In this document: positions 1 through 34,928 of the stretch, in pieces | Layout: every line of letters starts with the position of its first letter | Position numbering within the stretch: position 1 is the first letter of the stretch | IMG/VR virus record: IMGVR_UViG_3300026224_000021 | Source: a virus | Taxonomy: Duplodnaviria > Heunggongvirae > Uroviricota > Caudoviricetes | Length of the DNA: 34,928 nt | Reading direction: 5' to 3' (one strand) | Notes under the pieces: generated by a model | The model's input: only the letters and a program-made list of their open reading frames with translations | Databases searched by the model: none | Told to the model about the DNA's origin: nothing | Position numbers and translations under genes: made by a program

Positions 1-243
1 ATGTATACCTATAAAATGATTCAGGTGCCGCCGAATATTTCTGTAAAGGCAAAAGATAATAAAGCGGGGGTAGCTGCTGCATATCTTCAGAATGTTGTTA
101 ATGAACAGGCGGCGGATGGCTGGGAATTTCAACGGGTTGATACGATTGGTATAGAAGAGCAGCCGGGGTGTTTCGGTGGCGGAAAGGCGCAGTTTTTTCA
201 ATACTATGTGATTACTTTTAGAAAAAAAGTATCAGATGCTTAA
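1..243 (+). CDS. small hypothetical protein, host flank (may be 5'-truncated by the window edge)
   Basis: 80-aa ORF starting at position 1; its stop overlaps the start of the downstream YidD-like ORF; no family recognised by eye. Confidence 0.4.
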   Translation: MYTYKMIQVPPNISVKAKDNKAGVAAAYLQNVVNEQAADGWEFQRVDTIGIEEQPGCFGGGKAQFFQYYVITFRKKVSDA

Positions 244-469
244 ATGGCTTAGTATACGTCTGATTCTTTATTATCGTGCTCATGCGCCAGCCAGCATTCG
301 TAACAGATGTCGTTATACTCCAAGCTGTTCGGCTTACACTTTGGTGTCAATAAGGCGCTATGGCTTTTTTGAAGGCTGGCGATTAGGATTGAGCCGGATT
401 TATCGCTGTCGTCCGCCTAATGGTGGTGCAGATTACCCTCCTCATATTTGTAAATGTCGCAAATCGTGA
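236..469 (+). CDS. YidD-family small protein (membrane protein insertion efficiency factor-like)
   Basis: 77-aa ORF with the cysteine-containing signature RYTPSCSAY resembling the YidD motif (RFTPTCSSYG in E. coli YidD, recalled from memory); followed by a terminator. Confidence 0.55.
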   Translation: MLKWLSIRLILYYRAHAPASIRNRCRYTPSCSAYTLVSIRRYGFFEGWRLGLSRIYRCRPPNGGADYPPHICKCRKS

Positions 470-486
470 GCGCGTAAGAAAAAGAA

Positions 487-520
487 AACCCGCAGTTTTA
501 CGCTGCGGGTTTCTGCTTTG
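487..520 (+). terminator. Rho-independent terminator after the YidD-like gene
   Basis: inverted repeat cccgcag / ctgcggg (489-495 and 503-509) followed by T-rich tract tttctgcttt, 18 nt after the stop codon. Confidence 0.6.
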
Positions 521-1000
521 GGATGTGTATAGGGTGCCTTATCGGCCTTACCCTGGCAACCGATTGACGGGGAAGTTGCCTTCCCCGTCGCGGTTTTCTT
601 ACTGTCTACATTGTAAGAACGCCGCAAACTCCGCTCCCCAGAAGCTCATCCGTATCTCACACAGTGAACCGTGTAGCATCCAGATGATGAGGATTGCCGT
701 TACGCAGAACGTAATGGCCGTAAGCGATTTTTGCGACATAGCGCTTGCTCCTTTTTCGGGGAGGCGCTAACCTACGACTTGCGAAGGTTGTATGGCTAGG
801 GCCTCGGGTTAACGTTAAAGTTGACTCGGGGCCTTTCCACATTCGGCCTTCGGGTATTCCCTCCAGCCATCAGCCGAAAGGCACCCGCGCGAATTCTAGC
901 CTGGTTTTTTCCCTTGTTTCAATCCGTTGAGACTTATCAGCCTTCTGATGTAAAATTCCCGACCGCAGACATTATTCAGTCACGCATTTGATACATGCTT

Positions 1001-1027
1001 CCGCCGGCGTTCGCGCCGGTTTTTTTC
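1001..1027 (+). terminator. strong intrinsic terminator hairpin in the left flank
   Basis: perfect 6-bp stem ccggcg / cgccgg with ttcg loop (1004-1019) followed by seven T (1020-1026). Confidence 0.6.
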
Positions 1028-1508
1028 GTCCTGTTGCTGCATAGATCGTCATGCGCGATCGAGGCGCGGTATTGATCCTTTTTTCAGTTTAATTTTGACT
1101 CTCAATTTTACGCAGGCCGCGCCGCGTCTGACTTCGCTGTTTGATGGTTGTTTGATGCGATCCTTTCGTGATCGTTTTTTTGTCTCGCGTAAAGTATGAA
1201 AACTCTTTTAATATCATGCGGTTTCATTGCTCCTGCCATTTATGAGATCGTAAAAAACTCGCTGAAAACTGCAAAAAATTTCAAAGCGTGAAATTTCAGA
1301 TCTTCGCTTTTCCCTCAGTCGCTGCGCGGGCTGGCGGTCATTTTTGCACGGCAGAAAACTGAAAAAGTGTTTCGACACAAAACCCGCGGGTTGGAGGGGG
1401 TAGCGCGGTTTACGTCACCTCACGCTTTACGTCACACCGTTTACGCGGTGTGCGCATACAGCGCCAGAATGGCGCGCAGAACGCATTAATCAGGTGGCAG
1501 ATATGAAA

Positions 1509-1530
1509 ACGCACGGCCGAAGCCGTGCGT
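1509..1530 (-). terminator. putative terminator hairpin at the end of the tail operon
   Basis: perfect 9-bp stem acgcacggc / gccgtgcgt with cgaa loop about 40 nt past the stop of the 565-aa gene; the downstream U-tract on the minus strand is weak. Confidence 0.35.
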
Positions 1531-1569
1531 TGTGTGATGGGCGTTTATGTGGCTTTTATGTCCAGGTGA

Positions 1570-3267
1570 TCAGGCGATAAGGTCGCCGTATTTTTCGCGC
1601 AGGCTCGTAGCCTGCAGGGCATCTGCGGCAAGTTCGCCGCTGTTCATTGGTGCGCCAGTGTTGCTGTGGGTGTGGTTTGCTGTGTGCGTGGCCAGCAATT
1701 GAATCAGATCCAGAATATCAATCAACAACGTCAGCAGATTAAGTTCGGATTTTTCCCGTGAGCCACCGCGACCAATAAATACTGTCGGGGCTGTAAACTT
1801 CAGACCGCCGTCCGCCCGGCATATTCTGCGGCCTCCCACGTTTTCAGTCAGGTCCTGCTCAATCGTGGATATTGCTCCTTTGAGTTTAGTCAGCAAATCC
1901 TGCGCTACCATCTGGATATGCTCGCTGGCTGCGATCGCGTAATGGCCGGTAGTAAGGTGCTCTATTTGTCCTGCCGCCAGCTTGCTGGTTCCCAGAACAC
2001 TGGTTATGTCGTTTGCCCGTACTGTGGTTGTTCTGGTTGTTGTGGTGCGCTCTTCTGCATCACTGTTGATTGTGCGGGTGGCTGACTGCTCCCTGATTTG
2101 CTGGTCTGTTTCTCTGTGCCAGCTTCCGTCAGTCGTGACGCGCTGAAACACTTCTGCGCGCTGTTGCTGCAGTTGTTCGCCGGGCTTTACATCAGGCAGG
2201 TTATGGCCAGCGGGTAAGATTTGCCTGATAACAGGTTTATCCGGGCGCCCTTCAATGTTAGATATTTCCACGATGGTGCCTGCCGGCGGGTAGGCAAAAC
2301 ATCCCGCCTCGCTACCAGCCATCGGGACGGGGAGTGGGACTGCCGGGTAAACAGGCGTATCGCTTTTATCGTTGCCGTCCTCATCGAGCAGTTGCACGTC
2401 CACGGCGTAGCGTGGACGGAAGCTGTCGGCCACATCGCCCAGGGTGGCGGATTCCGTTGGTGCAATGACGCGCGCCAGCCTGGTGTGTAGTGTGCCGCTG
2501 GCCAGTTCCGGGAACTGTGTTTCCATCTGTCTGCGTAATGGTGATTTGGAGACAGGGCTGCCCGTGACGGTAAGGCGCTCCCACGTCAGAGTCATTTTCT
2601 CGTTGTTGAGGGCTACGCGGGTAATACGCCCGGCGGGAAGATTCACGCCCGGTCGCACAGTTTCCATGAACATGATGTCGATGCTGTTTCCGCCGCTTTG
2701 CCCGAGAGCGTACTGTTGCGGAATATCCGGCATCGTAATACTGGCAAATCGTGAATCAGCGGCGCTTCCCACAAATACAGAACCGTCCGGCATTGGGTGC
2801 CAGACGTAATCGCTGATACTGAATGCGCGCCCCAGCTGGCTGAGTAGCTGCGTTCCGCTGCCGCTGTGGGTGATGTAGGGGGTTGGTGTGTTGACATAAT
2901 CCGCGTCCGGGGTGATAAAAACGATGCCGCTTTGTCGTCCCAGATTATCTAACACCTCCCGCAACGTCGGGTGTTGCATGGAGCAGGGGAAATCAAAATC
3001 CAGCACAGCAGCTGCTTCACGGATAAAAAGGCGGCGCGAACCATTTTCGGCGGGTTGGTCGCGTTCAACGTAGCCGGAGAAATAGCGCCAGACTTCACCG
3101 TCACGGCCGAGATCAATTTGTACCATTGCGCCGGCAAGGCTTTTTTCTGGTGACAGATTATTAACAGAAATGAAGCCACGACCGGCAGCATTCAGGGTAA
3201 GAACAAGGTTTATATCGGCAATTTCCACCCGTTCGCCATTAATCATGCAGCGTTGTATCAATTTCAT
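1570..3267 (-). CDS. putative baseplate hub / central spike protein (gpV/gpD-like)
   Basis: 565-aa ORF at the distal end of the tail operon; C-terminal HTHSNTGAP resembles the His-containing apex motif of P2 gpV-type spikes (from memory); TTTTRTTTV low-complexity linker; start translationally coupled to the upstream gene. Confidence 0.45.
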   Translation of the reverse strand: MKLIQRCMINGERVEIADINLVLTLNAAGRGFISVNNLSPEKSLAGAMVQIDLGRDGEVWRYFSGYVERDQPAENGSRRLFIREAAAVLDFDFPCSMQHPTLREVLDNLGRQSGIVFITPDADYVNTPTPYITHSGSGTQLLSQLGRAFSISDYVWHPMPDGSVFVGSAADSRFASITMPDIPQQYALGQSGGNSIDIMFMETVRPGVNLPAGRITRVALNNEKMTLTWERLTVTGSPVSKSPLRRQMETQFPELASGTLHTRLARVIAPTESATLGDVADSFRPRYAVDVQLLDEDGNDKSDTPVYPAVPLPVPMAGSEAGCFAYPPAGTIVEISNIEGRPDKPVIRQILPAGHNLPDVKPGEQLQQQRAEVFQRVTTDGSWHRETDQQIREQSATRTINSDAEERTTTTRTTTVRANDITSVLGTSKLAAGQIEHLTTGHYAIAASEHIQMVAQDLLTKLKGAISTIEQDLTENVGGRRICRADGGLKFTAPTVFIGRGGSREKSELNLLTLLIDILDLIQLLATHTANHTHSNTGAPMNSGELAADALQATSLREKYGDLIA

Positions 3268-3839
3268 GTTTTCCCTTCCTCTTTCACGCTCCCGATACCA
3301 ACAGCATCCAGACCAGAGCCAACGGCATCATTGATTTTTTTCCAGAACGAACTTTGCGTATTCATGCCTTTGTCTGGTGCCTGTTCGCTACCGTTCTGGG
3401 TCTGCTGTCTGGCGATGGTTTTCTGCGAACCGCTACGTGCAGACGCTTTCTCTGGCACGCTTAATTTTTCCCTGAGAGTAAAGGTGACCTGCCAGTGCAT
3501 TTTTCCCTGTTGTTCCGTGGCATCAATGCCACCAGAAAATACCCCCTGTCGCATATTGATTGCCTTCGCGGTAGCGTTAGCAATGCGATATGTTTTTTTC
3601 GCGCCATTGCTTTCTGTTGCCTCCGCAAGCTGAAAAATACGGGTCAGAATAGCTTCATCGTTAAAATCAATAACCCCCGACACGCGCAGCTCTTTAGCCT
3701 TGCTTCCCTGCTGGGCGCTCGTGGTGCTGGTTGACTGTCCGGACATATCTTTGTCCGGTAGTTGCATGGTGGCGCTGACGGTGATGTTGCGCAGCAGAAT
3801 GGCTTCCCCGTCAAGCGCAAGGACAATCATCTGGGTCAT
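3264..3839 (-). CDS. hypothetical tail-associated protein
   Basis: 191-aa ORF, Ser/Thr/Gln-rich, coupled into the tail operon between the fiber cassettes and the spike; no family recognised. Confidence 0.4.
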   Translation of the reverse strand: MTQMIVLALDGEAILLRNITVSATMQLPDKDMSGQSTSTTSAQQGSKAKELRVSGVIDFNDEAILTRIFQLAEATESNGAKKTYRIANATAKAINMRQGVFSGGIDATEQQGKMHWQVTFTLREKLSVPEKASARSGSQKTIARQQTQNGSEQAPDKGMNTQSSFWKKINDAVGSGLDAVGIGSVKEEGKT

Positions 3840-4524
3840 GTAGTGCCTCCCTTAGTGATGAGAGATCATCGCCGACGAACAGCATCACAGCTGTAAAAAC
3901 CCACTCAGGGTGTGGGATGTTTTTTTGTATCAGCACTGCGGCCTGGCTGAGGGCTCCCTTGTAGCAAAAGCGCCACACCGGGCAAAATTTTTGCCGGAGT
4001 GCAGCCTGCTGATCAGCGATTTCCTGTAGAGCTTTATCTCTCGCATTCATGAACTGATGCAGTGATGATGACAGTGTTTCCGGTGATGTGGCGGCAGGAG
4101 TGGCTGCCTGTGCAATGGTTGCCGCCAGCGACATGCTGCGAGTGGTCTGTGTCGACAGCATTATCGGTTCCGGAAGTGATGTTGCCGGTCTGGCGGGGAT
4201 TTGCATTCTGCTGATGGCCAGTGAAAGCTGGCTGGAGATCATGCGGGACATTCGTCCCACCTCCGGCAACGGAAATGCGCCTGAAAATTGCCTGGCGAGT
4301 GATAAAAACTCGCCAGCAGAAGGAGCGCAAAATAACAGCGCCACAATGTCCTTTTCTGTGTTTTCTTTCAGATAGGGTAAAAGTGCAGATACAGCATTTT
4401 CGGGGCTGAGATAACGCCCCGATGGTTTGATGTTTCCGGTATTTTCTGACCATGGATGCAGGCAAACCACAGAGCATTTAATGTTCATGGCTGACGGGCG
4501 CAGAATTGCCTTTTCCCATTTCAT
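3811..4524 (-). CDS. hypothetical protein in the tail operon
   Basis: 237-aa ORF whose start overlaps the stop of the upstream chaperone gene (ATGA); no recognisable motif. Confidence 0.4.
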   Translation of the reverse strand: MKWEKAILRPSAMNIKCSVVCLHPWSENTGNIKPSGRYLSPENAVSALLPYLKENTEKDIVALLFCAPSAGEFLSLARQFSGAFPLPEVGRMSRMISSQLSLAISRMQIPARPATSLPEPIMLSTQTTRSMSLAATIAQAATPAATSPETLSSSLHQFMNARDKALQEIADQQAALRQKFCPVWRFCYKGALSQAAVLIQKNIPHPEWVFTAVMLFVGDDLSSLREALHDPDDCPCA

Positions 4525-5096
4525 TCTGACTCTCCAGCCTGAAAAGCGCGGATGTCGGCAAGATTATTAAGGCTATCCAGCACGTCCTTCATCTGTCGCT
4601 GACGGCGATAAATCTCGTCATTGCGATCGACCTGTGCCTGCGCCATTGCTGTCGCCAGTTCTTCCAGTTCCGGCATTGACAGTTTCACCTGTTGATTATC
4701 GGCGTCACCCCACGCCATAACGTCCCGCGTCGTGTCAGATTTCGCCGCCATTACTACCGGATAAAGACGGGCCATTGAGTCGGGGCCAGCGTTCCAGGTG
4801 CGACCGTTCCATTCGAACGTGAACGGCTGCGCTTCCCGTTCTGTACGCCACGCCTCGATTTCCCGCTTTTTGGCATCTTTTGTCGCAGCGATAAGTTCCG
4901 GCGTGACGGTGAACGGGGCGATTTCGCCCCATTTGCCGCTTTGCAGCTCTTCCCAGATGTGCTGGCCTGTTGTTGCCGTGTCTTCTGGTGTGGCAGTGTA
5001 CGGAATGGCTTCTTCCATCCCTTCAAAAAGCACCCCGCAGTCAATTGCACCGGACTCGGTGTAGCGGGGACTGGTGATTTTTTTAATTTGCATCAT
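4521..5096 (-). CDS. tail fiber assembly chaperone (Tfa-like), second cassette
   Basis: 191-aa ORF immediately downstream of tail fiber gene 5093-6385; size and position typical of Tfa/gpG-type chaperones. Confidence 0.55.
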   Translation of the reverse strand: MMQIKKITSPRYTESGAIDCGVLFEGMEEAIPYTATPEDTATTGQHIWEELQSGKWGEIAPFTVTPELIAATKDAKKREIEAWRTEREAQPFTFEWNGRTWNAGPDSMARLYPVVMAAKSDTTRDVMAWGDADNQQVKLSMPELEELATAMAQAQVDRNDEIYRRQRQMKDVLDSLNNLADIRAFQAGESE

Positions 5097-6385
5097 GAAA
5101 CCCTCACAAACAAAGAAACCAGCCCCCGATTATAAAACGTGACATCCGGGCCTCCTGATAAAGCGAGATATGTGCCAGGCAGGGTACCTCCGTAGACAAA
5201 TGACCTGGCAGCGGCACTAAATCCTGAACCGCGATACTCAGCTTCGAAGACCACCTGCCGGAGTCTTGATCCCGGCACAAATTGTGTGCGAAGTAATGTG
5301 ACATCACTGCTGCCGCTATCTGGCAGGTATGCGGCAAGAACCAGGCTACCCGGTTGCGGAGCACGCTGTGATGTGGTGTCTCCTGCACATAACAGTTGTC
5401 TCAGTCTGTCGCGTGACCAGAATAACCGCGACCATGCTTCTGGTAGTCTCGCCGGAGACATTGATTTTGAAACCAGCACCTGATATTTAGCCGGGCCCTC
5501 ACCAGCCTGGCCAGTGTATTCGGCATCGCCATGAAAGGTTATACACCGACCATCGCTTTCGGTGCTGTTAGTGTGCATTCCACTTCGTATTTCTATATCT
5601 ACAAGCCCCCTGAAATAGGGTTGCCCCCCGTCATACGCAATGATGGGCTTATACGAACTACCAGACCCACCATACTGCGTTACCGCATAACGCCCTGGTG
5701 TGACCTCAAATACCCATTTAAGAAATTCGGCGGGGCCATTTTGCGCGCTGAAATACACGACTTCCGACGAAGAGAATAAATGCCCGTATCCGAATGCACC
5801 GGGTAACGCCAGACGGCCTGCGGTGCGGTCGTAGATATCGCTCTGAACATCAAGCAAAGCAGCACCTTTCAACCCCAGATTGTCTCGGGATTCCTGTTGC
5901 GCCTCTTCCCCCTCTGCTGCAATTTCTGACAGTCGGTTAGGAGCTTTCAGCATTGATTTCAGCTCGGGGGTAATATCCACCTGCCAGCTCTGTGGAGGAA
6001 CGGTAATTTGCGCAGCCTGAGCAATGCCGCTGTATATAATCGTGAAATTACGAATAAGTGACTCGCCAGTATGTTTCTGGCGAACAGGGGTTTTTATTAC
6101 GCCGCACAGTGTTCTGCTGGCCTGATGGATGAGGCAAATCCAGTCATAGCTGAATGCACAGCCATCAGGAACAACTGCGCTACACACAATATTGTTCGGG
6201 TTTAACTGGCCATAGGTCAGTTCATTCACAGCATATGTGATTTTTTCTTCCGGAACGGTATTATCTTCGCGCGTTGGTTCCCGCTCCATCAGAGCAAAAA
6301 TAATAGCGTCAGGGCGTGCAGGTAAATTACTGGCTGCGCATTCAGCAACCCACTTTTCAAATGCTTTCGTCAACAGTGCGCTCAT
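5093..6385 (-). CDS. tail fiber protein, second copy
   Basis: 430-aa ORF whose N-terminal domain is paralogous to that of the 608-aa fiber (shared ARPD...F and VIKTPVRQK / IAHTPRQQK blocks) with a divergent C-terminus. Confidence 0.6.
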   Translation of the reverse strand: MSALLTKAFEKWVAECAASNLPARPDAIIFALMEREPTREDNTVPEEKITYAVNELTYGQLNPNNIVCSAVVPDGCAFSYDWICLIHQASRTLCGVIKTPVRQKHTGESLIRNFTIIYSGIAQAAQITVPPQSWQVDITPELKSMLKAPNRLSEIAAEGEEAQQESRDNLGLKGAALLDVQSDIYDRTAGRLALPGAFGYGHLFSSSEVVYFSAQNGPAEFLKWVFEVTPGRYAVTQYGGSGSSYKPIIAYDGGQPYFRGLVDIEIRSGMHTNSTESDGRCITFHGDAEYTGQAGEGPAKYQVLVSKSMSPARLPEAWSRLFWSRDRLRQLLCAGDTTSQRAPQPGSLVLAAYLPDSGSSDVTLLRTQFVPGSRLRQVVFEAEYRGSGFSAAARSFVYGGTLPGTYLALSGGPDVTFYNRGLVSLFVRVS

Positions 6386-6391
6386 TGCTTC

Positions 6392-6946
6392 TTAATTCTC
6401 GCTAATGTTCTGCGGTAATTCTGGCCATACAATCGCGGCATACGATGCTTTATCTGTAACCTGGCTGAAAGTCATCTGCTGTAGTGCTTTTGCATAAATA
6501 CGGCATGCTTTCAGTTTTTCCCTGTCTTCGTCACTGATTAATCCCAGCAGCAGGTCTTTTTCCCATTCGCTGGTCATGATGCTGGCCTGTTGTAACAGGG
6601 CATCACGCTCATCTTCCGCTTTAAGTTTGTAGTCAAAAACAAATGCATCATTGCGGTAGAACCAGTAACCCGACGCCTCAATGCGACGATTGGCGGTAAT
6701 ATCCGGTAGCTCAATCACGCTTTTATTTTCCGGGCAGATTGAGGTGATGTCTTTTCCAACCCAGACCACTTCGCCAGTTTCAACATAAATAACTTTCAGA
6801 GTGTCTGGCTGAAATTTTTCCTGGGCTTCGTGCCATTCCTGACCATCATCAGAGAACAGCCACAATAAAAATTTATGCTGTCGCGCCAGCTGGTATTGCT
6901 CAATTGTTTTAGGGTTTTGTACCGTAAGATTTTTTAAGTGCATCAT
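6392..6946 (-). CDS. tail fiber assembly chaperone (gpG/Tfa-like), first cassette
   Basis: 184-aa ORF directly downstream of fiber gene 6949-8775; C-terminal IVWPELP-type ending typical of Tfa proteins. Confidence 0.6.
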   Translation of the reverse strand: MMHLKNLTVQNPKTIEQYQLARQHKFLLWLFSDDGQEWHEAQEKFQPDTLKVIYVETGEVVWVGKDITSICPENKSVIELPDITANRRIEASGYWFYRNDAFVFDYKLKAEDERDALLQQASIMTSEWEKDLLLGLISDEDREKLKACRIYAKALQQMTFSQVTDKASYAAIVWPELPQNISEN

Positions 6947-6948
6947 AA

Positions 6949-8775
6949 TTACAAACTCGCTACATTCCGCCAGACGCCATTAATCAGAACCTGCACCGGG
7001 CGGGCATTGGCCCAGTCCATACTTTCACCACCATCAAGACCGCTGATAAGGTGACCTGATGGTGCGTTCCCGCCACGCCCAATACCAATGGCACTGCCCA
7101 GACGCACATCCTGTACACCGCCTGTTTTGGTCTGATAGCGGGCATCAAAGTTTCCGTAGTTTGATGGAACCATCTGCCCGTTTACAGCGAATGTTATACT
7201 GTTATCCGTATTTCTCTGGCTGTAAAAATGCCAGCCGGAATCATCACCAAGCTCTGCAACTACAGGTCGGGATGAATTACCCCATAAATTAAACGCTGCG
7301 TTTTTCGTGGAGTTGTTGGCGCTGGATAACGTGAATTTTTTAGCATTTCCGGCCTGAATATTTTTTAACGCTATTGCCACACCATTCTGGAAACGAAATA
7401 CATGCTGTCCATTCGCATAAACATCCAGAATGCCGTCGCCATTCTGTTTCAGCCCGGTATCGTTATCCCCGAAAGCAATTGAGTTTCCACCCAGCGCGTT
7501 CTGAACGCCGATACCCAGCGCACCATTGACCTGAGAACCGCCGCCAACGGACACTTTATGCGACATGGATATCTCACCCGTCCGCAGGTTAATGGTGAAC
7601 GGACGGAGAGGACCAATATCACCACTCTCGCCCTGACCTTCACTGGTAGGGATAAGATGAAGACACTCTTCCGAACGACGAAAAATCAGGCCAAAGGCTT
7701 CGTTGAAAATCCTCAGCGCATTAACACCACGGATTTTTAGTTCCCCGGTCATGGTGTCGCCGTCGCGCTCAACAGCGCCTTTTGCCTTATCCATTGCGGC
7801 TTTTACTGCTTTTGATGTGGCGGCGCGGTCTTCTGCGTCGCTGTCGGTGGAGTTGCTGTACTGCGCAAAGCCTTTCTCCTTCAGTGTTGCGTCCGGATGA
7901 TGGCGGGATTTTTCGTGCTCTGCCAGTGCATTGCTTTGTTCCTCGTCGGGTGTCTCCGGGCGCAGGTCCTGTGGGCCATCTGCTGTCATTTTTGCAAGTG
8001 GCGCGACAAAGTGTCGGAAGCCGTTACCGTCTGTATAGGACGCATGTTCCTGGCGGGCGCAGAACGTAAAAACGGTATTCCATTCGCCGGTAACAAATCC
8101 CTGCCAGCTTGCATCAATCCAGAGGGTATCCCCGACCGCAGCCGGCAGGCTGTAAGGTTCGCGCAGACTGACGCGCAGACCTCCCACATAGCCCACGCCG
8201 GCGGCAACAGTGGCGGTACCGTCCTGATAGCTGACCTGAAAACCATCCCCCAGAAAAGCGGCTTCACCATAGTGATCAAATGCCAGCAGTCGGCGGGCTT
8301 CATCCATTCCGGTCAGGCGTGCAGTGAAATCAATCTGCCAGACATCAGCACTGACATCGATATGCATCGCTGCGGCCGCGCCGTCAAACTCCATGGAAAA
8401 CGTGCGGATCAGGTTGTTTCCCTGCACGCCGTTTGCTGTTTTAATTTTTTGCTGGCGAGGCGTGTGTGCAATCATGCAGAGCACGCCGCTTTCTTCGTTC
8501 AGCAGGCCGATCCAGTTGTATTCGAAGTCACCGACTGTCGTGTCCAGAATGATGGAAAACGCGGTCGCATTCGGTGACAGGAGGCCGTACTGGGTGACCG
8601 GCGCACGATACTGAATCCTTGATTTGTCAGGGAGCGTTTCGTCGCGGGGGATCTCCGCAGACTCATCCTGTTCCGGAATATATGCAAAAACAAATGTATC
8701 CGGGCGCGCGGGTTTTCCACTGATGATTTGATTTGCGCACCAGTGTTCGTACTGTTCAGTAATAATCGTGCTCAT
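6949..8775 (-). CDS. tail fiber protein (gpH-like)
   Basis: 608-aa ORF with the conserved tail-fiber block STDSDAEDRAATSKAVKAAMDKA seen in enterobacterial phage fibers; follows the I-like gene as in P2. Confidence 0.7.
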   Translation of the reverse strand: MSTIITEQYEHWCANQIISGKPARPDTFVFAYIPEQDESAEIPRDETLPDKSRIQYRAPVTQYGLLSPNATAFSIILDTTVGDFEYNWIGLLNEESGVLCMIAHTPRQQKIKTANGVQGNNLIRTFSMEFDGAAAAMHIDVSADVWQIDFTARLTGMDEARRLLAFDHYGEAAFLGDGFQVSYQDGTATVAAGVGYVGGLRVSLREPYSLPAAVGDTLWIDASWQGFVTGEWNTVFTFCARQEHASYTDGNGFRHFVAPLAKMTADGPQDLRPETPDEEQSNALAEHEKSRHHPDATLKEKGFAQYSNSTDSDAEDRAATSKAVKAAMDKAKGAVERDGDTMTGELKIRGVNALRIFNEAFGLIFRRSEECLHLIPTSEGQGESGDIGPLRPFTINLRTGEISMSHKVSVGGGSQVNGALGIGVQNALGGNSIAFGDNDTGLKQNGDGILDVYANGQHVFRFQNGVAIALKNIQAGNAKKFTLSSANNSTKNAAFNLWGNSSRPVVAELGDDSGWHFYSQRNTDNSITFAVNGQMVPSNYGNFDARYQTKTGGVQDVRLGSAIGIGRGGNAPSGHLISGLDGGESMDWANARPVQVLINGVWRNVASL

Positions 8776-9407
8776 GCTTCATCTGCCTGTAATGTGTAAT
8801 GTTCCACGGACAGGCCGTAATGTCCTGCCTGTAGCGAAGCGGTTAACCAGATGGTGTCCTTTCTCACCGTTGCTTCTGCTGTGTGATACCTGTAATGGCC
8901 ATCAAATGTGCCGGCTGTCAGCCGGGCAGTGGTTGTATTGATTACCTGAAAGAAATAGCGCCTGCAGGTACGACCATACTGGCGCACGAGCTGCATCATC
9001 AGCGCGTTGTTTTCACTTAACTGGGTGTCATTAATGCGCAGTAAAATAACGTCCCAGTCATGCTGCAGTTGCCGTTCCAGTGTTTTAACGTCTCCCACGC
9101 CAAGACGCTTAAAGATGCGTTCGAAGCCGGCGCGTTCGCCAGAGTCCTGAGCGTTAATAAACGCGTGTTTCACTCTTAAGCGAAATAACGAAACCGGCTC
9201 ACCTTTAAATCGGGTGATATTGCGCTGATAAGCCAGCAGGTTAAGTAAAGGCTCTGCGCAGGTGTCGACATCAATCTGCTGTAGTGGCCACGTCAGCCAG
9301 CTGTATACCTTTTCCCAGTAGCGATGCGATGAATGTGCCAGCGTTAACGGCTCGCCTTTATTCATCCAGGTGGGGAGCGGGAATTCAGGGATCTCCGGAA
9401 GTTTCAC
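8772..9407 (-). CDS. baseplate/tail protein (gpI-like)
   Basis: 211-aa ORF between the J-like and fiber genes, translationally coupled on both sides; assignment by synteny. Confidence 0.5.
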   Translation of the reverse strand: MKLPEIPEFPLPTWMNKGEPLTLAHSSHRYWEKVYSWLTWPLQQIDVDTCAEPLLNLLAYQRNITRFKGEPVSLFRLRVKHAFINAQDSGERAGFERIFKRLGVGDVKTLERQLQHDWDVILLRINDTQLSENNALMMQLVRQYGRTCRRYFFQVINTTTARLTAGTFDGHYRYHTAEATVRKDTIWLTASLQAGHYGLSVEHYTLQADEA

Positions 9408-10591
9408 GCGCTCACCTCCACAGTAAGGGATTCCAGACGAGGAACAGCCAGATCACTGAGAATATCCGGAAGAGAAAATGTAACCGACTCCACTTGTGGA
9501 AATACCTGGTGGATCTCTTCGCCCAGTCTGGACATGCTGAAACGGCTGTACGGCCATGTTTTCTGAACGTCATAATCGCTGTTTTCGCGAAATGCGCAGC
9601 GAACCAGGTTTTCCACATTGCGCAATAACATCTGAATTTCCTCATCGCTGAGGTTCAGTGTTGCATACAGCCAGAGAGTCACGGTCAGGGTGTGGCGCGT
9701 TTCAGGCATGGAAAAACAGCGCAGATCATCACCGTGTCCGTGATGACCTTCATCGTTAATGAATGCGTTTACTGCATCAACGAACGGTTCGGATGCGATG
9801 CCGGTATCCAGCAGAATGTAAGCATTTGCTGTGCCGGGGCCGCGTGGTGCGTCATGCAGAAAATAGATGCGGTCGGCACTGATGCCGGCAACGCCGGCAA
9901 TTAATCCCCGGTAAACTGCATCGGTGTGATAAGCGCCGGCAAGATTAAACTGATTGCGAACACGATCACGCAGCTCGTCATCGCTTTCTTCGTTGGCTCC
10001 CGGTGTGGTCAGCCAGTTTTCATCGTTCTCAACACCGGCAATACCATCAATCGCCACCGGAAGGATGCGGTAATATCCCGGCGCAAGGTTAAAGCCGGCT
10101 CCGGCCTGTTCCGCAGAAACATCGATGTTCATGCTGAGTGTTCCTGCCGGAATAACGGTATCCCTGACAACGGTCAGCGTATAAATCACGCCGTTAATGC
10201 GTTCTGTCTGAATCTGCGTACCGGCCGGCACGGTAACTGTGCGATCAATGTCGTCTTTTGTGAAACGGATCACGCCGGCTGCGTGCGTGGCGGCCTTGCG
10301 TTGCAGGTTTACCGCCCAGGCAAAAACATCAACGAATACACCGCTGGCATCGGCCAGAAACAGGTTTTTCATCACCACATTAACCAGCGCATCTTTCAGC
10401 CACATCACGGGTTTTGTGGTGATGGCTGTAATCAGTCGCCAGAACGGCGACATGCGGGATGTGTTGGTGATAAGCCCTTCGTCTTTGACAATGGCTTCAA
10501 ATTCAGCGCGTGCCTGTTCTTCGGTTACCGGCATGCCGTTATCAGCCAGAATGCGCTCGTAATCTGCGGTAGGTTTGCCGTTAATCATCAA
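9404..10591 (-). CDS. baseplate protein J-like
   Basis: 395-aa ORF in the W-J-I-H order characteristic of P2-type baseplates. Confidence 0.55.
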   Translation of the reverse strand: MMINGKPTADYERILADNGMPVTEEQARAEFEAIVKDEGLITNTSRMSPFWRLITAITTKPVMWLKDALVNVVMKNLFLADASGVFVDVFAWAVNLQRKAATHAAGVIRFTKDDIDRTVTVPAGTQIQTERINGVIYTLTVVRDTVIPAGTLSMNIDVSAEQAGAGFNLAPGYYRILPVAIDGIAGVENDENWLTTPGANEESDDELRDRVRNQFNLAGAYHTDAVYRGLIAGVAGISADRIYFLHDAPRGPGTANAYILLDTGIASEPFVDAVNAFINDEGHHGHGDDLRCFSMPETRHTLTVTLWLYATLNLSDEEIQMLLRNVENLVRCAFRENSDYDVQKTWPYSRFSMSRLGEEIHQVFPQVESVTFSLPDILSDLAVPRLESLTVEVSA

Positions 10592-10931
10592 GAGATACCG
10601 TAAAAGTCAGGGGATCAAAAAAATCTTCGGTGTGGGCGCTAATCAGCAGGCGACCAGAAAGCGGGGTTTCTTCTGTCACACTGACCGTGCCGGGTGTGAT
10701 GCGCTCATCATCTTCAATCAGCAGCGTCATCTGCATCATGATGTCGGCACGAAGCGTCGGGCTTTTTTCAGCCAGCAGGCGCGTTGCCAGTCCACTCTCA
10801 ATGATGGCGTGCTGGCAGTCCTGGGCAATACTTTCTCTGTTGTTGCATAACACCGGCTCACTGGCGCTGTTCAGCGTGAGATTGCGACCGGTGATGAGCA
10901 AATCAATGTAAAGCGGTTTATCAGTATGCAT
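10581..10931 (-). CDS. baseplate wedge protein (gpW / gp25-like)
   Basis: 116-aa ORF between the tape measure and J-like genes; size and position match P2 gpW. Confidence 0.45.
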   Translation of the reverse strand: MHTDKPLYIDLLITGRNLTLNSASEPVLCNNRESIAQDCQHAIIESGLATRLLAEKSPTLRADIMMQMTLLIEDDERITPGTVSVTEETPLSGRLLISAHTEDFFDPLTFTVSLDD

Positions 10932-13095
10932 GTAGCTCCATCCACTCGTTGAGACGGGCAGGGGAGGGATCCTGTACGTTAACGTTGACTACACGACGGG
11001 AGTTGTCGATTGTGGTCTGGTTTTCGCTGTTGCTCTGCATCTCTGCCGCAATGCCACCCGGCCCCGCGCTGATGGCTTTACCGCCGGTTAATACGGAGCC
11101 TTCGCCACTTCCTGTGCTTTCTGATGTGCCGATGTTAACGCCGGGGATCATGTTGAGTTTGTCCACAATCCAGCCCCATGAATCACTGAAGGACTGTTTC
11201 ACCAGTTCCCAGAGGTTGCTGAAAATAGCCAGGATCCCGGAAGCCAGATTTTTCAGTGAATCCAGAGGGTGAGTAATATCCAGGCTGTTCCAGATATCCT
11301 TATACCCCTGCAGAATAATGAGCAGGGCCTGCCACACTTTTGATAACAGTCCGAGCATGATTTCAGTTGGCGTCAGGATCCAGTTGATTGCTGTGGCAAC
11401 GATACGGCCAAAAGACGCACCGGCATCGCTGGCGCGTCCGAACGCTTCGCCCGTCAGTTCTACCGGTGTGAGTAAATTCATCAGCCAGTTAAATGCTGTT
11501 TTGATGGCATCCCATACAAAACCAAAAACAGCGCCGATATCGGCCAGAATGGGAGAGCCAAGTGAAATAGTCTTCCATGCATCGCTGAACCCCTGAATGA
11601 ATCCGCTGAAAAACGCTTTGATGGGTTCCCAGAATTTCCAGACAAGAGCAACAACTGCTGCAATGGCTGCACCAATAAGCAGAATGGGCCCGCTCATCAT
11701 CAACATGGTGGTAAGAAAGCCGTGTCCTGTCAGCATTGAAACCAGCATGACCCTGTTCAGATATTGTTGTGCGGCGGCATAAGCCCCTGTTGCAGCAGCG
11801 GCCAGTGTATTTCGCAATGCGCTTAACCTGAGAAGCTTTATTAAGCCTGTTACGGGGGCAATCAGCCCTTTTGTTACAAAGCTGAACAGTCCCATGATGA
11901 TATTGCTGAGAGCGCCAACGGTTGCGAGGCTAAGAAAAGTCCCCGCCAGTAAACCAATTGCACGCGTGATGTTTGGATACAGACGTAACCAGGCAACAAA
12001 GGATTTGCCGCCTTCGTTGCTTTTCTGGATGAATGGGTACAGAACGGGCAACAACTGTGTGCCAATTTCGATGCGAATGCCGTTAATAATTGCGGCGGCC
12101 TGTTCCCATGGATCAGCCATGGCCTGCGCCATTTCGACAGCCTTATCCATACCTTTGATATTGCCCAGCGTGGCGATATTCTTTTCAAGTCCGCCAATGT
12201 CCGCATTGAGTAATTTAATCATGGCCACAGCTTCATCGGAGCCAAAGGCGCTTTTCAGCAAATCGGAATCAGCCACTTTTGACAGATCACCAAATTTACC
12301 CCTGATAAGTTTCATGATCTCGACAACACTTTTCATCGTGCCGTCTTTATTCACGAAATTAAGTCCCAGCTTTTTCTGGGCGCTGCCTACTGCGGCAAGA
12401 AATGCCTTGTACTTTGTCCCGGCCTCGCTGCCACTCATGGTGGCCTGCAGTTGTCCCAGCACGGCGAACTGTTCAGCCGCATCAATACCAGCCGCTTTTG
12501 CGCTGGCACCCAGCGTGGTGAACGCTGCTGACATGTTATCGCCGGTGGTTTTAAACATTTGCACGGCGGTGGCGGTTTGCCCGGCGACCTGCTCCACCCA
12601 TTTGCTTTTTCCCATGGCATCAGCCTGGTCTTTAAAGATGCCGTACATGGTGCCCATGTAGGCGGTAATGGTCTGGCTGCTGGATTTGGTTGCTGCTGCT
12701 ACCGTTGCTGATGCGGTGGTGAAGCGGGACAGCTCATCGTCAGTTAACCCGGCAATGGCTGACTGGATGTCGTAAGAAGCACGCACAAAATCCTGCGCAG
12801 CCCCGCCGTATTCCATAGTGAAATCAACGGCGGCGCGGCTGAGTTTTCGCAGTCCGGACTCTGCGACGCCCAGTGATTTTACCTCACCGAGCGCCCTGTC
12901 CATTTCAATGGCTGGCATCAGTGCACCCTGAATGGCTGCACCCACTCCCCAGAGTGCAGCGCCTCCGGTAGCAATGTCCCGAAAGGCTCCCCGACTTGTT
13001 GCAGCAAATCCCTGAACCTGTCGCCCGGCTGCACGCAACGGCCTTGTCAGGCGGTCTGTCAGTTCAAGAAGTAATTCAAGGCGCTGTTGTGACAT
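10921..13095 (-). CDS. tail tape measure protein
   Basis: 724-aa ORF, Ala/Gly-rich with several long hydrophobic segments, immediately downstream of the frameshifting chaperone. Confidence 0.75.
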   Translation of the reverse strand: MSQQRLELLLELTDRLTRPLRAAGRQVQGFAATSRGAFRDIATGGAALWGVGAAIQGALMPAIEMDRALGEVKSLGVAESGLRKLSRAAVDFTMEYGGAAQDFVRASYDIQSAIAGLTDDELSRFTTASATVAAATKSSSQTITAYMGTMYGIFKDQADAMGKSKWVEQVAGQTATAVQMFKTTGDNMSAAFTTLGASAKAAGIDAAEQFAVLGQLQATMSGSEAGTKYKAFLAAVGSAQKKLGLNFVNKDGTMKSVVEIMKLIRGKFGDLSKVADSDLLKSAFGSDEAVAMIKLLNADIGGLEKNIATLGNIKGMDKAVEMAQAMADPWEQAAAIINGIRIEIGTQLLPVLYPFIQKSNEGGKSFVAWLRLYPNITRAIGLLAGTFLSLATVGALSNIIMGLFSFVTKGLIAPVTGLIKLLRLSALRNTLAAAATGAYAAAQQYLNRVMLVSMLTGHGFLTTMLMMSGPILLIGAAIAAVVALVWKFWEPIKAFFSGFIQGFSDAWKTISLGSPILADIGAVFGFVWDAIKTAFNWLMNLLTPVELTGEAFGRASDAGASFGRIVATAINWILTPTEIMLGLLSKVWQALLIILQGYKDIWNSLDITHPLDSLKNLASGILAIFSNLWELVKQSFSDSWGWIVDKLNMIPGVNIGTSESTGSGEGSVLTGGKAISAGPGGIAAEMQSNSENQTTIDNSRRVVNVNVQDPSPARLNEWMELHAY

Positions 13096-13292
13096 TACGA
13101 TCCCTTAAAAGCACGGATAATGCCGTTATTGACGGCGATGCTCATATTTTCCCAGTAGTGGTTATCCAGCCAGACGGCGGCAGCCAGTGACTGCGGCGAG
13201 TCATCCTCGCCGGGCAGCCAGTGGCGGCGCAGAATCAGCATCCGGGTAAGGTCATTGCGATCAATGGCCCCCAGATGGCTTTTTATTTTTTT
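13096..13292 (-). other. programmed -1 ribosomal frameshift site and E'-type extension of the tail assembly chaperone
   Basis: A AAA AAA slippery heptamer (minus-strand 13292-13286) at the last two Lys codons of the chaperone; the -1 frame stays open for about 62 codons and ends at a TAA (13098-13096) overlapping the tape measure ATG as TAATG. Confidence 0.65.
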
Positions 13293-13576
13293 ACGGTGAT
13301 TTCCACTTCCGACACAAACTCGTTATTTACGGCTGTTGCCAGGCTGGCTGGCATTCCTGGTTTTTCCAGCAACTGGTTCAGCAGATCGCGGTGCTCTTTA
13401 ATCACGATACGGCGCAGGTAGTTTTTCAGCGGCGCGATTTTGTTATCCGGCATGAAGTCGTTCTGCAGGTCGTTGTAGGCTTTTACGGTCGGGATAAACG
13501 TCAGTTCATGCTCGCCGACCTGTAAAGTGATGGCGTTCTCTGCGGTAGTCTGGGTGTTTTTATCGTTCATCATCAT
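13283..13576 (-). CDS. tail assembly chaperone (gpE-like)
   Basis: 97-aa ORF directly upstream of the tape measure gene with a slippery site at its 3' end; AAGGAA Shine-Dalgarno upstream. Confidence 0.65.
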   Translation of the reverse strand: MMMNDKNTQTTAENAITLQVGEHELTFIPTVKAYNDLQNDFMPDNKIAPLKNYLRRIVIKEHRDLLNQLLEKPGMPASLATAVNNEFVSEVEITVKK

Positions 13577-13602
13577 TTCCTTTTAAAGTCAAGAATAAGA
13601 GG

Positions 13603-13634
13603 GCTTAATAAGCCTGCAGGAAGGCTTATTAAGC
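13603..13634 (-). other. perfect 12-bp inverted repeat hairpin between the lysis genes and the chaperone
   Basis: gcttaataagcc ... ggcttattaagc separated by tgcaggaa, 7 nt past the stop of the M15 peptidase gene. Confidence 0.5.
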
Positions 13635-13640
13635 GTAAAA

Positions 13641-13982
13641 TCAGCGCACGCCGTCGTGCTCAAGGCTGAAATGATTGCCATCCGGGCGGTTTTTAAAACG
13701 ACCGCCCCATGCGCCACCAAGGGATTCCCAGTACTCGCCCAGCTCGCGGTAGGCCTCTGTGCGGGTCTGATATTCACCGTTAATAAACAGATTAAAATCC
13801 ACGGCCAGCCGCTGGCAGTGCAGGCTGTTGGCAATGCCGGATCCCTTTTGTGCGTTGAGTTTTGCCTGTTCTGGCGTGCGGTACGCCTCACCGAACGTCA
13901 GGCCATAACCGCGCTGATGGGCAAACTGGATGAGTTTTCCGATCATGACGGTAAATTGTTGTTGCTTATCGGAGAGTTTCAT
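13641..13982 (-). CDS. peptidase M15-type endolysin (putative L-alanyl-D-glutamate peptidase)
   Basis: 113-aa ORF with zinc-peptidase-like motifs SLHCQRLAVD and GNHFSLEH; sits next to a holin-like membrane protein. Confidence 0.55.
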   Translation of the reverse strand: MKLSDKQQQFTVMIGKLIQFAHQRGYGLTFGEAYRTPEQAKLNAQKGSGIANSLHCQRLAVDFNLFINGEYQTRTEAYRELGEYWESLGGAWGGRFKNRPDGNHFSLEHDGVR

Positions 13983-14091
13983 TTTTGCTCCTTATGAGGT
14001 TGCTGAGGTTTGCGCAGCCAGTACCACAGTGCCCGGATAATTTTCCAGGCAATGGCGGCAGCTTTTTGTTCCCTGCGGGACAGCATTGCTG

Positions 14092-14388
14092 TTACTCCTC
14101 TTTGTTCTCTTTCTCGCCCAGCTTCCGGCGCATATGACGCAGGAAGATTTCCACAATCTGGTAACCGGCAATGCCCATTGCAGTGCCTGCGCCGGCAATG
14201 GCCAGTGGGTCAAGGTTCGGGTAACGAACCAGCAGGGCAGCGGCAGAAACACCCAGCGCGCTCCCCAGCAGGGTTCGACCCACAAACAACCGCAACGTAA
14301 TCGGCTCTGCGCCAGCCAGCACCCGACTTGCGGCAGCGATTCCGCCCAGAATGCCCAGGGTGATGATGGTGCGTTCATGCTCCTGCAT
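14092..14388 (-). CDS. putative holin
   Basis: 98-aa ORF with three hydrophobic helices and a charged C-terminus (RHMRRKLGEKENKEE), upstream of the peptidase gene. Confidence 0.5.
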   Translation of the reverse strand: MQEHERTIITLGILGGIAAASRVLAGAEPITLRLFVGRTLLGSALGVSAAALLVRYPNLDPLAIAGAGTAMGIAGYQIVEIFLRHMRRKLGEKENKEE

Positions 14389-14391
14389 GGT

Positions 14392-14847
14392 TCACCCCAT
14401 CAGTCCGCGCACGTCGTTCTCTGAGAGAACGGGCACACCGTTGATACGCACAAAGTCAGGGCTTGCCACCACGTATTTGATTTTGTGCATGGTCAGATCT
14501 GCGCTTTCGGTGTCAATGCTTAACAGGCCGGAAAGCATCAGCTCGCAACCGAAGGCTTCGACGCGGATTTCTTCAGTGCCTGTGTTGGCGTAAAACACAA
14601 AATCCATTGGCGGCAGATCGCGCCACGATCCCGCCTGAGCAGCCACTTCCCCGAGTTGGTTAAAGCTGCGGGTACTCATTTCGATTTCACCTTCGGCACT
14701 GACAGGGCCGCGCAGTTTGCCGTCAGGGATGCCACGGGTTTTGGCAACGGCACTTTCATCGCTGATGTCCAGTGAGATGCTTTTCACATGGATATCCGTT
14801 CCACCGATAAAGGTGTCAAACGCCATGCCGTTAATGCGGGTCGTCAT
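14392..14847 (-). CDS. tail tube protein (FII-like)
   Basis: 151-aa ORF immediately downstream of and coupled to the sheath-sized gene. Confidence 0.5.
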   Translation of the reverse strand: MTTRINGMAFDTFIGGTDIHVKSISLDISDESAVAKTRGIPDGKLRGPVSAEGEIEMSTRSFNQLGEVAAQAGSWRDLPPMDFVFYANTGTEEIRVEAFGCELMLSGLLSIDTESADLTMHKIKYVVASPDFVRINGVPVLSENDVRGLMG

Positions 14848-15992
14848 GCGTTTTCCTCCAGAGATTTATCCAGCTGAATGCCCACTTTGATGGTTTTAGG
14901 GCAGGCGTAAGGGCGGACGACAATGCTGATGCTGACCGTCTTTTCGTCCTGCCAGGTGATAACCACGTCGCCTTTCTGAGGCGATTTCACTTCGCCCGGA
15001 AACGTGATGCCGTTAATTTGCGTTGATTTCGCCATGGCACGCAGTGGGCGGGCAAACAGCGTTTCATGTGCGGCAATGCTGCCCGGCGTGCTGTTCAGTG
15101 AGCGATCGGCAATTTTGGGGATGGCCATCAGCCGCACGCGGCGCGCCACCTTGTCAGCAATGCGGACATGCTCAATAACGTTGTAGTCCCCACCTTCCAC
15201 CTCAAGTGTCACACCATCGGCCCAGTAAAGGCCGTCATAGTCGGCATACCACATGGGCACGCTGTAGCGTGCGGTTGCCAGCGCCTGCAGGGTGGCGAGA
15301 TCAATTGCCTGCCCTGCGCTGTCCTTCGGGCGCTCTGTGGTTTTCAGTGCGGACAGCGCCCCGGTTGCCACACGCGCCGGACTGTCAGCAATGGTGACGG
15401 CGCTGTTACACAGACGGCCGGCGAGAACGCCCGGTTCAAATCCAAAAATCTCCGGAACCAGCATGATCTGCGGGGCTGCAATACCTTTCTGTAGCGTGGC
15501 CAGTTCGGCAACGTAGTCCGCCCAGGTTTTACTGTTGTCGTTGGCGGCGATGGTCAGGATGAACCAGATGCGGCGCTGATATTTATTGATGATGGTCTGA
15601 CGTAACGCCTGTATGGCGTTGATGTCATCCTTCGTGCTGACCGGTTCGGTGATCACCACGCCTTCCACTGAAACAGTTTCCTGAGCGGCCAGTATGGCGT
15701 TCTGCCATGCCTGGCAGGCTGGCGTCGCTTCTTTGCCTTTGCCTGCTTCCGGCAGAATGGCAACATAGAAAAAGGCATTTTGTCCGGCATTGGTCAGTGC
15801 GGACTGAAGGAAATTCTTCAGCGGGCTGGCGTTTGTTCCCAGCAGCTCATCCAGATCGCTGTTGGCATTAACCGGCAGAACCTTACCTTTGTTGTTTTGT
15901 GCATTGCCCACAAACAGCAGTGTATTTTCCACGCCGTCCGGTGAACTGCTGAATGTGTTGTACTGCTCAATCGTGACAGATGGCCATGTCAT
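14844..15992 (-). CDS. tail sheath protein (FI-like)
   Basis: about 382 aa from the ATG at 15992, which has an AGGAGA Shine-Dalgarno; the longer ORF start at 16124 would overlap the upstream gene by more than 100 nt. Confidence 0.55.
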   Translation of the reverse strand: MTWPSVTIEQYNTFSSSPDGVENTLLFVGNAQNNKGKVLPVNANSDLDELLGTNASPLKNFLQSALTNAGQNAFFYVAILPEAGKGKEATPACQAWQNAILAAQETVSVEGVVITEPVSTKDDINAIQALRQTIINKYQRRIWFILTIAANDNSKTWADYVAELATLQKGIAAPQIMLVPEIFGFEPGVLAGRLCNSAVTIADSPARVATGALSALKTTERPKDSAGQAIDLATLQALATARYSVPMWYADYDGLYWADGVTLEVEGGDYNVIEHVRIADKVARRVRLMAIPKIADRSLNSTPGSIAAHETLFARPLRAMAKSTQINGITFPGEVKSPQKGDVVITWQDEKTVSISIVVRPYACPKTIKVGIQLDKSLEENA

Positions 15993-16011
15993 GGTTTGTC
16001 TCCTGATTTTG

Positions 16012-16725
16012 TTATCTCGTGCCGCCGTAATGCAGGCTGCGCAATTGCGCCTCCAGAATGCGGGCAAATTCAGCGTTACTGGCTCCCAGAAATGCGCGGG
16101 AGGGAATTTTGATTTCCCATACACGTTTTTTCTGCTCGCCTTTCAGAATGCTGATCACCAGCCCGGCCTGCGCCATACTCATGTTTTCCATAATCCATTT
16201 CAGGGAAGGTTTTCTGTATCCCCTGCGTCCGGTTTTTTTGCTAACCGCGCCGACGGGGGCGCGAAAGCCCAGAGAAAGAAGGCGTTCTGCCTGCCGTCGT
16301 GTGGCGGGACGGGTGCGCATGGCTTCGCTGTCCCGGCGTTTTGTGGCGCGGCCTTTGATGGTTGCACCGTGCTGTTGCACCCACGCAACTGCCCCACCAT
16401 GAGAGCCGGTGTTGTAATCCCCTTTTTTGAAGAAAAGGCGGACACTTTTCCCGCTGCCGTCAACCCTGATGGCCAGCAGTTTCGGCAGTCCCAGCAGCAT
16501 TTTGTTTTTATACCTGCCGCTGGCTTTATCCGGTCTTTTTCGTGGTGCCCAGGCTGCCCCCTCCGGTGTTCGCTGTGCTTTCACATTGCGTCGTGCAGCC
16601 GGTATCAGGCCGTATTTCGCAATGCGAACCAGCAGCCTTCTGGCCTTTGCCGGCGGAAGTTCTGCCTCTCTGATGGCGCGACGAACCTGCCGGAGTTGTG
16701 ACTCGTTAATCACGGGGCGCGTCAT
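16012..16725 (-). CDS. tail completion / virion morphogenesis protein (gpS-like)
   Basis: 237-aa basic protein after the R-like gene, coupled by ATGA; position corresponds to P2 S. Confidence 0.45.
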   Translation of the reverse strand: MTRPVINESQLRQVRRAIREAELPPAKARRLLVRIAKYGLIPAARRNVKAQRTPEGAAWAPRKRPDKASGRYKNKMLLGLPKLLAIRVDGSGKSVRLFFKKGDYNTGSHGGAVAWVQQHGATIKGRATKRRDSEAMRTRPATRRQAERLLSLGFRAPVGAVSKKTGRRGYRKPSLKWIMENMSMAQAGLVISILKGEQKKRVWEIKIPSRAFLGASNAEFARILEAQLRSLHYGGTR

Positions 16726-17195
16726 GGCATCACCTGGCAGTGAAGCTGATGCGCCTGAGCCACCCAGATTTCAGGCTTTTCCAGCTGATAACGTTTCCCG
16801 CCTCTGGGGATGGGGCCGTTTTCGTCCTCAATCAGTGTGATGGGATCAACCAGCGGCAGACTGATTTCCAGCCATGCCACTTCATTTTCATCATCCACTT
16901 CGACGTCAACGGCTGGCGCATCCGGTGCCAGGCGCTGGCGCAGGTCGCCGCCGTTGTCTGCCAGCCAGGCTTCAACCAGAGAAAACACCAAATCCGGATT
17001 GAGCTGACGATAGGGCCATGCGTCCCATCGCAGAAAAGCCGTATATTTTCGGACCTGCGTACATAACTGCCCGTGCCCCAGCGACTTCGTGAACGGAACG
17101 AGCGTGATGTCATCCATGTCACTGGTGAACGGAATGCGTGTGCGTGCCGGCAGATTGTTTTCAATGAATGCCGTCAGGCTGGCGAGTTGCGTCAT
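16722..17195 (-). CDS. tail completion protein (gpR-like)
   Basis: 157-aa ORF immediately after the head-completion gene; size matches P2 gpR (about 155 aa). Confidence 0.45.
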   Translation of the reverse strand: MTQLASLTAFIENNLPARTRIPFTSDMDDITLVPFTKSLGHGQLCTQVRKYTAFLRWDAWPYRQLNPDLVFSLVEAWLADNGGDLRQRLAPDAPAVDVEVDDENEVAWLEISLPLVDPITLIEDENGPIPRGGKRYQLEKPEIWVAQAHQLHCQVMP

Positions 17196-17204
17196 ACCAT
17201 TTCC

Positions 17205-17699
17205 TTAATCAATCAGCGCGATGGATGCACGTGGTCGGCCCAGTAGCGCCCGCACCGCCATGGCCGCTTCAGCCAGCAACGTCCGGCGACTCTCGCTGGC
17301 TTCTGATGAGGGTTGCGCCTCGCGCCGCCCCACGCTGGCAGATTCCGGCAAAAGATCGGCCTTTGCGCGTGCATACACAGCCTTGGTGTACAGTGCTGTA
17401 ATGTGATTCTGCATCCGTTCAGGTTGTGCGCCTGTATTGCGCGGCTCTGGTTGCAACACGGTGTAACCCGGAATATCAGCGGCCCGGATGTGGCCCTGTT
17501 CCTGCCAGTATTCACGGCGTGCAGCCAGTTCAGTGTTAATCTCTGTTACCGCGCAAAGCAGCGCCGTCAGCACCGTTTCGTGTGACGTGACGGCGGGGAT
17601 GCTGCGGCTCTTTTCAAAATCGCCGGCATCAATATCCGGCCAGAATCCATCGTTCTGAATAATGGCCTGCTGATAGTGAATGCTTTTCCCGTCAAACAT
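17205..17699 (-). CDS. L: head completion/stabilization protein (gpL-like)
   Basis: last gene of the O-N-M-L block; the ATG at 17699 gives about 164 aa, whereas the longest ORF start at 17894 would overlap M by about 100 nt. Confidence 0.5.
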   Translation of the reverse strand: MFDGKSIHYQQAIIQNDGFWPDIDAGDFEKSRSIPAVTSHETVLTALLCAVTEINTELAARREYWQEQGHIRAADIPGYTVLQPEPRNTGAQPERMQNHITALYTKAVYARAKADLLPESASVGRREAQPSSEASESRRTLLAEAAMAVRALLGRPRASIALID

Positions 17700-17797
17700 G
17701 CTCACTCCGGGGAAAGGCGGGCTGACCGGTTTCCGCAGTGTGCTGATGGCTTTTGCCGGCACACCTCCACCGCGCCCGCCCGGTTGTTGGGAGTCAT

Positions 17798-18508
17798 TTA
17801 CGTGCCCTGCAACGCGCGCAGTCTTGCGGCAATGCGCTGGCGCAGGGTTTTCACCTGAATTTTGGGATGCAGCCAGGCAGCCCGTTCCAGACACTGGTCG
17901 GCCTGTTGCAGTCTCTCCGGATCGTTAATTGCGCTGGCCTGTGGCTTGCCGTCATCGCCGCGCAGCAGCAGGACGCCTGCAAAGCGCCAGTAGCGGGCAG
18001 CAAGGCGTTCATTCACGCGCCATTTGTCGCGGATTTTTTCAAACACCTGCTGAAAATATGGCGCGATACTGTTCCCGCGTTCAGCTTCGGTTTCTGCCCA
18101 TTCAAGAATGAAATGGGCCACAAACGTTGGCAGCTCGCTTTTGAAGTTCTCCGGCGTCTTCTGTCCCTGCTCAATGGCAATGTCAGCCCACCGCAGCGCC
18201 ATCTCAAACTGCCCGGTATCGAACAGCCAGATGATGCAGTACACCAGAATGGGATTCTGATAGACGCGTTCTCCCTCCAGATAAGCCTGTGCGTGTGGCA
18301 GCCAGCGGGGCAGCAGCGTGTTCCGTTTGAATTCCAGCTTGTCAGACAGCAGCTCCATGTTGTGCAGTTGTCTGATGTCGTTATCCAGTGCCAGCAGCTT
18401 AATGTGCTGACTCTCTGTGCTGATGGCGCGTCCGTCCGTTGTGGTCATGAGCGCCGCACGGCGCTCATCCATCTGTCGGGCACGTTGTCGCTGCATTGGC
18501 GTTGGCAT
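17798..18508 (-). CDS. M: terminase small (endonuclease) subunit (gpM-like)
   Basis: 236-aa ORF between the capsid and head-completion genes, same order and size as P2 M. Confidence 0.65.
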   Translation of the reverse strand: MPTPMQRQRARQMDERRAALMTTTDGRAISTESQHIKLLALDNDIRQLHNMELLSDKLEFKRNTLLPRWLPHAQAYLEGERVYQNPILVYCIIWLFDTGQFEMALRWADIAIEQGQKTPENFKSELPTFVAHFILEWAETEAERGNSIAPYFQQVFEKIRDKWRVNERLAARYWRFAGVLLLRGDDGKPQASAINDPERLQQADQCLERAAWLHPKIQVKTLRQRIAARLRALQGT

Positions 18509-18525
18509 ACCGTGCGCTCCGTTTA

Positions 18526-19539
18526 TCAGGCGATGGTGACCGCAGACTCATCCACGGCAGCATATAAATCCGGATCGCCCATGGCGTACCCCTCGTAACG
18601 CCAGTATGAGTTTTCGAACTGTTTGCGATCGCCCACATCTTCCGCTTTACGACGGCGGGAACCCTTCAGCGTCAGGATCTGCAGGTTTGGCAGCATGGTC
18701 ACCACCATACGCTTACCCGGCATAAACGGCGGAATGATGGCCTTGCGGCCTGCGATGTTCTTCGTCAACAACTGTGCGGCCACTTTTTCGGTGGGCTTGT
18801 CCTCTTTGTTGTAGAGGCGTAGTTCTTCAGCAGCCACAAGGTCTGCGCCAACCAGCACAGTAAGGCGAGGATCGTTGTGATATTGCGCCGGGATATAAGT
18901 GCGGATCAGATCTGAGGCCATGGCATCAAGGCCGACATAATCACCGCCTTCGCCCAGGGTAACGGCGTCCGTCAGAATACGGGAGGTATTGCCGGGCTGT
19001 TCTCCCCACTTTTTGGCGATTTCATGCCAGCCGATGTTGACGTCTTCGCCGTTCGGGTGACTTTCCGGGTCAGAGTTTTCCGCTGCTGTTTTACCGTTAA
19101 AGCCAATGCGCAGCATATCCAGCGCAAAGTTGGTGACGGCGGCGGAGTTCATCAGGTTGAAAAATTCCTGCGGGCTACCGGCATTCGCCCAGATGGCGAG
19201 TTGTTCCCAGGTGATCACGCAGCAGGAATCAGTTTCAACGAGTTTAAATTCGTTGCCTTTGATGCCCGAACCTTTAGCGAAACGACCGCTTTTCACGCGA
19301 CCGGTGCGCAGCGTGGATTCGCCCACGGTGACGACCTGCCCCTGCGGGTGCGGAACGTCCATGCAGGTGATGAAACTCAGAAACTCCGTGCTTTCCAGCA
19401 GGGCTTTACGCAGAGCAATACTGCGTGGCTCGGTCAGCGAAAAGAAACGATCGCTTGATTTTCCGCAGTCACTGAATGTTTTTTGCAGTTCGCTGATGTA
19501 CTGATTAACCAGCTTTTGTGCTTCTGGTGTCATGTTCAT
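18526..19539 (-). CDS. N: major capsid protein (gpN-like)
   Basis: 337-aa ORF; blocks GFNGKTAAENSD and LGEGGDYVGLDA resemble the P2 N signatures GFNGVK..ETSD and VGKGGDYASLDA (from memory). Confidence 0.8.
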   Translation of the reverse strand: MNMTPEAQKLVNQYISELQKTFSDCGKSSDRFFSLTEPRSIALRKALLESTEFLSFITCMDVPHPQGQVVTVGESTLRTGRVKSGRFAKGSGIKGNEFKLVETDSCCVITWEQLAIWANAGSPQEFFNLMNSAAVTNFALDMLRIGFNGKTAAENSDPESHPNGEDVNIGWHEIAKKWGEQPGNTSRILTDAVTLGEGGDYVGLDAMASDLIRTYIPAQYHNDPRLTVLVGADLVAAEELRLYNKEDKPTEKVAAQLLTKNIAGRKAIIPPFMPGKRMVVTMLPNLQILTLKGSRRRKAEDVGDRKQFENSYWRYEGYAMGDPDLYAAVDESAVTIA

Positions 19540-19553
19540 TGCGTTCTCTCCGG

Positions 19554-20450
19554 TTACACCAGGTTAAAAGTTTCGCCACCGGCCGGATTGTTGCCCGGCA
19601 GCTTCGTGGCGTCCTTGCTGAGTTCAGCAAATGCGGTTTCCATACTGGTAACCTTCTCCGCGATGGCGTTCACTGTGGAGAACAGCTTTTCGCCCTGCTC
19701 GGTGGTCAGCGTGAAGGTTTTGTCGTCCTTGTTGTTCTGTTCTGCGTTGTCCTGCCCCTGATCGCCGGTGCTGCCTTCCGGCTTGTTATCACCGGTATCT
19801 TTCGGGGCATCCTTCGCGCTGAACTGCGCGACGTTTTTTTCCAGCTCGTCCAGGCGTTCACTGGTTTTATTAATGGCACCCATTAACTGGCTGAACTGTT
19901 CTTCGTTCATGGCTTGGTAAATTCCCTGTTGGTGATTGTCAGATGAGAAGAAGCGGGAGAAGAAGTTGCGCTTGGCCTGCTCATCATCAGGCTGCAGCGT
20001 AAAATTCAGCGCCTCTGCGTTGCCCATATGGATGGCTTCCCCCATGGAAAACTGCAGGCGTGTAGTGTTAATGCTGGCTGGGGTATCCGTCACGGCGATA
20101 CCGGACACAAAGAATTTGCCCGTGCCCAGATAGTTTTCCCGCACTTCAATGGAGGTAAAAAGTTTCTGCCCGGCCTTATTGGCTTCAATCAGGAAGCGAT
20201 TTGGGATCAGGCGTGCTTTAAGCTGCACCTTTTCACCAAATTTTTCGACTTTCAGGGCATCAACAATGCCGTAGTTATTGGTGAAGGCACGCCATCCGGA
20301 ATCGGCGTGATATGGCCAGAGCATGGCGGCTCGCTCGTCCGGGTTGTAAACCTCGGCGGCATCCGTCAGCCACTTCGGATCAATTTCCCGACCGTCGATG
20401 GTGGGGCCTGATGTGGCAACCACAACCCAGTCTGTTTTCTGCTTCGTCAT
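19554..20450 (-). CDS. O: capsid scaffolding protein (gpO-like)
   Basis: 298-aa ORF; N-terminal ...TIDGREI... and ...VSGIAVTDTPAS... resemble P2 O; acidic C-terminal half; first gene of the leftward late operon. Confidence 0.75.
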   Translation of the reverse strand: MTKQKTDWVVVATSGPTIDGREIDPKWLTDAAEVYNPDERAAMLWPYHADSGWRAFTNNYGIVDALKVEKFGEKVQLKARLIPNRFLIEANKAGQKLFTSIEVRENYLGTGKFFVSGIAVTDTPASINTTRLQFSMGEAIHMGNAEALNFTLQPDDEQAKRNFFSRFFSSDNHQQGIYQAMNEEQFSQLMGAINKTSERLDELEKNVAQFSAKDAPKDTGDNKPEGSTGDQGQDNAEQNNKDDKTFTLTTEQGEKLFSTVNAIAEKVTSMETAFAELSKDATKLPGNNPAGGETFNLV

Positions 20451-20644
20451 CTGAATTAATCCGCTGATAAAAATTAAACTGGCGTTATTTAACGGAGAAA
20501 TGAAAACGTCGTCATCTGATTAATTTCCGGTACTTTCGGATATGCGCATATATCCGAAAAATACCGAAAAGCGATATTCGTTTTTAAAAAAGCCTTTGCT
20601 GAAAATGCATAAATTAAAATTGCATCAGCAGGTGAGGTTTATTT
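20451..20644. promoter_or_regulatory. divergent late promoter region between O and P with a perfect 10-bp inverted repeat
   Basis: TTTCGGATAT-gcgcat-ATATCCGAAA at 20534-20559, then a ccgaaaa direct repeat; AT-rich; no TGT-N12-ACA Ogr-type site seen by eye. Confidence 0.5.
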
Positions 20645-22432
20645 ATGGCGTATTCTGATGAGGTGATTGCTGCTGCAAAATCGCTCTATCTGAAAAGGCA
20701 CACACCAAAAGAAATACAAAAGAAACTCGGACTGAACAGCCCGCGAATTGTTTATTACTGGGCGACAAAGTTTGAGTGGTACACGCAGCTCAATACGGAA
20801 GGCGTGGAAGATGTTATCGCCCGGCGTCTCGCTGTACTGGCGGAGCGTGACCATAAAACGCCGGAAGAGCACGATGAACTCGACCGCCTGATTGGTCATC
20901 ACGTCAAACTAATGTCGGTCAGAAACAAGCACACGGAACGAATGGCTGAGATTGCGCGAATGGGAGTGGACATCCCCCAGCCTGGCCGTTATGGAAAAGA
21001 AGAACGCGGAGAAAAAGGCGCAGGGAAGAAAGAGCGTCCCCGCAAAACTAATGACGTTTCCGGACTGACTGCTGAAAGTTTTGAGCCGTTTACGAAGAAG
21101 TTGTTTGCTTATCAGTTGCGCCTGCGTGAAAACAAATTCCGCCGCGTACGCAACCTGCTTAAATCCCGCCAGATTGGGGCGACGTATTACTTCGCGTTTG
21201 AGGCATTTGAAGATGCAGTATTAACCGGCGACACACAGATATTTTTATCGGCATCAAAACGTCAGGCCGAAGTGTTCCGTACTTATATTGTAAAAATTGC
21301 ACAAACAGAGTTTGGCATTCCCATTAAAGGCAATCCGGTTAAGTTAAGTAATCTGGCTGAACTGTATTTTCTGGCGACCAACAGTAACACAGCGCAGTCA
21401 AACAGCGGCCACCTGTATATTGATGAATACCTGTGGATCCCCGGTTTTCGCCGTCTCAATGAAGTGGCATCAGGGATGGCCACCCATAAACACTGGCGCA
21501 TTACCTATTTCTCCACGCCGTCATCCAAAACACACCAGGGTTACCCGTTCTGGTCTGGCGATGAATGGCGCAAAGGCGATCCGAAACGAAAAGGGGTTGA
21601 GTTTCCGTCCTTTGATGAGCTGCGCGATGGTGGGCGTGAATGTCCGGATGGTCAGTGGCGCTATGTGGTTACGCTGGAAGATGCCATTGCCGGCGGCTTT
21701 AACCTTGCTGACATCAACGAGCTGCGCGAGCGATACAACGAAACAGCGTTCAATATGCTGTTTATGTGTGTGTTTGTGGATGACAAAGAGAGCGTCTTTA
21801 AATTCGATGATCTTGTGCGTTGTGGTGTTGATGTCAGTACGTGGGAGGATTTTCACCCGGAAGAGCCCGTGCCATTTGGTAACCGTGAAGTGTGGGGCGG
21901 CTTTGACCCTGCGCGCTCCGGCGATAACGCCACATTTGTTGTGCTGGCACCGCCGCTGGTTGCGGCAGAACGATTCCGCGTGCTGGAAAAACACCACTGG
22001 CGCAGCATGTCATTCCAGTTTATGGCAGAGCGTATACGCAGCATTAAAGCACGCTATAACATGACGTTTATCGGCATTGACGTCACCGGTCTTGGCTACG
22101 GTGTCTTTGAGCTGGTTCAGGGGTTTGCCCGCCGTGAAACAGTGGCCATTCATTACAGCGTGGAATCCAAAAACCGCCTGGTGATGAAGATGCTGGATCT
22201 GATTTACGCCAACCGTATTGAGTGGGATGAAGAAGCCACGGATATTCCGGCATCGTTCCTGGCCATTCGTCAGGAATCCACCAACAGCGGCAATAAAGTC
22301 ACTTTCACCGCCGAACGTAGCGAAGAAACCGGGCACGCTGACATCTTCTTTGCCATAGCTCATGCCGCAAGTAATGAACCCCTGAACTATAAGCACAAGC
22401 GCAAATCAACATGGATCCTGTCAGATGAGTAA
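20645..22432 (+). CDS. P: terminase large (ATPase) subunit (gpP-like)
   Basis: 595-aa ORF divergent from O and followed by the portal gene; P2 P is about 590 aa; AGGTGAGG Shine-Dalgarno upstream. Confidence 0.8.
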   Translation: MAYSDEVIAAAKSLYLKRHTPKEIQKKLGLNSPRIVYYWATKFEWYTQLNTEGVEDVIARRLAVLAERDHKTPEEHDELDRLIGHHVKLMSVRNKHTERMAEIARMGVDIPQPGRYGKEERGEKGAGKKERPRKTNDVSGLTAESFEPFTKKLFAYQLRLRENKFRRVRNLLKSRQIGATYYFAFEAFEDAVLTGDTQIFLSASKRQAEVFRTYIVKIAQTEFGIPIKGNPVKLSNLAELYFLATNSNTAQSNSGHLYIDEYLWIPGFRRLNEVASGMATHKHWRITYFSTPSSKTHQGYPFWSGDEWRKGDPKRKGVEFPSFDELRDGGRECPDGQWRYVVTLEDAIAGGFNLADINELRERYNETAFNMLFMCVFVDDKESVFKFDDLVRCGVDVSTWEDFHPEEPVPFGNREVWGGFDPARSGDNATFVVLAPPLVAAERFRVLEKHHWRSMSFQFMAERIRSIKARYNMTFIGIDVTGLGYGVFELVQGFARRETVAIHYSVESKNRLVMKMLDLIYANRIEWDEEATDIPASFLAIRQESTNSGNKVTFTAERSEETGHADIFFAIAHAASNEPLNYKHKRKSTWILSDE

Positions 22433-23459
22433 AAAGAAAAAATACCCCGTGTTACACGATGGCGTGGCAAAAAAAACAGCCAGCAAAATGACTTTTATTG
22501 AATTTGGTGACCCGGAACCGGTCGCTGCATGGGGCTGTTATTACGGCTCGCTCTGGGATGGCTATAACGGCTGGTACACGCCGCCCATTGAGCGCATGGA
22601 TCTCGCCATGTTGTCCAATATCGCACCGTATCACGGCGCGGTATTGCGTGCGCGCGTCAATATGATCATGCAGGGTTTTCGGGGTGGTGGTGGTATGACA
22701 CACGCCGCCATGGCGGCAGCAGTAACCAATCTGCTGATATTCGGGGATATGGGGTTGCTTAAAGTGCGCAATGGCTTCGGTCGGGTGGTGCGCCTGCATA
22801 CGTTACCTTCTCTGTACCTGCGGCGTAACAACGAGGGTGGCACGGTGATTGTGCAGGCGGCACTGGAAGATCTCGTTTACCCGCCAGGCGAAGTGGTGTT
22901 CGTGGCCATTTATGACCCGCAACAGCAGGTTTACGGTGTCCCGGATTATATTCACGGGATGGAATCCGCCATGCTGAATGTGGATGCCACCCGCTTTCGC
23001 CGCAAGTATTACAAGAACGGCGCACATCTTGGTTATATCCTGTATTCCACTGACCCGGACATGGATCCCGAGCTCGAGGCGGAATTCCGTAAAAAGATAG
23101 AGGCGTCAAAAGGGGCGGGCAATTTTAAATCCATGTTTATCAATATACCGGGCGGAGACAAAGAAGGCGTTAAGGTGATCCCTATCGGGGATTCAGGTAC
23201 AAAAGATGAGTTCCTGAATATAAAAACCATCAGTGCCCAGGATCAGCTCGTTGCGCACCGTTTCCCACCCGGACTTGCCGGCATCATTCCCGCAAATACG
23301 GCCGGGCTTGGTGACCCACTGAAATCCCGCGAGGCATATTACAGGGATGAGGTTATTCCGATGCGCCGCCTGATTATGGAGGGAATCAACAGTGACCCGG
23401 ATATCAGGCGACTGGGGGAGGTGAAATTTATTCTTGATTTTGATGAACCCATGGAGTGA
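22425..23459 (+). CDS. Q: portal protein (gpQ-like)
   Basis: 344-aa ORF overlapping the end of P by 8 nt; same length as P2 Q. Confidence 0.8.
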   Translation: MSKKKKYPVLHDGVAKKTASKMTFIEFGDPEPVAAWGCYYGSLWDGYNGWYTPPIERMDLAMLSNIAPYHGAVLRARVNMIMQGFRGGGGMTHAAMAAAVTNLLIFGDMGLLKVRNGFGRVVRLHTLPSLYLRRNNEGGTVIVQAALEDLVYPPGEVVFVAIYDPQQQVYGVPDYIHGMESAMLNVDATRFRRKYYKNGAHLGYILYSTDPDMDPELEAEFRKKIEASKGAGNFKSMFINIPGGDKEGVKVIPIGDSGTKDEFLNIKTISAQDQLVAHRFPPGLAGIIPANTAGLGDPLKSREAYYRDEVIPMRRLIMEGINSDPDIRRLGEVKFILDFDEPME

Positions 23460-23524
23460 TGTGCGGTATGGGGAAAGAGCGGGTAAAATCGGTGGCAGTA
23501 AAACGCTGTTCCGGGAGGTGGAAA

Positions 23525-23782
23525 ATGCGCAGACAGAAAGCGCGATGTCATTGCTGCGGTGCACATGCAGTGATTGAGAAAACAGCCTGGAAAACCGATC
23601 AGTTTGCTGATGTGTATTACCGTTGCACCCGTCTCGAGTGCGGACATACCTGGGTGATGAATCTGACCTACTCGCACACACTGGTGCCCAGCGGGCTGGA
23701 GAATGGTGTGTTAAAGCTGTTGATTGAGCGGATGCGTCCGGAAGAAAAACAAATGGCTCTGGAGTTGTTGCAGGCCGGATAG
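23525..23782 (+). CDS. ogr: Ogr/Delta-type zinc-finger late transcription activator
   Basis: C-x2-C-x22-C-x4-C spacing (CHCC ... CTRLEC) identical to the P2 Ogr zinc-finger pattern; the internal Met at 23525 has a GGGAGGTG Shine-Dalgarno. Confidence 0.7.
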   Translation: MRRQKARCHCCGAHAVIEKTAWKTDQFADVYYRCTRLECGHTWVMNLTYSHTLVPSGLENGVLKLLIERMRPEEKQMALELLQAG

Positions 23783-23804
23783 CTGACGCGCTTCGCTTGT
23801 CCAA

Positions 23805-23852
23805 CCCGGAACGGGCGCACAAAGAATTTGCGCACCCGTTCCGGGTTTTCTT
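23805..23852. terminator. terminator hairpin between convergent ogr and accessory operon
   Basis: cccggaacgg ... ccgttccggg stem with an inner gcgc pairing, followed on the plus strand by ttttcttattc. Confidence 0.6.
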
Positions 23853-24222
23853 ATTCAATGGCAGACAACTGATAATTTGTGTCTTCCTGCAGGCTGGTTA
23901 AAGAAATATTATCCAGTGCAGCCAGAATAACGTGCTGTGTATATAATCCGGAACATTTCATTGCCCGGACAATATCACCAACACTGTAATTTTCTTTTGT
24001 CGGGATATATCCACCACCCGGGCCGCGTGTGGCTTTTACCAGGCTACTTTCCCGTAAATATCTGAATATTTGCTCCAGATATGACAGTGAAACGGTTTCT
24101 TTGCTTAATTGCCGGAGCGAGATTGGCTTTCCGGTGTACTGTTTCACAAATTTAATCATTACCATAACTGCAACTGATGCACGCTGGCTTCCGGAATTAT
24201 CTTTCATCATGATTACTTCCAT
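23851..24222 (-). CDS. Rrf2-family transcriptional regulator, no Fe-S cysteine cluster
   Basis: SLSYLEQIFRYLRESSLVKATRGPGGGY matches the Rrf2 helix-turn-helix signature (compare IscR [29 protein letters not shown], from memory); only one Cys in the C-terminal half; start coupled as TAATG (alternative ATG at 24207). Confidence 0.7.
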   Translation of the reverse strand: MEVIMMKDNSGSQRASVAVMVMIKFVKQYTGKPISLRQLSKETVSLSYLEQIFRYLRESSLVKATRGPGGGYIPTKENYSVGDIVRAMKCSGLYTQHVILAALDNISLTSLQEDTNYQLSAIE

Positions 24223-24527
24223 TAATGGCATAAATTGATGGAGCGGGTCAGTGAATAAAGAGGCAATACATTCCATCCCTTAGAGCGCCAGCTGTCTGCA
24301 ACATCTTTACTTCTTGTTATCGCCGGTATTCCAATAGGATTATTTGCGTGCATCCATGCCACTGGCTCTGCTTCCAGTGATGCAAGTGCGATTTCCAGTG
24401 CGATTAACATATTGTGATCGTCTTCATCAAGACCGAACGGGATGTCTTCGCGCCACGATTTAAACTCTGTGATTTTACGTTGTAACCATTCTTTGGTAAT
24501 GGTGGACATAGTTACTCCTGTTTTCAC
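24222..24527 (-). CDS. hypothetical protein coupled between parR and the Rrf2 gene
   Basis: 101-aa ORF whose ATG overlaps the ParR stop (ATGA) and whose stop overlaps the Rrf2 start (TAATG). Confidence 0.5.
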   Translation of the reverse strand: MKTGVTMSTITKEWLQRKITEFKSWREDIPFGLDEDDHNMLIALEIALASLEAEPVAWMHANNPIGIPAITRSKDVADSWRSKGWNVLPLYSLTRSINLCH

Positions 24528-24838
24528 TTCGGGAAAAACGCCTGAATATTCTTTTTCACCTGCTGCATATGGGGGGCGCTGTCTGCTGCTGGTTGCGCCG
24601 GTTTTTCAGGCTGTACTGGTAGCGGTGGCATCCGTATTTCGTCTTCTGACCATTCTGCCAGTGAATACGCCAACGCGGGGGTGCGTTTTATAAGAGCCAG
24701 TCCGGCCAGAAAAGCCGCGCGTTGTGCGCGGCTGCGTTCGGAGGCTGGCAGGCTGTCGAGGTAACTGCACGCCTCCCGTTCGCTCTTGACGGCGGCGGGC
24801 TTCAGATAGAAACTTATCCGTCTGGTTGGTGTCGTCAT
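24524..24838 (-). CDS. parR: ParR/StbB-like ribbon-helix-helix partition adaptor
   Basis: about 105 aa from the internal Met; ISFYLKPAAVKSEREACSYLDSLPASERSRAQRAAFLAGLAL parallels plasmid R1 ParR IAFKLNPDV...CDTLDSIPQGERSRLNRAALTAGLAL (from memory); lies directly after the parM homolog. Confidence 0.7.
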   Translation of the reverse strand: MTTPTRRISFYLKPAAVKSEREACSYLDSLPASERSRAQRAAFLAGLALIKRTPALAYSLAEWSEDEIRMPPLPVQPEKPAQPAADSAPHMQQVKKNIQAFFPK

Positions 24839-24842
24839 TGGT

Positions 24843-25802
24843 TTACTCCTTGTCCATTGCGTACAGCCCATTAACCAGAGCAAACTGTGGCACCCCGTCC
24901 GCGATGAAAGTTGCATTAACTCCGCAGGCTTCGCGGATAGCGGGTGCCACAATCTCCGCTCCTCCACCGACAACCATCACCCGCCCGTAACCCGAAAAAC
25001 CCGCCAGCGCGCGGATCACGCGTTGTTTCAGTGTTTCTTCCTTTTCACGAATAACTGCCATCAGGCTGGCGTAATGCGCGTCATTGTGGATGTGCTGGCG
25101 CAGCCAGGCTTCATCATGGCGATGTTCGATAATGGTATTGGCGATGTGGTGACTGGTGCGCATACCGTTAGTGGCCATCACCGACAGTACGGCATCGGCC
25201 ATCAGAGAAACGCCTACGTGTGGATCGCAAAACACCTGGCTGATACCTGCCAGTTGCCCCTGAACCTTTGCCACATCCAGCGTGGTTCCGCCCAAATCCA
25301 CAATCAGCAGGGATTCAAACGGACTCATGTCAGCCAGTGCCTTAAAGCCAGCCGGAATGGATTCAGGCATAACCCGCACGTTACGGATAGTGAATGCCTC
25401 GCCGTTCTGGTACTCCACCGGGCGCATAACGTTCGCTTTTTTGCGGCTGATGTTGGCCATGTCCGGCTGTGCGTTTGTATCGAAATACTCGCTCAGTGGC
25501 AGGGTGACAACCACATCCACTTCCTGTGGCGTGATGCCTGATTTGACCAGCGCGTGATGAATGGCAATGACATTCACATCGCTGTACTGGTATTGCGTGT
25601 CGGTCGTCTGGATAAAGCGATCGCTGACCGGATCAAAACCATAGCGCACGCCATCAAGCATGTAGTTCGCGGGCTGCGTGCCACCGAACGGCGCAGACCA
25701 TTCCGACTTGAAGCTGTTCGGGCTGATGGCGTTGCGGCGTTCGCCGTTCTCAGTCCATGCCAGCTTGATGTTGGTGGAGCCGTCGTCGATACAAATTTTC
25801 AT
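24843..25802 (-). CDS. parM: ParM/StbA-like actin-family segregation ATPase
   Basis: 319-aa ORF; N-terminus MKICIDDGSTNIKLAW matches R1 ParM MLVFIDDGSTNIKLQW, with further matching blocks ISPNSFK, YSDVNV..HHAL, KVMRP; AAGGA Shine-Dalgarno upstream. Confidence 0.8.
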   Translation of the reverse strand: MKICIDDGSTNIKLAWTENGERRNAISPNSFKSEWSAPFGGTQPANYMLDGVRYGFDPVSDRFIQTTDTQYQYSDVNVIAIHHALVKSGITPQEVDVVVTLPLSEYFDTNAQPDMANISRKKANVMRPVEYQNGEAFTIRNVRVMPESIPAGFKALADMSPFESLLIVDLGGTTLDVAKVQGQLAGISQVFCDPHVGVSLMADAVLSVMATNGMRTSHHIANTIIEHRHDEAWLRQHIHNDAHYASLMAVIREKEETLKQRVIRALAGFSGYGRVMVVGGGAEIVAPAIREACGVNATFIADGVPQFALVNGLYAMDKE

Positions 25803-25831
25803 GTCGCTTTTCCTTATGTTGATTAATTAAC

Positions 25832-25946
25832 CGTTTACGGGATTTTTAAATCCCGCTTTCGCCTGTTTTGTGCGCACTTCATGTTTTATGGCGCGTTTTT
25901 TGCTCATTTACGGGATTTGTGAATCCCGTTTCTGTCTGTTTTTTGT
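25832..25946. repeat. parC-like centromere/operator: two 41-bp direct repeats each containing an 8-bp palindrome
   Basis: 25832-25872 and 25906-25946 share tttacgggattt(t/g)t(a/g)aatcccg...ctgtttt with inner palindrome CGGGATTT...AAATCCCG; repeat 1 is just upstream of parM, repeat 2 lies inside the 3' end of gene A. Confidence 0.6.

Positions 25947-34928: not shown

Follow-up and report, generated by a model that had tools for sequence, protein, structure and literature searches.

The window analysed in this study (the whole stretch of 34,928 nucleotides, from IMG/VR virus record IMGVR_UViG_3300026224_000021) contains the HP1-type tail module of an HP1/ESSI-2-like (Peduoviridae) Escherichia coli prophage, which is present in 42 of 5,426 complete genomes. 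The genes of this module are ordered sheath, tube, holin, endolysin, chaperone with its extension, and tape measure, an order identical to that of HP1, and the neighbours were recognised by their Pfam matches (sheath DUF2586, M15 endolysin and holin, with DUF2590 and baseplate J beyond). The tail tube gene (14392..14847, minus strand) belongs to the HP1 Orf24 family (Pfam PF10772 Phage_HP1_Orf24, E 6.8e-51). The tail tape measure gene (10921..13095, minus strand) encodes a protein of 724 aa matching PhageMin_Tail (E 8e-29) and phrog_28 (E 3.8e-103), and its start has its own Shine-Dalgarno sequence, AAGGGA (duplex dG -5.2).

The tail assembly chaperone gene is read in the zero frame at 13576..13283 on the minus strand and encodes 97 aa when counted from its first ATG, as in the open reading frame list. 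The protein, with a predicted mass of 11.1 kDa, covers the whole profile of Pfam PF10963 Phage_TAC_10 (positions 1-82 of 82, E 4.9e-25, 88 bits against a gathering cut-off of 25.7), also matches phrog_1214, and carries the RefSeq label 'putative phage tail assembly chaperone'. Three consecutive ATG codons (13576-13568) form the 5' end of the gene, and the Shine-Dalgarno sequence AAGGAA abuts the first of them; the third (13570) lies 6 nt from AAGGAA and is the better-spaced and more likely start, giving a product of 95 aa, and homologues in databases are mostly 93-95 aa long.

Several other features of the window were observed alongside these genes. Between the endolysin stop (13641) and the chaperone start lies a perfect 13-bp inverted repeat with a 6-nt loop (GCTTAATAAGCCT / AGGCTTATTAAGC, 13603-13634), which on the minus strand resembles a terminator with a weak T tail and could be an attenuator or a processing site between the lysis genes and the chaperone and tape measure genes. 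No Rz/Rz1-type spanin gene was evident between the endolysin and the chaperone (13577-13640 and 13641-14388); ESSI-2, HP1 and YenM_324 have a spanin gene at the equivalent position. Farther away, two Rfam matches above the gathering score on the minus strand, to C4 antisense RNA (29419-29506, 80.5 bits) and to isrK Hfq-binding RNA (29542-29616, 64.3 bits), make up a P1/P7-type antisense immunity module in an HP1-like prophage.

The chaperone reading frame ends ...ATC ACC GTA AAA AAA TAA. Its last two sense codons (Lys-Lys) contain the slippery heptamer A_AAA_AAA in X_XXY_YYZ register (13292..13286, minus strand), the only in-frame heptamer of this form within the gene, and the zero-frame stop TAA (13285..13283) lies directly 3' of it as a possible 'shifty stop'. 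The -1 frame contains no stop over the 12 codons before the heptamer and the 63 codons after it. Read from the last A of the heptamer, the extension (13286..13095, minus strand) consists of 63 codons (IKSHLG...AFKGS; full translation IKSHLGAIDRNDLTRMLILRRHWLPGEDDSPQSLAAAVWLDNHYWENMSIAVNNGIIRAFKGS) and a TAA stop (13097..13095); in the sequence TAATG, the last base of this stop is also the first of the tape measure ATG (13095..13093). The predicted fusion protein has 160 aa and a mass of 18.2 kDa from the first ATG of the chaperone, or 158 aa from the third. The original prediction had placed GTA AAA AAA TAA at the 3' end of the chaperone gene, a long frame opened by a -1 slip on A AAA AAA, and a terminating TAA overlapping the tape measure ATG; each of these was borne out on the minus strand at the 13283 end of the gene, with 63 codons in place of the approximately 62 first counted. 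It had further described the interval that separates the chaperone stop from the tape measure gene (13282..13096) as 187 bp of otherwise non-coding DNA. The length is correct, but databases do not regard the interval as non-coding: RefSeq PGAP calls a 48-aa ORF there (13241..13095, minus strand), named 'DUF6890 family protein', which corresponds to the distal three quarters of the extension.

The extension as a protein domain

The extension matches the complete profile of Pfam PF21830 DUF6890 (positions 1-44 of 44, E 4.4e-23, 81-84 bits compared to a cut-off of 23.6) over its residues 19-62, as well as phrog_7050 (E 8e-29), and all 18 of the diverged extensions tested match DUF6890. A scan of 1.84 billion representative proteins recovered the DUF6890 domain only as ORFs of 28-67 aa (43 representatives) and found no protein of 140 aa or more containing it. 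The N-termini of these database ORFs map anywhere between residues 6 and 24 of the extension. In E. coli E7-1N7 the internal ATG has been lost, and PGAP calls only a 29-aa fragment there. Current records do not join the two frames: among 12 related phage records examined, none has a joined CDS annotated, the region being given either as a stand-alone 'DUF6890' ORF or as nothing, and frameshift annotation is absent from the records of HP1, K139 and ESSI-2. A literature search likewise returned no mention of DUF6890, or of a chaperone frameshift in HP1, K139, phiO18P or ESSI-2 (Xu et al. 2004 and Christie et al. 2002 being outside the scope of that search). Sequence searches of solved structures with the chaperone and extension profiles gave nothing below E 0.07, and an AlphaFold2 model of the fusion computed without an alignment was unusable (mean pLDDT 44.9).

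One database protein combines parts of both reading frames. Protein P0004 of Salmonella enterica Montevideo (96 aa) joins the chaperone (...NYLRR) directly to DUF6890 (...HWLPGEDD...) through an internal deletion between short repeats encoding RR; the prophage copy that carries it has presumably decayed.

Conservation and selection from the slip site

Relatives of the locus were gathered from annotated phages, E. coli genomes, IMG/VR and GTDB genomes (where a scan of genome contigs yielded 3 loci). The resulting 225 related loci comprise a first set of 45 and 180 further loci obtained by scanning with the extensions of K139, phiO18P and HP1. Throughout the first set (45 of 45), the chaperone ends in [G/C]TA AAA AA[A/C] followed by a stop. 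An uninterrupted -1 frame of 60-64 codons leads from there to the beginning of the tape measure gene, and the +1 frame is short. Among the 180 further loci, A_AAA_AA[A/C] occurs at the same place in 174, and in 173 of these the stop is directly adjacent; these 173 loci, with heptamer and stop at exactly the predicted base, represent 96 of 103 distinct contexts. Overall, the heptamer with its adjacent stop was found in 218 of the 225 loci. Across lineages the seventh base of the heptamer is either A or C, a variation that tandem tRNA slippage allows. The arrangement is conserved in phages of at least 11 host genera in total, namely those of Escherichia, Edwardsiella, Cronobacter, Yersinia, Vibrio, Aeromonas and Haemophilus, and also of Pasteurella, Salmonella, Pseudoalteromonas and Salinivibrio, and the isolated infectious phages HP1, K139, ESSI-2 and phiO18P have the conserved extension.

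Conservation of the protein sequence begins at the slip site. The tblastn matches in 73 phage records mostly start at extension residue 1, and in the related phage records examined the extension match starts 4 nt before the annotated end of the chaperone. Twenty distinct extensions from HP1/K139/ESSI-2-type phages, with identities down to 37%, align without gaps from the first post-slip codon onwards and share the pattern I/L-x3-[VLI]-x-A-I-x2-N-x-L-x-Q-x-L-x-L-R-R-H-Y/W-L-P...W-L. The ATG at 13241 (extension codon 16) has no Shine-Dalgarno sequence (duplex dG +0.7), and most relatives have a codon for Ile, Tyr, Leu, Ala, Phe or Val at this position; 5 of the 20 lineages have no ATG, GTG or TTG within the first 30 codons of the extension. 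Extension codons 2-15, upstream of this ATG, show 79, 85 and 153 differences at codon positions 1, 2 and 3, respectively, and dN/dS values of 0.04-0.58. These substitution patterns indicate purifying selection, in the -1 frame, on the 14 codons that precede the sole in-frame ATG. The start of the alignment, the loss of start codons, the selection, the position of the heptamer and the scattered N-termini of the database ORFs together place the beginning of the coding region at the slip site rather than at any start codon.

A small number of lineages depart from the common arrangement. One lineage of IMG/VR UViGs (L070-L074) retains a conserved DUF6890-like -1 ORF (approximately at locus positions 640-880), its chaperone ends ...GCA TTG GAC TAA with no recognisable slippery heptamer, and an ATG lies 11 nt after the chaperone stop. 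Because these loci keep the -1 ORF without the heptamer, the DUF6890 domain can apparently be expressed another way in at least some phages, possibly by reinitiation or by a non-canonical shift. In another IMG/VR locus (L063) the heptamer A_AAA_AAC is kept, TCA replaces the stop, and the zero-frame stop comes 4 codons further on, while in a third case (L094, also from IMG/VR) A5C instead of A6C puts the extension in the +1 frame, probably as the result of a homopolymer sequencing error or a mutation.

Probable frameshifting, its possible stimulators and alternative explanations

The RNA that follows the heptamer is predicted to be structured. A candidate 3' stimulatory hairpin (13280..13237, minus strand) starts 5 nt beyond the heptamer; the first 55 nt past the heptamer have a minimum free energy of -19.5 kcal/mol (z -2.66), and the 121-nt context around the slip site has a z of -4.15. 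Across 19 loci the 55-nt post-heptamer window has a mean z of -2.13, compared to -0.36 in controls (p 3e-6), and across 29 dereplicated loci the means are -1.66 and -0.26 (p 8e-7); the controls were 9-15 windows in the same loci, and both p-values are optimistic, as the loci are phylogenetically non-independent. RNAalifold predicted no pairs on the 19 sequences, that is, no structure conserved in register across the family. Within the enteric clade, 79.7% of cells in the hairpin are paired; covariation there is weak, amounting to 2 pairs altered on both sides. A search of Rfam gave nothing at the slip site. An upstream Shine-Dalgarno-like stimulator was also considered as a candidate and is not supported: only 10 of the 29 dereplicated loci have one, and a conserved Glu codon confounds the signal.

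The stop codon is a further candidate signal. It remains adjacent to the heptamer in nearly all of the loci compared while its identity switches among TAA, TAG and TGA. A change of TAA to TCA would remove the stop and leave the extension protein unaltered, yet such a change was seen only once (L063). The concept of a 'shifty stop' goes back to Weiss et al. 1987, as cited in PMC5009743. It is possible, but on balance doubtful, that the adjacent stop is a selected part of the recoding signal, and that the ratio of chaperone to fusion protein is set by slippage competing with release factor and by 3' hairpins that are specific to each lineage. If true, this would set HP1-type chaperones apart from those of lambda and P2, in which the slip sites lie several codons before the stop. 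The near-invariant abutting stop and the family-wide enrichment of 3' structure despite differing hairpins are of possible interest to the study of recoding.

The arrangement as a whole very probably represents a programmed -1 ribosomal frameshift of the lambda G/GT and P2 E/E+E' type that yields products of approximately 11 kDa and 18 kDa. The frameshift originally predicted for this chaperone is thus supported by the position of the gene, the register of the heptamer and the conservation of the slip site across the related loci. From these observations we infer the slippage itself and its frequency, the production of the fusion, the roles of the stop and the hairpin, and the functions of the proteins. 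Most ribosomes would terminate at the TAA at 13285..13283 and release the chaperone of about 11 kDa. A minority would slip back by one base, with two tRNA-Lys on AAA AAA within A_AAA_AAA (13292..13286), read on as ATA AAA AGC ... for 63 more codons to the TAA that overlaps the tape measure ATG, and produce a fusion of about 18 kDa (...EITVKK-IKSHLGAIDR...AFKGS). The frequency of slipping is probably raised by the abutting stop codon and by the hairpin 5 nt downstream. Both A_AAA_AAA and A_AAA_AAC are among the shift-prone heptamers tested in E. coli, where they are weaker than A_AAA_AAG (PMC5009743), and moderate shiftiness would suit a product made at a low ratio, such as lambda gpGT. By analogy with lambda, the shared N-terminal part of the two products would coat the tape measure protein, while the C-terminal DUF6890 domain would recruit tube protein so that the tail polymerises to the length set by the tape measure; the product of the tube gene at 14392..14847 is the presumed binding partner of the extension domain. 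Neither product would be expected in the finished virion.

There are several potential alternatives to ribosomal frameshifting. It is improbable that the extension is made only as a free-standing 48-aa DUF6890 protein from the ATG at 13241, possibly by termination-reinitiation (the chaperone stop lies 45 nt upstream), with the heptamer being incidental. This is how PGAP annotates the protein, all 43 representatives of the family in the database are short ORFs, and the heptamer-less L070-L074 have an ATG soon after the chaperone stop; moreover, the in-frame ATG of the window makes some independent initiation possible. However, that ATG has neither a Shine-Dalgarno sequence nor a position conserved in most relatives, a quarter of the lineages compared have no early start codon at all, and the 14 codons preceding it show both conservation and purifying selection in the -1 frame. 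The database ORFs begin at arbitrary positions, and a free-standing protein would leave the heptamer and adjacent stop, present at almost every locus, unexplained. Transcriptional slippage, in which RNA polymerase adds one A in the A7 run and some mRNAs thereby carry both parts in a single frame, appears less probable still. Products of this kind are known to arise by slippage on A/T runs (PMC5009743). The window does have A7, and one inserted A would put the extension in the chaperone frame; nevertheless, efficient slippage by bacterial RNA polymerase generally needs longer runs, of about 8-9 or more. The explanation is disfavoured because C at position 7 shortens the run to six A in approximately two thirds of the lineages (A6C), in which the arrangement is unchanged. 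What is conserved is the X_XXY_YYZ heptamer and not the length of the run, and the enrichment of 3' RNA structure fits a stimulator of ribosomes.

The remaining alternative, that the open -1 frame arose by chance or is decaying in a defective prophage, with a product of no consequence, is very remote. An open frame of this length is no rarity by chance: 8% of shuffles of the 189 nt stay open, so that the case must rest on other evidence, and the internal deletion in Salmonella P0004 shows that decayed copies exist. The extension nevertheless stands above chance because it matches Pfam and PHROG families at E values between 1e-23 and 1e-29 and is conserved in relatives, across the host genera listed above and in isolated infectious phages, with dN/dS well below 1. 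This conservation effectively refutes chance or decay.

With ribosomal frameshifting as the preferred explanation, the C-terminal domain that Phage_TAC_10 chaperones gain by frameshifting appears to be what is catalogued as DUF6890, phrog_7050 and the RefSeq 'DUF6890 family protein'. Entries for DUF6890 would accordingly be corrected from independent genes of unknown function to a C-terminal domain of the chaperone, and the same correction would cover phages and prophages of the HP1, K139, ESSI-2, F108 and phiO18P types; within the collections searched, its scope is 73 phage records and 42 complete E. coli genomes. The locus is an instance of a well-known phenomenon, and its main value is this correction of annotation. 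The finding extends the chaperone frameshift that is nearly universal in long-tailed phages to another chaperone family and introduces no new principle. For the engineering of such prophages or of tailocin-like particles, it would mean that both products are needed for tails.

Comparison with known systems

The original prediction equated the locus with the conserved E/E' (G/GT) arrangement. This holds for the architecture and the presumed function, and does not extend to detectable sequence homology to P2 E/E'. P2 gpE/gpE+E' shares its layout with the window: P2 is also a member of the Peduoviridae with a contractile tail and a chaperone gene of about 90 aa directly upstream of the tape measure (PMC3091744), a -1 slip near the 3' end adds a domain of approximately 50-60 aa that forms a small Pfam family by itself, and the stop of the extended ORF falls at, or slightly within, the beginning of the tape measure gene (in the P2 RefSeq record, where the joined CDS is annotated, E+E' ends 8 nt inside gene T). 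In contrast, the slip in P2 (FETUD tail operon) occurs on T_TTT_TTG, six codons before the E stop, while the A_AAA_AAA/C of the window and its relatives abuts the stop. P2 has been reported to have no downstream hairpin (PMC3091744), unlike the window, where a hairpin is predicted and where lysis genes lie between the tube and chaperone genes. The P2 E+E' protein matches PF10109 Phage_TAC_7 and PF06528 Phage_P2_GpE, whereas the window proteins match only PF10963 and PF21830. Comparison of the window with P2 gave a BLASTP E value of 0.26 and, for the extension profile against P2 E', an hhalign probability of 0.4%, and Pfam searches at E up to 10 found no Phage_P2_GpE match in any of the 18 extensions. 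The chaperone of the window would thus work in an E/E'- and G/GT-like manner while belonging to separate sequence families.

Lambda G/GT, the founding example (G_GGA_AAG), has the same position relative to the tape measure gene as the window chaperone. There, gpG and gpGT are made at a fixed ratio of about 30:1 and are both absent from the virion; the binding partner of the G part is the tape measure, that of the T part the major tail protein (PMC5009743). Lambda differs in being a siphovirus with a different heptamer, and functions could be assigned to the window proteins by analogy only. The slip site itself resembles that of E. coli dnaX, which likewise has a heptamer of lysine codons read by a single tRNA-Lys, and whose hairpin a few nucleotides downstream has a predicted counterpart in the window; however, dnaX uses A_AAA_AAG with a 5' Shine-Dalgarno-like stimulator, while the last base in the window and its relatives is A or C, which is intrinsically less shifty in E. 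coli (PMC5009743), and the product and biology of dnaX are unrelated to a tail chaperone.

The true homologues are orf26 of Haemophilus phage HP1 with the unannotated region before orf27, orf30 of Vibrio phage K139, and the corresponding genes of Cronobacter phage ESSI-2 and relatives. These phages share the same chaperone family, a heptamer and stop at the equivalent position, and the DUF6890 extension, carried in a -1 ORF of 60-64 codons that runs to the tape measure start. They differ from the window in having A_AAA_AAC, with C instead of A at position 7, and their extensions are 38-56% identical to that of the window.

Follow-up and report, generated by a model that had tools for sequence, protein, structure and literature searches.

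Which sequence directs late transcription in a P2-like prophage when the dyad known from P2 late promoters is missing between the divergent O and P genes? Nearly all that is known about late control by Ogr-type activators comes from P2, 186, and P4. P2 Ogr binds a site at the late promoters, and activation requires the α subunit of RNA polymerase, as indicated by the rpoA109 phenotype. The TGT-N12-ACA class of sites is used by P2 Ogr, 186 B, P4 Delta, PSP3 Pag, and phiR73 Delta, and a search for this dyad is the usual way of annotating late promoters in P2-like phages.

The DNA analyzed here (the window) is the whole 34,928-nt stretch of IMG/VR record IMGVR_UViG_3300026224_000021, a P2-like prophage with late genes of the HP1/K139 type. 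Its O-P region is 100% identical to that of a chromosomal prophage located beside pheL/pheA in E. coli STEC313, and its P protein shares 99% identity with an E. albertii counterpart. A preliminary description, made from the letters of the sequence, reported a perfect inverted repeat and an adjacent direct repeat between O and P, saw no P2-type dyad there although an Ogr-type zinc-finger gene was present, and suggested that either a late activator with a different site specificity or another regulator, such as a nearby Rrf2 protein, acts at this promoter. Our comparison of related phages makes it probable that the palindrome is the core of an upstream activator site shared by the two divergent late promoters of this HP1/K139-lineage prophage, a site that its Ogr homolog would bind.

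Results

A phased array of half-sites between O and P

Repeat finding returned the palindrome as a 10-nt pair, 100% complementary, with a 6-nt spacer. The pattern TTTCGGATAT-N6-ATATCCGAAA has this one match across the window, even when 3 mismatches are allowed, and none of 100 shuffled sequences matched it; the perfect inverted repeat is therefore as first described. The direct repeat is also real, as CCGAAAA occurs at 20554-20560 and at 20564-20570, a spacing of 10 bp, and its second copy proved to be the P-proximal outer half-site of a larger element.

That larger element is seen in a dyad-anchored comparison of 11 phages and then of 31 non-redundant sequences, together with an information-content profile. 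Its general form is [TTCGG]-N5-[TTCGG]-N14-[CCGAA]-N5-[CCGAA], in which the inner pair is separated by N14 and the outer sites lie 10 bp further out (Table 1). Thus, the earlier picture of a 10-bp palindrome followed by a direct repeat was accurate as a description of the sequence but too narrow in extent, since the element is a symmetric array of four half-sites. The center of the array is the midpoint of the O-P spacer. The P-proximal outer position is CCGAA or CCGAT in 20 of the 31 non-redundant sequences, and the outer O-proximal half-site, degenerate in the window, is TTCGG in K139, PV94, and YenM_324. Both outer half-sites are full TTCGG/CCGAA in PV94 and in loci L056 and L161; in K139 the left one is full and the right one reads CGGAA. 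Half-site variants are TTCGGATAT, TTCGGTTAT, and TTTGGATAT. On the basis of this arrangement, we propose that the array is a binding platform for a late activator.

Table 1. Features of the O-P region and neighboring genes, in window coordinates
Feature	Position	Strand	Sequence or extent	Basis or remark
gpO capsid scaffold	19554-20450	-		Pfam PF05929 (Phage_GPO) 5.9e-37; STEC313 RefSeq annotation; first gene of leftward late operon
O start codon	20448-20450	-	CAT	
O-P intergenic gap	20451-20644		194 bp	exact interval from O start codon to P start codon
O promoter transcription start	~20480	-		predicted from hexamer only
O promoter -10	20487-20492	-	TTAAAT	predicted; mirror-image offset 43
O promoter -35-like hexamer	20510-20515	-	ATGACG	predicted; 17 nt upstream of -10
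Whole half-site array	20525-20568		44 bp; [TTCCG]-N5-[TTCGG]-N14-[CCGAA]-N5-[CCGAA]	center 20546.5; dyad-anchored comparison
Outer O-proximal half-site	20525-20529	+	TTCCG	degenerate in window
Core perfect palindrome	20534-20559		TTTCGGATAT-GCGCAT-ATATCCGAAA	two inner half-sites plus N6 spacer
Outer P-proximal half-site	20564-20568	+	CCGAA	ends 32 nt before P-side -10 hexamer
P promoter -35 region	20578-20583	+	TCGTTT	predicted; poor
P promoter -10	20601-20606	+	GAAAAT	predicted; offset 43
P promoter transcription start	~20613	+		predicted from hexamer only
P start codon	20645	+	ATG	
gpP large terminase	20645-22432	+		Pfam Terminase_6N, Terminase_6C, Terminase_5; first gene of rightward late operon
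gpQ portal	22425-23459	+		Pfam Phage_portal
Ogr/Delta-family zinc-finger gene	23525-23782	+	85 aa	downstream of P-Q, same direction; start per L024 RefSeq annotation
Rrf2 gene	23851-24276	-		~3.3 kb from array

The search for further half-sites that the preliminary description had called for, run here over the whole window, left a single site standing out: additional copies of TTCGG-N14-CCGAA (with up to 2 mismatches) and single half-sites occur at chance level. With one array in the window, discovery or replication of the motif within this genome is impossible, and the late genes of the prophage all seem to depend on one promoter pair.

The absence of the P2-type dyad was borne out. There is no TGT-N12-ACA in the O-P spacer, and the 10 matches across the window compare with 8.7 expected, a number reached by 39 of 100 shuffles and thus at chance level. 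Nine of these, spread over 2174-23955 in the structural and Q-to-Rrf2 part, are internal to long ORFs that we took to be genes; the remaining one, at 33839-33856, is covered by overlapping ORFs in the early region, which is unannotated. None is positioned ~55 bp upstream of a plausible late-operon start. The O-P spacers of loci L001-L004 and L024-L028 likewise lack TGT-N12-ACA, save for one chance overlap with the dyad in L025.

Conservation of the array in related phages

The array is kept in the O-P spacer of HP1/K139-lineage P2-like phages of E. coli, Edwardsiella, Yersinia, Cronobacter, Salmonella, Aeromonas, and Vibrio, and is carried in rearranged form by Haemophilus phages. In eight relatives whose P proteins are 54-99% identical to that of the window, TTCGG, TA(T), TA, and CCGAA are invariant, as is the N14 spacing. 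When the window spacer is aligned with those of E. albertii, four E. coli variants, Edwardsiella, and Yersinia massiliensis, the flanks of the array drift or are replaced while the half-sites stay. Among E. coli-lineage copies with exact arms, variation is confined to the N6 spacer, of which there are 6 variants.

The same elements recur at greater distance. The core in Vibrio phage K139 is TTCGGATAT-N6-ATATCCGAA, with arms identical to those of the window, and TTCGG-N14-CCGAA is retained in the O-P spacers of ESSI-2 (Cronobacter), vB_YenM_324 (Yersinia), phiO18P (Aeromonas), and PV94 (Vibrio). In Salmonella SW3, and in a large set of viral contigs related to it, the left inner and right outer half-sites are retained and the right inner one is degenerate. 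Haemophilus HP2 has five phased half-sites, three on the left and two on the right, with the best pair spaced N24, and Pasteurella F108 has an HP2-like set that is more degenerate and includes a degenerate inner right half-site. Since the inner right half-site is degenerate both in the SW3-like group and in F108, a perfect palindrome is evidently not essential.

Two further observations concern the neighborhood of the array in individual phages. The start annotated for the phiO18P scaffold gene overlaps with the dyad (L032 1227-1250). The conserved geometry is better matched by an ATG ~73 nt past the dyad, with GGGAG ahead of it, so the gene probably starts further downstream than annotated. 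In L027 (4363-4382), and at the same place in L026, the P leader has been replaced by one that is 36 nt longer and contains the tandem repeat TTACGGAACG TTACGGAACG; the array and the -10 hexamer are unchanged.

The motif is also specific to this context. A relaxed form, TTCGGnTA-N8-TAnCC, was found in 68 of 91 loci (873,593 bases), once per locus and never more, with 0.1 occurrences expected by chance. Wherever both genes could be located, the site lay between O and P. An unbiased scan of 2.9 million viral contigs in IMG/VR gave 39 matches to the exact dyad, 37 of them between divergent O and P starts; the other two represent one unrelated AT-rich virus, in which the 24-nt dyad resembles a terminator hairpin followed by a T-run.

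Predicted mirror-image promoters on either side of the array

No sigma-70 consensus promoter was scored in 20380-20720, and neither side of the array has a consensus -35/-10 pair, as would be expected if the promoters depend on an activator. On the P side, a -10-like hexamer (GAAAAT, AATAAT, GAGAAT, CATAAT, or TATGAT) starts 43-44 nt past the inner half-site in 28 of the 31 non-redundant sequences; the best such hexamer is at exactly 43 in 25 of them and within one or two nt in the remainder. The O side mirrors this, with a -10-like hexamer 43-44 nt past the inner half-site in 25/31 and at exactly 43 in 21/31, where it is mostly AATACT, AATAAT, or TATGGT. For the O side of the window, our scorer favored AATAAC at offset 46, and TTAAAT at offset 43 was assigned by mirror symmetry. 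Because the hexamers are mirrored at a fixed offset on both sides, one array appears to serve two mirror-image promoters.

These positions place the center of the array ~66-67 bp upstream of both predicted starts and the proximal half-sites near -47. The edge of the array is ~45 bp upstream of each predicted start, and overlaps neither the -35 nor the -10 region. The 32-nt gap from the P-proximal half-site to the -10 hexamer, which is CACAAT in HP2 and F108, is the same in those phages.

On the O side, nTGAnn is conserved at offsets 20-25 in most lineages, with TCAT invariant in alignment A1, and the -35-like hexamer reads ATGACA in Edwardsiella. We also considered a minus-strand ORF starting at 20515 (MTTFSFLR); however, its conserved ATGA is better read as part of the O-promoter -35, as in all lineages it is 17 nt from the -10.

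Several phages fix the position of the P promoter more tightly. In K139, PV94, SW3, YenM_324, ESSI-2, and Y. massiliensis, the ATG of P follows the hexamer by 6-7 nt and has no Shine-Dalgarno sequence (L033 1838-1852 for K139; also L029, L030, L031, L037, and L004). As this leaves no room for another promoter, the hexamer itself must be the promoter element, and the arrangement suggests that the mRNAs for P, the large terminase, are leaderless in these six. In the lineage of the window, the P leader is ~31 nt and contains GGTGAGG.

Two additional repeats occur in the window spacer. An exact direct repeat of 11 nt, TCGTCATCTGA, occurs at 20444-20454, across the O start codon, and again 65 bp away at 20509-20519, across the predicted O-promoter -35; it may reflect chance or a small duplication. 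An imperfect inverted repeat, GCTGATAAAAATTAAA / TTAAAATTGCATCAGC, at 20463-20478 and 20614-20629, is symmetric about the array and is found in the E. coli lineage only. Given this symmetry, both predicted late mRNAs would begin alike, with the shared segment ending ...AUCAGC just before the ribosome-binding sites.

A diverged Ogr homolog accompanies the array

The Ogr-type zinc-finger gene noted earlier is indeed present. Its 85-aa product matches PF04606 (E 1.4e-12; 47.8 bits against a cut-off of 26.3) and belongs to PHROG 603. P2 Ogr falls in the same Pfam and PHROG families, and the two proteins have the same CX2CX22CX4C spacing, which is conserved and here formed by C8-X2-C11-X22-C34-X4-C39. 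Nevertheless, BLASTP found no match between the 85-aa protein and P2 Ogr, and proteins of the HP1/K139-type subfamily have a conserved CGHTFVMN...FSHTLSPS segment. A profile of these proteins (zinc ribbon, 23525-23650 in the window) found no solved structure of the family in the PDB; its best matches there were the C-terminal zinc ribbons of the RNA polymerase subunit Rpb9 and of TFIIS (E ~5e-4).

In the array-bearing loci examined, both the Ogr-anchored ones and those of relatives, Q is followed by an Ogr homolog. The only proteins common to the window and K139 are structural proteins, Ogr, gpA, and integrase, making the Ogr homolog the only regulator-type protein that they share; the immunity and early regulators of the two belong to different types. 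In HP2, we noticed an unannotated Ogr-like zinc-finger ORF just after the portal gene (L035 6902-7129; about 9329-9556, complement, in NC_003315.1). Pseudomonas phage phi3 also has an Ogr-like ORF after its portal gene Q (L159 5001-5219) and, despite this, no recognizable TTCGG dyad.

Taken together, the conserved and context-specific dyad, the fixed distance to the -10 hexamers, and the co-occurrence of a distinct Ogr subfamily bear out the suggestion that the late activator of this prophage has a different site specificity. A recognition sequence unlike TGT-N12-ACA is what would match an Ogr homolog too diverged from P2 Ogr to be found by BLASTP. We infer that the 85-aa protein binds the array as an oligomer and that, once bound, it would recruit RNA polymerase to the two promoters, in the manner of P2 Ogr at pO and pP. 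Such activation would turn on O-N-M-L-tail-lysis leftward and P-Q-(ogr) rightward. Since ogr is downstream of P-Q with no recognizable promoter or terminator between them (a separate ogr promoter was looked for and none was found), late transcription probably feeds back positively on ogr.

Discussion

Could something other than the Ogr homolog use the array? One possibility, which we consider unlikely, is that the array is bound by another phage protein or by a host factor conserved in Enterobacterales, Vibrionales, Aeromonadales, and Pasteurellales, with Ogr acting elsewhere or indirectly. Conservation of the array across hosts fits a conserved host protein equally well, and phi3 has kept an Ogr homolog without the motif. 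In metagenome contigs, moreover, the exact dyad occurs 26 times, with 8 matches at O-P sites and 18 elsewhere. However, these 18 are in unrelated contigs with GC contents from 0.34 to 0.70, the phased outer half-sites appear to be absent from the flanking sequence inspected, and their number is, by a rough estimate, about that expected by chance. The 37 of 39 viral matches that are O-P sites also argue against a host factor, as does the fact that Ogr is the sole regulator-type protein co-inherited with the site. To our knowledge, the motif is unlike the consensus sites of the host proteins CRP, FNR, LexA, Fur, IHF, and DnaA.

It is improbable that the array is instead a repressor operator that shuts both late promoters in the lysogen. 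Palindromic arrays with 10-bp phasing are typical of repressor operators as well, and the O promoter has a -35-like hexamer of fair quality (ATGACG; ATGACA in Edwardsiella). However, an array that ends ~45 bp upstream of each predicted start, clear of the -35 and -10 regions, has the geometry of an upstream activator site, and the spacer contains no consensus promoter that would need repression. In addition, immunity and early regulators are not conserved among the phages that share the site, and P2 has an activator site at the homologous position.

The suggestion that the neighboring Rrf2-family regulator binds the palindrome has little left in its favor. Its appeal was that the gene is ~3.3 kb away and that Rrf2 proteins bind inverted repeats. 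Yet just 8 of the 55 motif-bearing IMG/VR loci have an Rrf2 gene, and these 8 are near-identical E. coli prophages. Relatives from Edwardsiella and Yersinia and two from E. coli (L002-L004, L025, and L026) lack the gene but retain the dyad, and no Rrf2 gene is listed in the regions examined from SW3, ESSI-2, YenM_324, phiO18P, and K139. The gene also travels with a ParM/StbB partition cassette. This sparse distribution indicates that Rrf2 is not the general binder of the array, and we consider its action at the O-P promoter very improbable. As far as we know, the consensus sites of IscR and NsrR are unlike TTCGG-N14-CCGAA.

Equally remote is a role as nucleic-acid structure only (a cruciform, transcription terminator, or packaging or replication signal): although the 24-nt dyad of the AT-rich virus resembles a terminator, O and P diverge and leave nothing to terminate, no terminator-like site was scored, the invariant arms without compensatory changes point to selection on half-site sequence rather than pairing, one arm is degenerate in SW3 and F108 where outer sites are kept, and in P2 the replication origin is in gene A and the cos site beyond Q.

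How does the array that we assign to the Ogr homolog compare with known late promoters? The P2 pO and pP promoters are, as in the window, between divergent O and P, and in the P2 record a single 31-bp feature, labeled "activator binding site; pO, pP promoters," is flanked by the P start at 56 bp and the O start at 55 bp. A single central site serving both promoters is thus the ancestral arrangement and not peculiar to the window prophage. The P2 promoters lack a consensus -35, and those predicted in the window seem to do so as well, although the O side has a partial one (ATGACG). In both phages, the edges of the site are ~40-45 bp upstream of the starts. What differs is the recognition sequence, TTCGGnTA-N8-TAnCCGAA with phased outer half-sites, which is unrelated to TGT-N12-ACA, and the length of the site, 44 bp as opposed to 31 bp. 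The longer array puts its center near -67 rather than at the -55 of P2, with the proximal edge still near -45. Accordingly, the preliminary description was right that this promoter departs from P2 in the sequence recognized, and site length can be added, but the single shared site is no departure. The two phages also differ in that the window has one late-promoter site and P2 has four late promoters (PMC3931495), and in that ogr follows Q in the window and the tail operon in P2. For Smp131 of Stenotrophomonas, a single dyad between divergent P and O (PP'/PO') has been proposed to serve both late promoters (PMC3931495); unlike the array of the window, it is of the TGT-N12-ACA type.

The closest counterparts are in HP2, HP1, and K139. 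The "repeat_region" between orf16 and orf17 of HP2/HP1 contains the same half-site, TTCGGATAT, at the same position between P and O. In HP2 and K139, the gap from the proximal half-site to the -10, there CA(C/T)AAT, is 32 nt as in the window, and an Ogr homolog again follows Q; unlike the window, HP2 has five half-sites and a best pair spaced N24. The GenBank record of HP2 states that the repeat "most likely contains promoters for late genes," and the existence of the repeat is therefore not new. The K139 record likewise has one long late operon and annotates only the sigma-70-style predicted promoters P16 and P17, with no dyad. A literature search found neither experimental work on the HP2 or K139 repeat nor a description of the motif consensus, the link to an Ogr subfamily, or the geometry; the HP2 and K139 genome papers, which may discuss the repeat, were outside its reach.

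The best-supported reading of these comparisons is that the array is the HP1-lineage version of an Ogr-dependent late promoter, with a different specificity and a longer site. A broader proposal, toward which we lean with somewhat less assurance, is that the Ogr proteins of the HP1/K139 lineage form a second specificity class, one that would recognize a four-site, 44-bp TTCGG-type array on one helical face, with a single complex serving two mirror promoters and, in several lineages, a leaderless terminase mRNA. If so, P2 Ogr and the window protein would constitute a natural specificity-swapped pair in a family without a solved structure. An 85-aa protein and 44 bp of DNA would also provide a simple system for learning how the Ogr/Delta zinc ribbon reads DNA.

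There are practical consequences for annotation. A large and widespread lineage, which includes HP1, K139, ESSI-2, SW3, and many E. coli, Edwardsiella, Yersinia, and Vibrio prophages, has a different and easily recognized site, and a search for TGT-N12-ACA would miss the late promoters in these genomes. A usable rule is TTCGGnTA-N8-TAnCC plus phased outer sites, with a -10 starting 43 nt beyond. Activation of P4-like satellites goes through the late activator of their helper, so the difference in sites also bears on which satellites and helpers can cross-activate.

The surroundings of the array have features of their own. Beyond ogr, on the opposite strand, are the Rrf2 gene, an StbB/ParM partition pair, and the gpA replication gene. 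A plasmid-type partition cassette is thus present in an integrated prophage: together with Rrf2, it occupies 23851-25802 on the minus strand between ogr and gpA (ParM, 24843-25802; StbB-like, 24524-24973). Of 55 related viral loci, 15 carry ParM and 8 carry Rrf2. The cassette might suggest a plasmid origin; however, there was no plasmid match, and its position beside pheL/pheA in STEC313 identifies the element as a chromosomal prophage. Away from O-P, the window and the STEC313 prophage (L024) differ in length and content, for example at ~10900-13100 (the tape-measure region) and at 28690-30000 (the early region), where STEC313 carries an SPFH-domain gene. This prophage family is mosaic.

Finally, other central palindromes are found in the O-P spacers of more distant P2-like prophages (L023 5890-5910; L006 5855-5883; L016 5936-5953). 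The spacer of Aliivibrio fischeri ES114 contains TTCTATAT-N5-ATATAGAA, a Sphingomonas spacer contains a palindrome with 14-bp arms, GCAATCGTAGAGAC, and that of Vibrio scophthalmi has a canonical TGT-N12-ACA. This variety of spacer sequences suggests that late-activator specificity has changed repeatedly among P2-like prophages.

Follow-up and report, generated by a model that had tools for sequence, protein, structure and literature searches.

IscR is a global regulator that links Fe-S supply, oxygen and oxidative stress to suf, hydrogenases, fimbriae and capsule, as well as to type III secretion in Yersinia. The Escherichia coli protein (162 aa) has Cys92, Cys98, Cys104 and His107 as its Fe-S ligands and a long dimerisation helix (residues 105-123). 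In crystals of apo-IscR, residues about 84-104 are disordered (PMC5411485), and Glu43 limits the apo form to type-2 sites (residue roles: PMC5411485, PMC9338935). CymR of Bacillus subtilis and Staphylococcus aureus is a cofactor-less Rrf2 regulator with no Fe-S cluster; it retains the full-length dimerisation helix and requires CysK (O-acetylserine thiol-lyase) for DNA binding. P2-like phages have a hotspot between gpA and gpQ, whose cargo includes old, tin, retrons, other defence systems, parMR and cdt, with non-defence cargo also present (Rousset 2022; PMC9122126). The Ea22, Eaa and DUF551-type early proteins of lambdoid phages are small, modular and mosaic, as described for Ea22 (PMC10834534).

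The stretch of viral DNA analysed here (34,928 nucleotides, hereafter the window) belongs to an E. coli prophage that is P88-like (Xuanwuvirus, P2-type). Its minus strand carries a long early operon, cox…gpA–parM–parR–orf95–Rrf2, in which profile matches identified the replication endonuclease gene gpA (25879..28686, minus strand; PF05840, 426 bits), the actin-like segregation ATPase gene parM (24843..25802, minus strand) and a StbB-type parR (24524..24838, minus strand; PF10784). The original prediction had placed two open reading frames at the operon end, and both are present there on the minus strand, tightly packed, with the Rrf2 gene last. The operon does stop at this point: a hairpin at 23803..23847, 21 bp on the minus strand, lies 4 nt past the Rrf2 stop, with folding energies of -36 and -43.3 kcal/mol (z = -5.3 and -6.7). 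From these values and a terminator scan, it is the minus-strand operon end and also the intrinsic terminator of the convergent gene ogr (23525..23782, plus strand), which codes for an ogr/delta-type zinc-finger late activator (PF04606; PGAP annotation). Upstream of ogr lies the portal gene gpQ (22425-23459; PGAP annotation), and the orf95–Rrf2 cassette is placed between gpA, the left border of the hotspot, and gpQ, its right border. In related prophages that share its portal/ogr lineage (P88, 569R5, Shae_phiSM, O157 493/89, 17-07187, ECL27977 and E7-1N7), this position holds other cargo. The GC content of the cassette is 43-45%, compared to about 50-59% in the flanks, and a promoter scan of the cassette gave only a single match, a weak sigma-70-like sequence within orf95, whereas shuffled sequences gave more. 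Both cassette protein accessions are found in supplementary file 6 of PMC9122126, apparently Table S5A. The exact arrangement is already known from Rousset 2022, as hotspot cargo that was listed there uncharacterised and had never been examined.

The longest open reading frame of the Rrf2 gene (23851-24276) corresponds to 141 aa, but the true start is almost certainly the ATG at 24210 or 24207, giving a protein of 119 or 118 aa. We refer to this gene (23851..24210, minus strand; alternative start 24207) as mini-Rrf2, or 'mini-IscR'. A GGAAG is found 5 nt upstream of the start, which is 11 nt past the stop of orf95; the PGAP call is 119 aa (WP_000974052); and in locus L026 the earlier of these Met codons is replaced by Thr. 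A profile search, which could have overturned the original assignment to the Rrf2 family, upheld it: the product scored 50.1 bits with Pfam Rrf2 (PF02082; cut-off 30), over profile positions 2-87 of 132 only, which is the winged helix-turn-helix. It also matched phrog_24072 (E = 2e-47). The score with the NCBIfam model TIGR00738 (rrf2_super), 52.8 bits, fell below the cut-off of 73.3, since the C-terminal half is missing. Among NCBIfam models, that of IscR (TIGR02010) scored best, above those for the Rrf2 superfamily, for CymR and for NsrR; the equivalog cut-offs were not reached for IscR (TIGR02010: 58.6 vs 207.55; PRK10857: 45.6 vs 275) or CymR (NF047409: 48.5 vs 195). The best PDB sequence matches were IscR structures (4HF0, 4CHU and 4HF1; E about 1e-10). 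An AlphaFold2 (AF2) model reached a pLDDT of 81 overall and about 90 over residues 10-80, which form an H-wHTH fold, and its best Foldseek matches were apo-IscR (TM 0.73-0.74; 4HF0: 0.73), with Rrf2 proteins making up all of the top 35 (TM 0.58-0.74). Mini-Rrf2 is thus an Rrf2-fold winged-helix protein. IscR is its best match in sequence, profile and structure, and the clusterless apo C92A form (the same three PDB entries) shares its fold over the N-terminal 85 residues; CymR comes next in sequence and structure. Unlike IscR, mini-Rrf2 is phage-encoded and does not adjoin isc genes.

The alignment to IscR, which had been proposed as a check for the missing ligand set, contained a gap of about 22-26 aa that takes out the ligands C92, C98, C104 and H107 along with the proximal half of the dimer helix. 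This gap lies opposite IscR residues about 90-117 in 21/21 aligned family members (the window protein and 20 relatives), and the segment lost largely coincides with the disordered part of the apo-IscR crystals. The alignment points to deletion of the whole ligand-bearing segment and not just its mutation. Mini-Rrf2 is accordingly distinct from IscR in that it cannot carry a canonical Fe-S cluster, is never 'holo' and has no means of sensing Fe-S status. The original prediction had called a cluster unlikely after counting one Cys in the C-terminal half, and this claim is strengthened; the 119-aa protein contains a single Cys (C86), which is not conserved among relatives. The further suggestion that the protein senses something else has no support, with the sensory segment gone and no conserved replacement ligand residues in the family alignment.

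In the part that remains, the AF2 model has only short helices (93-100 and 104-109) after alpha4. The C-terminal tail of IscR is absent, and about half of helix 105-123 is deleted according to the family alignment. Mini-Rrf2 has thus lost half of the Rrf2 dimerisation helix, which CymR keeps in full, so that a homodimer, and hence binding of a 25-29 bp palindrome, is putative. The segment aligned to IscR 113-133 retains the hydrophobic pattern (VLxALDxVxIxxL vs LTGFLNNITLGEL), and L99 is invariant across the family. A protein decoy could be built in this way: the retained distal dimer helix would pair with IscR of the host in a heterodimer, or would titrate a partner of IscR, and so poison or redirect the host regulator, while loss of the proximal helix half should weaken homodimers. 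We regard such a decoy as improbable, as invariance in the family is concentrated in the DNA-contact residues, which is unexpected for a pure decoy.

These residues are S41, S43, Y44, E46, G63, G65-67 and Y68, all family-invariant, together with the near-invariant Q47, R62 and P64. An offset of +3 maps conserved residues of mini-Rrf2 to IscR S40, Y41, E43, Q44, R59, P61 and the wing glycines, positions that are DNA contacts in IscR (PMC5411485, PMC9338935). The recognition-helix and wing contacts of IscR (S40, Y41, E43, Q44, R59, GPGGGY) are identical in mini-Rrf2. Those that read the type-2 site, Ser40, Glu43, Gln44 and the wing Arg59/Pro61/Gly, are retained as S43, E46, Q47, R62, P64 and G65-67, invariant or nearly so, and the wing is IscR-type (RGPGGGY), unlike that of CymR. 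The YLEQ motif of the recognition helix is also present in CymR, so an IscR-like specificity is plausible but uncertain.

Among 13 alleles of mini-Rrf2, the variable sites were 15 synonymous and 4 non-synonymous (pN/pS 0.08, P = 3.6e-7), and the gene is under strong purifying selection. The family comprises about 20 clusters at 50% identity with full-length matches (among 1.84 billion representatives) and occurs on 284 IMG/VR contigs. A profile search gave family members at least 128 bits, and the nearest non-family proteins among the matches listed at most 94 bits; the latter were full-length Rrf2 proteins (about 150-185 aa), nearly all of the named ones being annotated as IscR-type Fe-S assembly regulators. 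An intact open reading frame is found in 37-45 E. coli genomes and also occurs in Salmonella and E. albertii; a single-protein scan of species genomes returned E. albertii only. Members reside in early operons of temperate enterobacterial phages, including lambdoid prophages, where mini-Rrf2 either heads the leftward genes just downstream of cI or follows the replication genes. Mini-Rrf2 is therefore a discrete, loop-deleted and phage-restricted family, and the earlier remark that Rrf2 regulators are not usual in phages is wrong for this subtype. A functionless, decaying remnant of a captured iscR is a reading that we consider very improbable: the protein is shorter than every characterised Rrf2 protein and misses the NCBIfam superfamily cut-off, but the low pN/pS with its 15 synonymous changes, the same deletion architecture across family members at 30-50% identity, the confidently predicted core fold and the intact reading frames in all three hosts argue against decay.

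Taken together, we lean towards mini-Rrf2 being a hard-wired, apo-IscR-like DNA binder of IscR descent that is translated last in the early operon, with orf95 as unrelated cargo. An IscR ancestor would have lost its Fe-S ligand loop together with the proximal half of the long dimerisation helix, whereas its DNA-reading head and wing, and the distal stretch of the dimer helix, stayed intact. With the sensor segment gone, the result would probably be a constitutive, signal-blind DNA binder. Recognition of IscR type-2-like DNA, as by a permanently 'apo' IscR, appears most likely, since none of the IscR residues reported to read type-2 sites, Glu43 included, has been lost. We infer the DNA specificity and the dimeric state from these comparisons, and our leading guess for the target, itself an extrapolation, is the host IscR regulon. 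It is possible, though we advance it only tentatively, that temperate enterobacterial phages use mini-Rrf2 as a sensor-less apo-IscR mimic which, whether made from early operons or at a low level by lysogens, occupies host type-2 sites (suf and hya; fimbrial, capsule or T3SS promoters depending on the host). If so, the regulon for Fe-S, oxidative stress and virulence would be uncoupled in part from the real Fe-S status, and the virus would hijack a host metabolic regulon via a copied regulator minus its sensor. Mini-Rrf2 would then be a possible prophage route to altered host stress physiology or surface structures, and an IscR head without sensor in a conserved phage family would represent a simple natural experiment on 'locked apo' IscR activity.

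A different proposal is that mini-Rrf2 binds phage operators, for example damping ogr or tuning early transcription, and has no role on the host chromosome. Its position in the early operon in every context seen fits this proposal, as does its abutment on ogr in all P2-type arrangements seen but one, the Salmonella version, in which a 209-aa gene intervenes. The best match in the window to an IscR type-2 matrix built from six published sites (23588..23616, plus strand; 15.1 bits) is also inside ogr, 235 bp from the Rrf2 gene. However, 4.5% of random windows attain 15.1 bits with this matrix, and the site does not co-vary with the gene: it is gone in L018, which encodes an identical Rrf2 protein, but L102, which has no Rrf2 gene, contains it and at a higher score. 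We therefore rejected it as a mini-Rrf2 target; it is probably a coding coincidence. Other scans of the window gave no match to the IscR type-1 consensus, 21 matches to a Nesbit-type palindrome with up to 1 mismatch (11.5 expected), none in regulatory position, and 40 matches to WWWWCCxYAx7TRxGGWWWW with up to 3 mismatches (20 expected), which are scattered in coding DNA (best, 6894-6918). Neither set was accepted as target evidence, and around the gene itself the window showed no enrichment of published type-2 motifs. In 8-15 representative family loci with 4 kb flanks, the WWWWCCxYAx7TRxGGWWWW motif and its CC…GG core were no more frequent than expected and followed no positional pattern. 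This lack of positional enrichment of IscR-like palindromes near family members, and the spread of the family across phages with unrelated regulatory circuits, also speak against a phage-internal regulator, which we judge rather unlikely. Control of the par module, another role that had been suggested for the Rrf2 protein, was rejected as well: L026 pairs the same Rrf2 gene with a different parR (product only 54% identical), and the eight lambdoid loci examined showed no par genes at a distance of up to 4 kb from mini-Rrf2.

The neighbouring gene, orf95 (24222..24509, minus strand), starts 14 nt after the parR stop. It had been described as a motif-free protein of 101 aa. The open reading frame is real, but its product is more likely 95 aa, with AGGAG 5 nt upstream of the ATG and a corresponding PGAP call (WP_000104418). 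Although Pfam (E <= 1; Ead/Ea22 PF13935 included) and NCBIfam gave no match, orf95 matches five PHROGs (among them 660, 60, 5117 and 3323) and has >270 homologues, with the names Eaa or DUF551; its relation to Eaa/DUF551-type proteins is one of phmmer matches and PHROGs only. Comparison with locus L015 revealed that orf95 combines the N-half of 'orf137' with the C-half of 'orf88'. Window positions 25000-24358 equal L015 2804-3446, window positions 24395-23401 equal L015 4094-5088, and L015 has 647 extra bases (3447-4093) between both copies of a 38-bp repeat. In the window, this 38-bp stretch, common to both parental genes, is the recombination joint of the chimera (24358..24395) and falls inside the orf95 region coding for the conserved IALASLEAEPVAW motif. 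By this comparison, orf95 arose through recent recombination, as a deletion chimera joining two mosaic genes of the Eaa/Ea22 type, which corrects its annotation.

The original prediction had coupled the two proteins as partners, and a rival reading, in line with what hotspot cargo would suggest, is that orf95 and Rrf2 form a two-gene anti-phage or superinfection-exclusion system. The hotspot harbours old/tin, retrons and other defence systems, the pair is translationally tight (11-nt gap), and the near-neutral or diversifying evolution of orf95 (pN/pS 0.82) could reflect an arms race. We find such a system unlikely. Non-defence cargo shares the hotspot (Rousset 2022), and, in contrast to defence cargo there, the cassette has no recognisable defence domain, with no enzymatic or membrane effector domain and no match for Rrf2, orf95 or ogr in PADLOC-DB 2.0 at E <= 1. 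The same Rrf2 gene is preceded by one to three different Eaa-like genes in different prophages, and an orf95-like gene was absent within 4 kb at 69/69 more distant mini-Rrf2 loci. Since orf95 is a chimera, evolves near-neutrally and is absent beside all of these distant loci, it is unrelated cargo and not a functional partner of mini-Rrf2. Nor can a function be transferred to it from Ea22, Eaa or DUF551 proteins: orf95 and the Ea22/Eaa-type proteins have in common a helical module at the N-terminus and an invariant ALASLEAEPVAW joint, and C-terminal modules are swapped, and orf95 is without the DUF551 that some homologues bear and without a long coiled coil. The AF2 model of orf95 consists of a helical hairpin and a small beta-beta-alpha-beta unit. 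It had no match in the PDB, and its BFVD matches were only uncharacterised phage proteins or accessory modules, for example N15 gp45 and an N-terminal module of a MazZ-domain protein.

The gene at 23851-24210 on the minus strand had been predicted to encode an Rrf2-family regulator, and this assignment is borne out by a match of its product to Pfam PF02082 (Rrf2) at 50.1 bits (cut-off 30). The match reaches no further than position 87 of the 132-position profile, and the score with the NCBIfam superfamily model is 52.8, below its cut-off of 73.3. We place the likely start at ATG 24210 or 24207 (119 or 118 aa) rather than at that of the 141-aa longest ORF, because a GGAAG lies 5 nt upstream of the ATG, the PGAP annotation is 119 aa long, the N-termini in the family alignment coincide with this start, and a related locus (L026) carries Thr in place of the first Met. 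As predicted, the protein has a single Cys (C86). The proposal that it carries no Fe-S cluster was strengthened by aligning the protein with IscR of E. coli and further IscR-type proteins, which showed the three-Cys ligand set to be absent and the ligand block to be missing outright (residues 8-84 of the E. coli IscR sequence used are in agreement with the PDB alignment). One block of ~22-26 residues, corresponding to IscR residues ~90-117, is absent from this protein and its phage relatives; the four ligands (C92, C98, C104, H107) fall inside it, as does the first half of helix 105-123 (ligands and helix numbering from PMC5411485). In apo-IscR crystals, much of the corresponding segment is disordered (PMC5411485). 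Retained are the recognition helix (SLSYLEQIF, aligned to a 9-residue IscR stretch), the wing (RGPGGGY), helix 4, and a distal helical segment (VILAALDNISLTSL vs. LTGFLNNITLGEL in IscR). AlphaFold2 predicted a confident winged helix-turn-helix (wHTH; pLDDT ~90) followed by two short helices only; the top structural matches were apo-IscR and IscR-DNA complexes (TM 0.73-0.74), with CymR, RsrR, and NsrR next, and IscR entries also matched best by sequence among solved structures. The sensory module is excised from this protein, which we call mini-Rrf2. Three chromosomal, IscR-annotated proteins of ~175 aa from Betaproteobacteria (P0016, P0019, and P0042) also lack all three Cys ligands; unlike mini-Rrf2 they keep the full-length dimer helix, and they are a second, independent route to a clusterless IscR.

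Searching 1.84 billion representatives with a profile built from mini-Rrf2 and a 51%-identical relative, we found ~20 clusters (95-135 aa) with full-length matches, while the next-best matches span the wHTH only. Family members score at least 128 bits and the next proteins at most 94 bits; the latter are full-length Rrf2 proteins, nearly all named ones being annotated as IscR-type. The deletion is common to all family members, and none has a conserved Cys set. The protein also matches phrog_24072 (function unknown; 2e-47), and relatives occur on 284 IMG/VR contigs. The statement that phages do not usually carry Rrf2 regulators thus fails for this subtype, given these clusters, contigs, and PHROG. 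Among 80 fetched contigs, 11 are P2-type with a nearly identical Rrf2 gene and the rest are lambdoid-type prophages. There, the gene occupies one of two sites: downstream of a cI-like repressor, heading the leftward genes ahead of a RecE-like exonuclease and int, an arrangement shared by Klebsiella phage Kp4865-4 and Citrobacter phage Chris1; or beyond the replication genes, next to the gene for a conserved 224-268-aa protein. The latter protein always directly precedes mini-Rrf2 at that site (L029, L032, L039, and L010), and in the first three of these loci it begins with or contains METVLDALKAMGKA….

Selection was evaluated by comparing alleles taken from E. coli, Salmonella, E. albertii, and IMG/VR. 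The 13 distinct Rrf2 alleles differ at 15 synonymous and 4 non-synonymous sites (pN/pS 0.08; binomial P = 3.6e-7 vs. neutral), whereas the 8 distinct alleles of orf95, the small gene just upstream, differ at 4 synonymous and 12 non-synonymous sites (pN/pS 0.82; not different from neutral); these are crude segregating-site counts, uncorrected for phylogeny, and the contrast is large nonetheless (Fisher P = 0.002). That the Rrf2 gene is a dead remnant is therefore extremely improbable, being excluded by this selection. Almost all family-invariant positions are DNA-contacting positions of IscR (PMC5411485; PMC9338935), corresponding at an offset of +3 to IscR S40, Y41, E43, Q44, R59, P61, and the wing glycines. 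Glu43 of IscR contacts the CC of type-2 sites in a bidentate manner and bars apo-IscR from type-1 sites (PMC5411485). Mainly because these contact residues, including Glu43, are conserved, we propose an IscR type-2-like DNA specificity, and the best-supported reading is that the phage early operon would yield an IscR-like DNA binder that lacks the sensor and is constitutively active. From the same conservation, the protein may act on type-2 sites of the host IscR regulon, although we hold this only tentatively. A decoy that heterodimerises with host IscR seems improbable. A purely phage-internal regulator is somewhat unlikely too. Scans of the window and representative family loci with published IscR motifs showed no enrichment near Rrf2 genes. 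With a type-2 matrix built from six sites (PMC4055776, Table S4), the best match in the window lies inside ogr (23588-23616, plus strand; 15.1 bits), a score within the leave-one-out range of real sites and reached by 4.5% of random windows. It is conserved in most, not all, Rrf2-carrying prophages; since it is lost in a prophage with an identical Rrf2 protein (L018) and kept in one without the gene (L102), we rejected it as a coding coincidence. The mini-Rrf2 reading is cheap to test.

The window represents a P88/Xuanwuvirus-like prophage of the P2 type, and its cassette region (orf95 and the Rrf2 gene) is 100% identical to that of a prophage beside pheL/pheA in E. coli EC42405. After cox (33075-33539), the minus strand carries genes for DUF4761, DUF4754, MarR-like, and Ead/Ea22-like proteins, an Ash-family ORF, gpA (25879-28686), parM, parR, and orf95, with no obvious break as far as the Rrf2 gene. 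Because of this unbroken run and a hairpin (23803-23847) that starts 4 nt beyond the last stop codon, and which also provides the convergent ogr/delta gene with its intrinsic terminator, the Rrf2 gene was correctly placed at the operon end. The interval between gpA and portal gpQ is a P2-type hotspot for accessory and anti-phage genes, about one-quarter of P2-like phages having a partition system there; both cassette proteins are listed in that study, where the arrangement was catalogued and not studied (PMC9122126). Relatives carry different genes at this position, and the cassette has a GC content of 43-45% vs. ~50-59% in the flanks. The rep-parM-parR portion of the window is ~95% identical to phage P88 and relatives. 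Of 5426 complete E. coli genomes, 1305 have a P88-type rep-par module and only 45 the cassette; these 45 overlap almost fully with the 43 genomes having this particular portal-ogr module. The Rrf2 gene is missing from two members of this lineage, indicating that it is common yet dispensable cargo. It is also found alongside a parR that encodes a protein of just 54% identity, which argues against the suggestion that it controls the par module.

The original prediction had also coupled the regulator to a 101-aa protein with no recognisable motif. The start of this gene (orf95; 24222-24509, minus strand) is most likely ATG 24509, giving 95 aa; an AGGAG lies 5 nt upstream, the ATG is 14 nt past the parR stop, and PGAP concurs. 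While orf95 indeed has no match in Pfam, NCBIfam, or PADLOC, it matches several PHROGs and >270 proteins, many named Eaa or DUF551-containing, or mis-named valyl-tRNA synthetase. Their alignment revealed three shuffled modules about an invariant ALASLEAEPVAW motif. In L015-L017, the gene order is parR-orf137-orf95b-orf88-Rrf2, and our orf95 corresponds to the N-half of orf137 joined to the C-half of orf88. The window and L015 align in two flanks (98.4% and 99.6%) overlapping by 38 bp (24358-24395), and in L015 two copies of these 38 bp (3409-3446 and 4094-4131), encoding the motif IALASLEAEPVAW in two paralogous genes, are separated by 647 additional bases (3447-4093), which L015-L017 contain and the window has lost by deletion. 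This arrangement indicates that orf95 arose by deletion through recombination between the direct repeats; the DNA coding for IALASLEAEPVAW therefore also serves as a recombination joint that shuffles modules of mosaic phage proteins. Elsewhere, between one and three different genes of the Eaa/Ea22 type precede the same Rrf2 gene, and an orf95-like gene was found within 4 kb at none of 69 more distant family loci. The predicted fold, a helical hairpin with a small beta-beta-alpha-beta unit (pLDDT 84), matched nothing in the PDB; the viral models that resemble it are either uncharacterised proteins or accessory modules within larger phage proteins. Given the chimeric origin, the varied preceding genes, and the distant loci, we conclude that orf95 is neighbouring cargo rather than a coupled partner; the 224-268-aa protein of the lambdoid prophages would be a better candidate. 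That the two genes form a defence system is hardly likely, as it is weakened by this origin and the absence of any effector. Taken jointly, we consider it highly probable that mini-Rrf2 is IscR-derived, cluster-less, functional, and part of a phage family to which orf95 is unrelated. The gene itself already carries an Rrf2-family regulator annotation and is listed in the hotspot catalogue, so its existence is not new; our literature search found no description of a phage-encoded Rrf2 or IscR. What appears to be new is its recognition as an IscR derivative from which precisely the sensor loop has been removed, the conserved family that such derivatives form in temperate phages, and the origin of its neighbour as a recombination chimera.

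Several further features were observed. At the equivalent hotspot position, phage P88 gp19 (L002, 3447-3779; 110 aa), mis-annotated as a carboxylate-amine ligase, contains a C4 zinc finger of the ClpX type (PF06689, 64.5 bits). In the cassette as found in Salmonella enterica prophages (L011-L014), an extra gene (4946-5575) on the opposite strand lies between the Rrf2 terminator and ogr; its 209-aa product has a weak DUF6338 match below the Pfam cut-off. A complete ParM/ParR (StbA/StbB) plasmid-partition module (24524-25802, minus strand) resides in this prophage, which has an integrase and is chromosomal, beside pheA. Finally, a C4 antisense RNA (29419-29506, minus strand; Rfam 80.5 bits) and the Hfq-binding RNA isrK (29542-29616, minus strand; 64.3 bits) lie adjacent within the 5' part of the Ash-family ORF (28693-29673), and the pair resembles a c4/ant-like immunity element of the P1/P7 type, here within a P2-type prophage.
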